Assembly (NCBI GenBank): GCA_965645245.1
Contig: OZ287073.1
Coordinates: 1,736,001-1,800,000 of the forward strand
Direction of reading: 5' to 3'
Source: Massalongia carnosa
Lineage: Eukaryota
Length of the DNA: 64,000 nt
Part shown: positions 1 through 64,000 of the stretch, piece by piece
How the letters are laid out: every line of letters begins with the position of its first letter
How positions within the stretch are numbered: position 1 is the stretch's first letter
Made by a program: the position numbers and the translations under genes
Notes under the pieces: model-generated
Seen by the model: only the letters and a program-made list of their open reading frames with translations
What the model was told of the DNA's origin: nothing
Databases searched by the model: none

Positions 1-1390
1 ACCACCTCCGTGTCAAAGAAATGTATGACAATGTCGTCAAAAAGTTCTCACGAGCGCTCAAATGGGAACAGGCACACTCAGGTTACGTGAGTAAGGAGGC
101 ATCGACCATTTCGGGGGCGAGCAAAGGTTATCATAAACCGTTGGGTACGGATCTGCCCCTGATCCGATTGAAAAAGTCGGCTCACCATTTACAGGCTCTG
201 ACCACCCTCTAGCCCCAATGTATCAGCAAATACTTTCACAGTCCAGGCTGGCAAAGGCAATCTCTACCCTCTTCAATTGTATATCAAGCTCCAAGATTGC
301 TCATATCCGTTTGACACCCACTTTGTCTCTGTCGCTACAGATTCCAATACCAACATCGACCTCAATCCTTCCCAACCTCCTTTCTCCTCAGCTGCCTGGC
401 CTTTGGCTGACAACCGCCAATCCTCTCCCCACCGACGACGATATTGATAGCAATGCCCCACAGCTCGCTTCCCATTTCACGCTTCTTCTGCTGTCAGATC
501 TTTCCAGCATTCTCTTAGATGTAAACGACTCTGCTTCTCCTATAACCGGGCCGCTAGCCCATTATCTTCGTGTTCAAAAACCTACCAAATCCTTCGTCCA
601 GATATCCCAATCATCCGGCATTCCCCTCCTTGATATCCAATTCTTAGCATCTCACCTTATTTACTGGCGCCGAGCCCGCGCCATCCCGCCTCTCCATCAG
701 CGCGACACTTATATCGTCTCTCCTAATGCTGATATGCAGAAACTTGCGTCCGCTACCTCAGCATTTGCAAAAGCTTTCCCGAATCTGCCTTCTCTGCCAA
801 AATTCCTCAATCTGCTATCTTTTACACCGCGCCCTTACTCGGCCCTTATCCCCAGCCAAAACCACAAGGAAGTCTACCTTGAAATCTTAGCATGGTTGCT
901 TCGGAATGGCTGGGTGACGCAGCTCCGCACGTTTGTATGGATCAGGGTTCCCCCTCATATTAGAGAGACTGTGGCGAGTCAGCCTGACCTATGGCGGCAA
1001 CCTGATGAATCTAATGATTCCTTCAAGGAAGTCCCGGGCGCTCAGGCTGCAGTATCAACTCGTGTTTTTTCTTCCTCTCCCACGTTTTCAACCCATAGTT
1101 CCAGCGCTGATTTATCAATTCCACCTCATTTCAATACCCCTTCACTCGTTCCCGACCCTCAACATGCCTCCGCCATTCCTTCGGGCCATCTCGCTGCCAT
1201 CTCAGCCCATGTTCTCGAACGGCAGGGGAAGGAGATACAGGCGGCGTGGGATAAGTGCGTGAAATATTTTGATGGCAGGCATGCTGTTGAGATCATTGCG
1301 GTAAGAGAAAGCTGGAAAAGGAAAAGGGTAGGGGAATTGGTGGCTGGTTGGGAGGCGCTAGGTTTGTTAGTCAGGGGAAGACACTGGTAA
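1..1390 (+). CDS. NPR3: Nitrogen permease regulator 3 (SEACIT/GATOR1 subunit), 3' part; 5' end lies outside the window
   Basis: ORF 21-212 (MYDNVVKKFSRALKWEQ) joins ORF 218-1390 in frame through a GT-AG intron at 145-194. Motifs HLIYWRRARAIPPLHQRDTYIVSPN and WLLRNGWVTQLRTF are recognised as fungal Npr3. Confidence 0.9.
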
Positions 1391-1765
1391 TGGTAAAGAT
1401 GTGATGCAAACACCGATGATGCGAGAAGTTGAGGCGCATTTCGAAAGGTGCGGCCGGCGGCATTGTCGTTAACGGAGGCATATAGGTGAGCTATCAATTG
1501 CTGTTCCCTGTCAACATCCCAAAGTTCTTCTAAAATCAACGCCGTCCAATGGAAGTGTAATCATCCGCCCAGTCATTGATAACGCGGCACTCAAATAGAT
1601 TGAATGATTTTTTTTAGCCCGTTCAACGAGTATTGGTCTATGTTTGTCAATGCTTCTTTTATTTTTAACTCTAGTTCTTCCTCTTACAGTCTCTCCTCAT
1701 GGTTATTCCAATGTTTAAATTATAAGGCCATTTCAATCTTTTTATCACGCGCCTCTTCATCTGTT

Positions 1766-2539
1766 CTATCGTACATTCGCGCAATTCGTTCCAAAAAAAA
1801 GACAGTCATCCCCATTAAAAAGTTCACTCGAGAACTCGTCTGCAGCCGTTTCTGTGGGGAATTGAGTGTTATCTAGACTGGTTTTCTGAGCAGAACTTCC
1901 TTTAATATCGTAATCAAAGGCTTGTGAACCATGTTGATCTTGGATTAATTTCTCCCCTTCCTTTGCATCTTTCAAGCCTGCATTTCCATCTGCCAACTCG
2001 GGCATACAGCATCTCACTATGTCCTCTGGACCAGGACACTCTGTGGCATCTCTAACCCAATGAATTAGCTATCTGTCAAATACCGAGGCAGATAGATGGG
2101 TATGTACGACTGCAAGGTGCCAGAGCATGTTCCTTTACCATTGCGGGCCATACAATGACCCCTCTGCTCGCTACCACAAGGAACTCGAAGACAGCAAGGT
2201 ACTACACCTCCCGCCTCTGCATGAAAAAAAAATAAACAATATGGTCAGCGAAGGTGGAGGACAGAGGGAATTTAACTAACCAGTAGGACAATCGCCAGAA
2301 CCGCCTCCGGCCCCGCGGAAGGTTAAACCATCGTAACACTGGTCTTCCATAAGAGAAAAGATGCATTTTCCAGAGAAAACTTTCTCCATCTCTTTTGGCA
2401 AGTCAAATATTCTCGTGCAAGGATACACCCCCTCTTGGCGGGCAGAGATAATATTCCCTGGTGCCCAGACATTTGGTGGCACCGCATTCACAACCCCAAT
2501 CGCAAAAAGCAAAACATTACTGATAACAGACCGTGTCAT
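1766..2539 (-). CDS. Small secreted cysteine-rich protein, about 217 aa, 3 exons (2539-2281, 2216-2108, 2051-1766)
   Basis: Hydrophobic N-terminus MTRSVISNVLLFAIGVVNA. Two canonical introns (GTTAGT..GCTGAC..CAG; GTACAT..GCTAAT..TAG) join ORFs 2276-2566 and 1766-2017 in frame (654 nt total). Two tandem C..G.C..C.G..CP..CC units. Confidence 0.75.
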
Positions 2540-3436
2540 GTCTCGCGTAGGAAAAATGTCGATCAATCAAAAGGGAAAAAAAAGCTTGTTACATATGACA
2601 AAAAACTTGCGAGAAGATCCTTATATAGCCGTTTGCCGCGAAATCCGGAAAGGTAATGGTCCCGTTTCTGCTTTGTTTGAAAACACGTCGTATTGGGTGA
2701 GTGGTTAAGTCGAATGTCTTGCCGGTGCGGTAAACGAACTAGGTTGCGGTTATCCATGCGTGCTTTTCTTGCCGAACGGTGAACCGCGAGCCGCTGCCGA
2801 AACTCATGGGATTTGCAAATACCATGACTTGGGCTACAACGAGACATAGATTCTGATTTGGGTCGATCACCTACTGGAAGCAGCTTCTCTGAGAACATTA
2901 CCCAAGAAACCGCTCCATCAGAATTTACTCGGAGATGACAAAGTTCTATCATCAAGCTTAGGAAACAGCATCAAACGGGTTGTCTCGTGCTGTTTATTCG
3001 AGCCCAAATTGAAGTCGCCTAAGCTCCGACATGCTAAAAACCTCCACTTCAACTCCGACATGAAGAATTGGCCATCGGCTGGCACGCGGAAACAGCTGGT
3101 ACATAGGGCCTTGATTTCAGCGCCGCAAACCCCTAATTAATATAAGTTTCTCGGGGAAAGGACTGTTGTTACGAAATACTTTGGCACTCCAAATGCAAAC
3201 ACACAGTGGGCATTCTTGCGCCAACATGCCCTCGGTTGACTGCCGCTCATGGAGTCCGGCGAAATCAATTCACTGGAGCAGAGATGGCGAGAAGCTTGAA
3301 ACGGGATATCTGAAACATCGGAACTACTTCCAAGCTCCCATTCTGTCCGATGATATATGATCCGTACCCAGTCTTTCTTTCGGGTTTTTGTCCAATGTGG
3401 GTCTGCTGTCATCTTGCAGCATTCAACCCCCTCCAT

Positions 3437-4255
3437 ATGATGTACATATTTTTCATCGCTGTTGCAATTCTCTCTGTCAATTCTCTTGCGCAAATCCCCA
3501 ATGACGACGCATTAAATCCATTTCAAAACTACATCGACACCATAGACGATTCGAATAGCGTTTTCACGGATGCCAACGCAAGCCCATCAGTTGCTCATGA
3601 TAACACTTATGTGGTTGGCAAACCGCCGAGTCGAAGTTGCCCTCAAGCTTCGGTAGACCAAGGTTTTACGGAGAGCTCGACCGGCCCGGCCTTCAACAAT
3701 CCGGCTCGCCCTTGGGAAGACTCTACAGGCGCCGTCACTGCCTCCGAATTGCCTACCAACCCCCCCAAAGACACATCAGCCATCGTCAACGCAGCCGACC
3801 TATCAGCTCGCGCCCAGCCCGCGCCCGTTCTTCGCCTCGCCGACGCCGACACCCCCCCCGAATGGATTCCCCACTGCCGAAAACCTGGCTACGAGCTCGC
3901 CTGCTGCTACAACCGCCCGAGACGCCCCAAGTACAGCTTCTGCTACTGGTACTCGCGCAACGAGAACTTCTGCCGGTACATCGTCAGCGACGATGATTAC
4001 GCATGCTGTCTCAAGCACGACAACGGCGGTAGGAAACCCCCGAATCCCGTGCGTGCCGAGTGCGAGCCCCTCGTTTGGCCCCACCAGGAGCCCGAGTTTC
4101 CCGTCGACGGGCACCACCGCCAGGAGACCCCGATGCAGCTGCAAACCCAACCGCAGCAGCAGGAGGAGGAGGAGGAGGAGGAGGAGGAGGAGGAGAAGAA
4201 GCGGGTCCCGGCCGGCGCGTGCCCCGCTAAGGGAGTATCAGTTCCTCGTGCGTGA
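3437..4255 (+). CDS. Secreted Cys-rich orphan protein with poly-Glu tract (effector-like)
   Basis: Probable start MMYIFFIAVAILSVNSLAQ (signal peptide) within ORF 3350-4255. An acidic/Ser-Pro spacer precedes a C-CC-C-C-CC-C cysteine cluster. The 3' half is GC3-rich. Confidence 0.7.
   Translation: MMYIFFIAVAILSVNSLAQIPNDDALNPFQNYIDTIDDSNSVFTDANASPSVAHDNTYVVGKPPSRSCPQASVDQGFTESSTGPAFNNPARPWEDSTGAVTASELPTNPPKDTSAIVNAADLSARAQPAPVLRLADADTPPEWIPHCRKPGYELACCYNRPRRPKYSFCYWYSRNENFCRYIVSDDDYACCLKHDNGGRKPPNPVRAECEPLVWPHQEPEFPVDGHHRQETPMQLQTQPQQQEEEEEEEEEEEKKRVPAGACPAKGVSVPRA
4163..4195 (+). repeat. (GAG)11 coding microsatellite (poly-Glu)
   Basis: Read directly from the sequence. Confidence 0.95.
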
Positions 4256-4553
4256 GAGTTGGTCGGGTAACACATCTCGTTCTTCTTTTGGGGGGAGGGG
4301 GAGGTGGGGGTTTTTTGCACCTCACGCACACACTTACGCAGGGGCGGGGCGCTCGATGTCATCTACCTATCTATCCACCCCCCCTCTCTCTCTCTTTCTC
4401 GCAGGACTTATGTGCTTTAGCGGTAGCATTAGGCATCCTGTAGATATGTATTATGTACACCCATATATACTATACATACACATATTTTCTATATATATTA
4501 TATACGCTTCGGCCGTCTCTGTCTCGCTGCTTTTTCCCCCTTGGGTTGGATCT

Positions 4554-4588
4554 GTAGGTAGGTAGGTAGGTAGGTAGGTAGGTAGGTA
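4554..4588. repeat. (GTAG)n tetranucleotide microsatellite
   Basis: Read directly from the sequence. Confidence 0.9.
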
Positions 4589-4901
4589 AGGGTTTGGCTG
4601 GCTTGGTTGAATGTCTATTTGTTTAGGTACCACTTCCGTTCTGGTCTCCTTCGCTGGGAAGGGAATAAGGAAGTTTCTAGACGGAAGGTAGTCTGGTTGT
4701 TGTAGGATGATTTTTTTTGTAGGACTGACTCTATCTAACTCGGCCATTTGTGCCCACGTCTAATAGCAAAAAAAAATTTTCCCTTAAAATTAAAAATGGG
4801 GATAATATATATACGATGCTGTCAAGGTTTGCGGAAATAGTCATCCATCTTCGCAAATGCTGTCGTTGCCTTTTACGCCCCTACAAACGGCCATAGCACC
4901 G

Positions 4902-6630
4902 CTATTCTAATCCCGTTAGTTCGTACCCATGATATCCGTCGCCTCCGAACATTCTCTCTCCTTCCTGCGACCAGTCCTTTTTCTTGTTCAGCCAGTCGCC
5001 ACCGAGAAACTGCCGGATGCAGGTGTCGTCGGGCTTCTTCTGCGGCGATTCGATAGGGACGAGCTTGTAGAAGTTTTCGTCGATCGAGGTAGGCTCGCAG
5101 AAACACCGGTCAGACGATTGGGGTGGACAATGCCTTCGAAGCGCTATGTCAGCACGCCACGCAACGAAATATGATGAGAATAGAAGCTCCCACCGGTTGA
5201 TATCGTGCTGATAGCCAATATCTCTGAAAAACCATATCTCGCTCTTCGGAGCAAACATGGCAACACTCAACGTATGTATCGGGGCGTCACCGAACCTTTC
5301 GTAGTAAAACCCTCCGCCCTTGTCCAGCCAGTCAAAGTATTTTTCATTGGCTTCGCTGCGGAAGTAGTTTAAATCCCCGATTTCGAAATTGGAAAAAAAC
5401 TGGCAATTGTTGTAATCTCCGCTGTTGTGCGGGTCGAGGAGCCAGTCAAGGTCTGCCTCCGGGTGTATATATTCAGGGTGTGCATTGATGAATGAACGAG
5501 TACGGGACCAGAGAGACGGGAAGGAGCGAGCATCGTCCAGAATGTTCATGTTGAAACCATATTTCATGTTGTTGTCGCGCATGAAGCGAAAGACGTCGTA
5601 ATCAATATCGCAGAAAAAGTGAACCTGAGTTTGAGGCGGTTAGCCTCCCCCAGTATCACGTTTCAGGGACTCTATACATCAGGCTCCACCCGCCAATACC
5701 AGTCAATGTCCTTTAGCCTTGGATGCTTGTAGAAGAATCCACTGTTCCATCGACACATATGTCGATAGCTGATCATCCACCCTTTCCCAACGCCAATGGC
5801 CCCTAGATATTCTAAACTATTCATGAATCTCCCTTCATCGACCCAGTCAGGCAACGACCAATGATCTGGAGGGACAACTTCATAGTAGCATTTTGCTGAT
5901 GTAAGATTCTGGGTGGCAGCCTATCCCAAGTCAGCTGAGAACGGATGCAAGACAAGGTTTTCCGAACCTTAAACTCATCATCAAAGGGCTCATCGTTGAA
6001 GAATATCCATGGATAGTTGTACTTGCGGTTCCATTGATATTCCAGTTGCCGCATGCTTTGCATGATGCCATCGAGCTCGGAATTACGCACTAAGCTTATT
6101 AGAGCAGCTCGAGGCTTTGTAGAGACTTGACCAAAAGGTGACGACTTGGCTGTTACAGCGTATTTACTATTCGAATTGTGCTTTAGCCAGTGTAATGGAT
6201 CCGGTGCGTTCTTATTTGCGAGTTGAGGAATTGGTCGAAGAACTTGGTACGGGCTAGAAGCTGGTCGTGTGACCGTGATGTGGATGACCTGACGGCGCCA
6301 GGATCCGGGTGAAGGCATGACCCATACTAGCAAGGCAAGGAGCAAACACAAAACGACGGCTACCTGCCTCTTCGAGACCGTGGTTCGGATGCTGGTCGGG
6401 ATGTATTTGTGATGTGACCACCGTGAGGGTGCTTTAGGTGACATCCAAAAGGTCGAGGAGGAGGATACTGAGCCAGCAGAAGAGGTAGACGAGGAGTCTT
6501 TCGAATGTAATGAGAAATTGGACGCCGACAGCTGAGACGGCGTGGCAAGTAACTTGGAAGACGTTTCGACAAATGGATCTCGAGAAGGCGAGCTGAAGAG
6601 TTGCCATACAGTGCTCTCGAGGAAGCCCAT
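4902..6630 (-). CDS. Alpha-1,2-mannosyltransferase, glycosyltransferase family 15 (KRE2/MNT1/KTR family); exons 6630-5968, 5920-5678, 5624-5194, 5133-4902
   Basis: Type II TM anchor. Motifs LVRNSEL, YPWIFFNDEPF, SYRHMCRWNSGFFYKHP, YWRVEPDV, SNFEIGDL, GFYYERFGDAPIH. Three GT-AG introns keep the frame. Confidence 0.93.
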
Positions 6631-7334
6631 GACGAATTTGCGAGGCGCCAGGCGACTCAGTCTGGGAAACCTGTGGATCGCTGCGTCTTCGAAACTTAAG
6701 GCTTTCGAATTGTCCCCAGTCTACCGAAGCTCTCCAGTCATTTTGTAGCCTTCAAATGGACACCGATGATGGAAACAGATGAAATCGAGAAGGAGAGGTA
6801 AGGAGATGCGAGAATGTGTTACCGATCCGTGCAAGGAGACCGAACACAAGGGATGTCGGATGCGCGGAGAGAGTTTAGGGTTTCGTTCGTCTTTGTTTCT
6901 GGAGAATTAGGGCATGACATTTAGGGCAAGCCAGGTGTCTTTACATCGGTCCGAGTACATGCGCCTAACCATATCACATCCACCGCAAGATTGTCGATCC
7001 CTCAAACTCGCGATACATGTAGCTACACCTTTAGATACCGTTAGGGATATTCGTTGGCGACGCTGCATTCCAGTCATTCACATCTGCCACGTTCGTCATC
7101 CTCTAAAACAGACATATAACATTCAACAGTCACGAACCGCTCGAATAACATCCCAGTTGAAAGAATCAGCAAAGGGTTATCAGGCACGATGATGGCTTTT
7201 CCCTCCCACAAAGTGACAGTCTGGAGCGATCTGCTTTTTATTCTTTTTGGAAAATACTGAACGCGTCTAATGTAACATGAGTTCCCTGGATATCGTAGAT
7301 GACCAAAACGCCGGGGAATAGCAATACATCTAGA

Positions 7335-10300
7335 CTACCGATCCGACGTCTCGTCAATGATGCCGGAACCTTCCCCGACCTCCAGGATGTTCGCATATGG
7401 TATGGTGATCCGCTGCAGATCACGGTTTTTCCCTAAGCGAGCGTTAGACGGATATGAAAACATTACGATGAATGTGCTTACCTAAAATCAGTATAACGCC
7501 TCGCAAGAGTTCTTGTCTCGGCCATCCGCACAGAAATCCGGTCGAGTTGCCCCATCTACGATCCTCTGGGTCGCGTAGAGGCGCTAGATCCCCTCTTGGC
7601 TCAGCGTTCGGGCTCTCGTTAAAATCGCCGAGTAGACTTCGGAGCAACTCCTCCACCTTGGCCTTTTGCCCTTCGGCACCTAATCTCTTTGCATACATGT
7701 ACAAATACACCTGGAAGTCGTCCTTGGCTCCCAACATGAGGGTAGCAGCAAGTCGATTCTCCAGATGAGCTATCGAAACGCTAGATTCAAATCCTTCAAA
7801 GCCTTCTCTCGCGAGAAGTTGCTTGATAAGTCGTTGAAGAAAATTGGCCCGTCCACGTGCCAGAGTCTCGTGGGTGGTTCTGCGCTCCAGAAACGGTATG
7901 ATACCCGCCGACACCCTTGAACGAGCTTGCACATCCCCAGATGGAGCAGAAGACGATCGGAGATTCCCCACGGAAGAGTCCGTAGTATTCCAGTACTGGC
8001 TTCCCACTGCCCACCATAACTCAGAGAGACGCTGCCATACATACATGGAAGGCGAATACGCGTATCCATCACCATTGCTGAGCGTCACCACAATTCGCCC
8101 TTCTGAATTAAGACGAGCAGACGTAATAGCAGGCGCATGGGTCACATGATCTTGGAGTTGATGAACCGCTATGTCTAAAACTGGAGCCAAGGAGACAGGT
8201 GGGTGAGGAGAGGAAAAGCTGCAAATGTTCCATACATAACACATTCCAACAGCCGTGACGCACAACAGCCATTGCTCTTCACAGTCCAATATGACTGGCT
8301 GACTTTCAAGCACCATCGCATTCACTAGCCTTCTCCCAGCGGGAGTCCACGCGTAAATACTTCCGTCTTCGCATGCAGCAGACCAGAAATTTCGGTTTCC
8401 TGTAATGAGGAGAACGCAACGAGGAAGGTAATCCTGCCATACAAGCTGACCATATTTCGTGACCGTGATGCGACAAGGTTCCGAGTCTTGTGCTTTTCCG
8501 GTGGGCGGTATGTGAGAAGGGTTGCGAGCTTCGAACATGATATCTGCTTGAGATGGTTTCATCTTCGTGGTATCTGTATCTCTAGATCCATTTACTTGGT
8601 CATCGTTTCCTGCTCTTGGCGTCGACCCACCAAAGGTTTGTATAATGTGAGAACGGACCCTGGGTACTGCCAACCTTAACTGACTTAACATCAAATTTGG
8701 ATTCGCCACAGCGGGTCGAATGAAGTCGGGCTTGACTGGCTGACTAGTTAAGCTGGTAACAGGCCTTGCTGGAACAAGGCCTTCGACTGTATTCGAAAGT
8801 ATCGGCACAGATCCATCTTTGGATGCAAGGGCCAGCTTTCTTTCCAAATGTCCATCCTCCGCTCCTTCAATGATTGCTAGACGTCGCTTGTTGCCCAGCA
8901 ATAATGCTGACAGCCCCCCTTTCGGTAGGCCGTCAAAAGGCTTGGACAGATCAAGAATTGTTTGCGGTTGATCATTTTGAGTCCCTTGTCCGTTTACTGT
9001 AGAAGCCATCAGACGCGCTCGAGGCAATGAGGATTCGTGTGCCACGGATGATGACACTAACAATGGAGCTATACGTTTCTTCCCCTCTTTGGTGTATGTA
9101 ACTCGTTGCTTAAGTCGCTCCAGCTTTGCGGTATTTGGGTCCAATTCTTGTACAGGCCTAGAAGAATTGCCTTCGGTGCCTTCGGTGCCTTCAGTATTTC
9201 CTTCCACCTCCTGTCCGTTGCGAATTCCTTGCGGGCCTCCCACACCGTTGGTTAGAGTACTTGGGGCAGGGACCAACGAAGTATTGCCATTTGGCACACC
9301 AGCATTGGACGTGGAATCACCCATCAAGGCACCCATACGACCTTCTGCTCCACGTAACTCCCCTTCTCTGCTTCTTTCCTCAAGTAACAAACCTGTAGTG
9401 CCTTCTATGATGCCTGCGCCTCGTCTGCCGGCCCCAAATTTCGCAAGCGTCTTCTCATTCTCCTCGAGACTCACTTCGTACCCTAATTCGCTGTTCTCAA
9501 AAGCCAGGGCAAGAATTGTGCCATCTAAACTTGTAGCAAAAACGGTTTTACCATCCGGTGTCCAAGCAAGGTCGGAGATGGATTTTATAGCAAGATCTTG
9601 AGTAATGACAAGTGGCTTTGAGTTACTTGTGATCCAAACACTTAAAGCCTTGTCTTGACCAGCACATGCAATAACAGTTACAAAGTGTTGTGCAGGTTGC
9701 GATGTAGCATCCGTGGATACTTTGTTGGGTGGCTGTTTAGCAAATAGTCTTGGGGAAAACGCACAAACCTCCACGGGGCCTTCATGACCGATGAGATTTA
9801 TATCACCATCCCAACTACCCCGATTAATGATAGCCACTGAACTCACCGGTCCATTGACTGCGTTGGCAGCAGCAATAAGATTCCCATCTGGTGACCAGGA
9901 ACATCGGCGGAAATAGGTGGTCAGCGGAGAAGCCACGAATGGAGCAGTTATAGTTTTCTCGAGGACGAAATTATTGGCCTGATCATGGCTCGTAGCATTT
10001 ATTCCGGGGGACGTGAAGCGCCAGATCTTAATTGTCCGATCATCGCTCGCTGTTGCGAAGTACTTGTTTGCAGGGTCGAATGTGAGTCCTTTGACATGGC
10101 TTTGGTGGTTTGAAAGCGTCTTCAGCTTCTCAAATGTGTGTCCTGACCATACAACCACCTTCGAATCCAGGCTTACAGACACCAGTATGGAGGAATCGTA
10201 GGACCAACCGAGATCTTGAACATCATTTTCGTGACCTATCAGCCTACGAAATATGCGCCAGTTTTCGACAGGTGGCGATTCGTTGGTCCCTGAATCGGCA

Positions 10301-10741
10301 AGTCAGCCGACCAGCTACTTTCTCGCCGTATACTCAGATACTTACCAAATGTCGCAGAATGGGAGGGAGGGTTTGGATCGAGAGTATAGACGCAAACAAT
10401 CCTGTCGTCGGCCCCAGAGGCTAAGTACTTGCCGCTGGAAGAGAAACGAACCGTGTGAATTGTTCCCGAGTGATAACTCATCGACGCCAATTGTCGCGGC
10501 TTGTTGTAATTGCGGTCACCAGCATTGTAAATTGCATCCGTCGACCAGATACGAACGTGCCCATCTAAACCGCTTGGGTTAGCTTGATTTCTCATCTTCT
10601 GTTCACCCCTTGCTATTATAGAACCTCACCGCCAGCAGCTGTAACAAGCCTGGTGCCATCCGGGGAGACATGACAACTGTACACCTCAAAATCCTTCTTC
10701 TCTCCACTATGCGTGAGCCATTCAGGGCGAATGTAGCGCAT
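7335..10741 (-). CDS. HIR1: HIR complex subunit / histone chaperone HIRA (WD40 + HIRA-B + HIRA C-terminal domain), multi-exon
   Basis: Start MRYIRPEWLTHSGEKKDFEVYSCHVSPDG at 10741. WD40 repeats, B-motif KQRVTYTKEGKKRIAPLLV, C-terminal SIAHLENRL. Last exon GKNRDLQRITIPYA ends at TAG 7337-7335. Confidence 0.95.
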
Positions 10742-11223
10742 GGTAGCGATTGAAAACTTTCCGCCTACGGCGCATCTCTTGCGGCTTTTCGTCAGGTGGA
10801 AGGAGGAATGTACAAGACAACGCAGTGTAGATAAAGTAACTAGGTATTTCTTTACTCACAATCATCAATACTTGCCTGGTAAGGCTAAAGATCCAGGTCC
10901 TGCTTATGTAAGCATAACTGCCTTTGAGGTACTCATTCTACCTACATGCTACACCCTTCATTATAAGGCTTTAATATTTTCCTGAAATCCTCAGTCCCTT
11001 TGTCAATCTGACGTTCAATAAATCTTCACCTTGGAAAAACTCTTACACATGCTGCTAAAGCTTTGCTACAACAAGAGTAGCTCTATACCTTGGAACAATC
11101 GACACCCGATGAAGCTCTCTTGGATCTTTGGCATATCTATCAAGCTTTTGTAGGACTAATCTTAGCATCGACAGCCTAGAAGATCCTTATCACCTTTAAA
11201 TATATCAGATGTTGAATGAATGA

Positions 11224-14200
11224 ATGCACCCTCTAAACCCTTTCTTAAGGGCATTCTTCAGAAGCACATTGCCAAACCAATGCAACCCTATCAATAATCA
11301 TGTAAGCATTCTGGCGTTAAGAAAGTGACCATGCTCTTATTTGCAGAGAAAAGTATCCTAATTATGTATTTAGATACTGCTAGTACCCACGACTGACGTT
11401 CTTCTAACCTCAAAAGATCGAGAAACGAACGCCCTCTATGCGGATCTCGCGACATCGGAAGACTTCTTAGCTAGTCATGTTCTGCGCGTGTTAGGGACAA
11501 TCACGCCTGGAAATGGAAGTGTGCGCGACAATAGGGGGAAAGCGAAGCAATATACTACGGTGAATGGGCGAATTATTGTGGTCAAAGAGTCGTTTGTCTA
11601 TAGTAATAAGGGTATTCCATTTTCTTTCCAGCAGTCCTTCCTATTGGTTGTGCTGACAGACCGTTGACCACAGGTTTCAAGACTCTGAACCAGGCTCAAC
11701 TCCTTAGTGACTTGCTATATTACCCCAATAGCTCTGATACCCAGCAATGGCTTGTTTACTATATCTCGAGGCCGTTAATTGGCTCCCTCGAACATATCAA
11801 GGTCACTCCAGCCACTCTTCCTTTGTTGTATCTCCAAAACAAAGCCGTTCCGGATATGCGAACTGCACAACTAGAATCAAAACCTGACGCCCAATCATCT
11901 AGCCTTGATAAAAAGGATGTTAAATCATTTAATGATCTTTTGAATGGATTTCCAATGATAGCAAGACAAATGCAACCTGGGTTAGAGCGGGTTTTTAAGG
12001 ATTTTCACAAAGAGATGAATGATAGACCTCCTTTGGCCCTGTTGCGGCCCTCGTCTAGGCTTTCCCGTAGGCCTTCGGCAGCATCTTCCCACTCCGGGAG
12101 TAATGGCTCTATTCACAGCAGATTCTCAATCGGCCATGCCAAGCCAGCTTCGGTAGCCACCCTAAATGTTAACGAAGAGGAAGACTACATGCGTCGAGCG
12201 CTTGAGACTGCAGTGACGGCAGCGATAGATCTATTTCAACTTGTCGACAAACAGCAGCTTTCTTTTCTAGGAGCTACAACTGAGTTGACTGGACCGGTTG
12301 TCGAACGCATGATTGAGCGATATGTCACCGAGCAGCTTCACAACCCAGTCTTATTTCCAATGCTCTGTAATAGTAGAAAGTTGGATGACCTGGAACTAGA
12401 GTCTCGAATCCACCAAATGCAATATGTCGACATTTCCCAAGTTGGCATAGTGATAGAGGATGGGCGGCAAGGGAAAGAGCAACTCATGCTTAGATTAATG
12501 CGCGGAATTGAAGAGTTTAGAAAGTTAGGTGTTGCTGGTAGCCCGGAACAGATGTTGGATATCCTACTTGCAACACAGAAGGCAATCACTCAAGGAGATG
12601 ATACGATTGACAAACCCAGTGAGCGTAAAGGCGAAGAGGAATGGGTAAAGGTTTCTGAAAAGCCGACTGCTATCATAGCCATGAACGCTGATACTTTGGT
12701 CTCTCTACTCCTTATTGTTGTCATACGCTCCCAAGTGCGACATTTGCAGGCCCGGCTGACATATATGCGAAATTTTATATTCATTGATGATGTGGAGTCC
12801 GGCGAAATTGGCTATGCTTTAAGTACGTTTGAGGCAGTGCTTTCCTACCTGGGAAATGACTCTGGTGGCCTGCAGCGAGCGAGCCGACGCAACAATCGGC
12901 TATGGAAAGCTGCTGCAAAGGGTGATATATCAAAAGTCCGCGCAATTCTAGAGCCAGCTCAAAATTACATTGGTTCAAAATTACTTTCTCATTCTTTCAA
13001 TAGTGATGAGAAAGATCTCACTGACGAAGAAGATATACCTGGTAACTTATCAAAACATTTTTCCGGAAAGGAGAACGCAATACATGAGGTCGATCATACC
13101 TCCACACCTCCAACGGAAACTTTTTCCTCCAGTCGTTCAAGCTTAGCTCATGTCTTCCCGTTTCAGTCCATGCCCGAAACCAGCTCTACGAATCTGGCCG
13201 GCCGCAAAGTAAAGCGAGTTTCTATGGATATGCGAAGTCTTTCTAACGTCTCTGAGACCTCATTTCGATCTCAATCGGCATCCCGAACGTCCACTATTGA
13301 CTCAGGTGTTAACATACTCGAAGGAGACACTTCAATAGAGACCCTCTCCCAGACGCAGGACTCTGAAGGAGACTCGCTTCTCATGATGGCCGTAAATGCC
13401 CAGCAACCAGCAGTTCTTGAATATCTGTTGACGCTCAAAAAATTTTATCCCATCAAGGCTGTATTGGAAGACTCCAACAGCGAAGGTACAACACTCCTTA
13501 GTGCTGCTGTTCAGCTGTCGCATTCACAAATTATTGACATTATCTTACGGCATATCTTAGAGAAATGTGAAAAGCAGCCAATAATGGAACACTTCGCAAA
13601 GGCGGATACTAGGGGTCGAACTGTGGCACACTATCTTTTCAACGCGCCAGATCTCATTCAACGCTTTGGTGACCTATTTCCTTGGAGGCAGAAAGATAAG
13701 CATGGGCAGACACCGCTGCTATCTTTATGCCGGTCCTATGATCATCCTGACTATTCTAACATGGTCAATGATGCGCTTCATTTTGCTACCGATGAACAAA
13801 ATGACGGCCAGCCTCTATGCCTTGATAATCATGTGGATGCTAAGGGTAACACGCTGCTCCACGTTCTCAACGATCCGCACCTGGCCACAATCATAATGCG
13901 TCATTGCGACTCGGATACTAATGCTACCAATGACAAGCGTTTCACTCCCTTGATGGTCGCAAGCAAGTACGGCCGTATCGACATGGTAAGGGCATTTTTT
14001 AGCGACAAACGAGTAGATATCTTTGCACGAGAGCTAAGGGGCATGACGGCTGTAGAATTGGCTAAAGACGATGAAATACGAAATCGTATTGATGACATGG
14101 TACTAGTGTCAAATGTACCTGGTGCAGATGGAAGAGTCACAGCCGTTGTCCGATCCTTTTTCGTCGAAGATGCGTCTATTCGTCTTATCATTAAATCCGC

Positions 14201-15267
14201 CATTCGCAATGGCAATGGCATGATTGGAGTCACAACTTGCCGTAGATCATTGGCGGACTTTGAGAACTTGGCAAAATGGCTATCCATTGAACATCCTGCT
14301 TCATGGCTTCCGTCCATCTTCAACTTTCGTTCTCCTTTTCAGCTTCCCTCGAGACCCTCGAGAGCCGCACTTCAAGACATACAAATTCGGCTTGATCAAT
14401 TTTTAAAGATTATGCTGGCACATTCAACATTTTCGACACATGAGTTGCTGTGGGAGTTTATCTTGTTCCCTGAAATCCAGCCAGAAATGATGGCAGAGCG
14501 CAGCAGGAAAAAGGCTGAGATACGGGTTGAAAATGTTAAAGAACAGTATGAACCGATAGATAACGTTCAAGATGTAGAGTCTTTTGTAGGACATGCGCGA
14601 GAAACCATTCGAGGGGTCAATCAGGCAATGAAGAACATAACGCGCAAAGTCAGCACGGTTCGCAACACCTCTTCTGGTATGTACTTTGCTTAAGACCGAT
14701 TATGAGAGACTAAGCGATGATTTAGATTTGGCCGTTGCCCTTAACCTCTGCACACGAACAGTGGCAACCTTGCAATTTCTCCCGGCGCCCTTTATTATTG
14801 CTTTCACTCGATATGCCCACACCAACCGTCTCCAAGAGTGTGACCCATATAGATTTTTCCACCAGGACTTCCAAACGATTATATCCACCATCCAGGCGAT
14901 TTTGTCATCTCTCTCCCGTCCTCATTCCCTTATCAGCTCGCTCCGAAATATTCAGAAAGCAATGGATCGACACACATCGTCGCTGCGCCGTTCCGATCGC
15001 TGGCCTCTGGGCCTTCTTGACGAGACTCGGAAGGGTGTCCATGCTGAGGCGCAAGATCGAGCAGATAAATGCGAGGAAGATTTGAGAGCCGTGAGCTGCG
15101 AATTGCGGTACACGCAGCAAACTGTGGCAGGAGAACTCGCAGGATGGCAGGATTTGCATGCCCAATTAGGCAAACGAGCGATCAAAACGTTGGCAGAAAG
15201 GATGATTGTCCGTGAAAAAGACCGACTAGAAGGAATGAAGAGGGCTTTCAAGGAGTTAAAAAGCTAA
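11224..15267 (+). CDS. VPS9-domain Rab GEF with ankyrin repeats and PX-like domain (UPF0507 / VARP-like family), multi-exon
   Basis: Start MHPLNPFLRAFFRS. VPS9 motifs NADTLVSLLLIVV and GYALSTFEAVL. Ankyrin repeats (GQTPLL, GNTLLH, FTPLMVASKYG). PX-like RRSLADFENL..HELLWEF. An intron near 14678-14728 links the two long ORFs. Confidence 0.88.
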
Positions 15268-16121
15268 CTCCAGTGGGACTAGATGGGCGCGCAGGCATTT
15301 TGGCGGCTAATTTCAAGTTGATGCGTTTTTGGGCATCGTAGGGGGGTTATCTGATATAGCAGGTAGCGTTTGATACCCATATCTCTTGTGAAAGCTGGTG
15401 CGCCTTGCAACATTTTCCGAGACAAGTCGTTGGTTGGAGGTGATGACTTGTTGCAATTTACTTTAATCAAATATAGCATTGCCTCTGGAAATGTCTGTCT
15501 CCCACGTCGTCACTATTGATTGTATTCTGCAATCCACAAGCATCACGGCCGCAAACCCAGCCCTGTATCTTGATGGGAGTTTACACTCGCGAACACCTCA
15601 ATTTACCAAAACATAAGAAATCGACTGAACCCGCACGTATGCATATACATACCACCCATTCAACATTCAATCCCAATATATCGTATCATTATCGCCGCCC
15701 CCCCCCAAAAAAACGCTAAATGTCGGACGGGTTTAAACGAAAATCTCAGCTAGATAAGGTATCGGCGAAACGAAAGGATGGCGTGTGAAACAGCTGGCTG
15801 TTAGAAAAGGGGAAATGAGTAGTGAATGGATGAATGAACGGGTAGACAAAAAAAGCTACAAATATATGGGAAATCTCGGGCCCCATGAAACCCCAGCATG
15901 GTTTCCAACCATTATACAATGCCTAGGATACTTGCAGTCCCGCTAGTTTCTCAACCTATGCTTGAAGAATACCAAGACCCACCACTTCCGAGCTCAGAGA
16001 TGCCCTCCACGAGCCGACACGGCGCAGACACGCCTATCCCCTTCACGTATAGCATAAACTGTTCCCCAAAGCAATCGGAACACTACAAAGCTTGGAGATG
16101 GAATCTTCGAAGCGTCTGATT

Positions 16122-16124
<3 letters not shown>

Positions 16125-16156
<32 letters not shown>
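16125..16156. repeat. (CT)n microsatellite
   Basis: Read directly from the sequence. Confidence 0.95.
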
Positions 16157-16159
<3 letters not shown>

Positions 16160-16779
16160 CGCTCTAGCGAGATCTGATGAGGTTGGACCAGAAAGTCGTG
16201 ATGCTTTGGTTCCTGGTGCGGAGAAAGGCCTCCACCGTGGGCATTTTAGACGCCCCCATGATAGCAGTGGTTCTACCGGCGCTGCTATCAGCATTTCCCC
16301 CGTCCCGTCAAACTCTGCAGGCCGGGGCTAAATCAGCCCATATTCCCAGATCCGCCCGGTGCGATCGGCTGCCTTGCATGTCCTGGCGATGAATGGCCTT
16401 GCGAGACGCCTTTGCGAAATCGATAATGAGCTGCTGTAATGGGAATGGTAAGGTTCGGAGCAACAGTCCAGGAGATGTGATATTAAAAGACAGTCTACTT
16501 GTTGCTACCCACCATAAGAGTAGAAAAGCAGTGTGAAACTAAATCTCTCGCTGATTAGGTCTGTAAACTTTGATTTTGGAAGCGATTCCTAAAACGATAA
16601 GTCATGGGAGCTATTACTTCCCATACACATGCTCCATCTTTATCGCTTTGCTACAAAGCCTTGTCGGGGTATTCAGAGCGGCAGTTGCAGTTAAACGAGT
16701 GTAATAGGCTGCCAAAAGTCATTGTAATCATTGAGATCATTATCAAATTTCTTAGCACAGGACCCCATGGAGGAAGCAA

Positions 16780-17551
16780 TCACCAATGGTGTTGCAAACG
16801 GGATGCTCTTTGGTCGAGTTCTCCGCGGGCTCGCACGACGAAAGGAACACTACTCCCTGCAAACCACGCAATGCGGTCGAGCCTCTGTGCAATGGCGGGC
16901 GCGAAACCGACCAGTCCCTCGCTTGTCACAACGAACTGTCCATCGTTGAGCGTTCTTCGCAGAAGGACTCGGTATATCCCACGTGTCTCCTTGACAAGAA
17001 AATCCGCTACCGTAATCCTATTTCTGTGGATGCCATAGTCTTCAGCGACAGAGCATGAATGTTTCAAGAGATTGAAGACATGAGCAGTTAGGATGATCAC
17101 CCCGGGACCAAGCCAACCCAAAACGCATCGAGGTTGCCGGAAGATATCCCCCATCGTTTCTACTTGTGATCCCCTTCCCAACGACATCTTCCTGGTTGAC
17201 ACATACCCCATCAGCCCATAGAAGTCTCGGGGTGTGTCTCTCCCGCGAAATTTGCGGAAGCGCGGGTGCGAGGCTTTCTGCGATGTTTTGGTGGCTGGCA
17301 CTGATGGTTAGAGTATGTAGCTGGGGCCCCAGGCGTAAGAAATGCTTTCATAAATCAGGATGGTCCGACAGACGGACCTCAAGAAGCTCACGGCGCAGAG
17401 GTTGGGAGTGTGGTTTATTAGGCTCGAGCCGTATGAGCCTGATCGGGTCTGGGTGCTTTAAATGTTGATAAAGGTAAGGCGGTACTCCCTTGAGGTTCAG
17501 ATGCAAGTCATGGACAGCGCGATGGTAATTACATATATTTTCAGCCGACAC
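16780..17551 (-). pseudogene. Heterokaryon incompatibility HET-domain (het-6-like) pseudogene, frameshifted and internally deleted
   Basis: YLYQHLKHPDPIRLIRLEP..LLEVRLSDHP (HET N-terminus), RGSQVETMGDIFRQPRCVLGWLGP (HET core), then almost at once the C-terminal motif TSEGLVGFAP..DRIAWFAGSSVPFVVR. Stops and frameshifts are present. Confidence 0.8.
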
Positions 17552-17777
17552 GATGAAGCCCGCGAGTTACGATAGTATGCTATCTACATACCTATCCATC
17601 TCCAGTCCCAATCAACCCACCAAAACCAAACATTATACATACGCGTCGACCAAACTACTAGCAAGACAAACCGTTGCGCGGGGAGGGGTGATTAGTGGAA
17701 GATTCTCTTGCATTAAACGCACTCTTGGGGGGAACCCATTTCATGTCTAGGTATTATCTGGGTATCTACATATGGCG

Positions 17778-17803
<26 letters not shown>
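17778..17803. repeat. (GA)n microsatellite
   Basis: Read directly from the sequence. Confidence 0.9.
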
Positions 17804-17809
<6 letters not shown>

Positions 17810-18322
17810 GAGGAAAGGGGGTTGTATTAAGTTGCCTAGATTACCTACCTACACACTCAGGTACTACCCGAGCTGCCCCCAAAGAGATACCGAGGTATGC
17901 CAAGAGGGCAGCTAGCCAGCCAATCATTCCCCATCTGTAACCCTACCCAATCCTAGTTCCTGGACGTAACGTAAGTAGGTAGACCCCCCTTACTTACTCC
18001 CGCAACAAGGAAACCCCCCATCCGCGAAGCAACCCCCCCTTCCGGGTTCAGCCGTGACTATGAACACCAGCCAAGTAGATATCCAAACAAACCAAACAAA
18101 CCAAACGAACAGAAATAACCCTCCCTTTCCGTTCCTCCCGGTTTTTCCGGAAACGCCGCGCGGACTTGCGCTTTCAATGCCCACTCAAATATACCCAAAC
18201 GCCGTTTTGGTTTCGGTAAAAAACCCCCATCCCCCGCTTTGGCCCATTATATGGTATGTCAAATGAATTGCAGCATGTACAGATCCCCCGTGCGTGCACC
18301 CATCCCCGCGCAAAAATGGCCC

Positions 18323-20967
18323 TTACGTGTCAAGCAACGAGTCGTTCTCCAGATCGTCGATCAGGCGCGTGACGGCGCCCAGAAGCACCTTCTTCTCAAG
18401 GATATGTCCGAATTTGATCCCGGAGGAACTGACCGCGGGGTTGAAGGGGGTGGTGTCAACGATCTAGACGAGGGGAGGGTAGTTAGCTAAAGGATAAAAC
18501 TTTTGGTGAGGGGTAGAGTGGATGGTAGGAAGACAGCGTAACGGAGACGGTAGACACTCACATCTCGGATGGGTGGGTCCCGCTTCTTGAGGTCATCGTC
18601 TAGGCGTTTCAGATACTTTTTCGCGCGGTCGTCGTCGCCGATCTGTACAAATTGAACGCCAATATAGCCTTTGGGGGCTTTTAAGTTGTCGAGCTGCTCC
18701 GCAACGTCCACGATGTACTCCTCCACTTCTTGTTCGTCGTTGGCCTGGCCGTCGGTGAGAACGATTAGATTGAGGAACTTGGGCTTTTTCGGGGCGATGG
18801 CGGTCTTGACGCCTCTCGCTTGCTTCCGTTTGTATGCCGTTGATTCCTCCAGATACTGCTCGTACCGCATGAGATGGGGCCCCATGGCGGCGGTCAGGTG
18901 GTCCCAGAATTCGGTGCCGCCACCGTGGATTGGCTCCGAGAGGTTGACTTTGTCGAGTATCGCTCGGATTTGTATTCCGCTAGTGACGTTGTCGGCGTTG
19001 CGGGCTTGGTCTTTTAGGAAGCGAATGTCAATGCCGTCCTCGTCGTAGCGGGCCGCGAGCTCGGCAATATGACCCAAGGCTTGCACGGTCACATCCCATC
19101 GCTCAGGGCCACTGCCATCTTTCGTGATGGATTGCGTCATGGAACCTGTATCGTCGACGATAAAGACGGTGTCGAACATCTTTAGCCGGTTTAGATAATC
19201 GTCGTCGGTGTTGGCACTAGTGCTTTGACGATCAGTCTGTCTTCTCATGGTTGAGCTGAATCCCCCGCTTTGCTTTTGCGCATTGGCGAGTTCTACCTCC
19301 GGAGCTGACACCGAGTTGCTTGAGGGGATCACTGATGGTCTGTTTAGTCGCAGCGGGAAAGTCTGCTGTCTGAGAATTGGGTTGGGCTTATCAAGGTCGT
19401 AATGTTCTTGTGGGTCATCATAAGTGGAGTTACGAGGATCCTGGGGGAAGTTGACGGTAACGTGAGTGTGATGTCCAGGCCAAGGCGCTTGATGGTATCT
19501 CGTAGTCTCATCCGTTGGCCTTGAAGAGGTTGACGCTATAGACGCATTCATCAATTTCGAGGAGTTCGGTTGCGATTGAGAATGATTAGCGATCATTTGA
19601 AGAATCAAGCCCTCCAAAAATTTATATTCGGTTCGTTCTTCGTTATCGAACTTGGCTATAGTTCGGTGGTCGCCTGGAAGGTGAAATGGGGTCGCAGTAT
19701 CGTTAAAGATGGCCTTTGCTGACTCTTTGCTAACAGTCTAAAGAGTTAGATGCCACGTATTAGCGGTAATATTATATTAAAAGCGTGCTTTGATTGCAGT
19801 AGCCTGGGGTCATAAGAAATAGCAAAAATGGAGATATCATACCAAATTCGAGCTAACAACAGGATTATCTTCGCAGCCAATTAGAATCGTCATACCCGTC
19901 CCCTCCACGATAGATTTGAAACGCTGTACAATTTGGGGTACCTCTATCGACTGGCTGTTCTCGCGAAGTGACGCCAGGAACGCATCGTTGGTGGCACTGA
20001 ACCTATTGAGTCCCTTCACTGCCCGTACAAGTGGCACCAGCACATTTGCTTGACCGCTGCCATAAAATGGCGTTCCTAAGAAGCATATGCCTTTCACCAG
20101 ACACTCTTTGCCGTTCTGAAAGAGATTTCGGTACACGTCTTTATTAACGTACTCTTCGTCTTCGAATAGAGCCATTATGAGAGCCTTGAAATCCTCAGTA
20201 GATAATTCTCACTAGTAGTAAAATCGCGCTGACTAACCTGGCACACTATCAATCCACCGAGGCTATGACAGACGAAATAGATTTGTTTAGGGTTTGGCTG
20301 TCATGTGTTAGAAACAAGGCCGAATCACATCACGGGGGATAACATACGCGCGATGAACGTGCGATTAAGCTGGCTAAGAGATTCTCGGCGGTGCTAGTGA
20401 TATCTGCATTTGGGGCTGCCCCTCTGAAGATGTTGGCGTTGTATCCAAGGGTGAATACTCGAGCGTCGATTTCCTTGCGGAGAAGTCCTTTCGGAAGAAA
20501 ATCGCGGGGCCAAGATTTCAAGTTTTTGATATCGTCGTCCACGTCAGAGCACCATGTCTTAAAAGCGTGGCCACCAATGCCATGAACAAAGTAAATACTG
20601 TAGAGCAGCATGGTTAGCGGCAAATTAACTTATTAGATATGAGTAAAACGTACTGGATTGGGGCATCCACGGGGCCACTGAGCGGCGTCAAGCCCAAGAA
20701 ATCGTCCGTAACCGAGAGCAATTTGCTGCCTCCACGAAAGCCGGATCTATTGAAGGCCTCGCGGAGACTCCCGCAGCTCCTAGCTCGGCCTCTCTTCTCC
20801 TTTCGAAACGTGACGGTGGCAGCGGATGAATGTCCTCGAACATCCTCAACAATTTTGCTCACAGCGCACGGGGTATCGGGGTGCATCTGGGCGTTAAAGT
20901 GATCCTCCACCGCAGACTTGGTTGTATTGAGGGGCAACCCCCGTACGCTGCATGTAAGGTACTTCAT
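18323..20967 (-). CDS. About 760 aa fusion protein: RRM-like N-terminus + SesB/PGAP1-like alpha/beta hydrolase + C-terminal von Willebrand factor A domain; exons 20967-20654, 20597-20348, 20297-20238, 20184-19843, 19737-18562, 18463-18323
   Basis: Five canonical introns give a continuous 2283-nt frame. Hydrolase motifs: FVHGIGG, WPRDFLP, RVFTLGYNA, CHSLGG (nucleophile elbow), FLGTPFYGS, GDHRTIAKF. vWA MIDAS-like motifs: FIVDDTGSM, GGGT, LTDG, VQFVQIGDD. Confidence 0.85.
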
Positions 20968-22872
20968 GGCAAAACGATAGCGACTTGATGTCGATGGGTG
21001 ACGAGTTTTTGATCATACAATGGCAACAATACAACAATGTGAACACGAGATGAGAATCCAAAGCCAAAGACGAAGACTAGAGCGAACACAGGCGTTTTAT
21101 GAAGTAACAGCCCACCATATCCTCCCACCCCACCAACTTTTGCTCCAAGCGAAAATCAGCCCGGCCTAACGAAAAGGAAGTACAGATGGAGGCTCATAAG
21201 ATCGAAAGCAGACAAGCTCATGACAGTTTGGTAACAGCATCTGTCATCCTCATGCATCTTCATACATGCGAGTCGCAGCCGATGACGAATTCCTGCTCCC
21301 CTCACCACTCCAGACGAGATCCCGATAAGTCCCGGCAGTATCTTGCCAGGATTGCGTATTAGGCAGACAGTGGCAGCCTTGTTGCGTGAGCTGACATGGA
21401 TGGTCGGCTGCACCGCTCATTGGTGCTTCCAGGGACAGGACTCCCAAACTGGACTCCCAAACTGACTCACAAGGCGCAGCTTCGAGTCTTCGAGCCATAA
21501 CACGATCGCGATGGTGTTCGTCGAAGCTGATTCCAGCAGACACGGGACCAAGAAGACAGCAACATAGCGCATAAGGCTATTTGTACAAGCGTACTGCGGG
21601 TGGGTGTTGAGTTCGTTCCGGAGGCAGGGAAGGGAGAAACCGAGGAACCGGGGGAAAAGCTTACTTAGCACCTGTAACACCTGGGCGATGGGCGATTGGC
21701 GATTGGCGATTGGAGTCTCTTGAGCAGGCGAATTCGGCAGCATGCAGCTAACATTAGTACATGTACCTTGTACTTCGGACAGAGTACAAGAGACTAGGCA
21801 CTCGGTATTTCGATCACAAGGGGCACGAGGCTGAGGAGGCTTGTCCCCCCAACGTCCAACAATCACCCAATCAGCAAAGCTAAGCTGTAAGATATTTGTC
21901 GTGCTCAATACGGAGTACGGAGTACTGTGTACAGAGTACTCTAACCGCCCACCCACTTTTAGACTGCGTTCGTTCCAACCTTGACATCACCGGCCAGGGG
22001 TCTACGAGAGTGGATGTGAAGCCTTGTGAAGCCTTACGGATGGTGCTCCTCACCACTAGTTAAAGCTCTGTCGAAATAACTTGGCTCATATCACACCACG
22101 CGAGCATTTCGGGTTTCGGCGTGGCAGTTTGTGTGGATGTCTACCTTTCTCACCATACGGTATCCCGAATCCAAGGCTTCTCACGGCGACTCAGGGCGAG
22201 GGACTCTGTAGCGCGATGAAGCGAAATACAGACTTGATCAGCATACTAACATGGCTATTGGGGCCGTTTAGGCCGTTGTAACAAGCTCTTTGACCGAACC
22301 ACAGTACGATTAGTGCATCAACATGGGTTGCGATGACTCTGTCCAGCACTATCAAGAGTCGAACCCATCTATTATGACAATACATGAAATAAGCCCACCA
22401 ACACAGACAGTTTTCTCTGAGATGTCCACCGAGGATCTTTGTGAGGTAACTTCGCAGTAGGTGATGCCGCAACTGATGTATATCCAACTGTATCGGCTCT
22501 CCAGGCTTCTTGTAGAGGGGTCAAAAGGCCGGACAATGATTCAACGGGGTAATCCTTTCAATTCTCCGTATCCGTTCTCTTTCGCATGAAATCTCGCGCC
22601 GTTGTGACGCAAAGGCATGATGATTCTTCCACTTTTACATACTTTGATATGATCAAGATATCCATGGGAGATTTTCTACTGCTTGGGCGTCCTTTCTCGA
22701 ACAGCTCTCAAAATTTCATTGTGGTTGGAGCTCTGATTAAGATTCTGAGGCTCATTTAAGAGTTCTCAGCTGTGAAGTGTACTGGGAGAACTTATGGGCT
22801 GTGGCTGCTCGTTAGGTTGCGCTCCATCCGCACAACTTTTTTTTTGGTCAGATAGAGACATTAATTCTGGCA

Positions 22873-24327
22873 TCAATATAGCTCCCATGAGCGGTCTATT
22901 ATCTCATCCAGGCAGGAACACACAGCCATCGTGTCGCTAGCCATACGAAAAAACTCACACACGCCACCTCTATCTTGCTCTGCGCTGCGAGTGTCCTCTT
23001 CTACTATTGGTGTCCCACAGATTCCTTCAGATACCTCTCCTCCTACCGGCCCAAGAGCACTGTATAAGGCTTCCTGATGGAACCTTAAGACTGGGATCAT
23101 TATACCTGTTGTTGCCATTTCCTCAAACTGATATCTTGGCTCGGATACACGCCTGCCCTCTCGCTGGAGGAATATCGTACCACAGGACATTCCATCAGCT
23201 GTGCACCATTGCCCGTAAGACGACTGACTTAGGCGGAGAAGACGGCGTGGTGGAGTAGCATTGAAATACTCGCGGTTGCTGAACTCTATTGAAGGCCGTA
23301 GCTCCACCATGGCGACATCCTGAGCTACCCATCGCTCTTTGATCTCTCCTATCATTTCTTCGGTGACTGTAGTGGGATGAAATACTTCGTCTGAGTCCGG
23401 AAAGCCATGGTTCGCCGCAACTATTACCACATTGCCCAAAGGATTTCGAAGGCAAACCCCATCTGTCGTACAAAGCCGCGAATCGGAGAAATTACCAGCG
23501 GACGTAGTAGGTGATAAGCCCAAACAAACACCAGGCTGAAGTAATCCTAGTCCATACTTTAAGTAGTTAGACCGATCTTGTTCTCTTGGCCCGCTTACCT
23601 TGGCAGGGCATGATCCAACATTTTTGACCAGAAATCGCCAGGACCTAGATGATATTAAAGTGCTTATCCCGGCAACACGACCCGAAAGCGAATGTCTGGC
23701 ATATTCCCGCCCGTCTCGCTCCACTTCTACGTGGATGAAAACACCGGTAAAGTTAATGGCCTGGGGAGTGACAAAACCCATGAGCGCGGCTGTAATTTCT
23801 CTAACCTGTTCGTCGTTCGGTTCTGTCCATCTTTTCACACGGAAGGCAACAGGATCAGGAATGCGGGGGTTGGAGAGGCCATTGTTTCTGGTCCTTGACA
23901 TCCATACGTGGGAGGCTGGGACGAACAGAGCTGAGACACAGGCAACGGTAAGAGGCAAGGGAGTTGGTGGCGAGTCTGTATGAATAACGAGCGTTGGCCA
24001 CTCCAGAGTTAAAACTGGAGCATTGTAGGTTCTTTGAATCCAAATAAGCTCATGGTTTTCCGGGTCGCGGAAATCTCTCTTCTCTTGTTCCCAAAGACTA
24101 AAAGGTGCCTTGTCCAGGATGTGTCTCGATCCTAAGCCTCTCTTGAGCTCTGTCCAGCGAGTTAAAGCCTGCTGTTGTGGAAGCTTGGGTTTTGGCTGGA
24201 TGTCTTTTGAGTCTAGAGATAGTTCCGGCGCTAGGTGTGCATGAGGATAGTAGTAGCGGCTATTAAATTTGGCGTCAAAGTTAGCAAATGGCGTCCTCAG
24301 CTGTAGAAGATTAGTAGTCGTTGGCAA
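22873..24327 (-). CDS. Hypothetical protein with trypsin/chymotrypsin-like peptidase domain (His-Asp-Cys triad candidate); no ATG at the 5' end, which abuts a transposon
   Basis: 484-codon open frame. VAANHGF (His), QDVAMVEL (Asp) and EGICGTPIV (GxCG) occur in trypsin order. Confidence 0.6.
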   Translation of the reverse strand: MPTTTNLLQLRTPFANFDAKFNSRYYYPHAHLAPELSLDSKDIQPKPKLPQQQALTRWTELKRGLGSRHILDKAPFSLWEQEKRDFRDPENHELIWIQRTYNAPVLTLEWPTLVIHTDSPPTPLPLTVACVSALFVPASHVWMSRTRNNGLSNPRIPDPVAFRVKRWTEPNDEQVREITAALMGFVTPQAINFTGVFIHVEVERDGREYARHSLSGRVAGISTLISSRSWRFLVKNVGSCPAKVSGPREQDRSNYLKYGLGLLQPGVCLGLSPTTSAGNFSDSRLCTTDGVCLRNPLGNVVIVAANHGFPDSDEVFHPTTVTEEMIGEIKERWVAQDVAMVELRPSIEFSNREYFNATPPRRLLRLSQSSYGQWCTADGMSCGTIFLQREGRRVSEPRYQFEEMATTGIMIPVLRFHQEALYSALGPVGGEVSEGICGTPIVEEDTRSAEQDRGGVCEFFRMASDTMAVCSCLDEIIDRSWELY

Positions 24328-26057
24328 ACGGCTCGGTGAGAGTTAGGTCATCATACTTAAATTTAGGTTTTTTCAGAGTACGGATGTTGAAAACTCATAT
24401 TCTAATAAGGAGGATCAAATTGTCGATGCTATAAACGCGTGGAACACGGGTGAATTTCGAAGTATACGCGCAGTAGCCATTAATTTCGATGTCGACATTC
24501 GTACGTTTCAAAGACGACTTGCTGGAGGGGGTTCGCGCATCGGTCGATCTGGCCCCAACAAGGCCTTATCTGATGAACAAGAATTGGCCCTTTGTGAATA
24601 TATTGTGATGCTCGATCAAGCCGAACAATCAGCCAGGTTTTCAATGATTCGGGGGGGTGCTAATTATCTACTTCGAGAAGCTCATTTAGACGCCTCCACC
24701 CCCCCCCCCTCACGTCAGCGAGGCCTGGACCAATCGTTTCCTCAATCGTCATCCTCAATTTTTCAAGCGAAAACATAAACCTCTGGCCGCTGAGCGAAAA
24801 CACGCGCACAATGCAAAGGACATGCTCGAGTATTTTGAAGCATATCGAACTGCGCGAAAGACGCGGGGAATAGCGGACGAGGACGTTTGGAACATGGATG
24901 AAACGGGCTTCGAATTAGCTGTGGCAGGGCTCATTGGCTTATATCAACTCACTCCAGAAAGCCCTTGCTATTGACAGATCCAGATAATAGAGAATATGTC
25001 ACCTCGTGTGAGTGTATTAGTGCTGAGGGGCAAAACATTCCCCCCATGATGATTATTGCGGGGGTTTTGATTCTCGAAAAGTGGACACAACAAAACGATC
25101 TGAATGACGATGTTTTGTTGACTACTAGTCCTACCGGCTATTCCAATGATGATTTGGCTATTGATTGGTTGAAACATTTCGATAAACACAGTCGAAAGGG
25201 TCAGGTAGGGGCCTGGCGTATGTTGATCATGGACGGGTATGGATCTCATATGACATATGAGTTTTTTACATATGCCAAACGAAATCACATTGAATCATAT
25301 TGAATTGTTTCATTTGCCTCCTCATTCAACACATCTCACTCAGCCATTGGATGTAGGATGTTTTCAGCCGTTCAAACATTATCATTCCGAAGGCATTGAC
25401 GAAATGGTGCGACTCGGAGGGGCAGATTTCGACAAACTGGATTTTTTGTCCATTTTTCAGCGCATGCGAAATCAAACATTCACCTCATCTACCATATTAT
25501 CGTCATTCAGAAACACGGGTCTGGTGCCTTATAACCCCAATGTGGTAATTCGAAAGCTGGAGGCAATTCAAACTCGGAGACCTGCTACCCCACCCCCACC
25601 TTTGTCAGCCCCTCTGCAAATCGCCAGAACGTGGTTGAATATGGCTTACTCCTTCGAATGAGTTTGAAGAAATACAACGTGCTGGACAATGAATGGGATT
25701 GTCATGTGAATCGATTTGTGAAGGGCTCTATTTCCAATGCGCATGCACGTCAGATTATTGAGCGGGACCTTCGAGCCAGTCAACAACAGTCCATCGCGAA
25801 GGCGGGCCGTAGAAAATTGGATGGAAAGGTCGCCCAGAAGGGAGGGGTCATAACTGTAGGAGATGTACGGGCCAAAACCTCGAAACGTTGTCAGAACGAG
25901 GTGGAAAAGACCAGACTGGCCTATGAACGTGCCACACTAGCTGCTGAAAAGAAGCAGATTGCCCTGGACAAAAGGTATAAAAGAATCGCCAGATCGATGC
26001 CCAGACAATCGAAGCTATTTTACCAGCGTCATAATCAATCAGTTTCTGCATAACCGT
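24328..26057 (+). mobile_element. Degenerate pogo/Fot1-like DNA transposon (transposase pseudogene 24380-26053); ends approximate
   Basis: HTH SIRAVAINFDV, CENP-B-like LSDEQELALCEYI, catalytic motifs VWNMDETG, LIMDGYGSH, QPLDVGCF. The start codon reads ACG and there are several frameshifts. No convincing TIR pair. Confidence 0.85.
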
Positions 26058-26159
26058 TGTTGTCCTCGATTTGTAGCAGAAATGGTAGTGAAATAACAGT
26101 CGATAACTTGAGTCAGTTCCGGTGCAAATCCACTGGCATATACATCTTCAGCCTGCATC

Positions 26160-26992
26160 ATGACTTCAGACCCTTCAAGGCTTCGCGATTATGCCTCTAG
26201 AATCAAAGCATCCTCGCCTCTTGGAACTACCACATTTGTGATTGTTCGTCTGCTAGGACCTTTACTTACCTATTTAGTTCTGGCCCATGGACTCGGCTCC
26301 ATGTCGATGCAGTTTCTGGGGTTCAAGACGATCTATTACAACGGTTCTGGCACTTTTGCGGACCTTACCCTTACCCAATCCGTGATCTTACTGATGGCTG
26401 TTGGAAGTTGCCTAAAGCACGTATATTGGGTATTGGCTGTCTCGGAGCAAGAAATACCCATCGGAACTGGACTCTTAGTTGGACTCATAGAAACCGGGCT
26501 GGACACGGTGAATAGCCTGTTATTTATGCATAGGCTCGAATTTCGCAACGGATTAGAAATCCCTTGGTCCGGCTCGGACAGTCGATACTACTTCGCCATT
26601 CCGCTGTACAGCCTCGGGATTCTACTAGAGACAATCTCTGAAATTCAACGCCGAGATTTTAAACGCACCCCTCTGAACTGCGGGAAGCCCTATAGCAATG
26701 GACTTTTCTCCCTCGCCAGGAACATCAATTATGGGGGTCATATATTATGGAAGACTGGATATTCGTTGGCATCGGGAGGCTGGGTATGGGCCTTGATAGT
26801 CGGTGGATCTCAGCTTTTCGATTTTGTTACACGAGGTGTCCCGGTACTAGATCATTATTGTCAGAAACGGGTATCTCCCTCAAAAAATGGCCAGACGCGC
26901 AAGATTGCAGGCTAATATTTATCTAGTACGGAACTGCATGGATTAAGGTGAGGGAAAAGGTACCATACGTGCTTTTTCCTGGCATATATTAG
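26160..26992 (+). CDS. DUF1295 / steroid 5-alpha-reductase C-terminal-like membrane protein; exons 26160-26870, 26927-26992
   Basis: Multiple TM segments. Motifs LETISEIQR, GLFSLARNINYGG, terminal KVPYVLFPGIY. GT-AG intron with GCTAAT branch site. Confidence 0.85.
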
Positions 26993-27478
26993 TGAAGTTG
27001 TGTTTAGGATGGGGGGACTGAATGGATCAACGCGAGTTGAGAGAGGTTTATTTTGACGAAGAGAAGAGAGCAAATTATAAACGCTAGTAATCGTCGGCTA
27101 GTCGCTCGCTTAATCCTCTCCCTCCAAGAAGCATTCGCTTCTACTCGGGGAAAGCAAACTTCGTAGGAAAGCAAAGCTTCGTAGGCTCGCAACGTTAAAC
27201 CACAACCACATCACTAAAGCACCACCGCATCATTTAAGTTACTATCAGATTTACTGTAACATTATTATATTATTATCACATCGTTAAATTACTATTGCCG
27301 CTTTAATAAAGAGCTGAAACCTAGTAATATCCTAATTTTTCTTGTACATCTCTTTGCAAAGAAGAATCACCTGTAACATCTGTGATGAATGTTATCTCCG
27401 CCTCATCTTCATCTTCATCTTCATCTTCATTATATACTTGAGATTTAGTCTTTTTCGCTTTCTTTCTCTCTTCTTCGA

Positions 27479-30400
27479 AGATAATCAATTTTACATGATA
27501 AATAATCGAGATTAGAACAGCGAGTGATAGATGAATTTATTCAAGCAGCAAAACGCATTCTTGAATGAACATAGCGAAAAGAAGGAAAGCTTGCGTGAGA
27601 AAATCAAGGAGTATCTTGATCTTGTGGGCACACTGTGGGTGACCCGGTGGCGTTACAGTTGCTGAAAAATTCAGCGGAGTTTTTGCAAGCGCAAAAGCAG
27701 ATCGACGACGAAGTCACAAAGGCGCCCAATATCCTCAATGACACTCTACAATCTATTCAACAAACACTGACACGCATAGAACGGAAGGATACAACTTCTC
27801 AAAGCTACGCCGCTGCCGCCACGGGGCGAGGTCGTGATGGACCCGCACTCCTAGCGAACAAAAATGTCAAGTCTCAACCGACTTCAAATGACAAAACACC
27901 CTACACCGAAGGAAGCGCGACGCGCTCGAGAAATCACTGTTCACATAACGGAGAATGCAGATAAAAAAAAATAAAGCTGATGCCAACCAAAGAGCTGGTA
28001 GAAACGTTGCAAAATGGAGCGAAAGGAATACGAGGAGTGTCGCGCTTGTTAAATGGCGACATAAGGATTCGCACGGAGTCATTAGAGGCAAAGAAAACCC
28101 TGCAGGAAAAGACCGACTGGACTCGCATGATGGCCGCCTCCGCAGCGGTGCATACTCGTACCTTCACCGTAAGGGCAAATGGAATCAAGATGGAAAACAT
28201 CAAAGTGGCCAATCAATCAACTGCTATCGCGTACCTGCAGGTCGCCAACGCACGCCTGCATCCTGATCTCAAGATCATCAAAGTAGCTTGGTCAGTCAAG
28301 CCATCAGGGAGAAAAAAGCATACTCCACATTACATATGGAAGTCGCTACTGCCGAGATGGCCAACCGGCTCATTACCGAGGGCCTGATGGAGGACTACGA
28401 AATAAAAGACTGTGAGCGTTTTACATGTGGTTGCACCATGACACAATGCTTCAATTGTCAGAAATATGGCCACATAGGTAGATTATGTCGCAATCCCGCC
28501 GCTTGTGGTCACTGTGCCCGGTGGACATCAAAGTAAAGAATGCAACTTGGAGACAACGGGGCAATACCGTCGATGTGCCGTATGCGGAGAGAAGGGACAC
28601 GAGGCGTGGTCTACAGCATGCAAAATCAGAAAGCCTGAAAAGCGAAAAACCGAAATTGCTATGCAAAATCGCGCTCCACTATACACAATCGAGTCACAAT
28701 CGCCCTTATTCCAGTTTCAAGGAGCGCCGACACTCGCAGCTACTCAAACGAACAAAATTTCGTCAACGTGGAAGATTGTGAACGGCAAGAAAGGAAAAAT
28801 GCACAACGCGGGGCTCTCAGCCGACTCATCACCGGACTCTCCCCGAGGAGAGCAAGTATCAACCTGGGCTAATATAGGCATTATGAATCCTAAAAACATG
28901 ATCAAAGCCTTAGCAAAACCAGCGCTAGGTAGACCCCGCGCAAAATCCGTAGTAACGACAGGCACCCAGGCCACCCCAGTCATAATGGTCGAAACCATGG
29001 AAATCCTATGAGGGACACAAAATCCCTCTCGATATTGCAGTATAATGTCAGAAATGACAGAGTGAGTACTATGATACCCCTCTTAGCAGACACAAACACC
29101 CAGGACTATGATATCATTGCAATACAGGAACCGTGGCGCAACCCATCCGCCCCCACATCGCTCAGTTCATATCAAAGTGGCTTTCACCTTCTATACCGCC
29201 CAGGAGGCGACACCAGAGTGTGCTTCTACATCAACGATTCAATAGACACTGACAGCTGGGAAGTAGAATTTCCCTCGGCCGACATGTGCACGCTAAAAAT
29301 AGAAACATGTACCGAAGGCGTAGCGGGGGTGATTCATATACACAACGTATACAATCCCTCTCCTGCCTCCTATTCGCCCACTAACAGCCCTTCTAATTTA
29401 TCGACCGCTCGGAGCATGCTAACCGAAGGCGTGCATCATATCCTGCTTGGTGATTTCAATCTGCATCATCCATTTTGGAACGGTCCTTCAAGACCTACAC
29501 AACATGCTGCAGCTGATCAATTGTTAGAAATCATCGATGAATTCAATCTCTCGCTAACATTGCCGAAAGACACCGTAACATGGGAAGCAAGAAACACGTT
29601 TAGCACGATCGAGCTAGTTTTCATGTCAGAACATCTAGTTGAAAGACTTGAACATGGCATGACCAGACCAGAATTAAATCAATCGTCCGATCACGTACCG
29701 ATATCAACCCGCATCCTACTCGTTAGCGAGTCGCAACCAAAAACTACGGGATTTCCCGGTGAAACGCCGAACCCGGTGACAACGCCGAATTTTAGAAAAT
29801 TACTCCGCACCACCTTACCCTCTTCAACCATGAATAACACTACCACCACCACGCCAATTGACCAAGCAATTGCTAATTTAGAATCGCAAGAGCGACCATA
29901 TATACTTGCAACTGCTAAGAAATTTGGCCTAGTCGAAAGTACTCATCGGCGGCGATGGAAAGGCCAATCGGTCTCCCGACGGGAGGCTTCATCCACACAT
30001 AAGCAACGCCTCACAACGGTCCAAGAAGAGGCTCTAATCTCACAAATGAATCGATTAACCGACAGAGGAATACCTCCTACCCCTACAATTGTGCGCAATT
30101 TGGCAGAAGAAATGATCAATTCGTCAGTAGGTAGGAACTGGGCGGGAGAATTCACTAAGCGAAATCAAGATAGACTTAAAAGTCTATATTTTACGCAACA
30201 TGGACAGTCTACGCATAAAGTCTGAGTATGCACCTACATTCAAGCAATTCTATGATCAGGTCCTTAGTTTTGACAATATAACTGCCCCTAATTGCGTCGC
30301 ATTTGTGCCTAATAGTCAACATTTCTTCTAGTTGATCGCGGGCATCGAAAAATATAACATCACAGCAGATAACGTCTATAATTGGGACGAAAAGGGCTTT

Positions 30401-33400
30401 TTAATTGGCATGGCCTCTGCCGTAAAGCGAAAAATGACTCTTGAAGCTCTAGAATCGGGGCGCATAACCTATGCGAGTCAAGATGGAAGTTGTGAATTCA
30501 TTAGTCTACTGGCTTGCATATGCGCAAACGGTACCGCTTTACCACCCGCGCTGATCTATAGAGGCGATTCAAAGAAACTTCAGGATACATGGTTAGAAGA
30601 TTGGAGTGTAGATCAGCAAGCTTTCTTCGCGGTCTCCTCCAATGGATGGAGTTATGACCTGCTTGGTCTGAACTGGCTTGGGCGTGTTTTTGAACGATGT
30701 ACGAAGCATATGGGGCATAGAAGGCGGTTGCTGGTGGCGGATGGTCATTCTAGCCACGTCAATATGAAATTCATCAATAAATGCGATGAACTACGAATTC
30801 TATTGATGATTCTACCATCGCATACTACGCACTGGTTGCAACCCCTAGATGTTTCATTGTTTGCCCCCCTGGCCTGGTATTATACGAATGGTCTCAATGA
30901 TATGATGTTTAACTCATTGGGCACAGTGAACATATCAAAAAGAGTCTTCTGGGGTGTTTTTTGGCCTGCCTGGCAGAAGGCCTTCAATGAAAAGAACATA
31001 ATCTCTGGGTTTGAGAAGACAGGCATATGGCCGTACAATCCAAACATCCTACTAGACAAAATCACCAAATCGCCTTCACCAGAGGAGGAACCTAACATCA
31101 TACAAGCACCCAAGACACCTATGACGGGACGGGCGGTTCGTCGCATACAAAAAGCCTACGTAAAAGAGCCAAATAGAGTTTTGTTGTCCAAGATATTTGC
31201 TGCAAATGAGCGTCTCGCAGCTAATCGTTCTATTGATCAACACGTAATTAGGGGCCTATGCGAGGCACTTAAAGAGGGAAAGAAACGACGAAACCGTGGT
31301 AAACGCCTGAATTTGTTAGGTGAAGATTCTGGGCCTCAATTTTTCAGTCCGGGTAGGGTGGCAGCGGCCAGAGTCTATCAGGCTTCAAAAGATGACGAAA
31401 AGACACGACGGCAACAGGATCTCGCTGAAAAACGGGCACAATTAGTTTTGAACAAGTCGCTGAAGGAAAAAGAAAAGCAAGAACGGGCCCTAGTTGCTAT
31501 AGAAAAAAAACGATTGATCGAGGAGGGTAGGCAGGCTAAAGCGGTCGAAAAGCAGGCCCAAAACGAATTGAAAAACGCAAGTACTAAGCCTTCTAAATTA
31601 TCGATGAGGTTGAAATCGACATCTACAGGGCCAAAGCAGGTGCCAAAGTGTCGAAAGCAGTCCCAGGAGCAAAGTGATGATGTCGAGGTGGTTGGTGGAG
31701 TGGAAATGATAATTTCTCGTACATCTAGGGGGAGAGAGGTGCGAAAGCTAAATCATTTTGGCGAATAGAACTTTTTTTCTATACATCAAATTGGACACCT
31801 TCTATGTACATTTTACCAAAGCTTCAGTGTATCAATCGTGGTGGTTGTCGCATGGTAGCAAAAAATAGCAAAGTGCCGAAATTTAGAAATTTCGGCGTTC
31901 TCACCGGGTTCGGCGTTTCACCGGGAAATCCCGTAAACGCAGGGCATGGAAACTTCTGAATTTGGAAAAATTAAGGGAAGCCGAGCGCCACGCACCTTCA
32001 CCGACGTCTCCCCGCACACCTGTCGAGATCGATACATACACAGCATCGATTCAAAACTTCCTACAAAACTTCCTACAAAATGTCATCAATGCAGCCGTTC
32101 CATGGGCGAAACCTAGCGAATATGCTAAGCCTTTCTGGACAGAAGAATGCAACATTGCCATCAAAGCCACACGAAAATTACGCCGCATATGGTCCGACAC
32201 ACGAGATCCAGCGGACTGGTCCAACTACATGAAACCTAATGACAAGAAACAGAAAATTATCCAAAAAGCAAAGAGGACAAATTTTCGTCAAGAGATCAGT
32301 AAGGCTACCGAAATGCTTCAGGGTCTGTGGCGGCTAGCGAAATGGGCCAAAGACAAAACTCACACAGCTAGAGAAGTACCCCAAATGCCGACTTTAAAGT
32401 TCAATAATCAAACAGCAGACACGTTCGATGAGAAAGCCGAAATGCTGAAAAGCATTTTCTTTCCCGCACCACCACCGGCCGACTTAAGCGATATAGAAGG
32501 ATCCTTCTATCCAGCATCGCCGCACTGTCCAATGATCATCACCAGGTCAGAAGTGTCGAAGGCCTTGCATCGGCTCAAGCCCGATAAAGCACCGGGTCCT
32601 GACGGCATATCTAATAGAGTACTCAAGGCATGCGCGGAAAACTTTGTTGAATTACTTAAACCTCTGTTTCAGGCGTGCGTTACACTTTCGTACCATCCCC
32701 GAGCCTACAAAATGGCAAACACAATAGCATTAAGAAAAACAGACAAAGGAAATTATACCACGCCAAAGGCTTACCGACCAATTGCATTACTCAACGCGCT
32801 CAGCAAAGTAATGGAATCTATCATAGGATCAAAAATAACCTATTTAGCGGAAATACATCGGCTCCTACCCGATACACAGATGGGAGCGAGAAAGGGCAGA
32901 TCTACAGAATCAGCTCTAGAATTACTAACCGAACAGGTTCACACGATTTGGGGACAAGGAAAAGATAAAGTAGCCACACTTTTAAGCATGGACGTCGCCG
33001 GCGCGTTTGATACAATTTCACATCAAAGACTAACACACAATCTACGTAAAAGAAAAATCCTGAAATGGATTCCTGATTGGTTAAACAGCTCTTTAAGTGA
33101 TCGTAGCACAACTCTAGATATAAATCGAAAAGCGACCGGATGATTCGCGGTGAGAACTGGCATACCACAGGGCTCTCCTCTCTCATCCATTCTTTATCTA
33201 TTCTATAATGCAGACCTATTGGAAATATGTGAGCGACCAGGCACAAATACAAGTGCCATAGGATTTGTAGACGATGCCAACCTTTTGGCATACGGAAAAA
33301 GCACCGAAGAGAATTGCAAGACTCTGGAGTCAATACACAGACAATGCGAAAAGTGGGCTTCCCGACACGGATCCCTATTCGCTCCGACGAAGTACGAACT

Positions 33401-34807
33401 CATTCACTTGTCCAGAAATCCCAAAAGATTCAATATGACTGCATCCATCAACATTGCAAGCACGGAAATTGAACCTAAAACGGACATTAGAGTCTTAGGC
33501 TTACAAAGTGACACCAAATTGAAATGAGGGCCGCACGTTCGCAAAACTCAAAAGAAAATGGTCAAACAATCCATGGCATTGACAAAAATCTCCACGTCGA
33601 CCTGGGGTGCCACCTTTACCAAAGCAAGGCAAGTTTACAGCGCCGTAGTGCGTCCGGTCATGACACACGGGTCTACCGTATGGCACATGCCCAAAGAAGT
33701 CAAAAAGTCAAAAACGTCAACGAGTAAGCTCTCCATTATGCAAAACAACTGCCTTCGCACCATAACCGGTGCCTTTAAAGCCACTCCCATTCCAGTTCTT
33801 GAAGCAGAGACATACATAGCACCCATAAATGTACACCTCGACACGTTACAGGCGCAGGCCAGACATCGACTCCGAGCTGGAGGTCAATCGAAGGTCATTT
33901 CTTCCGCATGCAGCAAAATAGTTAACAAACTCCGAGACAAGGCAGGTCGCAAACGCCTTCAAAAATCCACTCCGGGAGAGCTGAAGCACACCTGGGCCAA
34001 AAACCTACTGATCGACGCAAAAATGGTGCAACCACCCAAAGCACACCCACCATTGTCCGACCCCCCCCCAGCGCATCTCCGCGAAGTCTACGTAGCAGCG
34101 TTGGCTCGTCAAAAACAAATGCAGACAATTAAAGCACGATAGCGGAAAGTCTGGAACGACTCGTGGAGCGCATATCAAAATCGCGTCACCGAACCCTCCA
34201 TAGCGCAATCAGTCCCACTGAGCAAAAAACGACTGAAAATACACACGCTGCTAAAAAAGGCAGAAAGCGCCCTGACAACACAGATCCGCACCGGTAAGAT
34301 CGGTCTAGCTGACTTCCTCTACCAGCGACGGGTCCCCGCCGTCACCTCACCGGCCTGCCCATGTGGCTGGCACAGACAAACTCCAGAACACGTAATCATG
34401 TTCTGTAGACTCATTGACAATAGAGAACAGATTTTTCGCGCCGCTGGCACGAACAACTATCAACAGAACATCAAAAACTCTAAAGATATTAACTGCTTGG
34501 CTAATGAAAACAGGTCTACTGACCCAATTTTCACTGGCATCTACACTATTGTACAATCAACAGTAGTTTCACTTCTCTTTTCCTTCCCATCTCACAAGGC
34601 GTCACAGTTCTCACAATATTTTCGCTCTGCGTCTCCTGTCCGACGTCGACCCGGTGTCACATCGGACAGCTATCAAGGGATATGGTTTTTACACCTGAAA
34701 AAGGTTTTCCTTGTAACATAACTTAGATAACTTTGCCCGCATGGGCCGGCCTACGGCCGGTGACATATCGGAGTATGAATACATCATCATCATCATCATC
34801 ATCATCA
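27479..34807 (+). mobile_element. Tad1-like non-LTR retrotransposon (LINE), near full length, defective: ORF1 gag-like ~27530-29011, ORF2 APE endonuclease-RT-CCHC 29008-~34560
   Basis: ORF1 zinc knuckles CFNCQKYGHI and CAVCGEKGH. APE motifs IQEPW, GDFNLHH, SDH. RT motifs KAPGPDG, YRPIALL, GIPQGSPLS, FVDD. (CAT)n 3' tail 34782-34807. 9-bp TSD CTTCTTCGA (27470-27478 / 34808-34816). Confidence 0.95.
29747..31933 (+). mobile_element. Pogo/Fot1-like DNA transposon B inserted in LINE ORF2; transposase 29830-31768 with intron 30260-30331 and one frameshift near 30190
   Basis: 43-bp TIRs CGGGATTTCCCGGTGAAACGCCGAACCCGGTGA(C/G)AACGCCGAA with 1 mismatch, and a TA TSD. Removal restores the LINE frame QPKTKRRAWK. 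Motifs YNWDEKGF, VADGHSSH, QPLDVSLF. Confidence 0.96.
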
Positions 34808-37697
34808 CTTCTTCGACATATTTAACGTCTCTTTTCATACGCCAAATCTTCATTCATGTCTGATGCTGCCTCTTTGCTTCTGATTTCTTTAGCTTGTTTT
34901 TCTTTTGCTGCAATCATTTCTTCAGCATTCTCTTTAGTAAGTCCTAATCCTGAACCTAAGGTTCGTAATCGCTTACGAGAGGTAGATTTCTGTTTTAAGT
35001 CATCTTCTCTTCATTTCTGATATATAGATAATTGAATATCATTAAACGTAGCTTGTGTTCAAACGGTTTTTGTATCATTAACAAACGACCCAAATTGCTC
35101 TGAGCAAGTCGGGTCACTCCACAACATTCCTTGTTGAATTTTCTTCTGTCATGTTTGAAGTCCTATTTCAACATCCATTGAGGATGTTGGCAGAATATGA
35201 GGCGAGATTGGAAGAGTAGGCTCTTTTTCTTTATTGTGTAGCTTTTCTTGAGCATCAGGCGACTTGAAAGTTTTAAGCAGTGAGATGCAGTTTTTAGCAT
35301 TAACAGGCCACATTCCTGATTTCTCAAAAGCACTTCGAATAGTACATTTCTTGAAATTATTATCACGTATCTTAGTAAGATCCGCAAGAAATCGCTGTAA
35401 TGTATACTCAACATTGAATTCCAATAAAGCATCTTGAATTGTCATATCATGCCAGTGTTTATAAGGTTGAAACACTCTAACATCAAGCGGCTGCATACAG
35501 TGTGAAAGATGCGGTATAAGTGAATAAGGACGAATGTGATTTATATTAGCAAGAGCTATGAACTCAGGAGTAGAATGACTGCCACGATTATCCATGAGCA
35601 TTATTTTCCAGTCTGCTTCTGGTCCAGAGTCTGAATGATCAATATAATGCTGAAGAAACACCTGTGCTATCTTGTCAGAGGTAAATCCGTTTTCTGAAGA
35701 AATAATTCGAGTTCCCTTTGGCAGCTCTTTTGGAAACCATTCTATCATGATTTCATGCCCTTGTATAAGAATTAAAGGTGGTGGAGGATGGTCGCCCGCT
35801 GGATTGATGCATTCAAATATCGTGAGAGATTTACGATTTTCAGGACTTATCGCATAGAACTAAAATATATATTTAACTTGCCGAATAAATGAATAAGATT
35901 ATAGAATCTAACTTCTAATACGTCTGTGGGTGTCAGAATTTGATGCCCTTTCATACACCCAACACGAAAGCCTGCCTCGTCGAAATTGACAGTACTCTTC
36001 TTTGTTTTGATCTGTAACGTCTTTAAAGCTTGTCTATAATCTACAAATCATGCTTGTATATCCTTCTCTTGTGCAGCGGTGAATCGTATCATTGCTAATG
36101 GCTTAGTCTTGATCTTGTGTAGGTTATTCTTTTTCCACCATGTTCTGAACCAGCGTAGAGTAGGTCCACTCGACTCAGGATTTTGCCCGCGTTTTAAACT
36201 GACAATTGCATTGAATACAACTCCGTGCGATGGTTGAATACCCTGTGCAAGTAAGGATCGAATAAAGTGATAAATCGCTTTTACTTGATGCTCCTCAAGT
36301 ATCTTGTTTTGTCCACCTCTTGCACTTTTTGCACTGGAAGAAGATTTCATATCAGAAAAAGAAGATTTCATATCAGTCGCAATAGAGCTGTACAACGTTG
36401 TAGGCCGAATTTTGAATATCTGAGCTGCGCATGCAGTTCGTTCGTCAGGATTTTCCAACAAGAATGTTTTAGCATCGCTAATACGTGTTTGTAAGGATAC
36501 AGAATCCATTGTAGATATAGATATCAATGATTTATGATGTGATAATAATATAATAATGTGATAGTAAATCTGATAGTAATTTAAATGATGCGGTGGTGCT
36601 TTAGTGATGCTTTCCCCGACTAGCTTCTTGGAGGGAGAGGATTAAGCGAGCGACTAGCCGACGATTAATTATCCGTGTGGTTAGGGTTAGATTGTCCGGG
36701 TGGCTGATCATTAATCGTCGGCCTCGCTTAGCTGCCTCCATACGAAGTGTAATCGGGAACGTAGGCAAGCGGTCTGCGTAGTTTCAATTTCAGGGTTTGT
36801 CTAAATTCACCCATTTTATCACCTATTTTGCAGCTTTTTGCAGCTGTGGGACCATTTACAAATCCGCTATACACTATAAAATTGGGCCTCCAAGTGGAAC
36901 ACGCTTGGAAAATTACACTCCATCCATCAAAGAGATTGCAAGAATGTTGCGGAATTTATCAGCAAAATTCGCGATATTAAATCAGAAATCAGTGACCTGA
37001 AATCACCATGGATGAGGCAGTTACAATTCATACCCTTAATTCGCTAGACACTCAGTTTAAGTCTTACCTGGCCATCCTCAGTCATGAGTCGAGGGAGAAA
37101 GCAGAACTTCCAACTCTTGAGGTCTTAGCAAAGGCCTTGGAGGATGAAGAGTTACGACTAGCCAATCAGGACAAAGCGACTGCAAATTACATGCAGAAAG
37201 GAAAGAAAGGAGGAGGGGACTCCGGTAAAAAGGAAAAATCGGGGGAGAACTCCAACTCTAATAATTCTACCGACAGCAAAGACTCATATGTCTGCACCCG
37301 ATGTAAGAAAACACATGGAAAAGGTGATTGCTGGATGGAAAAGGTGGAATGTAATGGATGTGGAAAACACGGTCACATCAAGAAGTTCTGTAAAAAGAAC
37401 AAGACGAACCAGGAAAGCGAGGCGACCACCCCCGACGTAACCAACAAAGGGCTATCTTGCTTTATCAGAAAGTTCATACCGACCAATTAGATCGAAGAGA
37501 AGAAAGGAATGGGAGCTATTCATTTGACGTGTAAGTCAGTAGCCACAGATTTTCCAACAGTAAACTCCAGAGTAATCATAGACTCTTGGGCCACCGGCCA
37601 TTTCTTCTCAAACCGAGACTTCTTTTCCATCTACACGGAGTACTACCACGAGTTTCAAACTGGCTCCGGACAAGTTCTTCCTGCCTTCGGGTATGGA

Positions 37698-40600
37698 TGA
37701 TGATGATGATAAATTCTTACACCGATATGTCACCGGCCGAAGGCCGGCCCATGCGGGCGTGGTTCTATATGACTATTGTACATAGGAAAACCTTTTAAGG
37801 AATAAAAACCTAGTAACCAGAATTATCGCCTGCGGGATCCCCATGACCCCTCAGTGTACCTAATAACGTGTATCTGTGAGGTCCTTGAAAGAAAAAGGAA
37901 AAGAACGAAAGAAATGGGGAAGAAGTCAAACATTTCAAATGCTGTGTCGACGGGAACTATCCGTACAGCATGGTCGCTGCAATTGAAAACTGTTTTAGTA
38001 TATCTGCCCGCATTAACCATGCTGTCAGCTTTTTCAATTTTGCGGAATTTTCAATTATCGTGCGATAATTGTTAGTTTTCACTTGATTAAATAATTCATT
38101 TCTTCCGTCTATCAGCTGACAGTGCATGATGACGTGTTTGGCCGTCTGCCTTGGCCATCCACATATGCACGCCGGTGAGTTTACATTGGGTACCCTTCGG
38201 TTGAAAAGAAAGTTGGCTAGCCCGATTTTCTCCGTGCGAATTTGCGTTGCTAGTGAACTCTCCGCTTTTGCCAAATTGCTGTGAATTTTTAATCTCTTTT
38301 TGGCAAGCGAAGCTTGTTGAGCCTCGGTGGGGAGTGGAATGCGATTTTGATAAGTCGCCCATGTTGACTTCCATATTTTCATATGATGCTCCATGAGCCG
38401 CGTATGATGTGCCCGTTGGGCCGTTCGCGCTTCTCTCAGCTCCTTGAGATATTCTGGACTGGCCTCGTACCACGGGGGCGCGGAAGGGGTAATCTGACGG
38501 CGGCCTCTCCATTTAACATTGCCTTGGCCCATGTGTGTTTCAGTTCTCCGGGTGTTGGCGGTGGAGTTTTTCTTCGACCCGCTCTTTCCCGTAGCTTATT
38601 AGCTATTATCTTGTATGCGGAGTTAGCGAGTGCTTTTTGCCCCGTGATTCGTAGTCGATATCTGGCTTTAGCCTGCAGTTGATCCAAATACACATCTATT
38701 GGGGCTATGTGTGTTTCTGCCTCCAGCACCGGTATCGGGGTAGCCTTGAACGCTCCGGTGACTGTGTGTAGGCATCTGTTCTGAATGACCGCCAATTTGG
38801 ACGTTATAGATTTATTTCTATTTACGTCTTTCGGGGTGTGCCAGACGATTGAACCATATGTCATGGCCGGCCGCACCACCGCCGTGTATACTTGCCTTGC
38901 CCTAGCGAACGAAGCTCCCCAGGTAGACGTGGAGATTTTTGTTAAGGCCATGCTCTGCTTGACCATCTTCTCCTGCGTTTTCCGTATGTGAGCACCCCAC
39001 TTAAGTTTAGTATCTATTTGAAGACCGAGTATTCTTATATCCGTTTTTGGTTTGATTAAGCTGTTTTCTATATTAATAGTAGCCGTCATATCAAATTTCT
39101 TTGGATTTCTAGATAAATGAATAAGCTCGTACTTAGTCGGAGCAAATAAGGATCCGTGCTGTAGAGCCCATCTTTCACATTCTCTGTGAATTCTTTCTAG
39201 CGTTCTGCAATTTTCTTGCGTGCTTTTCCCATATGCTAGTACATTGATGTCATCGACGAATCCGAGTCCGCTCGTTTTCGTGCCGGGCCTGTTACATATG
39301 TCTAGTAAATCCGCATTATAGAACAAATACAGAATGGGAGAGATGGGTGAACCTTGCGGAATTCCGGTTCTCGCATCAAACTCGTCGGTGGTTCGTCGGT
39401 TGATCGTAAGAGTGGTCCTTCTGTTTTTCAAAAGCATTCTATCCAGTTGGTGACCCACTGGAATTTTTCTTCTTCGAAGATTGTGGATCAGTCTTTGATG
39501 CGAAACCGTGTCGTACGCGCCGGCCACGTCCATGCTGAGCAGCGTGGCAACTTTATCATTACCTTGACCCCACACTGTGTGAATCTGTTCGGTTAACAGC
39601 TCTAGTGCTGACTCGGTGGACCTTTCCCGTCTGGCTCCCATCTGGGTGCCTGGTAGTAACTCGTGCTTTTCGGCCATGTGAGTGATCTTGCTTGCCATGA
39701 TGGCTTCCATCACCTTGCCTAGCGTATTCAGCAGTGCTATCGGGCGATAGGCCTTCGGCGTTTCGTAATTGTCTTTGCCCGCCTTTTTCAGCGTTATCGT
39801 GTGCGCTGTTCTGAATGCTCGCGGGTGATATCCCAGATTTACGCACGCCTGAAATAGAGGAGTTAACAACTCTGTCAGCGTCTCAGAGCACGCTTTGAGA
39901 ACTCTGTTGGGTATGCCATCCGGTCCAGGAGCCGTGTCGGGTTTGAGGCGTAGAATGTTCGTGAGCACCTCTTTCTTCGTTATGACTGTTGGGCACTCCG
40001 AGGCTGCCGGATAGACCGACCCGGGTATGTCCTGTATATCCGCCGGAGGCGGAGCAGGAAAGAAGATGCCTTTCAGCATTTCAGCCTTCTCTTCGAAGGT
40101 GTTCGCGCTGTGATTGTTGAAAGTCAGTGTTGGCATTTTTGGTGTTTCGCGCGCCTTGTGACTCTTGTCCTTTGCCCATTTCGCCAGCCGCCATATGCCC
40201 TGAGATGATTCAGACGCTTTACTGATCTCGTTTCGGAATGACAATATTTTGGCTTTCTTGATTATCTTTTGCTTTTTGTCATTCGATTTCATGTACGTTT
40301 TCCAGTCATTGAGATTTCGAGAGGCTGTCCAAATTTTTCGAATTCTGCGTGTTTCTCTCATGGCGTTGTTGCAGTCCTCGTTCCAGAATGGTTTTGCATA
40401 AGCACTAGGCCTTGCCCATGGAACGGCCGCAGATATTATTTCATGTAAGAACTTTTGTATTTTATCCGTCTGTCGATCAATCTCCTCCACTGTGCAAGGA
40501 AGTGTTATCGGGGGAGCGTTGCATTCTGCTGTTCTCAACTTTTCCATGTTCAGCAGCTTCCAGGCTCTGCGTTTTGTCTGTATTAGTGTCTCACTTTCCA

Positions 40601-41573
40601 AAGAGATGCGGGAGGATATCGGAATGTGATCGGATGACTGATTGAGTTCTGGTCTTGACATGCAGTGAATTAGCCTCTCTGTTAGGAATTCTGACATGAA
40701 AACCAAATCGATGGTGCTGAATGAGTTTCGGGCTTCCCATGTGACGGTTCCATTGGGCAGGGTTAGCGACAGATTGGCTTCATCGACTTTATCTAGCAGC
40801 TGATCCGCGGCTGCGTGTTGCGTGGGTCTGGTGGCTCCATTCCAGAAAGGATGGTGTAGATTAAAATCCCCGAGTAAGATGTGATGAGCGTCGGCGGAGA
40901 GCTGGCGTTGAGCATCTGGGAGGGTGGAGGGGCTGTCTCTTGAAGAATATGAGGTGGGTGATGGATTATAGACGTTGTGTATTTCCTTGTGGCTTCCGTC
41001 ATTCTCGCGGGGGTGCAATATCAATGTGCATATGCCAGCGGTTGGAAATTCTACTTTTCAGCTTTCCGGATCTATTTTATCGTTGATGTAGAAGCACACT
41101 CTCGTGTCACCTCCTGGCCGATAGAGTAGATGAAAGCCGCTTTGATGCGGGCTGAGCGTGGTCGCAGCGTGGGGTTTGCGCCACGGCTCTTGGATTGCTA
41201 TGATGTCGTAGTCCTGTATATTTGAATCCGCTAGCAATGGTATCATAGTACTTACGCGATCATTTCTGACATTGTACTGTAGGATGCTAATTGATTTTTT
41301 GTCCTTCATAAAGCTTCATCCATGTCTCTCGAGGGAGTCGTTTTCGATTGGGTAGGGATTTGTACTTCCAAGTGGGCCCCTTGCGGAGCGGTCGCGGTGG
41401 GATGGTGGGTGGGGGGCGGAGCGGTTAGGGTGACTGCTGGTTTGGATGGGAGAGGGATGGGAGGAGATAGGGTAGTAGGGGGGCAGGGGGCACTATTGAC
41501 AGCGTTGGGGGGTCTACCCAGAGTGGGCTTCACCATCGCCCTTATTCTGTTTGCCGGGTTCATGATCTCGATG
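37698..41573 (-). mobile_element. Tad1-like LINE, 5'-truncated (ORF1 tail 41563-41306, ORF2 41309-37957 with few lesions)
   Basis: 13-bp TSD CTTCGGGTATGGA (37685-37697 / 41574-41586) and a (CAT)n tail. APE, RT (FVDD) and C-terminal CICG..HVIMHC motifs. Removal restores the copia frame PAFGYGDAVLKM. Confidence 0.96.
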
Positions 41574-44500
41574 CTTCGGGTATGGAGACGCAGTTCTAAA
41601 AATGATACAGGGGGATAATTCCATAAACATCTTCACTGTAAAGAACGTCAGCTGGGCACCAGACCTCGGCCATAATTTACTGAGCACTATTCCCCTTGCT
41701 ATTAAAGGAGTGGAAGTGTTTATGAGACAGGCGGGTGTTGCTACTCGAATAATTCATGAAAACAAAATTCATGGACTTGCTGACATTATCGATCGTCAAT
41801 ATGTTCTTCGGATAAAAACCCCGGAGGTGATGATCCAGACGAATTTTGCAAACACTAAAACCAGTGGTGAATGCGATCAAACCAACCATCGAGATATGGC
41901 ACCGAAGAATGGGCCATCTTGGTTATCGAAACGTCCTCAAACTTCCACAAATAGCTGAAGGAATTGACGTGAAAGGACCTGCCCCGGAGGAAATTTGTGG
42001 GCCCTGCATGAAGGGTAGACAGCAACGAAAGCCGGCACGAACTCCCATGCCTCGGGCTTCAAAATTTCTGGAAGAGGTCCATAGTGATTTGGGAGGTCCA
42101 TACCCGGCCTCTCGAAACGGATTACAATATTACATAGCTTTCGAAGATGATGCCACTGGAACGTACCATGTTTATGCGATGAAACTGAAGAGTCAGGCCT
42201 TTGAGAAGGCAAAGGAATATATTGAATGGGCGTCTCAGGAAACTGGCATGCAGATGGGAGCAATCCATACAGATGAGGGAGGTGAATATGACAATGAAGC
42301 CTTTCAGGACTATCTTAAGAAACATCACATCAAATGGAAATGTAGTGCCCCATACACACCTGAACAAAATGGAAAGGCCGAACGACTGAATTATACCCTT
42401 ATGAGCTCAGTTTGGTCCATCTTATCAGCAATGAAATTACCGAAGGGCCTATGGCCTGAAATTATCAAAGCAGTGTGTTATCTCAAAAACAGAAGCCCCA
42501 ACACGGACGGAGTGACACCATACCAGAAGCCCAATGACAAAAAGCCCAACCTCAGTCATTTGAGGGTGTTGGGTGCACGTGCTTGGGTTCATATTCCCAA
42601 GGAAAAGAGAAAGAAGCTAGATAAACGGTCCTGGCAGGGCATCCATGTGGGCTATGAAGGCACCAATCAGTACCGGATATATGACCCCTGCACAGGCAAG
42701 GTTCACGTTACTAGAGACGTAACAATTGATGAATAGAACCTATTCGATCGAAAAGCTTATAAATCGAACGAGCTTGTTGATGACGAGTGGGCACAGACGG
42801 ACGATGACCAGTTCGGAAATCCAGACGATTTTGACGACGAGGTAAACAACAAATCCGAGGATAATCAGACTCCTTGGTTCATCAAACCTCATCTTCCTAC
42901 ACCCCCAGACACTCCTCCAAACATGGGACATTCAGACCAAATCCTGTGGGAGCTTCTCAACAAACACGGCCAGAAGGGGGAGGAAATGCCGAAGATAATT
43001 ATGATAGTCTTTATGATAGTCACAACGAAGTGACCCTTGACACCGACCATGACGCTCAGGAAGATCGTAATTCTTCCACCATCTCATCTGACCATGTTCC
43101 ATTGAGAAGATCCAAACGAGCACCCGTCAAACGTACGAATTATCCTGATGAAATTATCTATGGTTTTGGTAAAATACCGAAACGGACTGAAGAAAACAAA
43201 ATTTTTGATAATAAAGGCAACGCTTTTGACCCAAATCATTCAGGGGTAAGGTCCTATTTTACTGATACAAACGTGGCTAAATCCCACATTCATATGATGA
43301 AAGCATTGACAATACTAGCCAACAACATTGACACAGAAGGGCCAGACGAACCCCTTTCGCTCAAAGAAGCTATGGCCAGACCTGCTTGGCCCAAATGGTT
43401 GATAGCAATGCAGACTGAAATTGCATCTCACACCGAAAATGGTACGTGGGAGCCGACCGAAGCACCAAAGGACCGTCGGGTAATCACCGGCAGGTGGGTG
43501 TTTAAATTGAAGAAAGACCGACACGGAAATATACTGAAATATAAGGCAAGGTGGGTGGTCCATGGCTATAAGCAAGAAGAAGGCTTGGACTACATCGACA
43601 CCTTTGCTGCAGTTGTCAAACCGATGTCATACAAAGCAATGATGGGTGTTGGGGTCAAACGAGGGTTTATTATCCGTCACATGGATGTTGTGACTGCCTT
43701 TCTTTATGGCTACCTCGACGAGTTGATCTATGTTGAACAACCTCATCTATTCATTACCAACCCGCACCTGGTCTGTAAGCTTATCAAAGCACTTTATGGA
43801 CTGAAACAATCTCCTCAGGTGTGGTATCAGACCCTTATTGATTTCCTGAAGAAACTAGGATTTCATCGCTTGGAACTTGATCATGGAGTGTTTGTTTCTG
43901 ATGACAAGAAGCAATTCATAGCTATTTATGTTGACGACCTACTACTCTTTGGGGCGGACATACCCCGTCTCTAGTTCATACAAAAGGAACTCTCTGACCG
44001 ATTCAAAATGACGGACCTGGGTGACGTGTCCCACTATTTGGGAATGGAAATTGACGTTGACGTGGGAAAAACCATAACCCTTCGACAAACCACCTACCTT
44101 AAGAAGGTCCTGCCACGTTTCAGAATGACCGACTGCAAATCATCCTCCATACCAATGGATCCGGGAGTAGCAAGCTCCCTTCTACCCTCAAAACAGGTGG
44201 CGGACAAAGCCACTGTGGCCTGGTATCAGTCAGCAATTAGGTCACTGATGTGGCCAGCAGTCCACACCCGACCCGACATCTCTTATTCTGTGGGAGTCCT
44301 CAGCCGCTATTGTAGCAACCCCGGATCCACCCACATACAACTAGTTAAATAAATCTTCCGTTATTTAGCGGGGACACTGACCATAGGACTGACATTTTCG
44401 GCTGACTCTCTGGATGAACTAATTGGATACACTGACTCTGATTCGGCGGGGGCCGTAGATGGAAGAAAGTCGACCGGTGGGTATGTTTGGATGCTCTCAG

Positions 44501-44944
44501 GCAGTCCAATCTCCCATCAATGAAAACAACAACCGACCGTTACCCTGTCATCTTGTGAGGCTGAATACATGGCCATCACCGAGGCGGGCAAGGAGGCCTT
44601 ATGGTGCACTCGTTTCCTCGAGGCCCTTGGTCATCGACGACCCGACCAAGCAGCCGACCTCCGAGCAGATAACAAAGGGGCGATTGACCTCACCGCCAAC
44701 CCGGAGTGCCATAAACGAACAAAACATATCGATGTACGACATCATTGGATTCGGGAAGTTGTACTAGACCGAAAGATCATCATCTCATACATTTCAACGA
44801 ACGAAATGGTAGCAGATGGTATGACAAAGCCGCTACCGCCAGCGAAGTTCAAGGCCTTCAGGGCCATGATGGGCATGAGGTGGTGGAGGACAAAAAATCC
44901 GAATAGCATCAACCTTCAGGGCAGACACCATGCCTAAGTGGGAG

Positions 44945-45139
44945 TGTTGGTGTTATGCTAAAATGTTAGCCTAACGGACAAGGTTAGGCAACTGGTGACT
45001 GCTTAACCGGAATAGGCTTAGCGTAGATTAGCCAGTGGGAGTTCATAAACACCCACGATAGATAATAATCGAAATTATCCCTTCCAAATATTCGTATTAT
45101 GCACTAAGGTGATCAATTCTCCCTCCAATAAGCATCAAC
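44945..45139 (+). repeat. 3' LTR of the copia element (~195 bp; right end uncertain)
   Basis: Begins TGTTGG directly after the purine-rich tract AAGTGGGAG that follows the pol stop. Pogo C coding sequence resumes right after it. No partner LTR in the window. Confidence 0.65.
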
Positions 45140-45815
45140 GCCGCCGGTCATCAAACACCTTCTCCCGGTTTAATCATGCAAGGTCGTAGAATAATGCAGA
45201 ACTGGTTCCAAGAAGGGCTGCCCACGGAGACTCTGATTGAAGTATCAGAAAGTGGGTTCATCACCGATGAAATAGCCATTGAATTTTTGAAGCATTTCAT
45301 TGCGAATACAAACTCGGGGCCTACAAAGCAGTAGAAATTGATGCTCATGGATAATCATGGGACTCATTGCACTCCTGAGTTTATAAAGCTTGCCAATAAA
45401 AATCACATTCGCCCTCTCCCCCTGATACCACATCTGACTCATTGTATGCAACCCCTTGATGTGAGCGTATTTCAACCCTATAAGCATTGGCATGATACCG
45501 TAAGGCTATCCAAGATGTCCTTGCAGAATTCAATACTGAGAATAATGAGAATGATGAGGGTGATGAGGGTGATGAGGGTGATGAGGATGAGCAGTTTAAC
45601 TTTTATCAAGGGGGCTATCGTCAGACTAGGAGTTACTATTAGAACGCGCAATGATATATATCTACTTATTAATAATATTTGCAAATGAGGTTGAAAATAA
45701 AGCAAATGGAGGTTGCAAATCATGATGAGACGGCGTCGCAAATAAGTTGTAAATCCTGAAATTGAAACTACGCAGACCGCTTGCCTACGCAGACCGCTTT
45801 CCCCGGCTAGAGGTG

Positions 45816-47127
45816 CACGCCCCTGAAAAAAAAACTGTCAACGTGTAAGCGAGCTTACCCAACTAAATTTTACCCCTTTTTATCAACATTTCACCTTTAC
45901 ATTGCGATAACCAGTCAATTGAAAGCTATTTACATCAAATTAATGACCAGTCATGGCCCCCTCAGCTGAGATGACGTCCTTTAGCCGTTGAGGCATTGAT
46001 CGTACTCTCTCATTAATAAACTCCTGACTGACTGTCGCCCAGCCCTCACAAATCAATGCTTTTAAGCTCGCTTGGTCCCAATGAGGATACTTTTTAATAT
46101 GCTTGTGGGCTGCCAGCTGTTTTCAATAGGAGCCAAATCAGGGGAAGAAGAGCAGTTGAAATAATGCTTTAAACGATGATCCTCCTTCCATTTCTTGACT
46201 GCGTTTCTCGTCCTGCCTGTGCCATGCCCGGAATCACCATCTTCTTCGAGCACAAAATCATCCCCTCGCTCTAGCCACGGCTTGACAACGGGCTCAAGTA
46301 TTGAGTTAATGTATACTTGATGCGTCATCTTGCCATTGCTGTTGCCCGGCACTTCGTAGAATATAATATCCGACTTGAAGTTGTAGCCTACAGCCGCCCA
46401 GCAATGCAGTCTCTTTCGATCTTTCTCCGCTGGCGCATCACGATGTTGTATAAAATCCCATCTATAGCGTGTGCCTGGCTGACGTATGATGCATAATTTG
46501 CCCTCGGGCCCGTAGGAGAAATGAACTTCGTCACTAAATCGTACTCGATACCAATCTTCTGGTTTAGGATATTTGGCCAGCATTATATGAGCGTATTCCA
46601 CCCGTTTTTGCATAGGAGGGTCGGCCAGCCATCCTTTGACGCAGGCTAGACATTTCTCGTAATTCAATGCAGCACGTAGCACGTTATGCATTGTACGACC
46701 CACAACATCTGCTTCAACTTCCATCGCAACTTGTTCCCATGTCAAGCGTTTTCCTTCGAGTTGTAGCTCATCTTCCTGAAGCAGCTGATCAGCCTCTCGT
46801 ACTTGCTCGTCTGTGATTTTTGATCGTCTTCCTCGCGTTTCTATAAGCTCTGTATGATGACGAGTACGTGTCGAAGCTCCTTTGCGAATAATTCTGTAGC
46901 CAGCTCGTTCCGAAACGCCATACTTCTTGAAAAGATTTCGTGGATCATGTACGATGCCTTCATCAAGAAGATATTCATGAATTCCTTGAAGTTTAGCTCG
47001 AATGGGAGTATCGTAGTGAGTTGCACGTTGCTTACGAGGCATGTTGGTGTGGATGGTTGATGAAAAGGGGGGGATTTTAATGGGGTAAAGTCGCCTACAC
47101 GTTTCCAGTTTTTTTTTCAGGGGCGTG
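45816..47127 (-). mobile_element. Tc1/IS630-type DNA transposon D (DD38E transposase 47042-45940, one frameshift near 46105) with CACGC termini and 5-bp TSD
   Basis: 37-bp TIRs CACGCCCCTGAAAAAAAAACTG(TC/GA)AACGTGTA(A/G)GCGA (34/37 identical) with direct repeat AGGTG on both flanks. Motifs VRFSDEVHF, CWAAVG, LEEDGDSGH, SPDLAPIEN. Confidence 0.93.
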
Positions 47128-47451
47128 AGGTGGTACACCTCGTGTGGAGGCAGCTAAGCGAGGCCGACGATTAGTTAAAAAGAACGCGAAGGATCCGCTG
47201 TTGTGAGTCACTGAACCAAGACGTCTTCTTTCTACAATCTTATAAAAGCTAACGGAGTTGATATTTTTCAGCGACATGAATCTGCTTTTACGGACTGCTG
47301 CCTAAAATTTTGTTAACAAGAATTCTGCTTCGCATTGCGGCTCATTATAAACCTTCTACAACTAAAATCTTTGCATCAATTCTTTATAACTAAGCCATTT
47401 TTTTTGTATTGACGGCCGATTTGTATTCTACCTTCTTTTTGCGGACTTTAG

Positions 47452-49151
47452 ATGGACTTGACCATTCCCTCTGGTTCATCCTTGCTACAGATTCTATTTT
47501 ATGCTTGTAGCCTATACTCGTTCTACTATATCTACTGGGAACTTACAACAGGCGCATCACGCCGTCGTCTGAGCAAGGATAATTGTTGCGGAGTCATCCG
47601 GAAATGGGTGACAAAGGATCCTCTCTTGGGTCTAGATTTCCTTGCGAATACGCTCAGAGCATTGCATAATCATACAGGGCTTGAGTCCAACCGACGGTAT
47701 TATGCTGCTCTTGGCATCAACACGTTTCAGGTCAACATGTTGCGTCAAAACTTCATATTTACCATAGAACCTGAAAATATCAAGACTGTCTTATCATTGG
47801 ACTTTAAATTGTGGAGTATCGGTGTAGATCGAAAAAAATTCTTGAAGCCATTTTTGGGCGACGGGATTCTTACCACCGATGGAGAAGCATGGCAACACTC
47901 CCGCAAAATGTTGCGGCCATTTTTCGCACGTTCGCAGATTGTTGATCTTCAGATGTTTGAGAAACATGTCGATCACCTGATCCAGGCAATACCGCGCGAT
48001 GGCTCCACCATTGACCTGCAAATTCACTTTTTCCGCTCAACGTTCGACATTGCCATCCAGTTCCTCTTCGGTGAAAGCAACATTATCCCTGATGTTCATA
48101 GCGAAAGCTACTTGAAGTTTGTTCAAGCAGTAAATTATTGTCAATACCCTTTCCCTGAAAGCGGAAGATTCAGCTTCGTGAAGTTCTTTCTCCCAGACCT
48201 GCGGTATAAGAGGGAGTGTAAGGTCGTACACGGTTCGTATTTTGTCTACTATTACTTCATGGAGAAGCAACATGTTCTTCGTAATGGTTATGCTAATGTT
48301 TTCGGGCCCTTTAGAATTTACTGATGCTCTAATCGAGAAGGCTTTGACTATTGAGCCCTTAGTCGACTCCAATCAATGCACTTCTCGTCATGCATTTCTT
48401 CACGAGCTACTCTCCCAAACGTCAGACAGGGTTAAAATCCGGTCCGAGCTACTGAACCTTTTTGTTGCAGCCCGAGATACTACGGCTTCTTTGCTATCAA
48501 ACGTATGGTTCGAGCTCTCGAAGCGTCCCGATATCTGGGCTCGTCTCAGAGAAGAACTCGATACCCTTGAAGGCTCGCCTCCATCATATGACCAACTCAA
48601 GGAGAAGAAATACCTTCGCGCGGTGCTGAATGAATCTTTACGCCTCTACCCTATCATCCCCAGCAACAGCCGACAGGCGTTGAGCGACACGGTTCTGCCT
48701 CTTGGCGGCGGCAAGGACGGGCTATCTCCAATTTTGGTGAGAAAGGGGGAAGTTGTCACTTGGGACGTGCATGCCATGCACCGACGCAAAGACTTCTACG
48801 GCAAGGATGCGGAGTGCTTTCGGCCGGAAAGATGGCTAGACACTGATGATCAGAATGGCTTGCGTGTAGGTTGGGAGTTCTTGCCCTTCAACGGAGGACC
48901 TCGGATTTGCATTGGTCGTACGTATTTCCAGCCTTATTTCCTGCTCTATTTGGAATTTAGCTAATGCATAAAGAACAGAACAATTTGCGCTGATGGAAGT
49001 TATTTACTTCACAGTTCGCCTGATGCAGGCATTCTCCGGCTTGGAAAGCCGAGATCCTCTGCCGTGGCGAGAGAAATTCACGCTGTCATGCACTGGATTG
49101 GGAGGGTGCAAAGTTGCCTTGACTCCGGCTACGGCACAGCGACGATCTTGA
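47452..49151 (+). CDS. Cytochrome P450, CYP52-like (alkane/fatty-acid hydroxylase clan); exons 47452-48232, 48315-48917, 48979-49151
   Basis: N-terminal TM, GDGILTTDGEAWQHSRKMLRP, I-helix AARDTTA, ExxR (ESLR), FRPERW, heme motif FNGGPRICIG followed by QQFALME. Two GT-AG introns keep the frame. Confidence 0.93.
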
Positions 49152-50416
49152 GGATGGCTGCAACGAATATAACTAACTTCTCGATCAACATCCTGATCAG
49201 CATTTGCACAAAGAGACTCTGTATACAGACTATGTCCAGCGGCACTTAAAAACCCTCCACTCTTTTGTACATAATCTCTCGCTGCGTTTAGCTTAACCCC
49301 TCGCTCAGCTCAAGATTAGGCCTTTCCAAAGACGTTTTTATCTGAAACTTTAACTTACTCTACTCTAGCTATCAATGACGAACTCCCCTTATTAATCATT
49401 TGCCTGCTTGGTTGCTCGTCCTCGCTCAGCACATCATTATGATCGCACCAAGATTCAAGAGCTTGCCTTGACTGAATCGCTTGAATTATCATACCTGCCT
49501 TCATACTAGGTTATTCCCCCGATTCCGATCCCGTGAACCACCACTGTACTGTACTGACTGTACCTCTTACTCTCCAGAAGTCGAATCCCCCAGGCACGAA
49601 ACTCTATGCTAGTTAGTGCACTAGTTAGCCAGGGCCCACCATACTGTCACTATGTTCCGTAGATAGATTCTGTAGTTCCAATTGAACCTCCACATCCACA
49701 TATCTATCATTCGATGTTCATACCTCGGTACTCATCATCATAGATATCAACTCAGTGGTTAGTTGTTATCCTTTTCGCGAAAGAAATCGAAAAGTACAGA
49801 ATACCCATCTACTCTACTTTACTCTAGAGCATGGGGATTGGGAACTGGAATGTGGTGCCCATCCCAGATCGCCTGCGTGAGTTTTATCGGATAGACAGAT
49901 ATTTACAATGGAGAGGGTTTTAATGGGCCATGTCTTGATGAGGCTCATCACATAGAGGTCGAGGATCGGGACTCTGAAGAAAACATAGGAACTAGTGACT
50001 CATGTCTAGCGCTGGCCATACTCAATTAGAGGATTTAAGAAGGCATCTTGACCAAAATCGTAATCTGGTGAATTTCCCAGAGTTTTCCGAAAATCTGCAA
50101 CTCCGCAGCAAGGCCGTCGGCGGTTGGGTGCTTAACGACCAATGGATTTAGCACAGCGTTTACGGAGTAGGAGATGGAAGTGCCACAGGCTGACTCGGAG
50201 GTTTCGTCCCATCGAATAAATTCAGCCGCACTGCTTCGACCTACCTCGCCACAAAGTATTCATGGTTCATTATCATTCATCGAGCCCGGTCTTCCTCAAA
50301 TTAACAACATTCTGTAACTTAGATGCTTTTCGTCTCTATAACCTATTCGTTTTACTTAAGGTGAACTCCGAGTGGTATTTGAGTCGTCGAAGCCTCTGGT
50401 CTAGATCAGACCACCT

Positions 50417-53400
50417 ATGGCAGACCCTTTGTCAATTGCCGCAAGTTTTGCCGGTCTCATCGCTCTTGCAGAGCTGGTTGTCTGTTGAATCCACAAGTAT
50501 GGACGGGCCGCTGTAGGAGCCAACGAACTGTCCCTTCAGCTCACAGCATTGTTTTGTGTGCTTCAAAGTCCGAAGCTGCTTACATCGCAGATGGAGGGCG
50601 AGCGCTTTGAGAGTACAACACGGCTTTATCACATTTATACTTGTCAGCGGACTTTTGGAGAATATGAAAAGGATCTTGGACAAGCATGACTCGTCGGACT
50701 CTAAGCCATTCAGCACCCTCAAGAAGAATTTCAAGTGGCCATTTTTGAGCGCCGAAAATGCTGTGGCATATTTCTATTGCGATTATAAGATTAGTGCCTC
50801 CCAGGATCCAATCAATATACTAGGCTCGATTGCAAGACAGATGCTGAATAAAACGAGAAGTGTTTTAACACGGCCGAATTTTTTTTTGTAAAATCGCACA
50901 GCCAGCTTGGAAAGAAAATTTTTCCTTTGAGCAGCGAATCGTGATTTGATCTTGGAGATGGCTTCCAACTTTGAGAATGTTATGGTGCTAGTCGATAGGT
51001 TAGATGAGCGCGAAGTTAGGACTTTAGAGGCAAGCTTAAATCGAAAAACTCGAAACATCAAGACTTTATTTCTCAGTAGAGAAAAATATCAAAAAAGCTC
51101 AGTTCCAAAGTTCCTTCGTTGAAGGAAGCTGTTATGAGAAGGCTTGTAGAAGGCGCCTAGGGCATTTGAGTATTTTCAAAAGGACTTTTACTTTTGCTTT
51201 CCAAAACCAGAATTAGTGAAATCTGGGGTTGGAATTAGGTTTCGATGGTAGCATGCCAGCCGGATTATCTTAAAGAACTCCCCACAGCCGCGGCGAAACG
51301 AAAAGCATTGGATTCACTACCACCAGCCTTGGACGGGGGACCTACACACGAATACTCGAGCCAGTGAACAGCAAGCATCAAATCCTTGTTCAACGCGCTC
51401 TAAAGTGGATCGTTGCTTCTCAGCCTACCAAAACCCTTTTATCGACTGCTCTTTGCGAGGCTATTTCCATCGAAGATCACTAATCGCAGTTGAACCAGGA
51501 TCAATTAGCGGACGAAGAGACTGTTTTACTTCATTCTAGCAGCCTTATGAGGAAAAACGTCACGGAGGACAGATTAGAACCTGCCCATTTCACCGTGATA
51601 GGATATCTGCTTGCGATAGACCCTGATGTAATACCACATTTAGCAGCTTATCGCATCAATTCGGTTAATGAAGATACCTATCTCGCCAGGAATTGTTTAA
51701 CATACATTGGGCTGGAGGAGTTCTCCGCACCTTGCGTCTTAAATGAAGAAATTGGCAGACGGTGGCGAGAAGCTTCATTTCGTGAACATGCAATAAAATA
51801 TTGGCCGGGTTACGCGCGATTTCATGGTCAGGATCTCAGGGTTCTACAGCTCGAAAAGTTATCCAGCCATATCCGTGCCACCCACATCGCTCGGGCCTCG
51901 CTTATATTATTTCGTGAGTTTTAGAACTTATGTATATTCATGCTTTTGAGACGAAAGAAGGGTTGGAGGATGAAAGTCTTAGGCTAAACGCGTCAGAATG
52001 AAACTCGCCTCCCCGCTTCAGCTCGTAGCCATCTTTCGGATGCCTGAGCTTTGCAGTTGGCTTTTGAGTCAAGGCTGTGAGATGAATCTACAGGGATCCA
52101 TGGGCAATGCTTACTTCATTGTGCGCTTTCGTGGCTTTGATTCTTTATTCGACTTCGATATTTTCTACCCGAGATACGATTCTAATCAGAACGCGAGCAG
52201 CGTTGTTGCGATTTGTTGAACGCCGGTGTCAGTATACATCAAGCATGTAAAAATAATCTACTACAGGCAGGGTACAATCCTACAGGTATTGCCCTATATC
52301 ATTCGCATGCGAGCCCTGAAATAGTCATTCAACTTTTGAGAGCAGGCGCATATCTTGACTCCAGGTGCATCGAAAAAATAGTAACTGGGTTATTGAGCTG
52401 GGTCAAAGTACTGCAACACATCAAAGATGAAAATGTTAGCCAATTGGATCCTGCAGAATGAAGGAAGGCCAAAATATTGTGCGCGAATTCATCTCGAACG
52501 AATATATCCTTGCTAGAAGTATCTTACTCTTCCATAACGAAAGCTGAAAATGACTTGTTAAACGAATCATTTTGGATCGCCATCAAAGATTGATTATGTT
52601 GATATTGTACGAAAAAACCTATGGAATAGAGAAACCAGTGTAAATCATGTCGAAGAAGCCTCTGGCATGACGGCGTTGCATACTTCCATCACATATCAAA
52701 GCATTGGCTGTACGCGGATTTTGTTAGATGAAGGAGTCCATGTCTCTCAAACTCATCTAAGGCAAACTCTTGTTAAAGCGATTGATAATGAGGATTATGA
52801 TTTATTTAGTAGTCTCTGCGACAACGTAGTCTTAAGATCTGACGTCTCTCATCCATTCGACGTGCTCGTCAACGGGTGCACACCCTTCGTATACGCTCTC
52901 GAACGAGCACGCCCAGATATCGCAGAACTGCGCAGAACTGTTAGCCAGTGCAGGAGCCACGCTTTTCGGACGGGCAAGCAAGAGATCGCCACTTGAGCAC
53001 AGGGATTACACGCCATTTCAATTTTAATCCTAACATTACCCAAATACTTTTAGAGAAAGCGCCCGAAATGCTTCACTGGGATGCCCCAATGCACGCACTG
53101 GAAGTTGCCGCATTCCATGGCAATACGAGTTTTCTACATGCGACGCTTGAATATTTGATATGACTGGTGACAGGAAATTTGCTCATAACTAAAATTTAAC
53201 CCGAATCACGAAATTGGTTACACTTGGCGGAAACGGTGATTCTAGTCTTACGACGACTTGGTTCAATATCGAAGCAGAAGCCTTATCGCCGAAGACAATT
53301 ATAGGTTAACAAAACCACAGCTATCAACCAAGGTCTACAGCTCTTCACCTCGCGGTAGACTTAGGTGTAGTCGACGCTGCTCGGCTAATCTAAGATGCTA

Positions 53401-54323
53401 GGGCTAACGTGGAGGCTTTAGATGAGCTACAGCGATCGCCCTTACATGTAGCGCTCAAGGGTTCTTCTCATGAAATGAGACATCTACTTCTAGCTCGTGG
53501 AGCTAGCTCTCGCGCTTGTGATTATAATATGAGAACACTAGCCATGAATGCTGCCTGAAGTGGATTTTTGGAATGTCTTCAAGTTCTTGAGGCTCATGGA
53601 GCTGACCTAGATGCGTGGGATATCTATGACTGCTCTGCATTGTAGTATGCATTAGCTAACAATCATGCGGAAGTCTTTGCCTTTCTCCTCACCAAGAAGT
53701 CATTCCGGCAACTCCAAAGCGAGTAGGGACCTTTACTTCTCAAGTTCATCGACTTTCCCGATAAGATTAAAGCATGTATCCTTCGCTCAGATGTTGACAT
53801 GTCCAGATTGAACCCAGACAGGGGAAGCATTCTTCATTTATCCTGGATTCCGAGTGAAAGCTCCTTGGTCAAAAGAATCCTAAAAAGGACGTTCAAGTCA
53901 AACTTGCCCAAGGTCTTAAACTCCAAGCCGACCCCCAAACCTACGCCCCTTTACGGCGCCGCCTGTGCAGGCGCGTGCAACATCATCGACATTTTTCTAG
54001 CCTATGGTGCAGATCTCGAGGTCGAAGGCGGAGAACACGGCACTCCCCTGATGGTAGCAGCTGTTGCAGGCCGCACGGAAGTCGTCAAGCACCTAGTCCG
54101 CAAAGGCGCGCGGATTTGCTACTCTAAGGACGACGAGATTGTGAGCGCCATTAGGAAAGCAAGAGATCATGCCGAGATTAAACAGTGGCTGTTGGTAGGA
54201 CGGTTTTCTGGGAGCAGAGGGTATATCGAGTTTGAGATTAGTAAGGGAGAGAGTTTCTTGATGTATGGAAGGATATTCAGGAGTAGTCACAGTTCTCAGC
54301 GTCAGATCAACAAGTTTGGATGA
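50417..54323 (+). pseudogene. Decayed NLR-like (STAND) gene: HeLo-like/SesA-type N-terminus, NACHT remnants, ankyrin repeats
   Basis: MADPLSIAASFAGLIALAELV start, FKWPF, VAYFYCDYK, Walker-B-like VLVDRLDE, LDSLPPAL, HFTV, and many ankyrin remnants (TPLYGAA, HGTPLMVAA). Numerous stops and frameshifts; no P-loop found. Confidence 0.85.
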
Positions 54324-54934
54324 ATCCCACAGTACATAAATCTTTTATACGTTTCATCATTCCCAACAAGATCTACCAAAGCATCCGCATTAAATCCTGA
54401 TGCATTGCTGAGAGTGCTTTTAAACTCCCAAAGGATCCCACTTCCCGTCTCCTGACAATCCACTACGCACGCACCCGCGGGCTGTATGACGAAATAATCG
54501 CATCACTATTATAGTAAATGCAGCTAGCTTCTAGAGCTTTTATGTGTAAATTGTCTAGATTTTTAACTATCAGCCATCCTCCATCCTCCACCTTTAACCC
54601 CTCGTCTATCTCCTCTACCCTCAATCATTCATCCTCCTTCTAGCCATAACCCTAAACACAAAACCCACGCACCGACGATGTAGAACGCCTTGACGAAACC
54701 GAGTTACAAGATTCTTTCATATGACACGAAGCATACGTATTTACTCTGTAGATACGAGTCCGAGGGAGATAACTAGATCATGGGGGACTTTCGTGGCGCT
54801 GGTTTGTACTGTAACTCTGAAAACTAACTACTCTAGTTACATGATTGCCATAATAAGAATCAGGTGCGGGGTGAAGTAGTTTGCAGACATTGACTAGTTA
54901 GGGATCAGGTCGTTATGCGGGTACGAAGGGGGTG

Positions 54935-54988
54935 TGTAGTGTATAGTTCGTTTGTAGTGTATAGTTCGTTTGTAGTGTATAGTTCGTT
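54935..54988. repeat. Three perfect tandem copies of the 18-mer TGTAGTGTATAGTTCGTT
   Basis: Read directly from the sequence. Confidence 0.95.
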
Positions 54989-55024
54989 TAGGAGAGATGG
55001 GAGAACGTTTAACGGAATAGTTGC

Positions 55025-55225
55025 CTCAGTACCTCAGACGTGCCCGGCTAAGCCCCTTCGGGTTAGCCTTACAGAACGTTAAGCCCCTTCGGGTTAACAG
55101 GCAGCACAGTGCTATCGCAGCCACGTTAGTCAGCTGGGACGCTAATCCGAAGGAGCTTAGCGAAATAGGCTAACCCGGAGGGGCTTAGACGACTCTTAGA
55201 GCCCACGCACGTCTGAGGTACTGAG
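55025..55225. mobile_element. MITE-like non-autonomous element (~200 bp)
   Basis: Perfect 19-bp inverted repeat CTCAGTACCTCAGACGTGC. Four internal copies of the 17-mer TAAGCCCCTTCGGGTTA (two per orientation). No ORF; TSD not evident. Confidence 0.8.
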
Positions 55226-55932
55226 AGATAGAGCGGATGACCAATCATGAGATGAGGGCTTTACCTAACAAAGTTAGATCTCCCGTCTTCGCGTCATCCC
55301 GGCATCGGCATTCGGTATCGCGAGTACCCGCCAAGCCAGTCGCCAAATAGCGGTAGATGCACGCAACCTCGAACGGACGGGAAGTACGTTTGCCCACCTC
55401 CAGAGCTAGAGCTCCCTCATTACCCCCCCTTACGCTTCATGTATGTACTCATCCTCCTGATCGATTCGTGCATCCACAAGGTACATATTCTGTAGTGCAT
55501 TCTGCAACTTCTCCAGTTCCGCATCCTGTCTCTGGATCGCGTGTGCAATCACGAGCGTGGAAAACAGGATGGAACAACTCGGTCGGAACCAATAAGATGA
55601 GCCTCCTCGCGAACCCTCCGGCTATGTTTACCCCCCGCGGAAAGATATCATCCTGTCCTTTTCGTTCTGGTACATGATGCTCACCCCGCACGGAAGAAGC
55701 AAGGAAATAGCTCTCTTGCTTTCCAAGATTGGCCTACATGGCCAGACCATTTAGTCGAATCGCCTCCCCGTCCTATGCTTTGTGGACCTTCAATCCTGAT
55801 CCTTTGCCCTCCAACGCTGTTTTTTCTCTTCTACTTCATTCAATTTATCCCAACGTTCTTTCGACCTTTGGTTCTGCTCTGAGTTCTACTACAGCGTTGA
55901 TACTATCAGAACACTAGCTTGGCTGTTGAAGA

Positions 55933-57100
55933 ATGTCGACCAACATCGCCCACAACGATTCCTCGCTGGAAAAGAACTACCCGAACCGTACCAACCCTAA
56001 CAATGGGGTTGGGAATCCATACCAGACGGCCGAGGATGAGAGCAGCGAGGCAGCTCTGAACAACGTGCGTACCGCAACCAGCGTCAACATGAGCCCTGAA
56101 CTCTTCGAGAAACTGTACCTCTCGCCTGAGAATAGAGTGAAGGGGGACCTTCGCAGGACCTTTGGGAACCCAACTCCAGTGTAAGTGACATTACATCCCT
56201 GCGGTGCATATGGCTCATCGTGTATCTAGTGCTCTTGTCGGCTTCGTCCTGGCGTTGACGCCTCTCTCGTGCGATCTGATGGGCTGGCGTGGTGCCGGCG
56301 GCACAGGGGCAGCCTCCACCGGTGAGCGTGGCAACAAACAGCCATAGAAGTTAAATGCTCACAAAGAAATCCCTTCTCAGGCCTTTATTTCTTCTTTGGC
56401 GGGCTCCTCATGATTCTTGGCTCAATCGGTGAATGGATACTTGGCAACACCTTTCCTTGCGTCGTTTTCGGCACCTTTGGTATGCTATCTCCACCGAGCA
56501 ACAGCGCCTCTTGGAAAAAGCCGAGCTAACTTCTTGCAGGAGCCTTCTTCGCCGCCTTTGCCGCTACCCTCGTCCCTTGGTTCAACGCCTTCGGCGCGTA
56601 TGTAGCGGATCCAACTAAACCTGCCTCCGCCGGGCTGCAAACCCCCACCTTCAACGCAAGCTTTGGGTTCTTTTTCCTGTTCATGGGTAAGCGAAGACCG
56701 ATAAGACCCATCTAGATGTATCTTCTCCCGTATTGGAGCTAAACTCTACCGACCAGGCGTAATCTGTTTCATCTTCCTCGTCTGCTCCCTCCGCACCAAC
56801 GTGGTCTTCGTCGTCATTTTCATCTCCGTGGTTCTCGCCTTCTGCTGCCTGACGGGCGCCTACTGGCACCTGGCCCTCGTGTACGCAAACGCCTCCAACC
56901 CGAGCGCGGCCGCCACCGCGGGGAAACTGGTCAAAGCCGCCGGAGGCTGTTTCTTCGTCACCTCCCTGGCGGGCTGGTATATCTTCTTCGCCATCATGCT
57001 GGCGTCGGTGGACTTCCCCCTGCAGATCCCCGTCGGCGACCTGTCGACTGTGATCAAGGGCGCTAGCGCGAAGAAGCTGGTAGACAAGTCCGCCGTCTAG
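55933..57100 (+). CDS. GPR1/FUN34/YaaH (ATO/SatP) family acetate/ammonia transporter, multi-exon
   Basis: [66 protein letters not shown]. Several short GT-AG introns. Confidence 0.92.
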
Positions 57101-57937
57101 AATCGTTAAGGGGACAAGCAAATTTTTACCCTACGTAGAGGGTGACGTATATGCTCAAACTGGGGGCTGTGGATTTCTCCCCTTTATATACCATGATAGG
57201 ATGATTCGGTTTATTTGCACAATTAGCAAGGGTCTTTCTTGCATTGCGTGTTGATCTTGATTTCCATACAAAATAAAACTTGACCGATCGATCGTACGGT
57301 TAATGGCCTCGCATAGAATGCACTCTAAACCCAATTGAAACACTCGCAAAACCCCAACCACGCTTAACTGCACTTTCTTGCCTCGTTCGATGGGTGTTTG
57401 ATGTAAACATGGGACGCGTCTCCCCCATCTCACCGGCTTCAAGATTGATGCAAGCGATGATGATGATGCTCGCTACTCGCTATACAGCCCAAGACCGGAT
57501 AGATCAGTTGACTGCAGTCAACCAGATCGTAGCTATATTCCGCATCACGCAATCCGCAACCATAAATCATGATATCTTCTACTACACCCTTGTCGTCTCA
57601 ATCCCCCCGAGGCATAGCCAGTCCTATAGCATTTAATAAAAGAAAAAAAAATAAAATTAAGACCCCTCAAGAACACGACCCTAACCTACGGAATCTTTGA
57701 CCGAGATACTCATGAATAATGCCCGGAATGCGGGGACTGGGTCATGGTTAAAGAGACGATAGGCAATTCGTCGAATCCGGTAGTTCTTGAATGGCGCTAA
57801 AGAAAACTGCTTCAAAAAACAGGCAAAACGGTAGATGGTTCTTGAAAACTTTGTGGCCGGATATCGAGGGGAGGGTGGCCTAGTCTGTTGTCATCATAAA
57901 ACCCGAGTCACCAGCTGTTTTCCATCATGGAAAGCGC

Positions 57938-59575
57938 TCATGGTAGATTCTCCACCGAATCCCCCTTCAAATCCCCTCCTAGAACCTCCTTGGCGAACCA
58001 AGGTTTGTACTCCTCGTCTACCCATTTCGCAAGTCTTCTTACCGCTGTCACGACCTGGTAAATACCCAAGACCGAATTCGTCCGTCCCAGTTCCAAATCT
58101 TTCAAAATCACTACTCTATGATCCGCCATTGCCTCTGCAATCATCAATATCCAATTATGACCCTGCACAACCAACAGTGGGAGCACAGGCAAAGACGCGG
58201 ATCCTTTGGCAAGCTGCCTTAGCCGTGCGAAATGTGCCGAGACCCATGTTCCCAACTGCATATGTGCGTCATCTTCATCCACCGCTGCGCGCTTCGTCTC
58301 GATGCTTACGGCGATAGGCAAGAATCTAACATATTCCGCCATTGTATGATTTATGCTCCCTTTGCCCTCGGCACGTAACCTGAATATAATCTGCTGATGC
58401 AATTCCCGGGAAGGGTCGATCACAAGCGCATAATCGATCATTTCGGTATTCGTAGCCGAACCAGAGGCAGTGGTGGGCAAAAGAGATAAATCGTGGATCT
58501 TGGCAGTCGTGACGTCGCAGTACCAAACGCCCTTGACTTTCCACCAACCGCGGAGAGCTAGTCGGAGCAGCGTCGAGTGCACCTCGCTATTCCATTCAGA
58601 CTCGGAAGACCTTTTGTTCTCACATTCCATCGCTGCGTCCAGAACCTCAAGCACACGTTCCCAGAAACTCTCATGACTCAAACAACCATTGGCAACCGTA
58701 TTCTGTTCAGGCTCCTCCGTTCCAACGGAAAAGTTGGTATCGTCCATAAAAAGATTATCTATAATTGTGTTTACTGTTGATTTTACAGCCCCCGGTACCA
58801 CCGCCTTTCCATTAGAGATCATTCGTAAATCCCGATATAAGTCTTTCGCTCCAGCTGGTATGGGATAACCAGGTGTCCCAATCGCCTTCATTTCAATTTG
58901 GGCGTCGGTAAGCTGAAGGTCACCCATACGTTTTGTAGGACAACGCGAGCGCGGATTGGTATTACTGGTACTTTTTAATCCTGTGGTGGCATCACTTGTG
59001 GTCGATCTAGTGGGCGAATCAGCAGCGAGTAGGTCGGCTGGAGCCGGGAGTGGCCGTAGCAGGTCGAAGGAACTAAAGGCAGCTTCTAGGCGTGGAACTG
59101 CGCTTAGGGATTGCGGCCTGGGAATTATGTATTGATCTTGGTAAACGGATGAGGAGTCGCGGTGAATAGGGGAAGTTAAAGGTGACCGAGCTGGGGCAGG
59201 TAAACGCGCTTTGCGCGGTGAGATAGTCTTTGGATTTGACAGCTTATCTACTGCCGGCTTCTCGCTGGCTTTCTGGGGAGGGGCTTGACGAGGTGAAGAT
59301 TTGTCACGATCCATTATGTTCCCGCTGGTCTTGCGAGGGCGTAATGCGTGTTGGTAGGTTTCTTTGCACCGGACAATCGACAGTTTCTCGGAATGATAAT
59401 CTTTAGGATGATCAGGATGACCCTTGAGCCAGTTGAAAACACGGCTGATATCTACAATAGGTGCCTCAATATGGAGATTTGAACGTGAGGAAGGCATGAT
59501 GTACAAGTTGAGAACGACTATTATCATGCCAAAGTCAAAGAGTGGATAAAAGTACGGTGGACTATGACCAAGCAT
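57938..59575 (-). CDS. Fungal PD-(D/E)XK nuclease-like protein (true start may be MPSS at 59498)
   Basis: Intronless 545-codon ORF with a Ser/Pro-rich N-terminal half. C-terminal motifs ESEWNSEVH, MIDYAL, IAVSIETKR, A..QLGTW, VQGHNW. Confidence 0.8.
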   Translation of the reverse strand: MLGHSPPYFYPLFDFGMIIVVLNLYIMPSSRSNLHIEAPIVDISRVFNWLKGHPDHPKDYHSEKLSIVRCKETYQHALRPRKTSGNIMDRDKSSPRQAPPQKASEKPAVDKLSNPKTISPRKARLPAPARSPLTSPIHRDSSSVYQDQYIIPRPQSLSAVPRLEAAFSSFDLLRPLPAPADLLAADSPTRSTTSDATTGLKSTSNTNPRSRCPTKRMGDLQLTDAQIEMKAIGTPGYPIPAGAKDLYRDLRMISNGKAVVPGAVKSTVNTIIDNLFMDDTNFSVGTEEPEQNTVANGCLSHESFWERVLEVLDAAMECENKRSSESEWNSEVHSTLLRLALRGWWKVKGVWYCDVTTAKIHDLSLLPTTASGSATNTEMIDYALVIDPSRELHQQIIFRLRAEGKGSINHTMAEYVRFLPIAVSIETKRAAVDEDDAHMQLGTWVSAHFARLRQLAKGSASLPVLPLLVVQGHNWILMIAEAMADHRVVILKDLELGRTNSVLGIYQVVTAVRRLAKWVDEEYKPWFAKEVLGGDLKGDSVENLP

Positions 59576-59730
59576 TCACGTCTCGGATTCCCTTGACAAG
59601 CCTAGCCAAGCCTCCTCGACAGATTCATTCGTTTCATGTTTGTAACGTTGCCGTCGTTTGATATAATCAAAATATCATGTTGTTGAGTTTTTCGTTATGA
59701 GTTTCAACGTTTATTTCTGACGTATTATTT

Positions 59731-59813
59731 ATCGCACAAACGTTAGTCAACTGCGATGCCAACTCAAAGGGATTTAGCAATTAGGCTAACGCACGTCTGA
59801 GGTTCTGAAGCAA
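59731..59813. repeat. Degenerate copy of the right half of the 55 kb MITE-like element
   Basis: TATCGCA..ACGTTAGTCA(A/G)CTG..TTAGC..TAGGCTAAC..GCACGTCTGAGGT(T/A)CTGA aligns with 55114-55225, with an internal deletion. Confidence 0.7.
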
Positions 59814-60298
59814 AACCAACATATCGAGTACATCAATTGGCTTTGCTATCCCTCTCGCAGAATGGCATCACCCGCCCAATTTGTATGCGGAAAAATCTGA
59901 TTCCTGGTGGGGTGGCGCCATTCTGCTATGTTAGCGAGAGAGATGCTCTGTAAGCTTCTTTCATGTTAGGATGATTGAATGTTAAAGTGTGAGGAGATCT
60001 TTTTGAGGATAGGATATTTACTTGTTCTGCCTTCAGTATGACGTCTGCTCACAATCATACGGCTAATATCTAAGGTCTATGTGGCAGGAGCGAGCGGTTG
60101 GAAAAGCTCAGTCTCTAGAAGTACAATTCTCAACGGTTGCCTGTACGAAGAAACCACGAATGAGAAAGACACGAGAGAGATATCAGCGGCGTCAGGAGTC
60201 TTAGGTCAAGAATACATGTCATTTAAATGGAGTACCAGCGATAACACTTCCCGTTACTGGCCCCTCTGAAATCACTTTCCAAAGTCCCTAACTGAAGA

Positions 60299-60948
60299 TC
60301 AGATTGAATTTATGGCCGGAAAACCCCACCGTAGCATGTATTCTAATCGCATTGCTCTGTCAGCCGTCAATCTAGCGGAAGGCTCGTACATTGCCACCAA
60401 TAGTTTCTCCAATTTTTCCATTTCTTCCTTGGAGAAATCGTATTGCTCTGGAATTCGACCGCGCTCCATGCCTCACAGACGCTCCTTCAAGGGCCTTATG
60501 ACGGGGGAAATTAGCCCCCTGAATTCTGGATTCCACGAGCCGTCCTCCAAGAAGTAGTCCGCTCGCTTCTGCCACCGGTCCTACCATCGGATTGGCAATT
60601 TGCCTAGGGTGCTGACAATCTCTGCTACAGTGTCATCTTCATTAGGAATGAAAGCTTCAAAGAGAGGACGTTCGCCGAGGATTTCGTAGAGTGTACAAGC
60701 AAGAGTCCAAATGTCGGCCGAGGGGCCAATTTCTTCGTGAAAAAATGTCTCGGGAGGACATAACAGTATTGGATTGTGGGGAGGTTTTGATGGGTTGGTG
60801 AGGAATGCCTCGCCGAAGTCCGAATTATAATCTTATTGTCCTTAACTTGATCCGCTGGTACTAATATATCGGCGGGGAAGATGGAATAGGATGGCACCTC
60901 TGGACTGAGTGGACCACCATCAAGTTGTTGATTCAGCTGCTGGACAGG
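60299..60948 (-). pseudogene. C-terminal remnant of an SRPK-like (CMGC) protein kinase, disrupted by a transposon
   Basis: DGGPLSPEVPSY, DFGEAF, SDIWTLACTLYEILGERPLFE and YEPSARLTA occur in shifting frames. The sequence is cut at 60948 by the Tc1-like element. Confidence 0.75.
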
Positions 60949-61919
60949 CACGCGGTCGTAAAAAAAAACGCAACGTGCAAGCGAGAATACCCCAAAAAAA
61001 CACCAAATTCACCCCTAATTCTCCTTTTTTTCACCTACATCATTGCATTATCTATCTGAAATTTGCAACTAGTTACCAGTCATCGCACCCTCCGCATCTA
61101 TTACCTCCTGAAGCCTTCTAGGCATATCAAGCACCCGTTCATTGATAAATTCCTGACTGACACTGGCCCATCCCTCACGAATCAACGCTTCCAATGAGGC
61201 ATCATCCCAATGAGGGTACTTCCGTACGTGCTGTTTTATGGGAAGCCAGCAGTTCTCAATAGGAGATAAGTCAGGCGATGAAGCGCAGTTGAAATAGTGT
61301 TCCAATTGATGCTTCTGTTTCCACGTTTTGACCGCGTTTCTCGTCTTACCCGTGCCATGACCTGAATCACCGTCTTCTTCTAAAACGAAGTCATCGCCAC
61401 GATTCAAGCAGGACTTCACAACGGGCTCTAGTATAGAATCTATATAAACTTGATGCGTCATCTTGCCATTGCTGTTGCCCGGTACGTCCTAAAACTAGAT
61501 GCCTGACTTGAAATTGAAGCCCACCGCCGCCCATGTATGCTCGCGTTTTCTATCTTTTTCAGGCGGTGCATCGCGATGTTGAATGCAGTCCCATCTATAT
61601 CGTGTTCCGGGCTGTCTAATGATTCGTAATTGACCCTCAGGACCATATCCGAAGTGCACTTCGTCACTGAATCGTACGCGATGCCAGTCTTCAGGCTTTG
61701 AATATCTTTATACATCAGGGAAGCGTATTCCACCCGTCTGTTCATGGACGAGTCTGACAGCCATCCTTTGACACAGGCCAGACATTTCTCATAATTCAAA
61801 GCAGCTATGAGCGTGCGTTGCATTGTACGTCCAGAAATTTCGGCTCCCACCTCTGTGGCCAACTGACTCCATGTATAACGTTTTCCTTCCAGTTGTAGTC
61901 CGTCATTCTGCAAAATTTG
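60949..61919 (-). mobile_element. Second, diverged member of the CACGC-terminus DD38E Tc1-like family; 5' part displaced by a copia insertion
   Basis: Terminus CACGCGGTCGTAAAAAAAAACGCAACGTGCAAGCGAG is similar to element D. Protein FVLEEDGDSGHGTGKTRNAV..SPDLSPIENCW is collinear with D. Frameshift and stop present. Confidence 0.9.
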
Positions 61920-64000
61920 TGTCAGCCAATTTAGTGGTCAAGCAGTAAGCGATATGTAGCTCGGATACGGTAATCTATTAACCGAATCCCAACATTCTAG
62001 TAACTGAGAGAATGGGTGGAAAATCCTTTCTAGGCAAGCAATCATCACCTCAATTCCAAGTGTCAATTCCAAGTGTCAATTCCAAGTGTCAATTCCAAGT
62101 GTCAATTCCAAGTGTCAATATCAAGTGTCTATCTAAAACGTAAATCATTCTCCAATCACCAAGAGCTTAGATCAATAAATCAAGCTCAATAGTTATGAGC
62201 CCGGAAGCACATCCATCGTTTTAGAAGAAAGTACCAACCTGCATTTTGCAACTTGCATCTTACCTTGTAAGTTTACATCATCTTGCATCAAATAACCATC
62301 AAGTCATCAAATCAAAAATCAACATGAGTACCACGCGAAAGATAGTCCTAGGCAAGCCAGCCGATTGGGACACCTGGTTTTCCTTCGTCCGATCACGGGC
62401 CACAAACAGCGGAATTTGGGACCTAGTGAATCCAGAAATCATTACCAAGCCAATAAGCAACCAATCGCCAACGGAACCGGTGTTCATCTTATCAACAGAC
62501 TCCGCAACTTTTGACCCAAGAGCCTACGAAGTATACAAGGCACAAACCCACATCTACAAAATTCAGCTAGCCAAGTACGAAAAGCAGCAAAAGGCATTTG
62601 CCGACCTTATTACCTTCATTCAAGATACCATCACAGTCCAAAATGCCACCTACATTCAGAAAGAAGAGCCTCACCCATGGAACCAGCTTCGAGCACTGAA
62701 AACCCGCTTAGCACCAAGCGACTCAGCACGCTGCATAGAGATCGAGACCAAATATCACAGGTTATGCAAGGGATCAGGCAAGCAGGATATAGAAACGTGG
62801 TTAGAAGAATGGCAAACAGTCTACACCGATGGCAAGGCATATGGAGTTGGTGAAATGATGGGAACACGACCTATTCGTGATTTTATAATGGCCGTTCTTC
62901 CCACCGAACCTTCATTTGCCAACGCTCATCTGATTACTTTGGACAGCAAGGAAGAGAAAGATTTCCACCCGCTAATTGAGAGCTTTCGTAAATATGTTCG
63001 CCTGCATCAAACGCAAAAAAATAAGAATAATAACACGCATTCAGCTTTTGCAACCGAGAAAAAGAAGGAAGGACAGGGAGCGACATTTAATGGGCAAAAA
63101 ACGCCTCCCAAATGTCTTTGTGGGTCCGTTCATTGGTACAATGACTGTTACTATCTAGTACCAGAGAAGCGGCCCTCAAATTGGACTTCCAGACCCCAAA
63201 TTCAAACGCAGATTGATGAAGCAATGAAAGACCAGCAGTTAAAAGCTAAGGTGGAAAAATCCCTTCAGCGATCAAAGGAAATACAACAATCCAAAGCCAC
63301 TAAAACCACTAATACCAACACCAACACTACTGAGAAGGAGTTAGGCGCTTTTACATCTACTAAAACATCGTCATCATTCTCGGCAGATAGCTACACAATC
63401 AAGAGCTCATGGATATTGGATAACGGGTCTAATATCCATGTGTGCAACAACACCATGAAATCGCGCTACACACAGGAAAGGAAATCAATGGGAGAGTATC
63501 TTACTGCGGGCACCCAACGCCTAGCAATAGAAAGCTATGGTACGGTCAAAATCACCGTATCAACTCCTACCGGACCTCAAAGCATCACACTTCTAAATGT
63601 AGCCTATGTATCCAACTTCATGACCAACCTAGTTTCTCAGGACTTGCTCTATGTGAAAGGCCTTTACTTTGATAATTGGAAGAATCACCTCCATCGGGAA
63701 GGGAAGACGGTTGCTTATGTAAAGCGTTATAACGGCCATTATTTGCTAGAGGACAACACATCATCAGATCAAGCATCAGCTTTCCTAGTGCAACAGAAAC
63801 CAAAGATAGCTATCAATAAAACCGCAACAGCATACGAATGGCATCAGATGCTAGCCCATGCCTCGGATGAATCTATTCAACATCTCGAGTCATCTACTAG
63901 GGGAGTCAAAATATCAAAAGAATCAGAAGGAAAAGTCCCCAAAACCAACGAGTGCGAACCTTGCGCATTATCCAAAGCACATCGCATTGTTTCTCGTTCA
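61920..64000 (+). mobile_element. Ty1/copia LTR retrotransposon, 5' part: LTR ~61920-62191, PBS, gag-pol ORF from 62324 running off the window
   Basis: Starts TG at the break in the Tc1-like ORF. Copia-type PBS GTTATGAGCCC at 62192-62202. Frame MSTTRKIVLGKPADWDTW..CLCGSVHWYNDC..WILDNGSNIHVCN (protease)..WHQMLAH..CEPCALSK appears open to the window end. Confidence 0.92.
62051..62128 (+). repeat. Six tandem copies of the 13-mer CAATTCCAAGTGT inside the copia LTR
   Basis: Five perfect copies and one variant (CAATATCAAGTGT). Confidence 0.95.

Follow-up and report, generated by a model that had tools for sequence, protein, structure and literature searches.

A TA target is described, in the passages of the review drawn on here, as one feature that unites the IS630, Tc1, mariner and pogo elements (PMC7325037), and in the relevant parts of two surveys of fungal genomes TA is used as a criterion for Tc1/mariner elements (PMC4188875, PMC2836289). 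The clade described in this study resembles the classical DD34E Tc1 elements in its length of around 1.3 kbp, its one transposase gene of approximately 350–370 amino acids, its DDE_3 domain, its ends that start with CA, and a core that can be aligned with that of Sleeping Beauty. In contrast to the DD34E elements, which duplicate TA, have CACTG/CAGTG ends and keep 34 residues between the second catalytic Asp and the Glu, the clade shows 5-bp duplications, ends that read C[A/T][C/A]G and contain an A-tract, and 37–43 residues in this interval. Intruder (DD38E) has the nominal D-38-E spacing in common with the copy analysed here. According to the portions of its description used in this study, Intruder has TA duplications and occurs in animals only, fungi having been among the groups searched (PMC7731502); as a TA-duplicating, animal-only group it is set apart, by that description, from the fungal clade with its 5-bp duplications and its spacing of 37–43.

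The nearest precedent in kind for clades marked by the length of their duplication comes from an unrelated superfamily: hAT5, hAT6 and hAT7 are presented, in the sections of the source used here, as hAT groups defined by 5-, 6- and 7-bp duplications instead of 8 bp (PMC12730594). No equivalent subdivision of Tc1/mariner by duplication length was found in the literature searched. CAC ends with 5-bp duplications are known from the Transib/RAG lineage. Duplications of 5 bp are mentioned for Transib-related groups in the excerpts of two papers (PMC1131882; PMC12730594). From the partial account used here, TremH of Paracoccidioides is a Tc1/mariner-like element with a 525-amino-acid protein and 42-bp inverted ends in 120 of 161 copies, whose target site was not definable, and the same fungal survey gives TA for six of eight families (PMC2836289). 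TremH, known to us by this description alone, hints that non-TA fungal families have perhaps been met before without being resolved. The 5-bp duplications in the Sordaria genome paper belong to probable solo LTRs, and the DD38E literature, judged by title, concerns animal or other families. Among the papers listed by full-text literature searches, judged by title or by the opening of the abstract, none deals with a Tc1-like element that duplicates 5 bp, with Repbase, Repbase Reports, Dfam and subscription journals lying outside the scope of these searches.

The window, that is, the whole stretch of 64,000 nucleotides of Massalongia carnosa DNA analysed here (contig OZ287073.1), contains a Tc1-like element whose features are listed in Table 1. 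Its two terminal inverted repeats begin with CACGC and each contains an A9 tract; the first 22 nucleotides are identical between the ends, 34 of 37 nucleotides match, and the inverted arms reach 79 nucleotides at 81% identity. The 22-nucleotide end sequence occurs twice in the window, at the element ends only, and was never encountered in 100 shuffles. An earlier reading made from the sequence alone (hereafter the sequence-only reading) had reported 37-bp CACGC repeats with an A9 tract and the direct repeat AGGTG at both flanks. Both are confirmed here, AGGTG at the two positions given in Table 1, and the observation of a CACGC-ended, Tc1-type element flanked by AGGTG repeats is therefore real.

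Table 1. Positions of the element, its host site and related features in the window
Feature	Position	Strand	Basis
Whole Tc1-like element, 1,312 bp	45816..47127	-	Inverted ends; inserted in a pogo-type terminus, both halves of which align with a sister copy
Target-site duplication, copy 1, AGGTG (reads CACCT in the direction of the transposase)	45811..45815	.	Sequence; relatives with variable 5-bp repeats at this place
Target-site duplication, copy 2, AGGTG	47128..47132	.	Sequence
Terminal inverted repeat, transposase 3' side, CACGCCCCTG then A9	45816..45852	+	34/37 nt match the other end
Terminal inverted repeat, transposase 5' side	47091..47127	-	Match to the other end
Transposase frame, 326 codons, ATG to premature stop, catalytic D, D and E included	46065..47042	-	Translation; Pfam
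Transposase C-terminal 55 codons, shifted frame, break at about 46105	45943..46107	-	Translation matches the P0001 C-terminus
Host: inner part of pogo/Fot1-like terminus	45751..45810	+	Match to the sister terminus
Host: outer portion of that pogo-type terminus, ends with the TAATCGTCGGC motif (minus strand)	47133..47173	+	
Sister pogo-type terminus without insertion, with 9 bp fewer at the insertion site	36712..36798	+	95–97% flanks
Second, diverged copy; one CACGC end kept	60949..61919	-	Similarity; cut by a Copia-like retroelement

The transposase gene starts with an ATG at 47042 on the minus strand, and its translation contains the motifs FSDE, EDGD and SPDLAPIEN. Counted by hand on this translation, the first D of DGD is separated from the E by 38 residues, so that the Tc1-type motifs and the 38-residue spacing noted from the sequence alone were both found again. 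Pfam DDE_3 matches the window protein (E 9e-7) and an intact relative of 368 amino acids, P0001 (E 2.6e-9), to which the window transposase is 97% identical. Compared with P0001, the reading frame is lost just past WQPT, at about 46105, and the break looks like a 4-nucleotide deletion, as judged from the P0001 protein. Because its transposase gene is frameshifted, the window copy is dead.

The second copy is 73% identical to the first over 835 nucleotides. Its CACGC start at 60949 is preceded by GACAGG, with no TA there, which bears out the statement that a second family member begins exactly at CACGC. A Copia-like retroelement truncates this copy near 61919 and its right end is absent from the window; since the retroelement cuts the copy off, the duplication of the second copy is unreadable. 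The neighbourhood as a whole is a nest of mobile elements, including two LINE-like copies, the Copia-like element and pogo-type DDE_1 genes, and position 47452 marks the start of a cytochrome P450 gene.

A protein search with the transposase returned 365 matches, in which all named organisms are Pezizomycotina and the intact proteins have about 367 amino acids. An alignment of 36 relatives was then used to retrieve 80 metagenome loci together with their flanking DNA, the contigs being assigned to fungi through their protein relatives alone. The inverted ends in these loci read C[A/T][C/A]G and contain an A-tract, as in the window copy, and the elements are 1.16–1.8 kbp long. By a fixed rule, which asked for the end motif, for a match between the ends in 19 or more of 24 nucleotides and for an element of 1.0–2.3 kbp, end pairs were identified in 34 of 81 sequences, namely the 80 loci and the window. 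Removal of three duplicate insertions and of one without a left flank gave 30 unique insertions, the window copy included. In 20 of the 30, the C[A/T][C/A]G termini are bordered directly by a perfect 5-bp direct repeat whose sequence varies, flank repeats of any other length from 2 to 9 were seen in at most five of the 30 each, and TA was found at the termini of none. One further locus (L003) was missed by the rule, its end reading CACAG, and has a perfect pentamer.

Ten of the 30 insertions picked by the rule show no perfect pentamer. The pairs in L045 and L050 are false and arose from other palindromes, and the true L050 ends show no repeat. L054 fits a repeat of 6 bp, in L004 the repeat is shifted by one base, and in L048 a single base does not match. 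No flank repeat was recognized in L014, L019, L026, L049 and L074; the flanks of L026 derive from two different places, which makes a chimeric or recombinant origin of this copy probable. The window and the 80 loci were also scanned by motif for additional end pairs and for miniature derivatives; the scan yielded no element beyond those already known, and recovered the true L050 ends.

The pentamers differ among copies with identical ends (CCGAC in L027, CCCGC in L046 and CCCGG in L034); the pentamers therefore belong to the target and not to the element. The outcome that was to tell against the sequence-only reading, most copies flanked by TA or by conserved GAGGTG/AGGTGG termini, was not seen: TA was found in none of the 30, and the pentamers vary.

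When all flanks were compared against all loci, one pair representing a filled and an empty site was found. The flanks of the L034 element, 104 nucleotides on the left and 199 nucleotides on the right, align with a single uninterrupted stretch of L038 at 99% and 95% identity, respectively, and the two matches overlap on L038 by exactly five bases. The empty site in L038 reads ...GATGACTG CCCGG GACGGGG..., with CCCGG present once, whereas in the filled site of L034 CCCGG stands before CAAGCGG... and again after ...CCGCTTG. This pair shows directly that insertion in the clade duplicates five bases. The claim of a Tc1-fold family that duplicates 5 bp instead of TA is thus upheld by the 20 perfect pentamers among 30 insertions, the lack of terminal TA in all 30, and the L034/L038 pair. 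The support comes mainly from the relatives and not from the window, and the relatives' DNA examined is at most 60% identical to the window copy.

Two elements provided DD34E controls. L079, which is 28% identical to the query, and the second element of L065 are both DD34E, have CACTG/CAGTG ends, and are bordered by TA on both sides. A rough FastTree tree of 33 elements, based on query-anchored translations with X at stops and rooted on L079, places L079 and the second L065 element outside the clade and spreads the 21 perfect-pentamer elements across the ingroup. L013, with CACGC ends and CCACC as its pentamer, is the element with which the window copy clusters in this tree.

Target preference was counted in 28 insertions, with nine offsets examined on each side and the pentamer read from the right-flank copy. 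At +7/+8 past the element end, TA is present in 12 insertions of the 28 (binomial p 2e-8 for a background of 5.8%), and at -8/-7 in seven (p 9e-4). Position 1 of the pentamer is C in 22 of 28 and position 2 is C in 21. The preferred target is roughly TA-S-[CCNNS]-S-TA, a roughly palindromic sequence with a C/G-rich pentamer. The window site, TA-C-[CACCT]-C-TA, agrees with this on either side.

The window copy is inserted into the terminus of a pogo/Fot1-like element whose DDE_1 tail occupies 45176–45688. The two host halves match a sister terminus at 97% (45751–45789) and 95% (47134–47173). The sister terminus is without nine base pairs, the pentamer plus its neighbours, bracketed by TA, a gap on which the sequence-only reading was silent. 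With the element and one of the pentamers taken out, the window site reads TA, C, pentamer, C, TA at the place where the sister shows just one TA. In this sole comparison with an empty site inside the window, the nine absent base pairs do not fit a plain 5-bp duplication. A separate indel must be assumed for them, an assumption made plausible by a further 9-nucleotide length difference nearby and a 17-bp tandem duplication in the same host terminus. An origin of the nine extra host bases as a footprint or by palindromic addition was considered and dropped, being unneeded given the target preference. The hairpin said to be restored in the host by removal of the element does form (GAGGTG-GTA-CACCTC), with GTA as its loop and not TAC, but no equivalent hairpin is predicted at the same position in the sister.

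These differences from the sister terminus bear on the main rival explanation, an ordinary TA duplication, in which the element would extend from 45810 to 47133 with GAGGTG.../...AGGTGG ends and AGGTG would belong to the element itself. The sister terminus speaks for it, reading through one TA at the place where the window shows TA, six nucleotides, the core, another six nucleotides and TA; deleting 45810–47133 plus one TA leaves hosts that differ by one nucleotide in length instead of 10. However, the six outer bases at each end are not inverted repeats of one another, none of the six being complementary. Among the relatives, copies whose ends are identical have different bases outside C[A/T][C/A]G, TA does not occur at the termini of any of the 30 insertions, and the pentamer duplication is seen directly in L034/L038. 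Indels, moreover, are common in this host terminus, as the extra 9-nucleotide difference and the 17-bp tandem duplication indicate. The clade's target preference leads one to expect TA at exactly these distances, and the TA bracket in the window is therefore not a sign of TA duplication. We regard an ordinary TA duplication as unlikely.

Still less probable is that the flanking pentamers are chance matches or short repeats already present at preferred sites. Target composition is indeed biased towards CCNNS, and when the right flanks were re-paired at random in 2000 trials the pentamers matched in a mean of 1.0 of the 30 insertions and in a maximum of six, as against the 20 observed. Furthermore, the signal is limited to a length of five, and the empty site in L038 carries its pentamer once.

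The class of the enzyme was examined by profile, fold and domain searches. A profile of the 36 relatives had a sole match in the PDB, the catalytic domain of Sleeping Beauty SB100X (E 2.6e-17), and in this alignment Sleeping Beauty has a 4-residue gap immediately behind the D..H motif that contains the second catalytic Asp. The AlphaFold model of P0001 has a mean pLDDT of 77.5, and of 59 in the block with the extra residues. A fold search with this model returned Mos1, Sleeping Beauty or SETMAR chains at all of ranks 1–15, with a TM-score to Sleeping Beauty, normalised to the target, of 0.75. At the N-terminus, where a paired-like helix-turn-helix DNA-binding region would be expected, HTH_Tnp_Tc3_2 (PF01498) is present in the precomputed annotations of many relatives and residues 14–135 of the P0001 model are helical, while DDE_3 was the only domain that Pfam recovered in P0001 and in the window protein. 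The element has an RNase-H-like DDE domain like those of Tc1, Sleeping Beauty and Mos1, a single transposase gene between terminal inverted repeats, and a length within the 1.3–2.4 kbp of the superfamily; a TA target-site duplication was not found. Judged by the homology of its transposase, it is a member of the IS630/Tc1/mariner group that varies in the TA hallmark.

Across the clade, 37, 38, 39, 40 or 43 residues separate the second D from the E, and the designation DD38E given in the sequence-only reading thus holds for the window copy and is not a signature of the clade. At E<=1e-30 the clade comprises 468 clusters at 50% identity; the looser counts of 3,990 clusters (E<=1e-10) and 14,165 (E<=0.001) certainly include ordinary Tc1 relatives.

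That the element belongs to another superfamily, of Transib or CACTA type with 5-bp duplications and CA...TG ends, and is only superficially like Tc1, is scarcely credible: the CAC termini and the 5-bp duplication of the window element would fit, but Pfam DDE_3, HTH_Tnp_Tc3_2 in the relatives, the sole PDB sequence match to Sleeping Beauty and the Mos1/Sleeping Beauty/SETMAR fold all stand against it. No match to a RAG1-core-like transposase appeared in the Pfam, PDB-profile or fold searches. Transib/RAG elements are alike in CAC termini and 5-bp duplication, but their transposase is unrelated by sequence and fold, and the likeness is an analogy only.

We conclude that the element is very probably a cut-and-paste IS630/Tc1/mariner transposon, of a large clade of filamentous ascomycetes, that makes a 5-bp duplication. 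In the mechanism that we propose, the transposase would bind the A-tract-containing inverted ends beginning with C[A/T][C/A]G and then excise the element. The two 3' ends would be joined to target strands at points five base pairs apart, not two, and gap repair after this staggered joining would leave the pentamer duplicated. Insertion favours CCNNS pentamers in a TA-S-[N5]-S-TA context, and the window copy entered exactly such a site in the pogo-like terminus. Speculatively, the 3–9 extra residues after the second catalytic Asp, compared with DD34E enzymes, might re-space the active sites on the target. More tentatively, and with slightly less than even confidence, we suggest that a widespread clade of filamentous ascomycetes with the Tc1 fold, comprising hundreds of clusters at 50% identity, may have moved from a TA stagger of 2 bp to one of 5 bp at a palindromic TA-S-CCNNS-S-TA site, that this change may be tied to the insertion after the Asp, and that the clade may form an unrecognised group.

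If this is true, annotation pipelines that require TA would misplace the ends of the clade's elements, and annotation rules would need changing, as for hAT5, hAT6 and hAT7. A clade with 5-bp duplications would also account for those fungal 'Tc1-like' families whose target site is undefinable. Should Repbase or Dfam already record 5-bp duplications for these elements, the finding would be that of a confirmed member of a little-known group. Sleeping Beauty and Mos1-type enzymes serve as gene-transfer tools, and the clade would be a natural comparison for what sets active-site spacing and target choice in enzymes of this type.

The pogo-like elements of the window seem to comprise two subfamilies, and a second family of pogo-type termini, which shares the start TAATCGTCGGC, is present at two places. 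A stretch of about 45 bp, containing the telomere-like sequence GGTTAGGGTTAG, separates two pogo-type termini that face each other. The host pogo terminus carries a tandem duplication of 17 bp a little to the left of the inserted Tc1-like transposon, and this duplication is absent from the sister copy, a pogo-type terminus free of the insertion. Towards its end, the pogo-like reading frame contains a 9-bp tandem repeat, which is translated as repeated MRV.

The Copia-like retroelement that cuts the second copy of the transposon has, in its starting region, tandem copies of a unit of about 13 bp (CAAGTGTCAATTC-like). A cytochrome P450 gene starts 320 bp away from the first copy, and its two overlapping frames reflect either an intron or a frameshift.

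Positions of features in the window and in metagenome loci (L-numbers) encoding relatives
Feature	Location	Strand	Remarks
Second pogo-type terminus family	window 27088-27282		
Second pogo-type terminus family	window 36536-36667		
Facing pogo-type termini	window 36672-36711		
9-bp tandem repeat	window 45532-45590		
17-bp tandem duplication	window 45768-45801		
Cytochrome P450 gene	window 47452-48964		
Open frame, 545 codons	window 57938-59575	minus	Strong match to PDDEXK_12 (E 1.4e-65), a family of PD-(D/E)XK nucleases
Tandem ~13-bp units	window 62030-62125		
Host sequence shared by two clade insertions	L034:3699-3731		
Host sequence shared by two clade insertions	L038:1398-1420		
Host sequence shared by two clade insertions	L026:60-110		
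Nested pair of insertions	L065:1481-1495		

Within the clade of relatives, where 5-bp target duplications prevail, CACGCGG ends characterize a basal subclade (L074 and L050), and single ends of this kind also occur in L062 and L073. Neither of the two complete copies, those of L074 and L050, has a flank repeat; this subclade may have a different duplication length, or the copies may simply be old. The L026 element shows no duplication because its left and right flanks derive from different places.

In L065 a 5-bp target and a TA target lie nested next to one another: the TA one base past the pentamer duplicated by the clade element holds a classical DD34E element with its TA duplication. Two distinct subfamilies of the clade have inserted no more than about 6 bp apart in one host sequence, which is common to L034, L038 and L026 and gives the impression of a local hot spot for insertions. 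This host sequence was recorded as empty in L034; in the pair of sites with the pentamer CCCGG, L034 is filled and L038 is empty.
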